In this document: positions 1 to 43,006 of the stretch, one piece after another
How positions within the stretch are numbered: the first letter of the stretch is position 1
Layout of the letters: each line of letters begins with the position of its first letter
Origin: a virus
Taxonomy: Duplodnaviria > Caudoviricetes
Virus record (IMG/VR): IMGVR_UViG_3300035492_000412
Coordinates: 1 to 43,006 of that record
Length of the DNA stretch: 43,006 nt
Strand: one strand, 5' to 3'
Made by a program: the position numbers and the translations under genes
Notes under the pieces: model-generated
What the model was told of the DNA's origin: nothing
The model's database searches: none
Seen by the model: only the letters and a program-made list of their open reading frames with translations

Positions 1-483
1 CTACTTGTTCCAGCCGAACTTCCAGATAAGGTAGGCAACGACGAGCCCCCCGACCACAGTCACAAACCAGGGGTTGCCTGCGAACCTTACCAGGGGTGGC
101 AAACCAGCTGCGGCTCCTGGGTGGCCAGTGATGAATTTCCTTGTCACGTCTTCGCCAGCCTCCAAGATATCTGCCGGGTCATAACCGGAGCCGGGACTAA
201 TAAATACGATCCCACTGGATTCACGATTCAGCCTGTCGATCTCGCGAACACTCTTGCTGTGCAGGTCTTCTCGTTCAACTTCGTTACGTTGAGCAGTCCG
301 GACGATGTGAATCTTTCGAATCTGTAGGACCGGAATGATCTCGTTTCCACAGATCAGGCTCGTGCCCTTCTTGTAGGGAATCACCAATTTCGGTTTCAAT
401 TCATTCTCATCGAGGTCTTCAAAGACCTGACGTAACTTGTCAGGCTCTTGCTCGACCGCTATCAGCACTTGGTAAAACGCCAC
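1..483 (-). CDS. Membrane-anchored hypothetical protein (about 160 aa), last visible gene of the QueC-like operon
   Basis: ORF 1..567; GTG at 483 has GGAGG 5 nt upstream and sits just after the QueC-like stop (497). C-terminal hydrophobic helix NPWFVTVVGGLVVAYLIWKFGW. Visibly lower GC than the phage genes. Confidence 0.7.
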   Translation of the reverse strand: MAFYQVLIAVEQEPDKLRQVFEDLDENELKPKLVIPYKKGTSLICGNEIIPVLQIRKIHIVRTAQRNEVEREDLHSKSVREIDRLNRESSGIVFISPGSGYDPADILEAGEDVTRKFITGHPGAAAGLPPLVRFAGNPWFVTVVGGLVVAYLIWKFGWNK

Positions 484-496
484 TGGATCCTCCGCC

Positions 497-2635
497 TCAA
501 CCATTCGTGACAGGCCGCACATCCCAAACGATGGGCACCTCAGGTCGGTAGCCCACCACGTCGCCACGCTTGATGCTGTTGTCTAGGTGTTCTGCCAGCG
601 GCTTGTCGTACTTCGCAATCTGCTTGATGGCACGGTCGACGGCGTTGCGGAAGGCGTCCCGGACGTTCTTCCGCTTGTCCCCAGCCTTGCGTTGCCGCCC
701 TCCGAGGCCTTTGCCACCTTCCATCGCTTTGGTCAGGAAAGCCATTTCCTCCTCGATCTCCTCGATGCGGGCGTGGTCACCAGCATCGCGAGCCTCCTCA
801 ATCTCGCCCAGCAGCTCGCGGGCTCGCTGCTGCCACTCGCGTAGGGCTTGCCTGTCTGCGACGTCTCCCGCATCGCCCAGAGGAACGCCTTGGGTCACTT
901 GGAAGCCCTCCTCAATATCTTCCGGTGCCACCCCGGTGTTGGCAGGCAGATCAATGGCGTTGGCCGCGCTTCCAACAGCAATCTCATAGACCGATGTCTC
1001 CCGATCCGGGAACGCCAGCAACAGGTTGATGTACTCGGCTCCCTTGTCTACGCCCTGGATCAGGATGGTGTGTCGTCCCCGACCTTGAAACCGTGCCTCC
1101 CAGACACCACCGCGCTTTCGGAAAATGTTGTCTGGCAGCTTCTCGGCCGAGACCACGGCGGGCATCGAGATTACCGAACCGGACTCATAGGCCGTCCGAA
1201 GCAGGCAGTCGCCTGGGAGCGTGCGTTCACGAATCTCCCTGCTGTAGCGACTGAGCAGATCATCCAATGCCCCCATCACCTCGTTGGCATGCCGCTTGTA
1301 GAGATCGAACACCCGCTGTGCAGCCTGCCCAGCTTTGTCGTAGTTCAGATACTTGAAGACCCGGCCCACGTCGGGGTAGCTGGTGACGAACTGCGCCACA
1401 TCCGTAAGGCCTTTCACCTGATTTGCTCGCTCCAGATAGGCTGCCGCCATGATCTTGTCCACGTTCTTCTTCTGATCTTGGGCATCGCGGCTCTGGGTGA
1501 ACACGTCGAACTTGTAGTGTTCGGCCGGGTCGTGCTGGTCAGCCTTGGCAGCGAGAACGGCAAATCGGCGGTCGATGCATTGCGAGCAGCCTCCGCAGTG
1601 GGTGTGCTGGTTTGTCATCTCCCAGGTGTGGGTGCAGGTCATCGAATGCTTGATCAGGTCGTGGCAACCAGCGTCCGTGATGACCTTGACGACGTCCGCC
1701 TTCGTTTTCCAGATGTAGAGGTTCTCGACTGCGAAGGGCTCACCTGCCACCAATGAAAGCAGGTCTTGGAAGCCTTTCATCACTCTCGGGTGCGTTGTCC
1801 TTGTGGCACGACCGCCGACCACCTGAGCGCAAACCGGAAGATTCAGGCTGATGACGCCGTTCTCGTAGAAGCGGACACTCTTGAGGTTGAGCATCCGGGC
1901 AATCGTCGCACCGATGGAGACGTACAGGAACGACCGGCTGCGCTGTGTGTACTCGTGGTTCAGTTCTTTGGTCTTGTGGACGCGAACGGTAATGCGGTGT
2001 GGCTCGTTGTCGCCTGCTTTCGCGGCCAGCATCTCTTCGAGTACGCGGTGTCGCTTATTGAGCTTGGAGGTCGACTTGTGGGTGACCAAGAGCACGCGCC
2101 GCTTCTGGTTCACAACCTCATCGATGGCACCAGCCAGAGAGTCCAGCCCGCCTGAGAACATCACCACCTGCTCCGGCATCCCGTACATCTGCTGGGTGTC
2201 ATTGAACTCGAGGTACTCCTGGAACTGGTGATCCTGGTCGAGTTTGACGAAGTCGAACTGGTACTGGTCGTCGGACAGGAACCCTAGCGTTGAGCACAGC
2301 GTTTCCTGGACCTCCGCACTGTTCCAAAAATCGGGATTGCGCACCGGAACCACAAAGTGCAGGTCGCGCCGCCAGCCATCACCAAAGGAATCGACATCGT
2401 CCGCACCTCGTTTGACCACCTGATCAGCGCTGTAGACGTAGGTGGCTATCTCCAGCAGGTCGTGAAACAGCGGCGGAACGCCACAAAACATTTTGGTGTG
2501 GACGTCTTCGATGCGCAGGGTGATGTTGCCGTGCCCGGCCTTGCCGGAGAGCCGCAGCCGCAGGTCGCGCGAGGGATCTTCGCTGATGCCTTTTGCAGAC
2601 GCGTTGCCGCACAGAACGTATCGCTTACCTTGCAT
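497..2635 (-). CDS. QueC-family (QatC-like) PP-loop enzyme with a C-terminal extension of about 210 aa, probably DNA-binding
   Basis: PP-loop FSGGLDS; QatC-type motifs DLLEIATYVYSAD, GWRRDL, RSRSFLY, ENGVISLNLP, TRTTHP, KTKADV; Zn site C..HCGGCSQCIDRR. Overlaps the upstream gene by 11 nt. Confidence 0.85.
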   Translation of the reverse strand: MQGKRYVLCGNASAKGISEDPSRDLRLRLSGKAGHGNITLRIEDVHTKMFCGVPPLFHDLLEIATYVYSADQVVKRGADDVDSFGDGWRRDLHFVVPVRNPDFWNSAEVQETLCSTLGFLSDDQYQFDFVKLDQDHQFQEYLEFNDTQQMYGMPEQVVMFSGGLDSLAGAIDEVVNQKRRVLLVTHKSTSKLNKRHRVLEEMLAAKAGDNEPHRITVRVHKTKELNHEYTQRSRSFLYVSIGATIARMLNLKSVRFYENGVISLNLPVCAQVVGGRATRTTHPRVMKGFQDLLSLVAGEPFAVENLYIWKTKADVVKVITDAGCHDLIKHSMTCTHTWEMTNQHTHCGGCSQCIDRRFAVLAAKADQHDPAEHYKFDVFTQSRDAQDQKKNVDKIMAAAYLERANQVKGLTDVAQFVTSYPDVGRVFKYLNYDKAGQAAQRVFDLYKRHANEVMGALDDLLSRYSREIRERTLPGDCLLRTAYESGSVISMPAVVSAEKLPDNIFRKRGGVWEARFQGRGRHTILIQGVDKGAEYINLLLAFPDRETSVYEIAVGSAANAIDLPANTGVAPEDIEEGFQVTQGVPLGDAGDVADRQALREWQQRARELLGEIEEARDAGDHARIEEIEEEMAFLTKAMEGGKGLGGRQRKAGDKRKNVRDAFRNAVDRAIKQIAKYDKPLAEHLDNSIKRGDVVGYRPEVPIVWDVRPVTNG

Positions 2636-3413
2636 CGCTGCGCGCCCCCGCTTTCAACTCGTCCTTCATCTTTTTCAGCGCATAGCCTGCGAATCCGTCC
2701 GACGATTTTCTGGAAATATCACCGCCCTCATGAAACCGGTGCTTTGAGAACCACTCGCTTGAAAACTTCTCGACGATGACCGACGCCTCTCGGGTGTGGG
2801 TCTCCAGAGCTGCATTGAACTGGGCCGATTGATTCATCGTCGCAAAGCGCATTCCATCGCCAAGCTGGGTGTTTACGACCTTGCTCAGGAAATATTGCAG
2901 CCCTTCATTGGCCAGCCGGGCAAAAAATCGCCGGGAGAAGTCGCCAAACTCCTTCGGCTTGCCCAAGTCTGCGAGCGCCGCCCGCATCGTGTCCGGGTCG
3001 GACGAAAAGAGTGATTGCAGTTTGGGCGCGAGGACATCGTTGACGGCACCGACGATGGCCCGATTGGCAAGGCCTCCGAGGTCGGATCGCTGGCCATTGC
3101 CCTCTACGCGCCGATCAAGTGCCTCCGTGATCGCCGTGGTCACATCGATGAGGGAGGGGTCGGCAGGTAGATGGATGCCCGCTGCCGCAAGGTGCTGGTG
3201 GATATCGGGTTTCTTGGCGGCAATGGCCATCTGGGTCATCAGCCAAACGGCCTCGGTGTAGCCCACATCGTCCATCACGAAGGAGAAGGCCTTTTCGGCC
3301 GCCGTGATGGTGGCATTGGCGATTTGGGAGACGTCAGCACCGGCGGCGATCAGTTCGACGACCTCCTTCCACGCCTTCGTTCTTGGCAGTACCCCGAGCC
3401 GAACGTGCCCCAT
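2625..3413 (-). CDS. Helical hypothetical protein starting MGH; positional equivalent of QatB (putative QueC partner/substrate)
   Basis: 262-aa ORF, AAGGGG RBS, ATG-GGG start, stop overlaps the QueC-like start. Function inferred only from position, size and Gly2. Confidence 0.75.
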   Translation of the reverse strand: MGHVRLGVLPRTKAWKEVVELIAAGADVSQIANATITAAEKAFSFVMDDVGYTEAVWLMTQMAIAAKKPDIHQHLAAAGIHLPADPSLIDVTTAITEALDRRVEGNGQRSDLGGLANRAIVGAVNDVLAPKLQSLFSSDPDTMRAALADLGKPKEFGDFSRRFFARLANEGLQYFLSKVVNTQLGDGMRFATMNQSAQFNAALETHTREASVIVEKFSSEWFSKHRFHEGGDISRKSSDGFAGYALKKMKDELKAGARSDAR

Positions 3414-3448
3414 CCAGGATTCCCCTTGTTGAAATCAAAGCATCGCGG

Positions 3449-3682
3449 TCATTCGTTGCGCTTCAAGATCACGATGCTCCGTGCCTTTTTTTCTTCTTTC
3501 CTCAAATACCCCTTGCGTACCAACTGCGCGATTTGTTCATGAGCGCTGGCGTGGCTGATGGCTAGCGCTTCGGCCAATTCCTTGACAGTGGGCGGCAGGC
3601 CCGTGCTGTCGAGGATCTGGCAAATCGCCCTCAGCGTTCTGGTCTGCGGCTCAGTAATGCCTTCGGTCTTTCGCTTGCTCAT
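3449..3682 (-). CDS. LexA-type winged-helix DNA-binding protein without a peptidase domain
   Basis: ITEPQ..L..I......GLPPTVKELAEALAISHASAHEQIAQLVRKGYLRK..KKARSI matches the LexA N-terminal domain pattern; AAGGAG RBS; only 77 aa. Confidence 0.85.
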   Translation of the reverse strand: MSKRKTEGITEPQTRTLRAICQILDSTGLPPTVKELAEALAISHASAHEQIAQLVRKGYLRKEEKKARSIVILKRNE

Positions 3683-3707
3683 GGCATTGCTCCTTGCCGA
3701 TTTGCAT

Positions 3708-3736
3708 AATATATGACCTGATGAAAATCAGGTCAA
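3708..3736 (-). promoter_or_regulatory. sigma70 promoter overlapped by a perfect palindromic operator
   Basis: Minus strand TTGACC (3736-3731), 17 bp, TATATT (3713-3708). Inverted repeat TGACCTGAT-GAAA-ATCAGGTCA at 3714-3735 covers the spacer and -35. Confidence 0.75.
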
Positions 3737-3771
3737 TGGAGGCGACCCAGCGCAGAAAATCTCTGGCCCGA

Positions 3772-4296
3772 CTACGGGCGTGAGGAGCGACGCCAGTCCC
3801 AAGGAGCTATCGGATCGCCATCGCGCCACAGCCCGGCGTGGCGGTCGCGCGCCTCCTGCTCAGCGAACTCGTAGGCACCGGCATCCTCGGCGGACTGCTC
3901 CCGTGCGTACTGGCGGTACCACCAAGCCATCCCGGTTGTGATCTGTGCCAGCCCTGCGTCCAGTGTCTTCGGACACGTGCGTGCGGTGCAGGAAGGGTTG
4001 GCGACCAGTACCTTGCCAACAAGCCGCCCGTAGCGGTCGCGCTTGCTGCTCATCACGACGACGTCTTTGCCGAACACTAGGTCGGACATCGACGCCTTGG
4101 ATCGCTGCCCGAATGCCTGCTTCTTCTCCGGCGCATCGATCCCTGCCACCCGGATCTTGTACTGCGTCCTATCCGCATCGAGGACGGTGACCGTGTCGCC
4201 GTCGGCCACGCCAACCACTCGACCCGTGATGGTCTCCGCACTGGCACTCCACGCCGCCAGGGCGATCAACGTCGCACAGAAAAATCTCCTCGAAAT
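3772..4296 (-). CDS. Thermonuclease (SNase-like) family protein with signal peptide
   Basis: VADGDTV, IRVAGIDAPE, DRYGRLVG, EQEAR...GLW motifs; signal peptide RRFFCATLIALAAWSASA. Start uncertain: ORF is open to 4494, and the best RBS (GGGAG) precedes an ATT at 4296. Confidence 0.85.
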   Translation of the reverse strand: MSRRFFCATLIALAAWSASAETITGRVVGVADGDTVTVLDADRTQYKIRVAGIDAPEKKQAFGQRSKASMSDLVFGKDVVVMSSKRDRYGRLVGKVLVANPSCTARTCPKTLDAGLAQITTGMAWWYRQYAREQSAEDAGAYEFAEQEARDRHAGLWRDGDPIAPWDWRRSSRP

Positions 4297-4393
4297 CTCG
4301 CTCTCCCTATCTGATGCACGCTGAAACGGGATACCCCGACCGCCCTGTGTGCATATTCTTCGTAACGGTCTGACAACTTTACTGGCTACCGAA

Positions 4394-4582
4394 ATGACCG
4401 TCGAACAAACACTCCCTGAATTGATGTCACCTCGACAACGGGCACGCGAGGCCGCAGAAATCATCGCGGCCGCCATCGCGCGCTTGCATTCCACGCGTCC
4501 ACAAGACAGCGATATTCCACTTGGCTTCTCGGCATCCGAGCGCGTTCATACAAACCCCTCTACAGAAGGAGTTTTCAAATGA
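4394..4582 (+). CDS. Small hypothetical protein heading the recombinase operon
   Basis: ORF 4349..4582 with ATG at 4394; stop overlaps the next start (ATGA). Confidence 0.55.
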   Translation: MTVEQTLPELMSPRQRAREAAEIIAAAIARLHSTRPQDSDIPLGFSASERVHTNPSTEGVFK

Positions 4583-5040
4583 ACGCACCAATAACACCAC
4601 CCTCTCTGGCCGCGCAAATCGCCAATCTGCCCAAACTGGCTATGAAAGATTTGTGGGCGGTTTGGGACAAGTATTTCCCGCAGCGACCACCCCACCATAA
4701 CCGGGCCTATGTCGAAGGCCGCGTCGCCTACAAGATTCAGGAGGAGGCGCTGGGCACCGCGCTGCTCGTGCAGACACAAATGGCACGGATCGGCGAAGCT
4801 CAATCCAACATCAAGACGCAGCGCGGCGTGGAAGTTCAGGTCATTCCCGGCACGGTGCTGGTGCGGGAATTTGACAACCGCGAACACCGCGTCACCGCGC
4901 AGGCGGACGGCTCCTTTGAATACGAAGGCCGCCGCTTCAAGAGCTTGTCGGGAGTCGCCCGCCACATCACCGGCACCCAGTGGTCAGGGCCGCTGTTTTT
5001 CGGAATCACCAAGAACAAACAGAAGCGAGGTGCCAAGTGA
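4579..5040 (+). CDS. DUF2924-like protein (recombinase-associated)
   Basis: AYKIQE, PGTVLVREF, FEYEGRRFKSLSGVARHITGTQWSGPLFFG pattern; directly upstream of the serine recombinase. Confidence 0.8.
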   Translation: MNAPITPPSLAAQIANLPKLAMKDLWAVWDKYFPQRPPHHNRAYVEGRVAYKIQEEALGTALLVQTQMARIGEAQSNIKTQRGVEVQVIPGTVLVREFDNREHRVTAQADGSFEYEGRRFKSLSGVARHITGTQWSGPLFFGITKNKQKRGAK

Positions 5041-6404
5041 ACACCGTCGTGACCAAGAAACGATGCGCCGTCTACACCCGTGTCTCGACGGACGAGCGCC
5101 TTGACCAATCCTTCAACTCCCTCGACGCTCAGCGCGAGGCCGGCCAAGCCTACATCGTCAGCCAGCGTGCGGAGGGCTGGTTGCCGGTGGGCGACGACTA
5201 CGACGATGGTGGCTACTCGGGCGGCAACATGGAGCGCCCGGCATTGAAGCGCCTGATGGCCGACATCATGGCCGACCAGATCGACATCGTGGTGGTCTAC
5301 AAAATTGACCGCCTGACGCGCAGCCTGACCGATTTTTCCAAGCTGGTGGAGGTGTTTGAGCGGCACAAGGTGTCGTTCGTGTCAGTGACCCAGCAGTTCA
5401 ACACCACCACGTCGATGGGCAGGCTGATGCTCAACATCCTGCTGTCCTTCGCACAATTCGAACGCGAGGTCACGGGCGAACGCATCCGCGACAAGATTGC
5501 GGCCAGCAAGCGCAAGGGCCTATGGATGGGGGGCTACACGCCGCTTGGGTACGAGGTCAAAGACCGCAAGCTGGTCATCGAGGAGAAGGACGCCGCAACC
5601 ATTCGGCGCATCTTCACGCGCTTCACTGAAACGCGCTGTATCACGGACATCATCCGCGAGATGGCCCTGGAGGGAATTACCACCAAGCCCAACCGGCTGA
5701 AGGACGGCAGCGTGCGCAACGGCACGCCGATGGACAAGAAGTACATCTCCAAGGTGCTGCGCAACCCGATCTACGTTGGCGAAATTCGCCACAAGGGGAC
5801 GGTTTTTGCTGGACAGCACGAGCCGATCATCACCCGGCAGTTGTGGGATCGGGTGCAGGACATCCTGTCTGAGGACGCGCACCAGCGCATGGGCAAGACC
5901 CAGACCCGGCACAAGACCGACGCGTTGTTGCGCGGCCTGATGTACGGCCCTGATGGTGGCAAGTACCACATCACCTACAGCAAGAAGCCCTCGGGCAAGA
6001 AGTACCGCTACTACATCCCCAAGGCGGACAGCCGCTACGGCTACCGCAGCAGCGCCACCGGGATGATCCCTGCCGACCAGATCGAGGAGGTGGTGGTGAA
6101 TCTGCTGGTGGGGGCGCTCCAGTCGCCCGAAAGCATCCAAGGGGTCTGGAACACAGTGCGCAGCAAGTATCCGGAGATCGACGAGCCGACCACCGTGCTG
6201 GCCATGCGCCGCCTCGGGGAGGTCTGGAAGCAGTTGTTCCCCGCTGAGCAGGTGCGGCTGGTCAACCTGCTGATCGAGCGCGTCCAGCTCCTCTCCGATG
6301 GCGTCGACATCGTCTGGCGCGAGTCGGGATGGCGGGATCTGGTCGGTGAGTTGCAGGCGGACAGCATTGGGGGCGAGCTGCTGGAAATGGAGGTGGCCCC
6401 ATGA
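5037..6404 (+). CDS. Large serine recombinase (integrase)
   Basis: CAVYTRVST catalytic Ser motif, YDDGGYSGGNMERPAL, DRLTRS, FAQFERE, recombinase domain NPIYVG; GTG start overlapping the previous stop. Confidence 0.92.
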   Translation: MNTVVTKKRCAVYTRVSTDERLDQSFNSLDAQREAGQAYIVSQRAEGWLPVGDDYDDGGYSGGNMERPALKRLMADIMADQIDIVVVYKIDRLTRSLTDFSKLVEVFERHKVSFVSVTQQFNTTTSMGRLMLNILLSFAQFEREVTGERIRDKIAASKRKGLWMGGYTPLGYEVKDRKLVIEEKDAATIRRIFTRFTETRCITDIIREMALEGITTKPNRLKDGSVRNGTPMDKKYISKVLRNPIYVGEIRHKGTVFAGQHEPIITRQLWDRVQDILSEDAHQRMGKTQTRHKTDALLRGLMYGPDGGKYHITYSKKPSGKKYRYYIPKADSRYGYRSSATGMIPADQIEEVVVNLLVGALQSPESIQGVWNTVRSKYPEIDEPTTVLAMRRLGEVWKQLFPAEQVRLVNLLIERVQLLSDGVDIVWRESGWRDLVGELQADSIGGELLEMEVAP

Positions 6405-6877
6405 ACCGCTCGTCCAAGAAGCTGGTCGGTGATGGCAAACCCCACGAGCGCCGCCACCCGCTGGAAGGCGGCGGTGTCCGGATCACTACTTTCGTGCCGT
6501 TTCATTTCAAGAAGCGCGGCATCAAGAAGGTGATCGTCGCCCCGGAAGGCGTCAGCCAGCCGATTGCCATCACCGATACCCCGGTGCTCACCCCCGAACA
6601 GGATCGCCCGCTGCTGAAGGCGCTGGGGCGAGGTATCTACTGGCAGCAGTTGATCGACAACGGGACGGTGGCCAGCGGCACCGAGATCGCTGAACGCGAG
6701 TGTATCCACCGTTCCACGGTCAACGATCTGCTGCGGCTGGCGCTTCTCGCCCCCGACATCATCCAGGCCGCCTACGAAGGACGGCTGCCTCGGGCAGTGT
6801 CTCTGGAAGCCATCCTGCGGGCCAAGGTGCCCTTGGACTGGAATGAGCAACGCCGGTTGATCGCGTCCCTCGGTTAG
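6401..6877 (+). CDS. Recombinase-associated hypothetical protein with HTH-like segment
   Basis: Coupled to the recombinase (ATGA overlap); IAERECIHRSTVNDLLRLALLAPDII HTH-like motif. Confidence 0.7.
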   Translation: MNRSSKKLVGDGKPHERRHPLEGGGVRITTFVPFHFKKRGIKKVIVAPEGVSQPIAITDTPVLTPEQDRPLLKALGRGIYWQQLIDNGTVASGTEIAERECIHRSTVNDLLRLALLAPDIIQAAYEGRLPRAVSLEAILRAKVPLDWNEQRRLIASLG

Positions 6878-6903
6878 CGAGGGTCTCGCAGAAATATTTT
6901 TCG

Positions 6904-6941
6904 GCTACGCCAAAAGTAGCTGTTGCTACGCCGGATGTAGC
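6904..6941. promoter_or_regulatory. Two tandem palindromic operator-like sites GCTAC-N7-GTAGC
   Basis: GCTACgccaaaaGTAGC (6904-6920) and GCTACgccggatGTAGC (6925-6941), 21 bp apart, intergenic, upstream of the early operon. Confidence 0.6.
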
Positions 6942-7035
6942 GCCTTCCCCGATGAAGGCGTGAACCGGCATCAACGGTCAGTACAGGACTGGCCACCGGT
7001 CGCGCCCCAATCCCTGAACGGGAAGGAGCACGGCA

Positions 7036-7347
7036 ATGGCCTATTCAATGGCACTGTCAGGAGGCTTCGGTGGCACACCGGGCCTCAATTCCGGCGTCGG
7101 ATTCAGTTCGACGCCCACCCCTGAATCAGCAGCGCTGTCCCAGCGGCGATTCCTCAGCGAGGTCGAGCTCGCCAACCGCTGGGGCATGTCCCCAAAGACG
7201 CTCACGCGCTGGCGCGGCATGGGTCGGGGCCCTGTCTTCAACAAGTTTTCGAAGAAGGTGGCTTATCCCCTCGATGGCGAGAACGGTGTGCTCGATTACG
7301 AGAAGCGTCACGTCTACGCGTCGACGTCTGAACGTGTACCGGTGTGA
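7036..7347 (+). CDS. AlpA/excisionase-like HTH DNA-binding protein
   Basis: FLSEVELANRWGMSPKTLTRWR..GRGPVF.K...V.Y; AAGGAG RBS. Confidence 0.8.
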   Translation: MAYSMALSGGFGGTPGLNSGVGFSSTPTPESAALSQRRFLSEVELANRWGMSPKTLTRWRGMGRGPVFNKFSKKVAYPLDGENGVLDYEKRHVYASTSERVPV

Positions 7348-7358
7348 GGAGAGCAGCC

Positions 7359-7841
7359 ATGAAAGAACTGACTCTCTATCCGGCCGACCTCGCGAGCATG
7401 ACCGTCGCTCAACTGGCGGCCGCGCCGATCCAGGATTTATTGGACGCCGAGCGCAATGTCGACGAGGCCATCGCATTTCTCAAGCCACTGCGCGCCAAGC
7501 TGGATGCCGCCAAGCTCCAGCGCTACGGCGAACAGGCCCGAACTGCACTGCGTGACTCCGGCCGCGACTTCGGCACCGCCCACGTCAGCGACGGTGCGCT
7601 GCACGTCAAGTACGAGGTCCCCAAAAAGGTGACCTGGAACCAGACCATCCTCAAGGAGATGGCCGAGCGTATCGTCGCTTCGGGCGACAAGGTCGAGGAT
7701 TACATCGACATCAAGTTGTCGGTATCCGAGTCTCGCTATACCAACTGGCCCACGGCGCTGCAGGAGCAGTTCGCCGCCGCGCGCACCGTAGAGGAAGGTA
7801 AGCCGACCATCACCCTGACGCTCGATGGGAGTGCCGCATGA
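7359..7841 (+). CDS. Conserved phage hypothetical protein
   Basis: GAGGAG RBS, ATG 7359, stop overlapping the next start; operon context. Confidence 0.7.
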   Translation: MKELTLYPADLASMTVAQLAAAPIQDLLDAERNVDEAIAFLKPLRAKLDAAKLQRYGEQARTALRDSGRDFGTAHVSDGALHVKYEVPKKVTWNQTILKEMAERIVASGDKVEDYIDIKLSVSESRYTNWPTALQEQFAAARTVEEGKPTITLTLDGSAA

Positions 7842-8686
7842 AAAAGCTCCCCATCGTGTCCGCCATCGAGCGGATGGCCGAGCGCAAGGGCGTGAAGCTG
7901 CTGATGCTGGGCAAGTCCGGCATCGGAAAAACCACGCGGCTCAAAGACCTCGACCCGGCCACCACGCTGTTCCTCGACATCGAGGCCGGAGACTTGGCGG
8001 TGGCCGACTGGCCGGGCGACACCATCCGTCCGGCTTCGTGGCCGGAGAGCCGCGACTTCTTCGTGTTCCTCGCGGGCCCGGACAAGTCACTGCCGCCTGA
8101 GAGCGCGTTCTCGCAGGCGCACTACGACCACGTCATCGAGAAGTTTGGCGACCCGGCGCAACTCGACCGCTACCAGACCTTCTTCCTCGACTCGATCACG
8201 CAGCTGTCCCGTCAGTGCTTCGCGTGGTGCAAGACGCAACCGGGTGCCGTCAGCGACCGCTCCGGCAAGCCCGACCTGCGCGCGGCCTATGGCCTGCTCG
8301 GCCAGGAAATGATCAGCGCATTGACCCATTTGCAGCACGCACGGGGCAAGAACGTGGTGTTCGTGGCGATCCTCGACGAACGCCTCGATGACTACAACCG
8401 CAAGGTGTTCGTCCCGCAGATCGAAGGCAGCAAAACAAGTCTGGAGCTGCCCGGCATCGTGGACGAGGTCGTGACGTTGGCCGAGATCAAGGCCGAGGAT
8501 GGCAGCACCTACCGCGCCTTCGTCACGCACACCGTCAATCCCTACGGCTTTCCGGCCAAAGACCGCAGCGGTCGCCTCGACCTACTGGAGCCGCCGCATC
8601 TCGGCGCGCTGATCGCAAAGTGCGCGGGTACATCCATCACGCCCGCCAGCGCCACCACCACGACCCCCACTGAATCCCAGGAGTAA
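7838..8686 (+). CDS. AAA_24 / Sak4-like ATPase (single-strand annealing recombinase candidate)
   Basis: Walker A GKSGIGKT, LFLDIEAG, Walker B FFLDSIT, C-terminal AKDRSG; followed by an SSB-like gene. Confidence 0.8.
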   Translation: MKKLPIVSAIERMAERKGVKLLMLGKSGIGKTTRLKDLDPATTLFLDIEAGDLAVADWPGDTIRPASWPESRDFFVFLAGPDKSLPPESAFSQAHYDHVIEKFGDPAQLDRYQTFFLDSITQLSRQCFAWCKTQPGAVSDRSGKPDLRAAYGLLGQEMISALTHLQHARGKNVVFVAILDERLDDYNRKVFVPQIEGSKTSLELPGIVDEVVTLAEIKAEDGSTYRAFVTHTVNPYGFPAKDRSGRLDLLEPPHLGALIAKCAGTSITPASATTTTPTESQE

Positions 8687-8691
8687 TCGCC

Positions 8692-9318
8692 ATGTCTTCC
8701 AACTACTTTGATTTTCAGGATGCCGATCCCCAACAGTCTGGCTTCGACCCGATTCCCAAGGGCGTCATCGCGCCGATGCGCATGATCTTGAAGCCGGGCG
8801 GCTATGACGATCCCAGCCAGGGCTGGACGGGTGGTTATGCAACCCAGTCGTTCGACACCGGCGCGATTTACCTTTCCGCCGAGTTTGTGGTCACTGGCGG
8901 TGACTACGTGAAGCGCAAGCTTTGGTCGAACATCGGGCTGTACTCGCCCAAGGGTCCGACCTGGGGCCAGATGGGGCGCAGCTTCATCCGCGCTGCACTC
9001 AACAGCGCCCGCAACGTCCACCCGCAGGACAACAGCCCCCAGGCTGCAGCCGCGCGTCGCATCCAAGGCTTCCACGAGCTGGATGGCCTGGAGTTCCTCG
9101 CCCGCGTCGACATCGAGAAGGACGGCAAAGGCCAGGACCGCAACGTGGTCAAGGTCGCAGTCGAACCCGACCACCCCGACTATGTCAAGTTGATGGGTGT
9201 GCCGACCAAGGCTTCGGGTGGCGGCACCTCCGGCGCTCCGGCGCAGGCAGCGCCCGCGTATCAGGCCCCGGCTCCGCAGCGCGCACCCGTGACGGGCAAA
9301 CCGTCGTGGGCGCAGTGA
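8692..9318 (+). CDS. Phage ssDNA-binding-like protein (DUF669-type)
   Basis: Position after the Sak4-like gene; beta-rich core, Ala/Pro-rich linker and terminal PSWAQ. Confidence 0.6.
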   Translation: MSSNYFDFQDADPQQSGFDPIPKGVIAPMRMILKPGGYDDPSQGWTGGYATQSFDTGAIYLSAEFVVTGGDYVKRKLWSNIGLYSPKGPTWGQMGRSFIRAALNSARNVHPQDNSPQAAAARRIQGFHELDGLEFLARVDIEKDGKGQDRNVVKVAVEPDHPDYVKLMGVPTKASGGGTSGAPAQAAPAYQAPAPQRAPVTGKPSWAQ

Positions 9319-9329
9319 GGGAGGTCGCC

Positions 9330-10184
9330 ATGAACGCATCCATGCTCACAGCCAGCCACTACGGCGTCGTGCATTTCGGCGATCTCGACTGCGAGGCGGT
9401 CGTGCTCACCACCGGCGAGCGCGGCTACGTCCGCAAGGAACTGGCCAAGCTCCTCGGTTTCCACGAATCGCACAAGGGTGGCCGTTTCGCCCGTTTTTTG
9501 GCCGAAATCGCGCCTAACTCATTGTCTTTATTGGAGAAATCATCCGGGCCGATTTTGCTGCCATCGGGACGCCAGACCCAGTTCTTCCCTGCAGGCATCA
9601 TCGCGGACGTGGCCACTTCCGTGGTGGACGCGGCCATCGCGGGCACGCTGCACCGCGCTCGCCAGGGCATCGTCGGTAACTGCCTGACGATCATGCGGGC
9701 GCTGGCTACCACCGGCGAGGTCGCGCTGATCGATGAGGCCACCGGCTACCAGCACCACCGCGCACCGGATGCGCTGCAGGAGTTGATCTCCAAACTGCTG
9801 CGCCAGTCCTGCGCATCGTGGGAGCGCCGCTTCCATCCGGACTACTACCGCGCCATCTATCGGTTGTTCGGCTGGAAATACCAGGGTCACGATCAGAACC
9901 CTCCTCACGTCGTCGGCCAGATCACGCTGCGCTGGGTGTACGGGCCGGTGCTCCCGGAGGACTTGCTGGGCGAGATTCGCAATCGCAAGGGCATCTCGCA
10001 GAAGCACCACCAGTGGCTGTCCGATCAGGGGCTCGCGCATCTGGAATCGCAGATTCACGCGGTCACGGCCATTGCGCGCAGCTCAATGAGCTATCCCGAC
10101 TTCAAGCGCCGCTGCGAGGCCGCCTTTGCTGGCGCTGCCCTGCAGTTGGGCCTGCTGCTCGATGAACTCGAGGAAGGGGCGTGA
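9330..10184 (+). CDS. P63C domain-containing protein
   Basis: ALIDEATGYQ and WERRFHPDYYRAIYRL..W...P..VG.IT..WVY motifs; GGAGG RBS before ATG 9330. Confidence 0.8.
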   Translation: MNASMLTASHYGVVHFGDLDCEAVVLTTGERGYVRKELAKLLGFHESHKGGRFARFLAEIAPNSLSLLEKSSGPILLPSGRQTQFFPAGIIADVATSVVDAAIAGTLHRARQGIVGNCLTIMRALATTGEVALIDEATGYQHHRAPDALQELISKLLRQSCASWERRFHPDYYRAIYRLFGWKYQGHDQNPPHVVGQITLRWVYGPVLPEDLLGEIRNRKGISQKHHQWLSDQGLAHLESQIHAVTAIARSSMSYPDFKRRCEAAFAGAALQLGLLLDELEEGA

Positions 10185-10681
10185 AATGCTGGGTCTGCAA
10201 ACGACAGGCCCGGGGCTACGGCCACACCGACAACCGCCACGGTGTGGGCGATCCCCGGCGCTATCCCATCGATTGGGTGTTCTGCTCGCGTCGCTGCCAG
10301 GAGGCGTTTCACGCGCTGTACGGCAACTGGCAGCGGGCCAAGGAAGGTCACATCGACAACTCGGAGGTCGCCATGATCGATCCGTCTGATGTCGAACTGG
10401 CCGCGATGAAGAAGTGCCTCAAGGCCTTCGGCGAGGCAGCGGGCGAGATCGGCTTCACCAAGCCGCTGGGCGATTACTCCGAGGCCGAGGCCCTGCAGGT
10501 AATCGACGCCATCGTCACTTGCTGGTCGGACGCAATGGTCGCGCACCACGAGTCCAGCAAGTTTCCACCCGTGCGGGGCTTGTCGCCCACTCCCGATCCG
10601 CTGGCACCCGAAGCCGCCAACCCGTTCGCGGATCTGGAGGACGACCTGCCCTGGGAAGAACCGAAGGGGAAGAGGCCATGA
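10181..10681 (+). CDS. Zn-finger plus DUF6511-like phage protein
   Basis: CWVC...FCSRRC; C-terminal DLEDDLPW; GTGA overlap with the previous stop. Confidence 0.65.
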   Translation: MKCWVCKRQARGYGHTDNRHGVGDPRRYPIDWVFCSRRCQEAFHALYGNWQRAKEGHIDNSEVAMIDPSDVELAAMKKCLKAFGEAAGEIGFTKPLGDYSEAEALQVIDAIVTCWSDAMVAHHESSKFPPVRGLSPTPDPLAPEAANPFADLEDDLPWEEPKGKRP

Positions 10682-11412
10682 TGGACTTCAATTCCTCATC
10701 GAGCATCGCGGGCCAGGTCACCGCCCTGGTCGACGCCGGGTTGCAGCAGGCCCGTGCCCGCCAGTCTGAGCGCCAGTACCTCGGGGCCTCGCGCCTCGGG
10801 GTGGCTTGCGAGCGTGCGCTGCAGTTCGAGTACGCCAAGGCTCCCATCGACCACGGGCGGGACGCACCGGGCCGGATGCTGCGCATCTTCGAGCGCGGCC
10901 ACGTCATGGAGGACTGCATGGTCGCTTGGCTACGGGACGCGGGTTTCGACCTGCGCACCCGCAAGGCTGACGGCGAGCAGTTTGGTTTCTCGGTGGCCGA
11001 TGGTCGCCTTCAGGGTCACGTTGACGGTGTCATCGTCGCGGGCCCGGAAGGCTTCGCTTATCCCGCGCTCTGGGAGTGCAAGTGCCTGGGCAACAAGTCC
11101 TGGAACGACCTGGAGAAAAAGGGCCTGGCCATCTCCAAGCCCATCTACGCCGCGCAAGTGGCGATCTACCAGGCCTATCTCGAACTGCACGAGCACCCGG
11201 CGATCTTCACGGCGCTCAACGCCGACACCATGGAGATCTACACCGAGCTTGTGCCCTTTGACGCGGCGCTGGCCCAACGCATGTCGGATCGGGCAGTGAA
11301 GGTCATCACGGCGACCGAGGCAGGCGAGCTGCTGCCACGCGTCTTCCACGACTCGAACCACTTCGAATGCCGGATGTGCGCGTGGCAAGACCGCTGCCGG
11401 AGGACGCAATGA
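10678..11412 (+). CDS. PD-(D/E)XK exonuclease (Cas4-like phage nuclease)
   Basis: YLGASRLG..C, GHVDG, LWECK, YAAQVAIYQ, terminal CRMCAWQDRC cysteine cluster. Confidence 0.8.
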   Translation: MMDFNSSSSIAGQVTALVDAGLQQARARQSERQYLGASRLGVACERALQFEYAKAPIDHGRDAPGRMLRIFERGHVMEDCMVAWLRDAGFDLRTRKADGEQFGFSVADGRLQGHVDGVIVAGPEGFAYPALWECKCLGNKSWNDLEKKGLAISKPIYAAQVAIYQAYLELHEHPAIFTALNADTMEIYTELVPFDAALAQRMSDRAVKVITATEAGELLPRVFHDSNHFECRMCAWQDRCRRTQ

Positions 11413-11621
11413 ACCATACCCAATCACAAGCACCAGCGGCGGAACCGATGGTGGGGGCACGCCACGCTGCCCGCCTGCTCAATCTTCCGCCGTACTACTT
11501 CACCAAGCCTCGGTGCCGCGTCTCCAAGCGCATTCCTCACTACCGGGTTGGCCAGATGGTTCGCTTCCGGATGTCGGAACTCAGGGCATGGGCGGTCACG
11601 CAAGGAGGCGTGCATGAGTGA
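11409..11621 (+). CDS. Small excisionase-like HTH protein
   Basis: AARLLNLP...RIPHYRVGQMVRFRMSELRAW; ATGA overlap. Confidence 0.7.
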   Translation: MNHTQSQAPAAEPMVGARHAARLLNLPPYYFTKPRCRVSKRIPHYRVGQMVRFRMSELRAWAVTQGGVHE

Positions 11622-12210
11622 CTACCGTGTCCGCATCTCCGTGCGCAATGCCCGGCTGCTGCGTGCCATCGAGCGGGCGGGTCACAGGCCGGGCGCACCA
11701 TTCGCTGCCGCCGTCGGCATCAGCTACTACGGGGCGCTGTTGCCATACATCAACCTCACTCGCTCGCCGCTGACGCCGGATGGTTTGCTGCGGGAATGCG
11801 CGTGGAACCTGTGCGACTTCCTGAACGCATCACCCTCAGACCTGTGGTCGGATGCCCAACTCCAGCCGCTGGAAACGAACCACTCTAGCATTGATCTGGA
11901 TGCAGACAGCGTGCAAGCACTGGCCTGTGGAACGGCGTCTGCCGACCCGTTGCGGCTGGCCAGCCACGCGCAGGCAGGGCGAATCATTCAGGATGCCCTC
12001 GATTCGCTGACGCCGCGTGAGGCGGACGTGATCCGCGAGCGCTTCTTTGTCGGCTCGTCGCTCGACGAGATCGCCGAGAAGATGGAGGTCACGCGCGAGC
12101 GCGTCAGCCAGATTGAGGGAAAGGCTCTGCGCAAGTTGCGCCACGAATCTCGCATCCCGCACGAGCTGGCCGGTATCGCCGATGTGATCGGAGGTGCCAC
12201 CGATGCTTGA
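11614..12210 (+). CDS. Regulator with XRE-like N-terminus and sigma70 region 4 C-terminus
   Basis: LDSLTPREADVIRERF...SLDEIAEKMEVTRERVSQIEGKALRKLRH closely follows RpoD region 4.2; AGGAGG RBS. Confidence 0.8.
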   Translation: MSDYRVRISVRNARLLRAIERAGHRPGAPFAAAVGISYYGALLPYINLTRSPLTPDGLLRECAWNLCDFLNASPSDLWSDAQLQPLETNHSSIDLDADSVQALACGTASADPLRLASHAQAGRIIQDALDSLTPREADVIRERFFVGSSLDEIAEKMEVTRERVSQIEGKALRKLRHESRIPHELAGIADVIGGATDA

Positions 12211-14497
12211 CTTCAACGACACCCCAAAACCCGTCGAGCCCCGGCGCATCCTCGATGACAGCGAACGCGAGGAACTGCGTGCAGGCCTGATCGCTGGCCT
12301 TTCCTCGGTGCTTGCGACGATGTTCCCAGCTGGCAAGCGACGCCGGGGAAAGTTCCTGATCGGGGACGTGTTGGGTAGTCCTGGCGACAGCCTTGAGGTG
12401 GTGCTGGACGGTGAGAAGGCCGGGTTGTGGACGGATCGCGCGACGGGCGATGGCGGCGACATCTTTTCGCTCATCGCCGGGCATTCGGCGCTCGACATCC
12501 ACACCGACTTCAATCGTGTGCTGGATGCCGCCGCCGATCTGCTCGGTCGCGCTCGCGAGATGCCAGTACGCCGATCCGGCAAGAAAGACGTGCCGGTCGA
12601 CGAGCTCGGCCCGGCCACAGCGAAATGGGACTACCTCGATGCGGCGGGCCATCTCATCGCCGTCGTCTACCGCTACGACCCGCCCGGGCAGAAAAAGCAG
12701 TTCCGGCCCTGGGATGCCAAGCGTCGCAAGATAGCACCGCCCGACCCGCGTCCGCTCTACAACCAGCCTGGGATGGCCAGCGCCGCGCAGGTGGTGCTGG
12801 TCGAGGGTGAGAAATGCGCGCAGGCCCTGATCGATGTGGGCATCGTGGCCACCACGGCGATGCACGGCGCGAACGCTCCGGTCGAGAAGACCGACTGGTC
12901 GCCGCTGTCCGGTAAGGCCGTCCTGATTTGGCCCGACCGCGACAAGCCGGGCTGGGAGTACGCCACGCAGGCGGCACAGGCCATCCTGTCGGCGGGCGGG
13001 AAATCCTGCCACATTCTGTACCCACCCGAAGAAGCTGCCGAGGGCTGGGATGCGGCGGACGCCATCGCCGAGGGCTTCGATGTCGCCACTTTCCTCACAC
13101 ACGGGCCGCGCCTGCAGATGCACGACGTGGCCGATGACGTGGATCCGGTGGTCAGCAGTGACGAATCCGTCTGGGGTACGGAGGACGCGCTGGCGTTGTC
13201 CTTCACGCGTCGCTACCACCGTGACTGGCGCTACGTGGCTGGCTGGGGCAAGTGGCTGGTGTGGGATGGCCAACGCTGGCGCACCGAGGACACGTTGGCG
13301 GCCACGGATCTGATCCGCAGCGTCTGTCGGCAGACGGCTGTGGGCGCCGATAACCCCAAGGTTGCGGCGAAGCTCGCCAGCGCCAGTACGGTCGGTGGTG
13401 TGGAGCGGCTGGCGCGCGCTGACCGCAGGCACGCGGCCACCACCGACGAGTGGGACGCCGATCCGTGGCTGCTCAACACGCCGGGCGGCATGGTCGATCT
13501 CAAGACAGGCCGGATGCGCCCGCACGAGCGTGCCGACCGGATGACCAAGATCACCACAGCCACACCCAGCGGCGACTGCCCGACGTGGAAGCAGTTCATC
13601 GACGAGGTCACGGGCGGCGACAAGGAACTTCAGTCTTACCTGCAACGGATGGTCGGTTACGCGCTAACCGGATCGACGCAGGAGCACGCGCTGTTCTTCC
13701 TGTACGGCACAGGCGCGAACGGCAAGTCGGTGTTTGTCAACACGCTGGCCACCATCCTCGGCGACTACGCAACCAATGCCCCGATGGACACCTTCATGGA
13801 GACGCGCACCGACCGGCACCCAACTGATATGGCGGGACTGCGCGGCGCGCGCTTCGTAGCGGCCATCGAAACTGAACAGGGAAAACGCTGGGCCGAGTCC
13901 AAGCTGAAGAACCTCACCGGTGGCGACAAGATCTCGGCGCGCTTCATGCGCCAGGACTTCTTCGAGTTCTTCCCGCAGTTCAAGTTGTTCGTGGCGGGCA
14001 ACCACAAGCCCGCCATTCGCAATATCGACGAGGCGATGAAACGCAGGCTGCATCTGATCCCTTTCACGATCACCGTGCTGCCCGAGCGCCGTGACAAGAA
14101 CCTGCAGCAGAAGCTCCTGGCCGAACGTGACGGCATCTTGGCGTGGGCCGTGCAGGGTTGCCTCGACTGGCAACGCCACGGACGACTCTCCCCGCCGCAG
14201 CGCGTGGTGGACGCCACCGAGGAGTATTTCGAAGCCGAGGATGCGTTGGGCCGCTGGCTCGATGAGCGTTGCGTGCGCGAGGCCAACGCCAAGTCGCTGA
14301 CGGCAGAACTGTTCAACGACTGGAAGCCGTGGGCAGAGGCAGCGGGCGAATTCACCGGTTCGCAGAAGCGCTTTGCCGATCTGCTGCTCAACCGGGGCTT
14401 GGATAAATGGCGCAACGGCATGGGCTTGCGTGGGTTTCAGGGCATTGGCCTCAAGTACCCGCCAGCACCCACTTACACCCCTTACGCCGATGACTGA
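12203..14497 (+). CDS. P4-family primase-helicase (TOPRIM + D5_N + SF3 helicase)
   Basis: TOPRIM LVEGEKCA and IWPDRDKPG; LNTPGGMVDL..G; Walker A YGTGANGKS; LTGGDKISARFMRQDFFEF; GNHKP. Confidence 0.9.
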   Translation: MLDFNDTPKPVEPRRILDDSEREELRAGLIAGLSSVLATMFPAGKRRRGKFLIGDVLGSPGDSLEVVLDGEKAGLWTDRATGDGGDIFSLIAGHSALDIHTDFNRVLDAAADLLGRAREMPVRRSGKKDVPVDELGPATAKWDYLDAAGHLIAVVYRYDPPGQKKQFRPWDAKRRKIAPPDPRPLYNQPGMASAAQVVLVEGEKCAQALIDVGIVATTAMHGANAPVEKTDWSPLSGKAVLIWPDRDKPGWEYATQAAQAILSAGGKSCHILYPPEEAAEGWDAADAIAEGFDVATFLTHGPRLQMHDVADDVDPVVSSDESVWGTEDALALSFTRRYHRDWRYVAGWGKWLVWDGQRWRTEDTLAATDLIRSVCRQTAVGADNPKVAAKLASASTVGGVERLARADRRHAATTDEWDADPWLLNTPGGMVDLKTGRMRPHERADRMTKITTATPSGDCPTWKQFIDEVTGGDKELQSYLQRMVGYALTGSTQEHALFFLYGTGANGKSVFVNTLATILGDYATNAPMDTFMETRTDRHPTDMAGLRGARFVAAIETEQGKRWAESKLKNLTGGDKISARFMRQDFFEFFPQFKLFVAGNHKPAIRNIDEAMKRRLHLIPFTITVLPERRDKNLQQKLLAERDGILAWAVQGCLDWQRHGRLSPPQRVVDATEEYFEAEDALGRWLDERCVREANAKSLTAELFNDWKPWAEAAGEFTGSQKRFADLLLNRGLDKWRNGMGLRGFQGIGLKYPPAPTYTPYADD

Positions 14498-14507
14498 CAC
14501 AACCGCG

Positions 14508-14601
14508 TCTGACGGATCGGACGGACTACGTCGTAACTCCTACACGTGCGCGTGCGCGCACCTCATGGAAGGTTTCGATACGACCCGCCCGATCCGTCAG
14601 A
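14508..14601. repeat. Long inverted repeat downstream of the primase; candidate replication origin
   Basis: TCTGACGGATCGG (14508-14520) / CCGATCCGTCAGA (14589-14601), 13 bp perfect and 16/17 when extended; inner GTCGTA/TACGAC pair. The origin role is inference. Confidence 0.55.
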
Positions 14602-14625
14602 CCAGCCAAAACAAGGACTGACACC

Positions 14626-15102
14626 ATGACCACGACCATCCTCGCCCTCGATCTGGGTACCACCACCGGCTGGGCGCTGCGCGGCAGTGACGGCCACATC
14701 ACCAGCGGTTCCGAGAGCTTTCGTCCGCAGCGCTTCGAAGGCGGCGGAATGCGCTTCCTACGCTTCAAGCGCTGGCTCACCGAGATCAAGCAATCCTGCG
14801 ACGGCATCGACTGCCTGCACTTCGAGGAAGTGCGCCGCCACGTTTCCACGGATGCAGCCCACGCCTACGGCGGCTTCCTCGCCACGCTCACCGCCTGGTG
14901 CGAGCACCACCAGATCCCGTACCAGGGCGTGCCCGTGGGCACGATCAAGAAGCACGCCACTGGCAAGGGCAACGCCAGCAAGGACGAGATGGTGGCGTCC
15001 GCCCGTGCCCGTGGATATACCCCGGCCGACGACAACGAGGCCGACGCGCTGGCCATCCTGCACTGGGCTGTCCACCACCACGACCTTGGACAGGAGGTGT
15101 GA
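14626..15102 (+). CDS. RuvC-like Holliday junction resolvase
   Basis: ILALDLGTTTGWA, FEEVRRH, IKKHATGKGNASK, DDNEADALA. Confidence 0.8.
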   Translation: MTTTILALDLGTTTGWALRGSDGHITSGSESFRPQRFEGGGMRFLRFKRWLTEIKQSCDGIDCLHFEEVRRHVSTDAAHAYGGFLATLTAWCEHHQIPYQGVPVGTIKKHATGKGNASKDEMVASARARGYTPADDNEADALAILHWAVHHHDLGQEV

Positions 15103-15103
15103 T

Positions 15104-15523
15104 GTGCGCAGCCCTTGGACGATTGAGGACGTGGCAGCACGCTTCGAGGAAGCTGCCAGCACCGGACGTCGCCTGCCACCCGTGCGTGTGCAGGGCTACT
15201 TCAACACCTGGCCTATCATCGTGCGCAAGGAGTGGGAGACGTTCGCTGCGGATGAGCACGTCTATCGACCATTCCCTCCCACGCCCGAAGCTATCGACCG
15301 GATGCTGGAGGCGATGAAGTGGGTGCAGTGGCTGGAGGTCGAGCAACGACACCTGGTGTGGATGCGCGCCAAGCGCTACGGTTGGCGAGACATCACGATC
15401 CGCTTTGCCTGCGACCGCACGACGGCGTGGCGGCGGTGGCAGAAGGCATTGCAGACGGTGGCTGACCAACTCAACGACTGCGTCGTCGCGGGATCGTCTT
15501 TGAACGCGAATGAGCGCGGATAG
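15104..15523 (+). CDS. DUF6362-like HTH protein, probable late-gene regulator
   Basis: GGAGG RBS plus GTG 15104; WTIEDVAARFEEAA...LVWMRA....WRDI....CDRTTAWRRWQKAL; last gene before the cos-like region. Confidence 0.65.
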   Translation: MRSPWTIEDVAARFEEAASTGRRLPPVRVQGYFNTWPIIVRKEWETFAADEHVYRPFPPTPEAIDRMLEAMKWVQWLEVEQRHLVWMRAKRYGWRDITIRFACDRTTAWRRWQKALQTVADQLNDCVVAGSSLNANERG

Positions 15524-15652
15524 GCTGTCATGCGCTGCCATCAGCTACCAACTGCGGCTTTTGCCCCTGCAACAAAGCAGACTGATCAGGGGTAGTATTT
15601 CAGCTATCTTCTGGACAACAGTGACGGTTCGGCGAGCGGCCCGAGGCAAAAG

Positions 15653-15779
15653 GGGTCCTTCCTCGCCAGAATCCAATGCGGGGGGCGCGAGCGCGACGCT
15701 TTTTTAGCGTCAGGGCGCGGACAAGGTTACCAGTCGGCCAGGTTACCGGCTCCGGTTACCACCCCCAGGCGCAGTTACC
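15653..15779 (+). other. Candidate lambda-type cos region (cosQ, cosN and cosB-like repeats)
   Basis: GGGTCCT (15653-15659, identical to lambda cosQ), then TGCG-GGGGGCGCGAG-CGCG (15677-15695), then four (G)GTTACC repeats at 15725, 15741, 15754 and 15774; the terminase is GpA-type. Confidence 0.55.
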
Positions 15780-15804
15780 ACCCCACCAGAATCTTCATTC
15801 AACC

Positions 15805-15842
15805 AACCCGCCCTGCGGCAACGCTCGGCGGGTTTTGCTTTT
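15805..15842 (+). terminator. Intrinsic terminator-like hairpin before the methyltransferase genes
   Basis: AACCCGCC (15805-15812) / GGCGGGTT (15827-15834) followed by TTGCTTTT. Confidence 0.5.
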
Positions 15843-15854
15843 GGGACTTCCACT

Positions 15855-17270
15855 TTGAACACGCTCAACGTCGAGTACCGCAAGGTCGAGGCGCTGATTC
15901 CCTATGCCCGCAATCCGCGCACGCACGCCGAGGGTCAAATCGCCAAGATCGCGGCCAGTATCGTCGAGTACGGCTGGACTAACCCGATCCTGGTCGATGG
16001 CGACAACGGCATCATCGCCGGACACGGGCGTCTAGCCGCTGCCCGCAAGCTCGGACTGGATCAGGTGCCGGTGATCGAACTGGCTCATCTGACCGTCGCT
16101 CAGAAACGCGCGCTGGTGATCGCCGACAATCGGCTGGCGCTGGATGCGGGCTGGGACGAGGAGATGCTGGCCCTCGAGCTGGCCGATTTGTCCGACGCCG
16201 GGTACGACCTGGCACTTACCGGGTTCGAGGATGCCGAGATCGAGGCACTGCTCACCAGTGAGGTGACCGACGACGATTCCGCTCCGGATTCCGACGCCGA
16301 GGAACCGGACGCCACAGACGACGTGCCGGGTGTACCGGCCGTGGCGGTGTCTCGCCCCGGTGATGTCTGGGCGATTGGACCGCACCGCCTGATCTGTGGC
16401 GACGCCACCGACCGGGAGGTGGTCGCTGCGCTGATGCAAGGCGATGCCGCGCGGCTGTGCTTCACCTCGCCGCCCTACGGCAACCAGCGCGACTACACCT
16501 CGGGCGGCATCTCCGATTGGGACGGTCTGATGCGCGGCGTCTTCGCGCACCTGCCGATGGCGGGCGACGGTCAGGTGCTGGTCAACCTCGGCCTGATCCA
16601 CCGCGACAACGAGGTGATCCCGTATTGGGACGCGTGGCTCGGCTGGATGCGCAGCCAGGGCTGGCGGCGCTTCGCGTGGTACGTCTGGGATCAGGGCCCG
16701 GGGATGCCCGGCGACTGGGCAGGCCGCTTCGCCCCGAGCTTCGAGTTCGTCTTCCACTTCAACCGCGAAAGCCGCAAGCCGAACAAGATCGTGCCCTGCA
16801 AGCACGCCGGGCAGGAATCGCACCTGCGCGCCGATGGCTCGTCCACGGCGATGCGTGGCAAGGATGGCGAGGTGGGTGGCTGGACGCACAAGGGCCAGCC
16901 GACACAGGACACCCGCATCCCCGACAGCGTGATCCGCGTGATGCGCCATAAGGGCAAGATCGGTCAGGACATCGATCACCCCGCCGTGTTCCCGGTCGCG
17001 CTGCCGGAGTTCGTGATCGAGGCCTACAGCGACGCTGGCGACATCGTGTTCGAACCCTTCGGCGGCAGCGGAACGACGATGCTCGCCGCCGAGCGCACGG
17101 GGCGCGTCTGCCGTAGCGTGGAGATCGCCCCGCAGTACGTGGACGTCGCCATCAAACGCTTCCAGCAGAACCACCCCGGCGTACCGGTCACCTTGATCGC
17201 TACCGGTCAGTCCTTCGACCAGGTGGCTGCGGAGCGCGCAACCATCCGGGATGCCGAGGTGGTGGCATGA
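15855..17270 (+). CDS. ParB-N-fused beta-class DNA methyltransferase (SPPY; N4-C or N6-A)
   Basis: ParB-like LIPYARNPRTH...IIAGHGR...ADNRL; FTSPPY; HPAVFP; FEPFGGSGTT. TTG start. Confidence 0.88.
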   Translation: MNTLNVEYRKVEALIPYARNPRTHAEGQIAKIAASIVEYGWTNPILVDGDNGIIAGHGRLAAARKLGLDQVPVIELAHLTVAQKRALVIADNRLALDAGWDEEMLALELADLSDAGYDLALTGFEDAEIEALLTSEVTDDDSAPDSDAEEPDATDDVPGVPAVAVSRPGDVWAIGPHRLICGDATDREVVAALMQGDAARLCFTSPPYGNQRDYTSGGISDWDGLMRGVFAHLPMAGDGQVLVNLGLIHRDNEVIPYWDAWLGWMRSQGWRRFAWYVWDQGPGMPGDWAGRFAPSFEFVFHFNRESRKPNKIVPCKHAGQESHLRADGSSTAMRGKDGEVGGWTHKGQPTQDTRIPDSVIRVMRHKGKIGQDIDHPAVFPVALPEFVIEAYSDAGDIVFEPFGGSGTTMLAAERTGRVCRSVEIAPQYVDVAIKRFQQNHPGVPVTLIATGQSFDQVAAERATIRDAEVVA

Positions 17271-18529
17271 ACTGGCTGGCCGACAAGATTGAACAATGGC
17301 CGACCGGCAAGCTGCTGCCCTACGCCCGTAACGCACGCACCCACTCCGAGGAGCAGGTGGCGCAGATCGCTGCCAGCATCGCCGAGTTCGGATTCACCAA
17401 TCCGATCCTGGCGGGCAGCGACGGCATCATCGTCGCTGGCCACGGAAGGCTGGCCGCCGCCCAGAAACTTGGGCTGGCCGTCGTGCCGGTGGTCGTGCTC
17501 GACCACTTGAGCCCGACCCAACGCAGGGCCTTGGTCATTGCCGACAACCGCATCGCCGAGAACGCCGGCTGGGACGACGCGATGTTGCGGGTCGAACTGG
17601 AAGCCTTGCAGCTGGACGGCTTCGACCTGGACATCACCGGGTTCGACGCCGACGCGCTGGCCGAACTGATCGCAGGCGACGAGCCGGACAACGAGGGGCA
17701 GACCGATGAGGATGCGGTGCCCGAGGTCAGCGAGACACCCATCTCGCGTCCGGGCGACGTCTGGATCATGGGTCAGCACCGACTGCTGTGCGGCGACTCG
17801 ACCGTGGCCGAGAGCTACGACCGGCTGATGCAGGGCGACGCGGCGGACATGGTATTCACCGACCCGCCGTACAACGTGAACTACGCCAACAGCGCCAAGG
17901 ACAAGATGCGCGGCAAGGATCGCGCGATCCTGAACGACAACCTGGGCGACGGTTTCTACGATTTCCTGATGGCGGCATTGACGCCCACCGTGGCGCATTG
18001 CCGGGGCGGGATCTACGTGGCGATGTCCTCCAGCGAACTGGATGTGCTGCAGGCCGCCTTCCGCGCTGCCGGTGGCAAATGGTCGACCTTCATCATCTGG
18101 GCCAAGAACACCTTCACGCTCGGCCGCGCCGACTACCAGCGCCAGTACGAGCCCATCCTCTACGGCTGGCCGGAGGGGGCGACACGCCACTGGTGTGGCG
18201 ACCGCGACCAGGGCGACGTCTGGAACATCAAGAAGCCGCAGAAGAACGACCTGCACCCGACGATGAAGCCGGTGGAGTTGGTCGAGCGCGCGATCCGCAA
18301 TTCGAGCCGCCCTGGCAACGTGGTGCTTGACCCGTTTGGTGGCTCGGGCACGACCTTGATCGCCGCAGAGAAGTCAGGCCGCGTTGCGCGGCTGATCGAA
18401 CTCGACCCCAAGTACGTCGACGTTATCGTGCGCCGGTGGGAGGAGTTCACCGGCAAGCAGGCCACCCGCGAGGCGGATGGTGCGGCGCTCGATCAGGCTG
18501 CGAGTGACTCGTCGAGGATCTCGCAGTGA
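17267..18529 (+). CDS. ParB-N-fused DNA adenine methyltransferase (DPPY)
   Basis: ParB-like N-terminus; FTDPPYNV; HPTMKPV; LDPFGGSGTT. Confidence 0.9.
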   Translation: MNWLADKIEQWPTGKLLPYARNARTHSEEQVAQIAASIAEFGFTNPILAGSDGIIVAGHGRLAAAQKLGLAVVPVVVLDHLSPTQRRALVIADNRIAENAGWDDAMLRVELEALQLDGFDLDITGFDADALAELIAGDEPDNEGQTDEDAVPEVSETPISRPGDVWIMGQHRLLCGDSTVAESYDRLMQGDAADMVFTDPPYNVNYANSAKDKMRGKDRAILNDNLGDGFYDFLMAALTPTVAHCRGGIYVAMSSSELDVLQAAFRAAGGKWSTFIIWAKNTFTLGRADYQRQYEPILYGWPEGATRHWCGDRDQGDVWNIKKPQKNDLHPTMKPVELVERAIRNSSRPGNVVLDPFGGSGTTLIAAEKSGRVARLIELDPKYVDVIVRRWEEFTGKQATREADGAALDQAASDSSRISQ

Positions 18530-18861
18530 ATCACAAAGCCCGTCAGGTAAGGCAGGCCGCGCGGGATGCCGTACTGCTTGCTGGTCTGGCGGCCAATCGT
18601 CCAACCCATCCAGCGTTGGGTGGCGGCGTTGATCGCGTCTGCCAGGACTTTGCCCTCGTAAAGCCCGTTCTGGACGTCGTCGGCAAAGTGGCGTCCGTGG
18701 CGGCTGTCGAGGAAGACCCTCACCGATTCGAGGGGCTGGCTGGTGGCGTCCGAGATGGCGGTCATCGCCAGGGGCCATGCGGCACTGGCGTGTTCGTTCA
18801 TCGTGCCCCAAAAGCCCCAGGCTTCGTTCTGGCTGGCGGGGATCTGCGTGGTGGTGTTCAT
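18493..18861 (-). CDS. Small phage hypothetical protein
   Basis: AAGGAG RBS; WGFWGTM...FLDSRHGRHFADDV; preceded by the repeated motif. Confidence 0.75.
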   Translation of the reverse strand: MNTTTQIPASQNEAWGFWGTMNEHASAAWPLAMTAISDATSQPLESVRVFLDSRHGRHFADDVQNGLYEGKVLADAINAATQRWMGWTIGRQTSKQYGIPRGLPYLTGFVIHCEILDESLAA

Positions 18862-18900
18862 CTCTGGCTCCTTCGGGTTGATCGTTGCGACACCCGTAGT

Positions 18901-18928
18901 AACGCGCTGTTCGATTGAGAAGCCAAGC
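18901..18928 (-). promoter_or_regulatory. Repeated upstream motif, copy 1
   Basis: GCTTGGCTT-CTCAATC-GAACAGCGCGTT on the minus strand. Confidence 0.65.
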
Positions 18929-18958
18929 GCCGCTTGGCCTCTTTCTCGATCTTTCTGA

Positions 18959-19540
18959 TCAGGCGATGCGGTAGACCCGCTCGCCGCCTTGCGGCTTGTC
19001 CGAGACGATGGTCAGGCCCAGCTTTTTCTTGAAGGCTCCAGCGAAGGTGCCGCGCACCGTGTGCGCCTGCCAGCCGGTGGCGGTGCAGATCTGACCGATG
19101 GTCGCGCCCTCGGGGCGTTGCAGCATCCGGATCACTTCGGCTTGCTTGCTGTTGTCGCGGGTGCGAGGCGCTTTGATGGGCGTTTTGAAGGATGCCTCGG
19201 CTTGGGCGACAGCGGCTTCGAGCTCTGAGTCCGCGTCTGCGGTGTCGTCCTGCGCCGCTTCTGCGTTGGCAATGATCGCGTCGAGTTTGGCCTCGAACTT
19301 GGAGATGTGCTCGGCGTTGACGTGGGGGCGCTTCATGCCCAAGGCGTCGTAGCCCTCGGCGGCGACGCACCAGCCCTCGCCATCGGGCGTGATCAAGGCG
19401 CGGTTGAAAAGGCCGTCGAGCACCTTTTTGCGCGCGCCGCCTTTGATGTGGTCGGGGAACCAGTCGATCTTGCCGCCGCTGGTGTTGATGGCCTTGGCGA
19501 GGATGGCGTGCTGGGCCGGGGTGAGTTGGGTGGTGGTCAT
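18959..19540 (-). CDS. DUF3489-like protein
   Basis: AAGGAG RBS, ATG at 19540; SKQAEVIRMLQRPEGATI..I..ATGWQAHTVRG...KKKLGL...RVYRI. Confidence 0.8.
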   Translation of the reverse strand: MTTTQLTPAQHAILAKAINTSGGKIDWFPDHIKGGARKKVLDGLFNRALITPDGEGWCVAAEGYDALGMKRPHVNAEHISKFEAKLDAIIANAEAAQDDTADADSELEAAVAQAEASFKTPIKAPRTRDNSKQAEVIRMLQRPEGATIGQICTATGWQAHTVRGTFAGAFKKKLGLTIVSDKPQGGERVYRIA

Positions 19541-19577
19541 GGGCTGCTCCTTCGGGGTGGTGGATGACGATGTGATG

Positions 19578-19605
19578 AACGCGCTGTTCGGGAGTGAAGC
19601 CAAGC
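19578..19605 (-). promoter_or_regulatory. Repeated upstream motif, copy 2
   Basis: GCTTGGCTT-CACTCCC-GAACAGCGCGTT(CATCAC) on the minus strand. Confidence 0.65.
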
Positions 19606-19646
19606 GCTTTCTGCTTGATGGCTGACTTGGCTTCGCGGTTTTCCTA

Positions 19647-19853
19647 TCAGTCCTTGGCGATTTCCGCTTCCGAGGCCTTCGGGCTCGCTGCGCCGAGTTC
19701 GACACCCGCCTTGAAGGCCGCTTCCAGCGCGTCCTTGAGGCACCAAACCGCCGTGTCGTGGAAGTCCAGGCTGTCTGCGTGGCGGGTTTGCAGGGTGTCG
19801 ATGCCGAGATGCTTCTGGGCGATCAGGGTCAGGATGGCGTCGATCTGGTTCAT
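19647..19853 (-). CDS. DUF6900-like small protein
   Basis: IAQKHLGIDTLQTRHADSLDFHDTAVWCLKDALEAAF.AG; AAAGGA RBS. Confidence 0.75.
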   Translation of the reverse strand: MNQIDAILTLIAQKHLGIDTLQTRHADSLDFHDTAVWCLKDALEAAFKAGVELGAASPKASEAEIAKD

Positions 19854-19892
19854 GGCAGGTTCCTTTCGGGTGGGTGATTGCGTGACGTGATG

Positions 19893-19920
19893 AACGCGCT
19901 GTTCCCGATGGAAGCCAAGC
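19893..19920 (-). promoter_or_regulatory. Repeated upstream motif, copy 3
   Basis: GCTTGGCTT-CCATCGG-GAACAGCGCGTT(CATCAC) on the minus strand. Confidence 0.65.
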
Positions 19921-19975
19921 TCAATCCGCAGGCGAATTTGGCAAACGAGCGAACAGATGATTGAAGAAGGTGACG

Positions 19976-20521
19976 ATGGGACTTTCGATTCGCGCCTACG
20001 CGCGCCACCGTGGCGTGTCGCACGTGGCCGTGAAGAAGGCCATCGACACCGGGCGAATCACCGCACTGCCTGACGGCACGATTGATCCGGATGCGGCGGA
20101 CGCCCAGTGGGCACAAAACCCATTGCAGCCCCGTAGGGCCCCAGCGCCGGAGAAGGCCAGTACTGCGAAGGCGCGCGTGCTCCCCGAGCGCGAGGTGCCC
20201 GAAGCCGGCTCCACGCCGTTGTCGACGGGCGGCACATCCCTGTTGCAGGCGCGCACGGTCAACGAGGTGCTCAAGGCCAAGCTCAACAACCTGGAGCTGG
20301 CACACCGCAAGAAGGAACTGGTGGATCGGGCGCAGGCGGTGGCCCACGTTTTCAAGCTCGCGCGCATCGAGCGCGATGCGTGGTTGAACTGGCCTGCGCG
20401 GGTCTCCGGCCAGATGGCGTCCACGCTCGGCATCGACGCGCACCAAATGCACGTGGCGCTCGAATCTGCCGTGCGTGAGCACTTGATCGAACTGGGCGAG
20501 CTGCGCCCCAGAGTCGATTGA
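19976..20521 (+). CDS. Terminase small subunit (Nu1-like)
   Basis: N-terminal HTH SIRAYARHRGVSHVAVKKAI.TGRI, coiled coil and ELVDR; immediately upstream of the large terminase. Confidence 0.75.
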   Translation: MGLSIRAYARHRGVSHVAVKKAIDTGRITALPDGTIDPDAADAQWAQNPLQPRRAPAPEKASTAKARVLPEREVPEAGSTPLSTGGTSLLQARTVNEVLKAKLNNLELAHRKKELVDRAQAVAHVFKLARIERDAWLNWPARVSGQMASTLGIDAHQMHVALESAVREHLIELGELRPRVD

Positions 20522-20531
20522 CCTGGGATGG

Positions 20532-22481
20532 ATGACGATGAACTACGAAGGCGCGCAGGAGATCGAACGTGCGTGGCGCGACGGGATCACTCCCGACCCA
20601 CTGCTCACGGTGTCGGAATGGTCAGATCGGCACCGGATGCTCTCCAGCAAGGCATCGGCCGAGCCGGGGCGCTGGCGCACCAGCCGCACGCCGTACCTGA
20701 AGGACATCATGGATTGCCTGTCGCCGACCTCTCCGGTCGAGCGGGTGGTGTTCATGAAAGCAGCGCAGCTCGGTGCGACCGAGATGGGGTCGAACTGGAT
20801 CGGCTACGTCATCCACCACGCGCCCGGGCCGATGATGGCTGTGTGGCCGACGGTGGAGATGGCCAAGCGCAACTCCAAGCAGCGGATTGACCCGCTGATC
20901 GAGGAGTCGTCCGCCTTGGCCGAACTGATCGCCCCGGCGCGCTCACGCGACTCGGGCAATACGATTCTGGCGAAGGAATTCCGGGGTGGCGTGCTGGTGA
21001 TGACCGGCGCGAACAGCGCGGTGGGTCTGCGCTCGATGCCGGTGCGCTACCTGTTCCTCGACGAGGTCGACGGCTATCCGCTGGACGTCGAGGGCGAAGG
21101 CGACGCGATCTCGCTGGCCGAGGCGCGCACGCGCACCTTTGCTCGGCGCAAGATCTTCATCGTCTCGACGCCGACGATCTCGGGCGCCTCGGCCATCGAG
21201 CGCGAGTACGAGGCCAGCGATCAGCGCCGCTACTTCGTGCCGTGCCCGCACTGCAACCACCCGCAGTGGTTGCACTTCGAGCAACTGCGCTGGGACAAAG
21301 GCGCGCCAGAGACGGCGGCCTACATCTGCGAGTCCTGCGACACCGCGATTTCCGAGCATCACAAGACGTGGATGCTGGAGCGTGGCGAATGGCGCGCAAC
21401 AGCCGACGGTAAGACGGCAGGCTTTCACCTGTCGTCGCTGTACAGCCCGGTGGGCTGGCGCTCCTGGCGCGACATCGCTGCCGCGTGGGAAGCCGCTGTC
21501 AACCAGGAGTCGGGATCGGCCGCCGCGATCAAGACCTTCAAGAACACCGAACTGGGCGAGACCTGGGTCGAGGAAGGCGAAGCGCCCGACTGGCAACGGC
21601 TGGTCGAGCGCCGCGAGGAGTACCGCATCGGCAGCGTGCCGCAAGGCGGTCTGCTGCTGGTTGGCGGCGCGGACGTGCAGAAGGACCGCATTGAGGCTTC
21701 GGTCTGGGCCTTCGGTCGCGGCAAGGAGGCCTGGCTCATCGAGCACCGGGTGCTGATGGGCGACACCGCCCGCGATACCGTCTGGAAACATCTGGCCGAA
21801 ATGCTCTCCGAATCGTGGACACACGCCTCGGGCGCGGTGATGCCGCTGGCGCGCTTCGCGCTGGACACCGGCTTTGCCACGCAGGAGGCCTACGCCTTTG
21901 TACGGTCCTGCCGGGATTCGCGGGTGATGGCGGTCAAGGGCGTGGCGCGTGGCGCGGCCTTGATCGGCACCCCGACAGCCGTCGACACGACTCAGGGCGG
22001 CAAGAAGCTGCGCCGGGGTATCAAGGTGTTCTCTGTAGCGGGCGGGATCGCCAAGCTCGAGCTCTACAACAACCTGCGCAAGAGCGCGGATGTGAGCGAG
22101 GACGGATTGACGCCGGTGTTTCCGGCCGGGTTCGTCCACCTCCCAAAGATCGATGCGGAGTTCATTCAGCAGCTCTGCGCCGAGCAACTGATCACCCGCC
22201 GCGACCGCAACGGCTTCCCGGTGCGCGAGTGGCAAAAGATGCGCGAGCGTAACGAAGCGCTCGACTGCTACGTCTACGCCCGGGCGGCGGCCTCTGCCGC
22301 CGGGCTGGACCGGTTTGAAGAGCGCCACTGGCGCGAGCTTGAACGACAACTGGGAATGGCAGAGCTGCCTGAGTCCAAACCCATCACCACCACTGACGAG
22401 GCCACCCAACGCGGTGGCCTCGCCGTTTCTGGAACCGGTCGCCGCGCACGCCAGGTGGTGCGCAGCCGCTGGTTCTCCTGA
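20532..22481 (+). CDS. Terminase large subunit, lambda GpA family
   Basis: MKAAQLGATE, LFLDEVD, STPT, VPCPHC, FKNTELGETW, GADVQKDR, NEALDC.VYA. Confidence 0.93.
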   Translation: MTMNYEGAQEIERAWRDGITPDPLLTVSEWSDRHRMLSSKASAEPGRWRTSRTPYLKDIMDCLSPTSPVERVVFMKAAQLGATEMGSNWIGYVIHHAPGPMMAVWPTVEMAKRNSKQRIDPLIEESSALAELIAPARSRDSGNTILAKEFRGGVLVMTGANSAVGLRSMPVRYLFLDEVDGYPLDVEGEGDAISLAEARTRTFARRKIFIVSTPTISGASAIEREYEASDQRRYFVPCPHCNHPQWLHFEQLRWDKGAPETAAYICESCDTAISEHHKTWMLERGEWRATADGKTAGFHLSSLYSPVGWRSWRDIAAAWEAAVNQESGSAAAIKTFKNTELGETWVEEGEAPDWQRLVERREEYRIGSVPQGGLLLVGGADVQKDRIEASVWAFGRGKEAWLIEHRVLMGDTARDTVWKHLAEMLSESWTHASGAVMPLARFALDTGFATQEAYAFVRSCRDSRVMAVKGVARGAALIGTPTAVDTTQGGKKLRRGIKVFSVAGGIAKLELYNNLRKSADVSEDGLTPVFPAGFVHLPKIDAEFIQQLCAEQLITRRDRNGFPVREWQKMRERNEALDCYVYARAAASAAGLDRFEERHWRELERQLGMAELPESKPITTTDEATQRGGLAVSGTGRRARQVVRSRWFS

Positions 22482-22498
22482 TCGACAAAGGAAACCGT

Positions 22499-22990
22499 AT
22501 GAGTTTGCAGACCCGAATCGAGAGTCTGGTGATTCGTCTTGCGCAGGAATTCAACACCCTGCACGCCAAGACCGGCACGTTGGCGAGTCTGTCGACCACG
22601 GACAAGTCCAGCCTGGTCGCAGCCATCAATGAACTCCAGGCCAGCATCGTTGCGGGGTCGGGCATCGATGACAACGCTGTGGGACTGGGTTCGACCTACT
22701 CGTCGAGCAAGATCGTTTCGCTGCTGGACAACCTCAAGGCCGAGATCGTGGGCGACGCGGACGCAGCCTACGACACCTTGCTCAAGATTCAGCAACTGCT
22801 GCAAGACGGTACCAGCGGACTCGACGCCCTGCTGGTGGCTGTGAATCACCGTGTTCGTTTCGACGCGCCGCAGACCTTGTCCTCCGTCGAGCGCCAGCAG
22901 GCCCTGGACAACCTGGGTGCGGTTTCGGCTGACGCCGTCGGCAATACGGATGCCGATTTCGTGGCGATCTTCGAGGGGGCGCTGGTCTGA
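22499..22990 (+). CDS. Fibre-like structural protein
   Basis: AAGGA RBS; GTLASLSTTDKSSLVAAINEL fibre-shaft-like motif; located in the head module. Confidence 0.6.
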   Translation: MSLQTRIESLVIRLAQEFNTLHAKTGTLASLSTTDKSSLVAAINELQASIVAGSGIDDNAVGLGSTYSSSKIVSLLDNLKAEIVGDADAAYDTLLKIQQLLQDGTSGLDALLVAVNHRVRFDAPQTLSSVERQQALDNLGAVSADAVGNTDADFVAIFEGALV

Positions 22991-23382
22991 TGTCGCTCTC
23001 CACCCGCATTTCTGCGCTGGCCCAGCGCATCGGTCTTGAAGTCCGCAGCAAGGCAGACGTTACCGATCCCGGGTTGGCACGCGCCTGGATCGGCTTCGGT
23101 TATCTCGACAACGCCCTGGTGACGTACCGCGCCTTCAATGTCAGCGAGGTGCAACGCCTGGGGGCGGGTCGCTACCGCGTCTGGTTCGCCGTACCGATGC
23201 CCGATGCCCACTACTGCTGGATGGCGCTCGCGCGCAGCAACAGCAACAGCGGCACCCAGCGCACCGCCGTCGTCCGCGCAACGGACGACACCAAAACACC
23301 CCAATACGTCGACGTCAGTGTCGCTGCCGGTAACGGATCGACGGCGGACACGACCGAACTCAACCTTGTGGTCTGGCACTGA
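22990..23382 (+). CDS. Fibre-tip-like structural protein
   Basis: TGATG coupling; ARAWIGF...AFNVSEV...G.GRYRVWF..PMPDAHY resembles fibre C-terminal domains. Confidence 0.6.
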   Translation: MSLSTRISALAQRIGLEVRSKADVTDPGLARAWIGFGYLDNALVTYRAFNVSEVQRLGAGRYRVWFAVPMPDAHYCWMALARSNSNSGTQRTAVVRATDDTKTPQYVDVSVAAGNGSTADTTELNLVVWH

Positions 23383-23603
23383 TGGCGTACACCCAGGAAC
23401 ACCTCGAGACACTGCAAGCGGCGCTCGCCAAAGGCGAGAAGCGGGTGAGCTTTGGCGACAAGACCATCGAGTACCGCTCTGTCGATGAACTGAAGGCTGC
23501 GATCGAGGCGGTCAAGCGCGATCTGCATACCCAGGCGGTCGCCACCGGACTGTGGCCTGGCGCGCCGCGTCAGATCCAGGTCCAGACGCGTAAAGGCAGT
23601 TGA
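23382..23603 (+). CDS. gpW-like head-tail joining protein
   Basis: 73 aa; ALAKGEKRVSFGDKTIEYRSVDELKAAI; between terminase and portal. Confidence 0.75.
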   Translation: MAYTQEHLETLQAALAKGEKRVSFGDKTIEYRSVDELKAAIEAVKRDLHTQAVATGLWPGAPRQIQVQTRKGS

Positions 23604-23615
23604 GGAGCGAGCCCA

Positions 23616-24008
23616 ATGAACGACACGCTCGACTGGCGCCGATACCCCAACTTCCAGCCGCAGGAGTTTCGCTGCAAACACACCGGCCGGCTTCAGATGG
23701 ACGCGGGGTTTATGGATCGTCTGCAAGAACTTCGCCGTGCCTATGGCCGCCCGATGTTGATCACCAGCGGCTATCGGGACCGCAGCCATCCGGTTGAGGC
23801 CAGCAAAAGCGCACCGGGGCCACACGCACTGGGCCGCGCTTGTGACGTGGCGGTCTCTGGCGCGGACGCCCTCACGCTCATCACCTTGGCGGTGCGTCAT
23901 GGCTTCACGGGCATTGGCGTGCAGCAAAAAGGCGCCAGCCGATTCATCCATCTCGACGATCTGGAGGCTGCCGCGCAGCGTCCGCGTCCCACGATCTGGA
24001 GTTACTGA
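23616..24008 (+). CDS. Peptidase M15A family Zn metallopeptidase
   Basis: NF...EFRCK, ITSGYR, H..GRACD, FIHLD. Confidence 0.82.
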   Translation: MNDTLDWRRYPNFQPQEFRCKHTGRLQMDAGFMDRLQELRRAYGRPMLITSGYRDRSHPVEASKSAPGPHALGRACDVAVSGADALTLITLAVRHGFTGIGVQQKGASRFIHLDDLEAAAQRPRPTIWSY

Positions 24009-25489
24009 TGAGCTGGTTTGCCACGCTCAAGCGCCGGATGCTGGGCGCCACGCCCACCTATGACGGTGTCGGCGGTGGTCGGCGGGCCATCGCGTGGCAG
24101 GTCGGCAACCCGGGTGCGGTCGCGGCACTGGCCTTCACCCAGAACGAACTGCGCGCCAAGAGCCGGGATCTCATTCGCCGTAACGCGTGGGCCGCCGCCG
24201 GGGTGGAAGCCTTCGTGGCCAACGCGATCGGCACGGGGATCAAGCCGCAGTCGATGCTGACGGACAACGCACGGCGCGAGGCCATCCACAGCTTGTGGTG
24301 GGACTGGTGCGAGGAGGCTGATGCTGCGGGGCTGACCGATTTCTACGGCCTGCAGTCCTTGGCGTGCCGCGCGATGATCGAGGGCGGTGAGGCGCTGGTC
24401 CGGCTGCGTTGGCGACGTCCAGAGGACGGGCTTGCGGTCGGTCTGCAGCTGCAGGTGCTGGAGCCAGAGCACCTACCCGCGACCCTCAACCAAGAGCTCG
24501 CCGGGGGCAACGTTGTTCGGGCGGGCATCGAGTTCGATCGTCTCGGGCGTCGTGTGGCCTACCACCTGTACCGGTCCCACCCGGGTGATGGCGCCTTGGC
24601 GCCGATGTCCGGCACGGGTGGCATGGACACCGTGCGTGTGCCGGCCTCCGAGATCATCCACCTGTTCCGCCCGCTGCGCCCGGGCCAGATCCGGGGCGAG
24701 CCCTGGTTGGCGCGCGCCCTGGTCAAGCTCTACGAACTGGACCAGTACGACGACGCTGAACTGGTGCGCAAGAAGACAGCCGCGATGTTTGCAGGCTTCA
24801 TCACGCGGCTCTCGCCCGAGGACAGCCTGATGGGTGAAGGGTTGCCCGATGCCAATGGGGCGGCGTTGGCTGGGCTGGAGCCGGGAACGATGCAGATCCT
24901 GGAGCCTGGCGAGGACGTCAAGTTCAGCCAACCGGCAGACGTCGGCGCCAGTTACGCCGAGTTCCTGCGCATGCAGTTCCGGGCCGTCGCCGCCGCGATG
25001 GGCATCACCTACGAGATGCTGACCGGCGATCTGACGCAGGTGAACTACTCGTCGATCCGCGCCGGATTGCTGGAGTTTCGCCGCCGCTGCGAAGCGATCC
25101 AGCATGGTGTGATCGTCCACCAGCTATGCCGTCCGATCTGGCGGGCATGGATGGAACAAGCGGCGCTCGAAGGCGCACTTGATCTCCCCGGTTTCAGCAA
25201 CCGCAAGCGGCAGTACCTCGCCGCCAAATGGATTCCGCAGGGCTGGCAGTGGGTCGATCCGAAGAAGGAGTTCGACGCGATGCTCACCGCCATCCGCGCC
25301 GGACTGCTCTCGCGCTCCGAAGCCATATCCGCCTTCGGCTACGACGCCGAAGACATCGACCGCGAGATCGCAGCCGACAACCAGCGGGCCGACGAACTCG
25401 GCCTGGTCTTCGATTCCGACCCGCGCCACGACAAAGCGCCCATCGCTACGGCCACCCCGGCTGCGGCGCAAGAACCCCAGGAGAACTGA
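24008..25489 (+). CDS. Lambda-family portal protein
   Basis: LRAKSRDLIRRN, GIEFDRLGRRVAYH, RPGQIRGEPW, TGDLTQVNYSSIRAG, WVDPKKE. Confidence 0.93.
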   Translation: MSWFATLKRRMLGATPTYDGVGGGRRAIAWQVGNPGAVAALAFTQNELRAKSRDLIRRNAWAAAGVEAFVANAIGTGIKPQSMLTDNARREAIHSLWWDWCEEADAAGLTDFYGLQSLACRAMIEGGEALVRLRWRRPEDGLAVGLQLQVLEPEHLPATLNQELAGGNVVRAGIEFDRLGRRVAYHLYRSHPGDGALAPMSGTGGMDTVRVPASEIIHLFRPLRPGQIRGEPWLARALVKLYELDQYDDAELVRKKTAAMFAGFITRLSPEDSLMGEGLPDANGAALAGLEPGTMQILEPGEDVKFSQPADVGASYAEFLRMQFRAVAAAMGITYEMLTGDLTQVNYSSIRAGLLEFRRRCEAIQHGVIVHQLCRPIWRAWMEQAALEGALDLPGFSNRKRQYLAAKWIPQGWQWVDPKKEFDAMLTAIRAGLLSRSEAISAFGYDAEDIDREIAADNQRADELGLVFDSDPRHDKAPIATATPAAAQEPQEN

Positions 25490-25490
25490 T

Positions 25491-26810
25491 ATGCAGCTCG
25501 TACACCTGGCGTCCCGGATCGTTGGGACGCCGCTTCTCATTGCCCGTTCGAAACTGGACGTGATCCTGTCGGTCCTCGGTCCACGCATCGGACTGCCGGA
25601 CATCGATGCCGCCGTCCCGCTACCCGCCCCAAAAACCAGCACTGGAGCCGAGCAGACCGGCATCGCGATTATCCCGGTGTACGGCACGCTGGTGCGTCGG
25701 GCGTTGGGACTGGAGGCGGCATCTGGTCTGACGTCCTATGGCGAGATCGCCGCACGCCTCGACGCGGCACTCGCGGACCCACAGGTGAGCGGCATCCTGC
25801 TCGACCTCGACTCCCCCGGTGGTGAGGCCGGTGGCGTGTTTGAGCTGGCCGAGCGGATTCGCGCCGCCAACGCCATCAAGCCGGTTTGGGCCCATGCCAA
25901 CGACTCGGCCTACTCGGCGGCTTACGCCATCGCGGCCGCTGCATCGCGCCTGACCTTGTCGCAAACCGCTGGGGTGGGCTCGATCGGCGTCATTGCCCTA
26001 CACGTCGACCAGTCCATCAAGGATGCCAAGGACGGCATGGCTTACACGGCGATCTACGCCGGACATCACAAGAACGACTTCTCTCCCCACGCGCCGCTCT
26101 CGCCCCAGGCGGCTTCGACCCTGCAGTCGGAAGTAGATCGGCTCTACGGGATCTTCGTCAGTCAGGTCGCGCAGATGCGCGGCCTCGACAGCGATGCCGT
26201 GCGGGCAACCGAAGCCGGCCTGCTGTTCGGTGAGGCTGCCGTGACGGCAGGTCTGGCCGACGCCGTGATGGGTTTCGACCAGGTCCTGGTCGAGTTCGCC
26301 AGCGCACTCGATGCGCAACGCCGGCTGGCAACACCCAGTACGGGCCCAGCAAAGCGCGGCCCACTCGCCCGTGCCTCGCCCCCGCCACGGAGCGTAAGTC
26401 CGTCGCTTTCCAGCCATCACCCCTCTCATTTGGAGCAGACCATGACCGATCACGAAGACCCCATTTCCCAGGATGATCCCTCGCCTGAAGCCACCCCTGA
26501 TCCGGCGGATACCCCGTTGCAGGTGCCTGCCGCAACGCCAATGGCCGCCACATTGGCGGGAGCGCCCACCAACGGGCGGATCGAGGCACAGGCCATCGCC
26601 GAAATCTGTCTGATCGCTGGCATGCCGCAGCGCACGGCCGAATTCCTCGCCGCTGGCTACACCGAGGCCCAGGTTCGCCGCGCACTGATCGAGGCGCGTG
26701 CCGAGCAGCCTGAAATCGCGTCGCGCATTACCGCCGATGCAGGAACCACCGCGCGACCGGAGAGCAGCCCGGTCGTTGCTGCCGTCAAAAAACTCGTCAC
26801 GAAGGAGTAA
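25491..26810 (+). CDS. S49 capsid maturation protease (gpC-like)
   Basis: LDLDSPGGEAGG, AYSAAYAIAAAA, GVGSIGVI, GLAD. Confidence 0.9.
   Translation: MQLVHLASRIVGTPLLIARSKLDVILSVLGPRIGLPDIDAAVPLPAPKTSTGAEQTGIAIIPVYGTLVRRALGLEAASGLTSYGEIAARLDAALADPQVSGILLDLDSPGGEAGGVFELAERIRAANAIKPVWAHANDSAYSAAYAIAAAASRLTLSQTAGVGSIGVIALHVDQSIKDAKDGMAYTAIYAGHHKNDFSPHAPLSPQAASTLQSEVDRLYGIFVSQVAQMRGLDSDAVRATEAGLLFGEAAVTAGLADAVMGFDQVLVEFASALDAQRRLATPSTGPAKRGPLARASPPPRSVSPSLSSHHPSHLEQTMTDHEDPISQDDPSPEATPDPADTPLQVPAATPMAATLAGAPTNGRIEAQAIAEICLIAGMPQRTAEFLAAGYTEAQVRRALIEARAEQPEIASRITADAGTTARPESSPVVAAVKKLVTKE
26442..26810 (+). CDS. Probable nested scaffolding protein (Nu3-like), in frame within the protease gene
   Basis: GGAG RBS before in-frame ATG 26442, after a Pro/Ser linker; same arrangement as lambda C/Nu3. 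Confidence 0.5.
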   Translation: MTDHEDPISQDDPSPEATPDPADTPLQVPAATPMAATLAGAPTNGRIEAQAIAEICLIAGMPQRTAEFLAAGYTEAQVRRALIEARAEQPEIASRITADAGTTARPESSPVVAAVKKLVTKE

Positions 26811-26813
26811 GCC

Positions 26814-27191
26814 ATGCCTGCCATCCAGGAACCCCGCAACCTCGGTGATCTCCTCAAGTACGAGGCACCGAATCTTTATTCACGCGACCAGGCCACGGTC
26901 GCTGCCGGCCAGAACCTGCTGCTCGGCGCCATCGTCGGTCGCGACAGCACGAGCGGCAAGCTCAAAGCGCTCGACCCGGCGGCCACCGATGGCACCGAGA
27001 ACGCTGCTGGCGTGCTGGCCGCTGACATGGACGCGACTCTGATCGACCGCGAGGACGCGCTGCTGATCGCCCGTCACGCCATCGTCGCGAGCCACGCGCT
27101 GGTGTGGCCTGTCGCTGTCACCCCCACCGAAAAAGCCGCCGCGATCGCTCAACTCGAAGCGCGTGGTGTTCTCGTCCGTACCGCCGCCTGA
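26814..27191 (+). CDS. Head decoration protein (gpD-like)
   Basis: 125 aa between protease and capsid; YSRD..T...GQ.L..G.I.G, P.A.DG.E.A.GVL. Confidence 0.82.
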   Translation: MPAIQEPRNLGDLLKYEAPNLYSRDQATVAAGQNLLLGAIVGRDSTSGKLKALDPAATDGTENAAGVLAADMDATLIDREDALLIARHAIVASHALVWPVAVTPTEKAAAIAQLEARGVLVRTAA

Positions 27192-27206
27192 CCCAGGAGA
27201 CATACC

Positions 27207-28229
27207 ATGCAGAACCCCTTTGAAAACCCCGGTTTCTCGATGGCCAGCCTGACGGCGGCCATCAACCTCCTGCCCAACCGCTACGGGCGTCTGGAGCAAC
27301 TGAACCTGTTTCCGGCCAAGCCGGTGCGCACCCGGCAGATCATCGTCGAGGAGTACGCCGGTCGCCTGAATCTGCTGCCTACCCGCGCGCCCGGTTCGCC
27401 CGGCACGGTTGGTGAACGCGGCAAGCGCAATCTGCGCTCCTTCGTGATCCCGCACATTCCGCACGACGATGTGGTGTTGCCCGAGGAGGTGCAAGGCCTG
27501 CGCGCCTTCGGCTCGGAAACGGAGATGGAAGCCATTGGTGGTGTGATGGCCCGCCATCTGGAGACGATGCGCAACAAGCACGCGATCACCCTGGAGCATC
27601 TGCGCATGGGCGCACTCAAGGGCAAGATCCTGGACGCTGATGGCAGCGAACTGGTCGATCTGTTCGACGAGTTCGACATCACTGCCCAGTCCGTTTCCTT
27701 TGAGTTCTCGACCGCCACCGACAATGGTCAGCTCAAGAGTGCCTGTCTGGAACTCCTTGGGCTCATGGAGGAGGGTCTCACTGGGGAGTTCTCGACGGGC
27801 GTCCACGTGCTGTGCTCGCCGGAGTTCTTCCGCGCGCTGACCACCCACAAGGAGGTCAAGACCGCCTACCAGAACTGGCAACAGGGTGCGGTGCTCATCA
27901 ACGACATGCGCTCGGGCTTCAGCTACAGCGGCATCACCTTTGAGGAGTACCGTGGCCAGGCTTCCTTCGTGCAGGCCGACGGTACGTTGGGCACTCGCCG
28001 CTTCATCGCGGCTGGCGAGGCGCATGCCTTCCCTCTGGGCACGGTGGATACCTTCGCTACCTACTTCGCGCCAGCGGACTTCAACGAAACGGTGAACACC
28101 TTGGGCCAGCCGCTGTACGCCAAGCAGGAGCCGCGCAAGTTCGACCGGGGCACCGATCTGCACACCCAATCGAACCCGCTGCCGATGTGCCACCGCCCGG
28201 GTGTGCTGATCAAGCTGACCTCTGCCTGA
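27207..28229 (+). CDS. Major capsid protein (lambda gpE-like)
   Basis: 340 aa; SLTAAIN, TLEHLRMGALKG, GITFEEYRG, QSNPLPMCHRP; position. Confidence 0.9.
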   Translation: MQNPFENPGFSMASLTAAINLLPNRYGRLEQLNLFPAKPVRTRQIIVEEYAGRLNLLPTRAPGSPGTVGERGKRNLRSFVIPHIPHDDVVLPEEVQGLRAFGSETEMEAIGGVMARHLETMRNKHAITLEHLRMGALKGKILDADGSELVDLFDEFDITAQSVSFEFSTATDNGQLKSACLELLGLMEEGLTGEFSTGVHVLCSPEFFRALTTHKEVKTAYQNWQQGAVLINDMRSGFSYSGITFEEYRGQASFVQADGTLGTRRFIAAGEAHAFPLGTVDTFATYFAPADFNETVNTLGQPLYAKQEPRKFDRGTDLHTQSNPLPMCHRPGVLIKLTSA

Positions 28230-28507
28230 TGGACGTCGCGACGCTCTATGAAGCGGCCCAACGATCTGGGCTGCTGACCGCCGTGATCGTCGGTGGCTCC
28301 ACGGTCCATTGCGCCTTTCGGGCGCCCGATGAAACCGTGCTCGATGGTTTCGCGCTGTCGAAGGACTACCAGATCGACTACCCGGCATCCTGGCTGATGC
28401 TGAATGCCGGGGACACGGTCGAGGTGGCAGGCCACAGTTACCAGGTCCGTGATGTCCGCGCCATCGGCGATGGCAGCGAGCGCCGCGCGTCACTCTCCCG
28501 GCTCTGA
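28229..28507 (+). CDS. Head-tail joining protein (FII-like)
   Basis: TGATG coupling; beta-rich GDTVEVAGHSYQVRDV..IGDG. Confidence 0.65.
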   Translation: MDVATLYEAAQRSGLLTAVIVGGSTVHCAFRAPDETVLDGFALSKDYQIDYPASWLMLNAGDTVEVAGHSYQVRDVRAIGDGSERRASLSRL

Positions 28508-28519
28508 GGAATCCCGCTC

Positions 28520-28945
28520 ATGAACTCCATCCGCGAGTGCCTCTTGCGGGAGGTGGTTGCACGCCTGACGTCTGCGGTGGCGCCCGTGCCGGTACTGCGG
28601 TTTCCGACTGTGCCGGTGGCGCGGGAGGCCAGCCCCGCACTGCTGGTGTTTGCCGAAGGCGACAGCATCACTGCACATGCCAACCACCTCGTCGACCGAG
28701 TGCTGGTCGTCCGTGTGGTGGCCGTGGCGCGCGGCGCCGATGCCTTCGACCAGGCCGATCTGGCCGTCGTCGCCGCCCACGCCGCCCTGATGAGCGACAC
28801 CAACCTTGGCGGTCTGGCGCTGGCCCTGCGCGAGGTGGATTGCGAGTGGGACCCGGAGGACGCCGACGCTGGAGCCGTGGCGCTGCCAGCCCGCTACGAG
28901 ATCCGCTACCGCACCCACGCCCTTGACCTGACCCAAAAGGGATGA
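28520..28945 (+). CDS. Tail terminator-like protein
   Basis: SIRE....V...L start, LGGLA, YEIRYRT end; position before the tail tube. Confidence 0.6.
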   Translation: MNSIRECLLREVVARLTSAVAPVPVLRFPTVPVAREASPALLVFAEGDSITAHANHLVDRVLVVRVVAVARGADAFDQADLAVVAAHAALMSDTNLGGLALALREVDCEWDPEDADAGAVALPARYEIRYRTHALDLTQKG

Positions 28946-28952
28946 CCCAACG

Positions 28953-29132
28953 ATGAACATCGAACTCCTCAAACCCCATACCCACGCCGGCACCCCCCTC
29001 GTGCCGGGGGACCGGCTCGATCTGGACGAGGCATCCGCCCGCTGGCTGATCGACGCTGGCGTCGCCAAGCCCACCGAAGGACTCGGTGACCCAGACGGCA
29101 AACCTCAACCCAACGCACGCAAGGGAGACTGA
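28953..29132 (+). CDS. Small structural-module protein (59 aa, not in the ORF track)
   Basis: MNIELLKPHTHAG...GDRLDLDEASARWLIDAGVA; fills the gap exactly before the tail tube gene. Confidence 0.65.
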   Translation: MNIELLKPHTHAGTPLVPGDRLDLDEASARWLIDAGVAKPTEGLGDPDGKPQPNARKGD

Positions 29133-29134
29133 CC

Positions 29135-29887
29135 ATGCCTTACTTCTCTGGACAGGGGCGCGTCTACATCGGCGCCCGCGACATCACCGGCAAGCCGCAA
29201 GGCCTGAGCTACGTCGGCAATGTGCCCGAGCTCAAGGTGTCGCTCTCGGTGGAAACCCTGGAACACCAGGAATCCACCAGCGGCCAGCGCCTGACTGACC
29301 TCCAGTTGATCAAGACCAAGAAGGGCGAGTTCGCCTGCACGCTGGAAGAACTGATCCCGGTCAACCTGGGCCTCGCCCTGTACGGCACGACCACAGAGCA
29401 GGTCAGCGGCACGGTGACCGCCGAGGTGCTGCCTAACCCCGTAACCCTGGGCAGTCGCTACCTGCTGGCCAAGCAGAACGTCTCGACAGTGGTGGTCAAG
29501 GATTCCACCGCCACCCCCAAGACGCTGCCGGCAGGCCAGTACACCCTCAACGCCAAGCACGGTTCGCTGGCGATCAACGACAAGACCACCGGCGGCCCCT
29601 ACGTCGAACCGTTCAAGGTGGACTACGCCTACGGCGCAGCACAAAGCACGGCGATGTTTACTCAGCCGCTGCCTGAGCGTTGGGTACGTTTCGAGGGCCT
29701 GAACACGGCGGATGGCAACCGCGAGGTCGTGATCGATCTCTACCGCGTGGCCATCAATCCGGCCAAGGAACTCTCCGTCATCACCGACGAGCTGCTCAAG
29801 TTCGAGCTGTCTGGACAGGTACTGGCCGACACCCTGATGCCGGCTACGGGCGATCTGGGTCAGTTCGGCCGCATCGTGCTGCTGTGA
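29135..29887 (+). CDS. Major tail (tube) protein
   Basis: YFSGQGRVYIG, VGNVPEL.VSL, FEGLNTADG, FELSGQVLAD; upstream of the chaperone and tape measure genes. Confidence 0.8.
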   Translation: MPYFSGQGRVYIGARDITGKPQGLSYVGNVPELKVSLSVETLEHQESTSGQRLTDLQLIKTKKGEFACTLEELIPVNLGLALYGTTTEQVSGTVTAEVLPNPVTLGSRYLLAKQNVSTVVVKDSTATPKTLPAGQYTLNAKHGSLAINDKTTGGPYVEPFKVDYAYGAAQSTAMFTQPLPERWVRFEGLNTADGNREVVIDLYRVAINPAKELSVITDELLKFELSGQVLADTLMPATGDLGQFGRIVLL

Positions 29888-29897
29888 GGGGGTCGCG

Positions 29898-30290
29898 ATG
29901 AATGAATTCGCAGCCTTTCCACCTCGGCCGCAGTCGCTGGAGGTCGCCGGTGACACCCTCGCGCTCACACCGATCCGGGTGGGCGAAGTGCCGGCACTGC
30001 TGGCGGCCATCAAACCGATCGCGCCACAGCTTGTCAGCGGTGATCCGGACTGGCTGGCGCTTCTCACCGATCACGCCGAGGCCATTCTCGACGCGCTGGC
30101 GGTGGCCGCCCGCCGCCCCCGCGAGTGGGTGGAGGGGCTGGCTCTGGATGAAGCCGTGCAGTTGGCGACCGCGCTGTTCGAGGTGTATGCAGATTTTTTC
30201 GTGCAAAGGATCGCACCAGCGATCCAGAACGCGGCCGCACGCATAGAGGGCAGAGTCCAGGCGGCTGGGATGACGCCATCCAACGGCTGA
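29898..30290 (+). CDS. Tail assembly chaperone (G-like)
   Basis: Position; ADFF encoded by GAT TTT TTC, a slippery site. Confidence 0.75.
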   Translation: MNEFAAFPPRPQSLEVAGDTLALTPIRVGEVPALLAAIKPIAPQLVSGDPDWLALLTDHAEAILDALAVAARRPREWVEGLALDEAVQLATALFEVYADFFVQRIAPAIQNAAARIEGRVQAAGMTPSNG

Positions 30291-30478
30291 TTCACGCTGG
30301 CCATCGCTTGCCCGACATCCTGAACTACACCTTGGCGCAGATGGAGGCCTTCCTGGCGGCAGAGCATCGTCGCCAGTGCGAACACTTGGGCCTGCTGCTT
30401 GCCGTGACGGCAGTGGCCAGCCAGGGCGACAAGCGCGCCATCGAGCGTCTGCAACAGGAGCTCGACCGTGCGAATTGA
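29898..30478 (+). CDS. Tail assembly chaperone, -1 frameshift product (GT-like)
   Basis: T TTT TTC at 30194-30200; the -1 frame is open to TGA 30476-30478 (RLIHAGHRLPDILNYTLAQMEAFL...). Confidence 0.65.
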
Positions 30479-31109
30479 CCTCTCTACCAGTGGGCTACTC
30501 GATCCGCGCGAGCTATCGGCCTGGTCCACGGCGCGCCGGCAGGCGATCCATGCCGCCCTCGGGCGGGGCATGCGCGCCGGCTTCCGCGAGGTGCGCGACG
30601 CCGCTCGCAGCCAGATGCGCAGCGCCTTTCAGGTCAAGCGCACGAGTTTCGTGTCCTCGATGCAGGCCAAGGTGCTGGACAAACAGCGCGAGCGCTTTCC
30701 GGCACTGCTGGTCGGCAGCCGCATTCCGTGGCTCGGCATCCACCAACGGGGCGGCACGGTGAGCGGCAACCTGCTCATCCCGCTGCTTCCCGGTCGGATC
30801 GGCCCCAAGCGTTTCCGCCAGGTCATCGACAGCCTGATGCGCTCGGGCAACGCCTTCTTCATCGAAAAGAACGGCCGCGTCCTCCTGATGGCTGAAAACA
30901 TCCGCGAGAACAGCGGCGCACTTGGTCGCTTCAAGCGTGCCGAGCGCAGCCGAACGGGTGCCAAACGCATCGCTCTCGGGCAGGAAATTCCGATTGCCGT
31001 TCTGGTCCGGCGCGTCGATCTGAAACGGCGCCTGGATCTGGTCGGCGCCGTTCAACGCGCCTTGCCACGACTGGCGAGCGCCATAGAGAAAGAGCTGGCT
31101 CGAAGCTGA
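30468..31109 (+). CDS. Basic tail-module protein (DUF6441-like / gpZ-like)
   Basis: AGGAG RBS plus GTG; Arg-rich; coupled to the tape measure gene. Confidence 0.65.
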   Translation: MRIDLSTSGLLDPRELSAWSTARRQAIHAALGRGMRAGFREVRDAARSQMRSAFQVKRTSFVSSMQAKVLDKQRERFPALLVGSRIPWLGIHQRGGTVSGNLLIPLLPGRIGPKRFRQVIDSLMRSGNAFFIEKNGRVLLMAENIRENSGALGRFKRAERSRTGAKRIALGQEIPIAVLVRRVDLKRRLDLVGAVQRALPRLASAIEKELARS

Positions 31110-33616
31110 TGGCCAACAACCGCGCACAGATTCTGATCAGCGCCGTCGACCAGACCCGGGGCGCTTTCGACTCGATCAAACGCAACCTCGGCGATCTGGG
31201 CTCAGCCGCTCAGTCGCTCAAGGGGGTTCTCGCTACGCTGGGCGTGGCCTTGTCGGCTGCTGGTCTGGGCGCGATGGTCAAGTCGGCGCTGGATTCGGCC
31301 GACGCCCTGTCCAAACTCTCGCAGCGCGTCGGTATCACGGTCGAGTCGCTGTCGCTGCTGATGCCAGCCGCAGAGCTCTCCGGCGTCAGCGCCGAGAAGT
31401 TCGAGGGTGGCCTGCGTCGCCTGGCCACCCGGATGATGGAGGCCGCGACCGGATCGAGCGAGGCTGCACGCAGCTTCGAGGCCCTCGGGGTTGCCTATCG
31501 CAACCAGGACGGCAGCCTGCGTGCCTCCGACCAGGTATTGCTCGATCTGGCCGACCGCTTCAAAGCGATGCCCGATGGCGCAGAAAAATCGGCGCTGGCA
31601 ATGCAGGTCTTCGGCAAGGCCGGAGCCGATCTGATCCCGTTTCTGAACCAGGGTCGCGACGGGGTCGAGGCGCTGACGGCGGAGATGCAGGCCTTGGGCT
31701 TGCAGATCGGAGGCGACACCGCCGTCCAGGCCGAAGTATTCAATGACGCCTTGGCCAAGGTTCGCATGGCTGTGAGCAGCATCGCCAACCGGGTGATCGA
31801 GGCCTTTCTGCCGGCGATGACCGAGATGGCCAACGGGATGGTGGAGTCGGCCAAGCAGGGGGGTGCGCTGCGCGCCGTGCTCGATGGCGTGGTGCTGGTC
31901 CTCAAGACCCTGGCACTGGGGGCAGCAACTGTGGGCAAGGCCTTTGTGGCGCTGGGCGAGGCCATCGGGGCAGGTATGGCGGCCGCCGTCGAGGCGCTGT
32001 CGGGCAACGTGTCTGGCGCCAAAGCCATCATTGCGGAGCTCAAGGGCAGCCTGGTCCAGCGCCTGGACGAACTGGCCGAGTTCCGCGACAGCCTGTTCGA
32101 CCCGAAGCCGATCGAGGTGCGCGCACCGGGAATCGTTGCAGAGCCGGCGCTCGTCGAGCGGCTGCGCACCCCTGGGCGGGCTACAGGTGACAACGCAGCC
32201 GCCAGATTGGCGTTGGCCAAGGCCCGGGCGGATGCCGAGCTCAAACTGCTCAAGGACACGCTGGCTCGCCAAGCCCGAAGTCTGGACGAGGCGCTCGATG
32301 CGCGGTTGATCTCGCTGGCCGACTATTACGCCGCCAAGACGGCGCTGGAAACCCGCGAGATCGACGCCGAGATCGCCCGCACGCAGGCCTTGCTGGCTGA
32401 ACAACAGCGCATCGCCACCTCAGGGCGGGACGAGGGCGTTCGCCTTCGGGCCCGGGCAGAAGTGGCCAAGGTCGAAGCGGAACTCATCGTTCTCAACAAC
32501 AAGCGGGCCGATGTCGAGATTGCCAATGCGGGCAAAGCGGCCGCCGCCGAACGTGCTTTGCGTGACGAACTCGGGCGAGTGCGCGAGGAACTCCTCGAAC
32601 TCACCGGCCTTGCGACCGGTCAGGATCAGCGCGCTGCCATCGAGCGCCCATACCAGTCACTGATCGAGCGGCTGCGAGCCGAGGGCGATACCGAGGGTGT
32701 AGCCACCGTTGGTCGCCTGATCGACGTCAAGGTCGCAGCGGCGGATCTGGCGACTTACGAGCGCCAGTTCAACGATGTACTGGGTCGCATGCGGGTGACC
32801 GAACAATCGATCAACCTGCAACGCCAGGCGGGCCTCTTGACCGAGTCCCAGGCCCGCGCCCAGATCCTGGCCCTACACCGGGAAACCGGGGTGACCCTGG
32901 AATCCCTGCTGCCGCAGCTCGAGGCCAGCGCTGGCGCCATCGGCCCGGATGCGCTGGCGCGCGTGCAGGCTTGGAAAAACGAGATCGCGCAGGTCAAGCT
33001 GGTGGTCGATGACGTGGCCGTGGCCATCGATGGCGCCGTGCAAAACGGTTTCGCCCAGATGTTCGAGGCCATCGGCAGCGGTGCCAAATCCGCCAAGGAC
33101 GCCTTCGCAGACTTTGCCCGTTCGGTGCTGGCGGCGATCAACCGCATTGCCTCACAGAAGCTCGCCGAGTCGCTGTTTGGCAGCCTCTTTGGCGGAGGAG
33201 GTGGCACAGGCGGGGGGAGCTTCGGGGCGTTTGTCTCCTCGTTCTTCAAGGGCTTCGCTGCGGGCGGCTACGTCACCGGGCCCGGCACATCAACCAGCGA
33301 CTCGATTCCAGCGCGGCTGTCGGCGGGGGAGTTCGTGGTCAAGGCGGCTGCGGTCAAGCGCATCGGAGTCGGTTTCCTGCAGGCCGTCAATGGTCTGTCG
33401 GCCGGGCCGCGTGTGCAAGGACCGGCGCTGGCGTTTGCTGCCGGAGGCCTGGTGCCTGACGCTGCCCCGGCACAAGCCCCGAGCAGCGCGGTGCGCATCG
33501 TCAACGTGATCGACCCGGCGATGGCCGCCGACTACCTCAATTCGTCCTCGGGCGAAAAAACCATCCTCAACATCCTGCAGCGCAACGCCGGCGCAGTGCG
33601 GCAGGTGTTGCGCTGA
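31109..33616 (+). CDS. Tail tape measure protein
   Basis: 835 aa, Ala-rich helical; ISAVDQT start; C-terminal FAAGGYVTGPGTSTSDSIPARLSAGEFVV. Confidence 0.9.
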   Translation: MANNRAQILISAVDQTRGAFDSIKRNLGDLGSAAQSLKGVLATLGVALSAAGLGAMVKSALDSADALSKLSQRVGITVESLSLLMPAAELSGVSAEKFEGGLRRLATRMMEAATGSSEAARSFEALGVAYRNQDGSLRASDQVLLDLADRFKAMPDGAEKSALAMQVFGKAGADLIPFLNQGRDGVEALTAEMQALGLQIGGDTAVQAEVFNDALAKVRMAVSSIANRVIEAFLPAMTEMANGMVESAKQGGALRAVLDGVVLVLKTLALGAATVGKAFVALGEAIGAGMAAAVEALSGNVSGAKAIIAELKGSLVQRLDELAEFRDSLFDPKPIEVRAPGIVAEPALVERLRTPGRATGDNAAARLALAKARADAELKLLKDTLARQARSLDEALDARLISLADYYAAKTALETREIDAEIARTQALLAEQQRIATSGRDEGVRLRARAEVAKVEAELIVLNNKRADVEIANAGKAAAAERALRDELGRVREELLELTGLATGQDQRAAIERPYQSLIERLRAEGDTEGVATVGRLIDVKVAAADLATYERQFNDVLGRMRVTEQSINLQRQAGLLTESQARAQILALHRETGVTLESLLPQLEASAGAIGPDALARVQAWKNEIAQVKLVVDDVAVAIDGAVQNGFAQMFEAIGSGAKSAKDAFADFARSVLAAINRIASQKLAESLFGSLFGGGGGTGGGSFGAFVSSFFKGFAAGGYVTGPGTSTSDSIPARLSAGEFVVKAAAVKRIGVGFLQAVNGLSAGPRVQGPALAFAAGGLVPDAAPAQAPSSAVRIVNVIDPAMAADYLNSSSGEKTILNILQRNAGAVRQVLR

Positions 33617-33654
33617 ACGCTCGACCCTCACATCCCACTCCGGACCTATCGACC

Positions 33655-34905
33655 ATGGCTTACGAGACCGGTATCGCCAACAACCACGAAGATCTGCTCG
33701 CACGGCTCGTCACCTTCCTGTCCTCCGGGCTCGGGCCTGCCGAGAACTGGGAAGTGCTGCGCTACACCGGGGTGAGCGAGATCGAAGCCAGTTCTTTCGT
33801 CGTGAACTGGGAGCCCTGGGCGGCTTTCAAGGGGCCGTACCACAACCACGCCAACGGCTGGTCGACGGCGGTTGGGCAGGTCGCCAATTGCTGGCTCAAG
33901 TGGCGGCTGGTACAGCCCCTCGACATCGAACGCCTGACCCTGCTCGGCAGTGCCACGGCCAATCAGTCGCCACGCGACTTCGCCCTGCAGTGGTCGGACG
34001 ATGGCAGCACCTGGTTCGACCGCAAGGTGTTCACCGGGATCACCTGGGCCAACAACGAGGCCAAGGAATTCGCGATCGACGGCGCCTCGCCCGGCGCCAA
34101 GTCGCGCTGGCGGATCTTCGTCGCTGCCAACGGGGGCAATGTAACCAGCACTGTGATCCGTCAGGTCTTGCTGCCCGAATGGCAGATTTACCAGGACTTC
34201 AATCACGCCCGCCGACCCGCCGTGTGGTTGAAGGCGCCCGGCATGACCGGGTTTGACCCCTGTTACGTGAACTTCCAGATCTACGACCGCCCGACCAACG
34301 ACTACTACAACATCGCCGTGACCGGGGCGACCGGCTTTGTCGGTGCCGCCGAATTCGACAATCAGCCCGGTGCCCTGACGGCACTGGCCATGCCGCTGTG
34401 GAATGGGCCGATTCCGTATTGGTTTGCCGGTAACGGCCAGCGCGTGATCGTCTCGGCCCGGGTGGATACCGCGTACCTTAGTTGCTATGCGGGCAAGATG
34501 CTGCCCTTTGGCACACCCCAGCAGTACCCGTACCCCTTGCTGATCGGCGCGCCCCTGCCCACGGCCTCTGGCACCCGCTACTCGGACAGCGCCGTCGTTC
34601 TGCCCTACAAGGGCAACCGCACGACCCTGAAGCTGCGCAGCAACAACGGCACCTGGATTCAGCCCCTGGCCTGGCCTTATTCGAAGACCACCACCTTCCG
34701 TGACACCAATGGCGCCTGGCCGTTGCTGCCGATCACGCTCTACGACAGTGCCAATACCTACGGGGTGCTCGATGGCCTGCACGCCATCACCGGATTCGGC
34801 AATGCCGTGGAGAACACCGTCACCGTTGGGGCGCACACCCACCTGGTCCTCCAGGACGTCACCCGCAACGGCCTCAATGACTTCTTCGCCATGAGGATCG
34901 CTTGA
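33655..34905 (+). CDS. Virion structural/tail protein with an inserted discoidin (F5/8 type C)-like domain
   Basis: Follows the tape measure gene; EASS..W.AF.G..W...WLKW...SPRDFALQWSDDGSTW...RWRI. Confidence 0.65.
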   Translation: MAYETGIANNHEDLLARLVTFLSSGLGPAENWEVLRYTGVSEIEASSFVVNWEPWAAFKGPYHNHANGWSTAVGQVANCWLKWRLVQPLDIERLTLLGSATANQSPRDFALQWSDDGSTWFDRKVFTGITWANNEAKEFAIDGASPGAKSRWRIFVAANGGNVTSTVIRQVLLPEWQIYQDFNHARRPAVWLKAPGMTGFDPCYVNFQIYDRPTNDYYNIAVTGATGFVGAAEFDNQPGALTALAMPLWNGPIPYWFAGNGQRVIVSARVDTAYLSCYAGKMLPFGTPQQYPYPLLIGAPLPTASGTRYSDSAVVLPYKGNRTTLKLRSNNGTWIQPLAWPYSKTTTFRDTNGAWPLLPITLYDSANTYGVLDGLHAITGFGNAVENTVTVGAHTHLVLQDVTRNGLNDFFAMRIA

Positions 34906-35831
34906 TGGCCTACCAGACCGGCGTCATCACCTCCGCTGCCGACCTCGTGACCGTGGTGCGTGACTTCGCACTGGCCAATGGCTGGAGCGCCAATGGCCAA
35001 GTGCTGAGCCAGGGTGACACCCACGTTCGCCTCACCGCGCCCAGCAGTTCTGAGGTGCGCATCGAGGGGGCGAGAAACGCCAACTTCGTCGCACCCGACC
35101 TCTGCCCGCGCCACAGTCGGATCTTCAACACCAGTTGGCCCACGCAAGCCGCGTACCACATCGTCGCATTCGACAACCCGGCCACCGTCTGGTGCACGAT
35201 CAACTTTGCGGTCAATCGCCACCAGCACATCGGATTCGGCACGATCGAGAAGTACGGGAACTGGGCCGGTGGCGGCTGGTTTCATGCCCAGCACACGCCG
35301 GCATCGGCCGATGGCGCGGTTTGCTCGGTGATCGATGGGTCGCAGCAGCCGTACTACTCCAGCAGCCCCAGGGAATGTGCGCTGTTCTGGAGCCCGACGA
35401 TGCGTGACGCCTGGAACGGCGCCTATCAGGAGAACGCGGCGAGCAGCCTGCACTGCGAACTGCGGGGCTACGTCTGGGAGCCACCCACCGGATCAACGGC
35501 CATCGGGGTCCACTGTCCCTCCATCCTCACGCCGATCCAGAAGGTCAATCCCAACGCCTTCAACGGCCAGACGGTGCTCACACCGTTCCAGCTCTTCCTG
35601 CAGAACACGGACGGCCACTACATGAGCATTGGCCATGTCGGCCATCTGCGCTTCGTCAAACTCACCCATTACAACCCGGGCGACGTGATCGAACTGGGGC
35701 CCGACCGCTGGAAGATCTTTCCGTGGTACATCAAGGACGCCAACTATCCGGACGGCAAGCAGGTGGCCTACAGCGATGGCAACTACAGCACCGGGCTGCT
35801 GGGCGTGGCTGTGCGCTATGACGGGCCCTGA
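34905..35831 (+). CDS. Virion structural/tail protein
   Basis: TGATG coupling; MAYQTG start similar to the previous gene; YNPGDVIELGPDRWKIFP. Confidence 0.65.
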   Translation: MAYQTGVITSAADLVTVVRDFALANGWSANGQVLSQGDTHVRLTAPSSSEVRIEGARNANFVAPDLCPRHSRIFNTSWPTQAAYHIVAFDNPATVWCTINFAVNRHQHIGFGTIEKYGNWAGGGWFHAQHTPASADGAVCSVIDGSQQPYYSSSPRECALFWSPTMRDAWNGAYQENAASSLHCELRGYVWEPPTGSTAIGVHCPSILTPIQKVNPNAFNGQTVLTPFQLFLQNTDGHYMSIGHVGHLRFVKLTHYNPGDVIELGPDRWKIFPWYIKDANYPDGKQVAYSDGNYSTGLLGVAVRYDGP

Positions 35832-35833
35832 AC

Positions 35834-37528
35834 ATGGCGAGTTTGAATGGATTCACGCCGCAGGCGCATCCGCTGTGGACACGCGACCACCTCAACGTCG
35901 CGCCTCTGGACCAACTCGGTGGCCTGCTCTATGAGGAGCGCGGCGCCTCCGGGATCGATGAGGGTTTCACTGGGCCATGCGCCTCCCCGGGCCCGGTCGC
36001 CACCCCGGCGCGAGTCCTCGACGGGTTTGCCACGCGCGGCTTTGCCGAGGACTACTACTACCGGGTGCATGTGCGGCCCAACCGGATCGACCTGGGCAAC
36101 ACGATGTCGGTGCAGACCCGCGACGTCGAGGTCTGGAACGCCTGGCCACTGGCCAACGAACTCACCGCCATCAGCGCCACCAACGCCGAGGGGATGAGCC
36201 TGTCCGGACCGGCCGCGCCGCCGACCAGTTTCGGCCCGCTGGAGTCGCGCATGTACGTCCTCTCGGTGACGCCGAACGGCCCGCCGGTGGTCAACGCCGC
36301 ATTCCACTTCGCGTTCACACTCGATGCGCCAAGCCTGCGGGCAATGGGCAGACGCATCGTCGGCTGGGTGTTCGCCCCGGACTGGAGCGAGCCGGTGATC
36401 GAGCGGCTGGAGTGGCTCACCGATGTGATGGAATCCCACGCCGGCCACGAGCAGCGCGTGCGCCTTCGGGCCTCGCCCCGGCGCAGCCTCGAGTACCGCC
36501 TCCTGCTGGGCTCGGACCCCGCCCGCGTTCATCTGGAAAACCGCCTGATCTCCTGGCAGGCGCGGGTGTACGGACTGCCGATCTGGATGGATGCGACGGT
36601 GAGCCCGAACGCCATCCCGGCCGGTAGCGTCAGCCTGTCCGTGGCCACGGCAAACCGGGATTTCGTCGCCGGCGGCATTGTCGGACTCGTACACGGACTG
36701 GATGCCGAGTTTGCGCAAATCACAGCGGTGACGCCGAGCGCGATCGCGCTCAACGACCCGATTGCCACCGACTGGCCCGCAGGCACCAAGATCGTGCCGG
36801 TGCGCTCGGCGCGCGTGCAAAACGATCTTCGCCTGAGTTGGCTGACCGATGCCATCACCCTCGCGCGTCCGCAGTTCAGGCTGGAGGACGACTGGCCGAT
36901 TGCAACAGCCACCGAATCCGAAACTTACCTGGGCCATCCGGTGCTGCTGACGCCGCCCAACTGGCGCGAGGACGTCGAAGGTGAGTTCGGGCGCAAGTGG
37001 CGGGAGCTGGACTATCTGACCGGCCGGCGCGTCATCGACGATCTGACTGGCATCACGACCCAGACCCGCAGCCACCGCTGGTTGCTGGTCGGGCGCGCCC
37101 AGATCGGCGCGTTCCGCAGTTGGTTGGCATCGCGCGCCGGCAAGCTCAAGCCGTTCTGGCTGCCGAGCTTCCAGTCGGACTTGCAGGTGGTCGCGCCAGT
37201 GGGCGGGACCGATGCCTTTCTGACCGTGGACAACCGGGGCTACGCCGAGGGGCCAGGGGCGGTGGTGGGTCGCCGTGATCTGCTCATCACCACGAACGCG
37301 GGCCACCGCTTCTTCCGGCGCATCAGTGCGGCCACCGAGGTCGATGCGCAGCGCGAGATGGTGGTGATCGACGCCACGTTCGGCACGACCTTGCAGCCGC
37401 AAGAGTTCCGGCGCATTTCCTTCATGCGGCTGGTGCGCCTCGACACCGATCTGGTCGAGATCGCCCATGTCACCGACGAGATAGCCGAAGTGGTGCTGCC
37501 GCTTCGCAGCCTGAGAGACGATTCGTGA
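35834..37528 (+). CDS. Virion structural/distal tail protein
   Basis: DYYYRVHV.P, VWNAW, PDWSEPVIERLEWLTDV, EQRVRLR..PRR, FWLPS. Confidence 0.7.
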   Translation: MASLNGFTPQAHPLWTRDHLNVAPLDQLGGLLYEERGASGIDEGFTGPCASPGPVATPARVLDGFATRGFAEDYYYRVHVRPNRIDLGNTMSVQTRDVEVWNAWPLANELTAISATNAEGMSLSGPAAPPTSFGPLESRMYVLSVTPNGPPVVNAAFHFAFTLDAPSLRAMGRRIVGWVFAPDWSEPVIERLEWLTDVMESHAGHEQRVRLRASPRRSLEYRLLLGSDPARVHLENRLISWQARVYGLPIWMDATVSPNAIPAGSVSLSVATANRDFVAGGIVGLVHGLDAEFAQITAVTPSAIALNDPIATDWPAGTKIVPVRSARVQNDLRLSWLTDAITLARPQFRLEDDWPIATATESETYLGHPVLLTPPNWREDVEGEFGRKWRELDYLTGRRVIDDLTGITTQTRSHRWLLVGRAQIGAFRSWLASRAGKLKPFWLPSFQSDLQVVAPVGGTDAFLTVDNRGYAEGPGAVVGRRDLLITTNAGHRFFRRISAATEVDAQREMVVIDATFGTTLQPQEFRRISFMRLVRLDTDLVEIAHVTDEIAEVVLPLRSLRDDS

Positions 37529-38334
37529 GTATTGCTGCCCGAGAAACCTCCGTCGATGCCGCCAGCCCCATCGAACTCTACGAGTTCCGGCGTGGCGCAG
37601 GTGTCTGGCGCTACACCAGTGCGCCCGACGACATTGACTACGACACCTTCACCTTCCTGGCCGTGCCGCTCATGCGCAGCGCCATCGAGCAGACCAATGA
37701 GGCAGGACGTGCAGGCCTGCGCGTGACCTTGCCCCGTGACACCGACGTGGTCCAGCCCTTCGTTGCGACGCCACCGTCGGAGGTCACGCTGCTGACCGTG
37801 TACCGCCAGCATCGGCAGGACGTTGAAACAGCGGTCGTCTGGATGGGGCGTGTGCTCAACGCTGAATGGCGCGGCTCGGAGGTCGAACTCAACTGCGAGC
37901 CGGTCTACACCAGCCTGCAGCGCACCGGGCTGCGTCGGCTTTACCAGCGCAATTGCCCACACGTGCTCTATGGCGGCGCCTGTGGCGCGAGTCCCATCAC
38001 GCACCGGGTGCAGGGCACGGTCTCGGGCCTCAGTGGTGCCGCCATCACGGTCCCCAGTGCTGCCGGGTTTGCCACCGGGCATTTCGCGGGTGGCTACGCC
38101 ACTTGGCAGGCTGGGGGCCTCACCGAGAAACGCATGATCGTCGCCCACGCTGCTGACCTGGTGACGCTCTCGGCGGTACCGCCCGGGCTCAGTGCGGGTG
38201 CGGCGGTGATGCTCTATCCCGGCTGCGATCACACCCTCGTCACCTGCGAGGCGAAGTTTGCCAACAGCGCCAATTTCGGGGGCTTCCCGTTTATCCCGAC
38301 GAAGAACCCCTTTGGCGGCAGCCCGATTTACTGA
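37525..38334 (+). CDS. BR0599/DUF2163-family tail protein (gpL-like)
   Basis: PIELYEF, QRNCPHVLY..ACG, YPGCDHTL.TC..KF.N..NFGGFPFIP. Confidence 0.85.
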   Translation: MSIAARETSVDAASPIELYEFRRGAGVWRYTSAPDDIDYDTFTFLAVPLMRSAIEQTNEAGRAGLRVTLPRDTDVVQPFVATPPSEVTLLTVYRQHRQDVETAVVWMGRVLNAEWRGSEVELNCEPVYTSLQRTGLRRLYQRNCPHVLYGGACGASPITHRVQGTVSGLSGAAITVPSAAGFATGHFAGGYATWQAGGLTEKRMIVAHAADLVTLSAVPPGLSAGAAVMLYPGCDHTLVTCEAKFANSANFGGFPFIPTKNPFGGSPIY

Positions 38335-38343
38335 GGACCCTTC

Positions 38344-38577
38344 ATGCCGTGGATGCAGATCGTCGTCTGGATCGTCAGCGCGCTGATCCAGTACGCCCTG
38401 TCGCCCAAACCTCCCCAGCCGCAGGCCGCCGAACTCAAGGACTTCGATGCCCCGACCGCCGACGAGGGGCGTCCGGTGCCCGTGGTGTTCGGATCGGTGC
38501 TGGTCAAAAGCGCCAACGTGGTCTGGTACGGGGACCTGCGCACCACGCCCATCCAATCCAAAGGTGGCAAGAAATGA
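38344..38577 (+). CDS. Small tail assembly protein
   Basis: PTADEGRPVPVVFGSV.....NVVWYGD. Confidence 0.75.
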   Translation: MPWMQIVVWIVSALIQYALSPKPPQPQAAELKDFDAPTADEGRPVPVVFGSVLVKSANVVWYGDLRTTPIQSKGGKK

Positions 38578-38795
38578 ACGAACTGATCGTCACACACGCG
38601 GATATGCGGGCCCTTGGGTACTGCAACCGGGGCGCGCGCGCGTGGTTCGCGCGGCACCAGTTCGACTGGCCGCGCTTTCTCGAGGAGGGGCTGCCGGCGG
38701 CAGACCTGCTCGCCACTGGCGACCAACTGGCACACGCCGTGGTGGAGGTCGCCAGCCAGCGCACCCAGACCGGAGGCGACGATGGGCGGCAGTAG
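38574..38795 (+). CDS. Small tail-module protein
   Basis: ATGA overlap; YCNRGARAWFARHQFDW..FLEEG.....L.ATGD. Confidence 0.7.
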   Translation: MNELIVTHADMRALGYCNRGARAWFARHQFDWPRFLEEGLPAADLLATGDQLAHAVVEVASQRTQTGGDDGRQ

Positions 38796-40968
38796 CAAGA
38801 AGGTCACGGTCGGCTACCGCTACTACCTGGGGATGCATCTGGCCATCTGTCACGGCCCGGTGGATGCCCTCACCGAGATTCAGGTGGGCGAGCGCCAGGC
38901 CTGGAGCGGCAATCTCACGGCCAGTGGGCGGATCAATCTGAATGCCCCTGAGCTCTTCGGCGGCGAGAAACGCGAGGGCGGGGTCTCGGGTGCGATCGAT
39001 GTCGCCTTCGGCGAGGCAACCCAGACACCGAACGACTACCTCGTCTCGAAGATAGGCGTCCCACAGCCAGCCTATCGCGGGGTGCTCGGGCTGATCCTGC
39101 GCCAGCTCTACATCGCGGCCAACAATCCCTACATCAAGCCGTGGGCCGTGCGGGTGAAACGATGCTTTCGCGACTGGTACCCGACGAAGGCAGAGATTGG
39201 CGGTGCGGCCAATCCGGCGCACATCCTCTACGAATGCCTCACCAACCCTGCCTGGGGAATGGGGTATCCCGCTGCCAGCATCGACGATGCCAGCTTCCGG
39301 GCGGCGGCCGATACCTTGGCGGCCGAGGGCTTTGGCCTCAACCTGATCTGGTTGCAGCAGAGCAAGATCGAACAGTTTGTGCGCGAAGTGTTGGATCACA
39401 TTGGCGGCGTGCTCTCGACCTCCCCCTCGACGGGACGCTTTGTGTTGAAGCTGGTTCGGGCCGACTACACGACCGCGAGTCTCCCGGTGCTCGACCCAAC
39501 CAACGTGATCGAGTTGGAGAGCTTCCAACGCGCTGCCTGGGGCGAGACCACCAACGAACTGGTCTTGGTCTACACCCGAGCGGACACCTTCAAGGAAACC
39601 AGCATCACGGTGCAGGACCTGGCCAACATTCAGGCACAGGGCGCGGTGGTGTCCCAGACGCGTCGCTACCCCGGCATCACCTCGGATGCCCTGGCCGCCC
39701 GGGTGGCCCTGCGCGATCTGGCGGCCGTGTCCACGCCGTTGGCCAAGGTGAGGCTCACCGTCAACCGCCGCGCCTGGAGCCTGACGCCGGGTGAGGTTTT
39801 CAAGCTGGTGTGGCCGGCGCTCGGCATTGAAGGGCTCGTGATGCGTATCGCCGCCATCGAGGGCGGTACGCTCACGCGGGGGGCGATACGCATCGATGCT
39901 GTCGAAGATGTGTTCGGACTGCCGGCAGCAAGCTACACCGCGCCCCAGCCGCCCGGCTGGGTCGATCCGGTACCGACGCCCTCGGCTGCGAACCCGCGAT
40001 GGCTCGTCGAGGCTCCGTATTGGGACATCGCCCGCGCCATGAGTGCTTCGGAACTCGCCTACCTCGATGCGACCGACTGCTTCCTGCAGACCCTCGGCGG
40101 CCGTCCGGCAGCCGGTGCGATCCACTATCAGATCCACAGCAAGACCAGTTCCGCCTCCACCTACAACGAGCGCGGCCAAGGCGAGTTCGCGCCCCACGCG
40201 GTGCTCACCGGCGCAATCGGCCAGGCCGTCACCAGCACGCTGACCTACCACAGCGAGGTCGACATCGATCTGGTTGCCGTGGGCAGCTACGCCTACCTCA
40301 ATGACGAAGTGGTCGCGATCACGGCCATCAACACCACGGCCAAGACCCTGACGGTGAACCGGGGCGCACTCGACACGGTGCCCACGAATCATGCCGCCGG
40401 CAGTCGCATCTGGTTCGCAGATGGGTTTCAGGGGGTCGACCCCACCGAATACGCGGTCGGGGAAACGGTCAACGCCCGCCTGCTGACCGTCACCGGCAAG
40501 GGCACCCTCGCGTTGGCATCAGCCCCCACCGATTCGCGTGCCATGAACCGCCGCCAAAACCGACCGTATCCGCCAGGCAATGTCAGGATCAACGGCGTGG
40601 CCTATCCGGTGGCCGCCAAAGGCGATCTGGTCATCGCCTGGTCGCACCGCGACCGCCTGAGCCAGACGGTAAGCCTAGTGCCCCAGACCAACGGAAACAT
40701 CGGCCCCGAGGCCGGCGTGACCTACACGCTACGCATCTATGGGGAATCCGGCAGCCTGCGCCGTACCTACAGCGGCCTGACGGGCACCAGCCAGACCTAC
40801 ACCTTGGCCGACGACACCGCCGATTCTGGCCTGGGCCGACCCAACGCCGCGCTGCGAATCGAACTCGAATCCAACCGCTCGGGCGTGATCAGCCTGCAGA
40901 AGCACTCGATCGCCTTCGAGCGCGCGGGCTACGGACTTTCCTACGACAAATACTACGGAGGCATCTGA
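38782..40968 (+). CDS. Tail tip / central hub protein (Phage-tail_3 type)
   Basis: GGAGG RBS; VGYRYYLGMH..ICHGPVD, PAYRGV, ANPAHILYECLT, RGALDTVP. Confidence 0.82.
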   Translation: MGGSSKKVTVGYRYYLGMHLAICHGPVDALTEIQVGERQAWSGNLTASGRINLNAPELFGGEKREGGVSGAIDVAFGEATQTPNDYLVSKIGVPQPAYRGVLGLILRQLYIAANNPYIKPWAVRVKRCFRDWYPTKAEIGGAANPAHILYECLTNPAWGMGYPAASIDDASFRAAADTLAAEGFGLNLIWLQQSKIEQFVREVLDHIGGVLSTSPSTGRFVLKLVRADYTTASLPVLDPTNVIELESFQRAAWGETTNELVLVYTRADTFKETSITVQDLANIQAQGAVVSQTRRYPGITSDALAARVALRDLAAVSTPLAKVRLTVNRRAWSLTPGEVFKLVWPALGIEGLVMRIAAIEGGTLTRGAIRIDAVEDVFGLPAASYTAPQPPGWVDPVPTPSAANPRWLVEAPYWDIARAMSASELAYLDATDCFLQTLGGRPAAGAIHYQIHSKTSSASTYNERGQGEFAPHAVLTGAIGQAVTSTLTYHSEVDIDLVAVGSYAYLNDEVVAITAINTTAKTLTVNRGALDTVPTNHAAGSRIWFADGFQGVDPTEYAVGETVNARLLTVTGKGTLALASAPTDSRAMNRRQNRPYPPGNVRINGVAYPVAAKGDLVIAWSHRDRLSQTVSLVPQTNGNIGPEAGVTYTLRIYGESGSLRRTYSGLTGTSQTYTLADDTADSGLGRPNAALRIELESNRSGVISLQKHSIAFERAGYGLSYDKYYGGI

Positions 40969-41321
40969 TGCCCGCAATCACTGATCCGAACCTGGGTCTC
41001 AACTACGGCTGGACGCTCGGCGAAAGCGGCTGGGGCGCTGGAATGGACGCCAACCTGAAGCGGCTGGGCGCCGTCGTCAGCCTATCGGTCAAGGACCGCG
41101 ATCTGACGACACCACCGGCCAGTCCGGCAAATGGCGACCGCTACCTGATTCCAGCGGGCGCCACCGGCGTCTGGTCCGGCAGGGCCGACCAGATCGCGGC
41201 ACGCATCGCGGGAGTGTGGGAGTACCACATCCCCAAGATCGGCTGGCTGTGCTTCATCGAGGACGAAGCCGTGCTCTCGGCCTACAAATCCACCGGCTGG
41301 AGTCCCGGCATCCCTATCTGA
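40968..41321 (+). CDS. DUF2793-like tail-associated protein
   Basis: TTPPASPANGDRYLIPAGATGVWSG....IA.....W....P.IGW. Confidence 0.75.
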   Translation: MPAITDPNLGLNYGWTLGESGWGAGMDANLKRLGAVVSLSVKDRDLTTPPASPANGDRYLIPAGATGVWSGRADQIAARIAGVWEYHIPKIGWLCFIEDEAVLSAYKSTGWSPGIPI

Positions 41322-41342
41322 TTCATTTTTGTCCGTCGCCCA

Positions 41343-41387
41343 GAAACCCGCCCAGATCTTCATGCACTGGGCGGGTTTCGCATTTTT
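41343..41387 (+). terminator. Terminator-like hairpin before the lysis cassette
   Basis: 13-bp perfect stem GAAACCCGCCCAG (41343-41355) / CTGGGCGGGTTTC (41367-41379), then GCATTTTT. Confidence 0.6.
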
Positions 41388-41398
41388 GGAGAACGCCC

Positions 41399-41701
41399 AT
41401 GACCGAACCCGACCACAAACCCGCGCTCGTCGAGAACATGCTGCTTTTGCGCCGCGAAGACTTTGACGACCTTCTGGAACGTGCAGCCGAGCGCGGCGCC
41501 GAGCGTTGCCTGGCCCACCTCGGCTTGGAAAACGGACACGCCGCCCGCGACATCCGCGAGTTGCGCGACCTGCTGGAGGCGTGGCGCGACGCTCGCCGTA
41601 CTGCGTGGCAAACGACCATCAAAGTCGTCACAACCGGCATCCTGGCTGTTCTGCTGGTCGGAACCGCCATCAAGCTGAAATTGATGGGAGGCGGTCAATG
41701 A
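41399..41701 (+). CDS. DUF6127-like membrane protein (lysis cassette)
   Basis: AAERGAER.LAHLGL....AARDIRELRDLLEAWR; one C-terminal TM helix; GGAG RBS. Confidence 0.75.
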   Translation: MTEPDHKPALVENMLLLRREDFDDLLERAAERGAERCLAHLGLENGHAARDIRELRDLLEAWRDARRTAWQTTIKVVTTGILAVLLVGTAIKLKLMGGGQ

Positions 41702-42174
41702 TCGAGACGCTTCTGGGTGGTCTCCTGGGTGGAGCCTTCCGTCTGGCGCCCGAACTTCTCAAGTGGCTCGACCGCAAGGGCGAACGCGGCCACGAACTGG
41801 CGATGCAGGACAAGGCACTGGACTTCGAGAAGCTACGCGGTGCGCAGCGCATGGACGAAATCGGTGCCGGTGCCGATGCCGCGTGGAACATGGGCGCGAT
41901 CGAGACGTTACGCGAGGCCGTCCGCACACAGGGCGAGAAAACTGGCGTCCGCTGGGCCGATGCTCTGTCGAGCAGCGTGCGTCCGGTGATCACCTACTGG
42001 TTCATGGCGCTGTACTGCGCCGCCAAGACGGCCGCCTTCGTTGCTGCCATTGAGGGTGGTGCCGACTGGGGCGTCGCGATCCTCCACGCCTGGACCGAAG
42101 CCGACCAGGCACTGTGGGCGGGCGTGCTGAACTTCTGGTTCATCGGACGCGTATTCGACAGGGTCCGGTCGTGA
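41698..42174 (+). CDS. Holin-like membrane protein
   Basis: SVRPVITY, TM segments, FWF.GR end; directly upstream of the lysozyme. Confidence 0.65.
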   Translation: MIETLLGGLLGGAFRLAPELLKWLDRKGERGHELAMQDKALDFEKLRGAQRMDEIGAGADAAWNMGAIETLREAVRTQGEKTGVRWADALSSSVRPVITYWFMALYCAAKTAAFVAAIEGGADWGVAILHAWTEADQALWAGVLNFWFIGRVFDRVRS

Positions 42175-42635
42175 CCGAGGTGCCGAAAACGGCCATCGAG
42201 TTGGCCAAGCGCTTCGAGGGCTTCCATCGCGTGCCAAAGGCCGATCCTGGACGCGCACACCCGTACATCTGCCCAGCGGGCTACTGGACGATCGGCTACG
42301 GGCGTTTGTGCAAACCAGACCATCCTCCGATCAGCAAAGAAGAGGGCGAGGCTTATTTGCTTCAGGACCTGCGCACGGCCCTCGCCGCCACGCTGCGCTA
42401 TTGCCCGGTGCTGGCTACCGAACCCGAGGGGCGGCTCGCGGCCATCGTGGACTTCACGTTCAACCTCGGCGCTGGACGACTGCAGACATCCACGCTACGT
42501 CGGCGCGTCAATCAGCGGGACTGGCCGAGCGCAGCCCATGAGTTAAGCCGATGGATCTACGGCGGCGGAAAAGTGCTGCCCGGCCTGGTGACGCGGCGGG
42601 ACGCCGAGGCTGCTTGGCTACTACGCAACGCCTGA
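42171..42635 (+). CDS. Lysozyme (GH24 endolysin)
   Basis: FEG...YICPAGYWTIGYG, DFTFNLG.G.L..STL, GKVLPGLVTRR.AE. Confidence 0.9.
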   Translation: MTEVPKTAIELAKRFEGFHRVPKADPGRAHPYICPAGYWTIGYGRLCKPDHPPISKEEGEAYLLQDLRTALAATLRYCPVLATEPEGRLAAIVDFTFNLGAGRLQTSTLRRRVNQRDWPSAAHELSRWIYGGGKVLPGLVTRRDAEAAWLLRNA

Positions 42636-42655
42636 TCTCCAAACCACGTGGAAGA

Positions 42656-42683
42656 GCTTGGCTTTACCGTCAAACAGCGCGTT
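42656..42683 (+). promoter_or_regulatory. Repeated upstream motif, copy 4
   Basis: GCTTGGCTT-TACCGTC-AAACAGCGCGTT(CATG), 32 nt before ATG 42716. Confidence 0.65.
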
Positions 42684-42715
42684 CATGTGAGCAACACCAA
42701 TACGGAGCATTTCCC

Positions 42716-43006
42716 ATGAGCAACAGATTCAAGAGTGCCGTCATCGACGACGTGACCTCGCGCAACATCGACGGCAGCCTGCAAGGCCACCTGCTCGACC
42801 TGTTCGAATCGGCTATGAAGTCGGTCGCCACGACTTTGGTGCGCGAGGCAAAATTCGACACCACTGACTTCGCCACTGCCAAGGCAAGAGGCTGCGAGGG
42901 ATTCACGCTACTAGTAAGCCGTACGCGCACTGACTCGCGCGACGGCTGGTTCGGCGCGTTTCAGCGCGGGGACGAACGCCTCGACGTGATCGGCCATTTG
43001 GAATAG
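42716..43006 (+). CDS. Hypothetical protein (96 aa)
   Basis: GGAG RBS, ATG 42716, stop at the window end; preceded by motif copy 4. Confidence 0.7.
   Translation: MSNRFKSAVIDDVTSRNIDGSLQGHLLDLFESAMKSVATTLVREAKFDTTDFATAKARGCEGFTLLVSRTRTDSRDGWFGAFQRGDERLDVIGHLE

Follow-up and report, generated by a model that had tools for sequence, protein, structure and literature searches.

A prophage QatB/QatC-like pair with a predicted DNA-binding tail, a candidate switch for early genes

A three-gene core at the prophage edge

The window, as we call the whole 43,006-nt stretch of viral DNA analyzed here (IMG/VR record IMGVR_UViG_3300035492_000412, Caudoviricetes), opens with a minus-strand operon that diverges from an integration module and the early genes (Table 1). 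A first-pass annotation had read this operon as four genes behind one promoter and operator. All four ORFs are present on the minus strand, encoding a LexA-like HTH protein, a 262-aa protein starting with Met-Gly, a QatC-like enzyme with PP-loop and zinc cysteines, and a membrane protein (ORF4), and the promoter and operator are real as well; the membrane gene, however, is found in few relatives.

Table 1. Positions of the features discussed in the text
Feature	Position	Strand	Basis or remark
ORF4, 162-aa C-terminally anchored protein	1..489	-	accessory gene, variable slot
C-terminal tail of the enzyme, residues 491-712, predicted OmpR/ToxR-type winged helix with helical-hairpin insertion	497..1165	-	model, structure matches
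QatC-like PP-loop core, residues 1-490	1166..2635	-	motifs, PADLOC, structure comparison
262-aa QatB-fold protein	2625..3413	-	alignment, structure model, predicted complex
77-aa LexA-type winged HTH	3449..3682	-	PF01726 LexA_DNA_bind, E 2.6e-13
Sigma-70-type promoter TTGACC-17-TATATT	3708..3736	-	10/12; encloses operator palindrome
Operator palindrome TGACCTGAT-N4-ATCAGGTCA	3714-3735		within promoter of minus-strand operon
SNase-family gene, located between the divergent operons	3772..4254	-	PF00565, E 7e-20
Divergent integration module: small ORF, DUF2924, large serine recombinase, recombinase-associated gene	4394..6877	+	
Tandem 17-bp palindromes GCTAC-N7-GTAGC, 21-bp period	6904..6941	+	ahead of early genes
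Early-operon head: excisionase/AlpA-like HTH, unknown gene, Sak4-like annealing protein, phrog_2300 protein	7036..9318	+	

Conservation was surveyed in 80 related loci (56 with and 24 without the HTH gene) and in an independent set of 27 viral relatives, which were found through the neighboring DUF2924 gene and have at least 3.5 kb of flank. The HTH, partner, and enzyme genes and the C-terminal tail of the enzyme are present in all 27, so the module is core rather than patchy. ORF4 was found in 2 of the 80 loci (2 of the 68 with room behind the enzyme) and in 2 of the 27; elsewhere its place is taken by other genes or by the prophage end. The co-conservation proposed for four genes thus holds for the LexA-like HTH, the QatB-fold protein, and the QatC-like enzyme and does not extend to ORF4. 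The module occurs in Proteobacteria, Desulfobacterota, Planctomycetota, Verrucomicrobiota, and Acidobacteriota.

ORF4 ends at base 1 and likely starts at a GTG at position 489 behind GGAGG. It lies 7 bp behind the enzyme gene in the same orientation, probably within one transcript. The only hydrophobic stretch of the protein is C-terminal (residues 142-160, mean hydropathy 1.66). The protein matched no family in four libraries and falls into an unnamed Atlas cluster; its gene has 52% GC, compared with 59% in the Qat genes and 65% elsewhere. ORF4 is a passenger outside the conserved module, and its rarity among the relatives argues against the effector role it had been given. Near-identical copies of the locus (L003 and L004) run past the module into host genes and have no qatA or qatD beyond the edge, and no KAP NTPase, TatD, CD-NTase, or TGT was found among 86 proteins picked downstream of the enzyme in related loci. 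The earlier view that the operon is neither a four-gene qatABCD nor a type IV CBASS therefore stands.

The operator palindrome co-occurs with the HTH gene, being found in 51 of the 56 related loci that have the gene and in none of the 24 that lack it. This co-occurrence suggests that the LexA-type protein is likely an autorepressor of the operon. In contrast to LexA and cI repressors, it has no C-terminal S24 peptidase domain for RecA-triggered cleavage, because a protein of 77 aa, comprising the DNA-binding domain only, is too short for one. None of the window ORFs that we scanned matched a cI-type repressor. The initial reading was confined to positions 1..3736, which cover the operon and its operator; the second cis-element of the module, the palindrome pair, sits outside. 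Between the operons, the SNase-family gene is patchy, only some relatives having one. The excisionase/AlpA-like HTH of the early operon was called by eye and has no Pfam match, and an Rfam search over positions 1-12000 returned nothing meaningful.

The QatC-like enzyme and its Gly2 partner

The enzyme ORF (497-2635) encodes 712 aa, of which the last 222 form a tail that was missing from the earlier account and has no counterpart in canonical QatC (465 aa). The core carries SGGLDS (residues 161-166), TRTTHP (278-283), and zinc cysteines at 334, 347, 350, and 353. The enzyme matches the PADLOC QatC profile (E 2.5e-59) and QatC 9vlk (E 1.7e-29), and its NCBIfam QatC equivalog score is 225, below the cut-off of 280. 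SGGxDS and the Cys motif are kept in 72/72 and 39/39 cores, and the QatC motifs in 72/72. The Pfam QueC match is weak (E 8.5e-7). Databases label homologues of the enzyme 7-cyano-7-deazaguanine synthase.

TRTTHP aligns with T278/T280 of QatC, as given in the structural report (PMC13279940), which corresponds to the T-x-T pocket and not to the Y/D motif that reads CDG. The description of the system as deazaguanylation-based is unsupported because, in the assays of PMC13376578, QatC has no activity with CDG.

By sequence (Pfam, PADLOC, NCBIfam, PHROGs, PDB profile), no link between the 262-aa protein and QatB was found; Foldseek with its model ranked QatB 18th (E 0.54), and QatB was absent from the listing of a wide structural search. 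The QatB fold was seen solely in a second-look structural alignment, in which the model matched QatB 9y01_A with Z 12.1 (rmsd 4.1, 205 residues aligned, 7% identity) and the next-best chain with Z 5.2. The protein starts MGHVRLG, and the Met-Gly-His start is invariant across the aligned relatives. Gly2 is thus invariant, yet within an MGHxRLG motif on an N-terminal tail of about 10 residues, whereas canonical QatB has MGTS on a tail of 30-90.

The predicted complex of partner and enzyme scored 0.85, versus 0.00 for the best of three controls; 116 of 157 solved complexes attain the mark used, compared with 2 of 215 mismatched pairs, and the score may reflect likeness to solved QatBC. At least 83% of the contacts agree between runs, with a partner pLDDT of at least 83, and the interface includes partner residues 2-10 and enzyme residues 230-231, 269-278, and 350-352. 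The invariant Gly2, the fold, and the predicted complex bear out the proposed pairing of a QueC-like enzyme with a Gly2 partner.

The pair resembles that of qatABCD (structures 9y01/9y02, 9vlk, and 9zee) in the enzyme motifs SGGxDS, RxRS, ENG, and TxTxHP and the four zinc cysteines, as well as in a partner of QatB helical fold encoded immediately upstream, the free Gly2, the overlapping genes, and the predicted 1:1 complex. Apart from the low QatB identity and the subthreshold QatC score, it differs in having neither the QatA KAP NTPase nor the QatD TatD nuclease, in the fused tail, in having its own LexA-like repressor, and in being a fixed part of a prophage control region. Cap9-CdnD of type IV CBASS, as the Qat papers describe it, likewise sets a QueC-family enzyme beside a Gly2 partner, but the window has no CD-NTase and no TGT-like Cap10, T-x-T replaces the Y/D CDG motif, and the core is 490 aa versus about 185 aa for Cap9. 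A wholly new system, as first suggested, is not supported, since the pair is homologous to QatB/QatC and PMC13279940 describes QatBC alone as a working unit.

The C-terminal tail, the palindrome pair, and exchanged output domains

The model of the tail runs strand-strand-strand, helix, helix, insert, helix, helix, hairpin. It matches BaeR 4b09 (Z 6.2, rmsd 2.9, 96 residues) and ToxR 8b4b_W (Z 6.1, rmsd 3.6, 100 of 110), both weak as winged-helix matches: Z values near 6 are common, and BaeR and ToxR are the two compact full-span matches among the 50 listed, where helical bundles rank higher. Foldseek gave nothing below E 0.001, Pfam gave no informative match (no Trans_reg_C in 42 tails), and Atlas gave unnamed clusters only. 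Profile comparisons with OmpR-like tails (probability 1.6), other C-terminal domains, and the large slot proteins of sister prophages were not significant. The tail family comprises 14,570 clusters, has no Pfam model, and also occurs fused to REC, AAA+GAF, STAND-like ATPase, TPR, and primase-RT proteins. Based on the model, we predict a widespread output domain of the OmpR/ToxR winged-helix type.

Tandem palindromes were found in 52 of the 80 related loci and in 0 of 240 shuffles. The pair stays with the early genes even where the operon is 3 kb away, and in non-beta elements it lies directly 3' of the tail gene, a single GCTAC-N7-GTAGC being found near the stop in 34/42 and 6/8. Where the tail has diverged (L080, L293, and L301), the 17-bp/21-bp geometry is kept with other letters, as judged by eye. 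The co-variation of tail and repeats suggests that the pair is likely the binding site of the tail, although the diagonal of the motif cross-table is partly circular because we chose the motifs visually in the very loci being compared, and the members of a group are closely related. As a one-to-one marker of the tail, the pair was rejected: 23 viral records contain it but carry no tail anywhere (0/23, and 0/3 of those near-complete). In the Acidobacteriota loci L048-L050, the tail is present with no such pair nearby, and a generic script run without a positive control found no 17-bp palindrome pairs in 16 sister prophages.

Metagenome relatives combine the same core with other C-terminal domains, behind each of which stands a repeat of its own; the GCTAC motif is found in 0 of 26 such relatives. 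One of these domains matches HTH_3 (L252, E 9e-6) and another Trans_reg_C at a subthreshold score (L285, E 8e-4); most have no Pfam match and are HTH-like by eye. At several of these loci, HTH_17, primase, or sigma genes also follow. The swaps fall inside well-supported clades of a quick tree in which two nuclease rows form long branches. In a sister clade of the Met-Gly-His family, a PD-(D/E)xK nuclease replaces the tail (PF18742 in 112 of 120 homologues among the matches listed), with the partner protein confirmed in L219 and present in L225 and L298.

Sixteen more distant DUF2924 prophages have the same slot without Qat genes, and in 9 of them it holds Pfam-confirmed XRE and/or Peptidase_M78 genes. 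XRE plus ImmA/IrrE (Peptidase_M78) is an induction module that works by proteolysis. The window operon occupies the same position, divergent from the recombinase operon, but shares no domains with that module and would act by ligation. Given the fixation in 27/27 relatives, the swaps of HTH-like domains together with repeats, and the XRE/M78 slot, a connection with transcription control and prophage decision-making, as proposed, is likely.

Proposed working and alternatives

We propose, with a probability of roughly 0.6, that the QatB-fold protein and the QatC-like enzyme with its predicted DNA-binding tail form a sensor-switch that controls the early genes through the palindromes at 6904-6941. 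The LexA-like protein would hold the operon at a set level through the operator with which it co-occurs. QatB would bind QatC with Gly2 near the active site, as predicted here and shown for canonical QatBC. As family membership suggests, QatC would then adenylate a carboxylate, probably not CDG, and join it to Gly2. This ligation may change the state of the fused tail, which, going by the co-variation, would bind the palindrome pair, and the excisionase/replication operon would be switched, on being likelier than off (about 65:35).

In OmpR/SARP-type winged-helix regulators, the HTH-type output domain goes with a repeat site. FseA of ICEMlSymR7A (PMC10359603), a one-component activator, resembles the window enzyme in its HTH-type output and in a repeat site that precedes an excisionase gene; it differs in that here a protein-modifying enzyme pair provides the input, the tail does not belong to DUF2285, and DNA binding by the tail is predicted.

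The operon might instead be a minimal QatBC module for superinfection defense, the tail serving defense or fine-tuning expression and the palindromes being incidental or bound by another protein. We consider this unlikely but give it real weight because QatBC without QatA and QatD protects against some phages, lambda-vir being one (PMC13279940), and because the sister clade has a nuclease in place of the tail; the location next to a variable cargo slot at the prophage end and the palindrome pairs found without a tail point the same way. Against defense stand the fixation of the module in its close relatives, its occupation of the slot of XRE/M78 regulators, and the exchange of the C-terminal domain among HTH-like domains with matching repeats before excision/replication genes.

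The same sensor could also act through antitermination, the tail allowing read-through of a long hairpin that overlaps the second palindrome copy, either bound to the RNA or loaded at the DNA site. This hairpin starts inside the second palindrome and folds in most of 31 distinct variants, with a compensatory change in L053 and a following T-run in Desulfobacterota and Planctomycetota elements; an upstream co-directional transcript enters it in both gene arrangements, and a search near 6904-7036, behind the pair, found no sigma-70 promoter consensus. The window's own hairpin, however, has no T-run, and the period of 21-22 bp, equal to two turns of DNA, persists where the letters are unrelated; we regard antitermination as quite improbable. 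In 12 of the 31 variants, the 5-bp stem of the second small hairpin contains 1-2 mismatches, which weakens a two-small-hairpin RNA site.

A four-gene deazaguanylation system with the membrane protein as effector, the first-pass reading, draws on the spacing and strand of ORF4, but the rarity of that gene, its replacement elsewhere, its lower GC content, the T-x-T pocket as in QatC, and the inactivity of QatC with CDG (PMC13376578) leave it very little credence. A phage QueC for preQ0/queuosine or 7-deazaguanine DNA modification, suggested by the weak Pfam match and the database names, can practically be dismissed: the 712-aa enzyme scores far better as QatC and has QatC motifs, not those of canonical QueC (about 220 aa, YxQxH/VPxRN/YPDC, linked to queD/queE), QatC fails to complement a queC deletion (PMC13329287), and the scanned window ORFs include no match to folE, queD, queE, or dpdA.

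The Qat structure papers (PMC13279940, PMC13376578, and PMC13639016) all describe the mechanism by which QatBC restricts phages and the moiety that QatC attaches to QatB as open questions, and the reaction as not reconstituted. In the open-license literature, we found no description of the variant, the tail, the operator, or a QueC-nuclease fusion; supplements on Qat and the QueC family may list such architectures. More speculatively, QatBC may sense infection in general, with an output that can be exchanged: fused to a nuclease it would defend, prophages and satellites would repeatedly have linked it to DNA-binding domains, making the arrival of a phage the trigger for excising and replicating themselves, and unrelated phages would carry operator copies as decoys against this switch.

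If the proposed sensor-switch is correct, an anti-phage module would have been made into a prophage induction switch, replacing the XRE/ImmA or cI switch across the five phyla named above, and its predicted output domain would belong to a family of more than 14,000 clusters that has no Pfam model. A QatC-DNA-binding fusion would then be a simple reporter of QatC activity with which to screen for trigger and substrate, and the nuclease-fused sister clade offers a second read-out.

Left-end operon, tail domain and palindrome pair

The 43-kb virus record, a lambda-like prophage, encodes recombinase, primase, terminase, portal, capsid and tail proteins. At its left end, the four ORFs and the promoter with its palindrome stand as the first-pass annotation described them, with corrections to the unit and to the chemistry. 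The operon promoter (TTGACC-17-TATATT) encloses a 9-4-9 palindrome, and among related loci, 51 of the 56 that have the HTH gene share this element, versus none of the 24 that lack it.

Operon genes and palindrome pair in the window
Feature	Position	Strand	Remarks
LexA-type HTH, 77 aa	3449-3682	minus	left end of window
Partner, 262-aa protein	2625-3413	minus	left end of window
QueC-family protein (enzyme), 712 aa	497-2635	minus	left end of window
ORF4, 162 aa, anchored C-terminally	1-489	minus	left end of window
Palindrome pair	6904-6941		GCTAC-N7-GTAGC twice, 21 bp apart

Residues 491-712 of the enzyme form a separate domain, the tail, which matched 14,570 clusters at E ≤ 0.001. Most of the 60 matches scanned had no Pfam family; seven were QueC-like, and single cases carried REC, AAA+GAF, primase-RT or helicase domains. 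Matches on plasmids comprised one AAA ATPase and one TPR protein. Neither Foldseek nor Pfam nor profile comparison returned a significant match for the tail. The tail model (pLDDT 73) has the element order of a winged helix with an inserted helical hairpin, and the DNA-binding domains of BaeR and ToxR align to it over 96-100 residues (Z about 6), outranked by many short helical-bundle matches; on this model, the fold is likely a winged helix.

A GTDB genome scan with the partner family gave 315 relatives, of which the best 80 were kept. The palindrome pair was present in 52 of these 80 loci versus 0 of 240 shuffles, and occurred 0-2 times per host genome (five genomes). Its place in Desulfobacterota, Planctomycetota and Verrucomicrobiota is directly 3′ of the tail stop, with sigma-like, AAA_24 and related early genes beyond it; the operon of the window's group points away, and there the pair remains beside the early genes. 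A pattern-first search matched 99 viral loci, 80 of them with flanks. These 80 split into 42 with a tail no more than 6 kb away (on QatC in 40), 15 members of the window's group whose sequence is cut off, and 23 in which the tail was not found in the whole record. Thus, the tail mostly implies the pair, but the converse fails. In the tail-less phages (L093, L097, L106, L114, L121, L126, L130, L137, L138, L141, L146 and L154 among them), near-exact copies often lie amid structural or lysis genes, some within coding sequence; these are possibly decoys or another protein's sites. At L082 (around 5817-5854), the 17-bp unit has multiplied into a tandem array, one copy every 21 bp.

Building on the observed gene content, conservation, motifs and co-occurrence, we favor, with a probability of roughly 0.6, a mechanism in which Gly2 of the partner would be modified with a carboxylate, the tail would bind the palindromes, and the module would control the early genes. 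Such control would more probably be activation than repression. That the module is plain defense cargo is considerably less probable; in PMC13279940, QatBC alone, without QatA or QatD, is enough against some phages. Output by antitermination, in favor of which stands a long hairpin overlapping palindrome 2 (some groups add a T-run), is less probable still.

Conserved unit and its neighboring slots

Among the 80 GTDB relatives, the enzyme core adjoins the partner in 77 and the tail was detected in 72 by tblastn, with a diverged tail seen by eye in two more; the HTH occurs in 56 and ORF4 in two. DUF2924, a gene of the divergent integration module, served as anchor for an independent set of 37 loci, of which 27 had enough flank (all at least 86% identical); HTH, partner, core and tail were present in 27/27 and ORF4 in 2/27. 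The conserved unit is three genes, not four: the order shared by relatives is HTH, partner, enzyme, without ORF4 as a constant member. The earlier proposal of a four-gene unit including the membrane protein does not hold at these ORF4 counts, and a four-gene membrane system is very improbable. What follows the enzyme is the prophage end, mixed cargo or early genes, the last in other phyla; no KAP NTPase or TatD was found among 86 hand-picked downstream proteins scanned. At six loci (L195, L205, L208, L210, L211 and L214), varied accessory genes fill the ORF4 slot behind the enzyme stop. At L051:8001-9180, an internal deletion has removed the partner end and enzyme core and left tail sequence behind.

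Across 401 genomes of one order, DUF2924 was found in 35 and the partner in four. The three DUF2924 genes at ≥88% identity were all accompanied by the partner; Qat genes were found in none of 16 elements taken from the more distant DUF2924 carriers. In 9 of those 16, Pfam confirms XRE and/or Peptidase_M78 genes at the corresponding position; a protein of 300-760 aa often comes next, immediately 5′ of an excisionase-like gene. XRE/M78 pairs work as induction switches. No cI-type repressor was found among the subset of window ORFs scanned. In the sister DUF2924 prophages L335-L350, XRE plus Peptidase_M78 and proteins of 300-760 aa that have no annotation precede the excisionase-like gene, with short repeats behind several.

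QatB-QatC-like pair and its chemistry

The enzyme matches QatC (PADLOC, E 2.5e-59; PDB 9vlk, E 1.7e-29), scoring 225 bits against NCBIfam QatC, under the cut-off of 280. Its TRTTHP aligns to T278/T280 of QatC, which stand in place of the CDG-reading Tyr/Asp pair (PMC13279940). Two further papers describe QatC as inactive on CDG and other deazaguanines and as not binding DNA (PMC13376578), and as failing to complement queC (PMC13329287). Deazaguanylation, on which the first-pass annotation had based the system, is therefore unsupported here, and queuosine synthesis is the least credible reading of all.

The partner begins with an invariant Met-Gly-His (46/46 aligned). Its model (pLDDT 78) aligns 205 residues with QatB (Z 12.1, versus 5.2 for the next chain), while two other structure searches did not single out QatB. 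Complex prediction for partner and enzyme scored 0.85 versus 0.00 for the best control, with a mark reached by 116/157 solved and 2/215 mismatched pairs; this pass may stem from resemblance to solved QatBC. Runs agreed on at least 83% of contacts with partner pLDDT of at least 83, and partner residues 2-10 fall within the predicted interface. The 262-aa protein and the enzyme are a QatB-QatC-like pair, for which a QatB fold and a partner-enzyme complex are predicted. The module resembles qatABCD at the QatBC enzyme level; because it lacks QatA, QatD and the MGTS tail, it is not a member, as had been recognized at first. No account of the QatBC-tail variant was found in the open-licence literature searched.

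Swapped C-terminal outputs

In the best plasmid match, the Met-Gly-His partner is the same (profile probability 99), but the QatC core bears a DpnII/MboI-type nuclease domain at its C-terminal end; this domain (PF18742) occurs in 112 of 120 homologues of that fusion among the matches listed. Partner and fusion make a candidate two-gene defense system, of which no account was found in the literature searched. A large sister clade (L219:4207-6851, L225:6001-8644, L298:1126-3749; proteins P0243-P0362) combines a Met-Gly-His QatB relative with this fusion, PD...EAK being conserved in PF18742. Protein P0359 (584 aa), with a QatC core of the same family, carries PF19960 where the nuclease would be.

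A metagenome scan gave 482 relatives. Among the 80 kept, the enzyme ended in our tail in eight, in the nuclease in two and otherwise in 35; 21 ran off the contig and 14 lacked an enzyme on it. Sorting 25 of the 35 by eye gave five multi-member types and six singles, the other ten, mostly broken or frameshifted, being left out. Every multi-member type has a repeat of its own 3′ of the stop, and motifs are not shared between types, a pattern that is partly circular because the motifs were picked by eye. Pfam found HTH_3 in locus L252 and, weakly, Trans_reg_C in L276/L285, with no informative match for the remaining swapped domains. Behind several of these enzymes come HTH_17, primase or sigma genes, and one locus lies inside a satellite-type integrase-HTH_17-primase element. 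In a quick tree, different tails fall inside well-supported clades.

The tail also occurs away from QatC. Protein P0447 (1683 aa) joins a DnaG zinc ribbon and reverse transcriptase to it, a second defense-type enzyme with this output; at L099:6076-7443 (also L147), a tail-bearing 451-aa non-QatC protein precedes the same palindrome pair and early genes. Palindromes of 17 bp and other sequence lie 3′ of tail-bearing non-phage regulators, an AAA ATPase and a TPR protein (L301:4552-4620, L302:3555-3640).

Elsewhere in the window, 15855-18529 holds a tandem pair of genes, both ParB-methyltransferase fusions. Near its 3′ end, a small ORF 5′ of DUF2924 (4394-4582) shows strong nucleotide conservation over a stretch that is found again in distant relatives.
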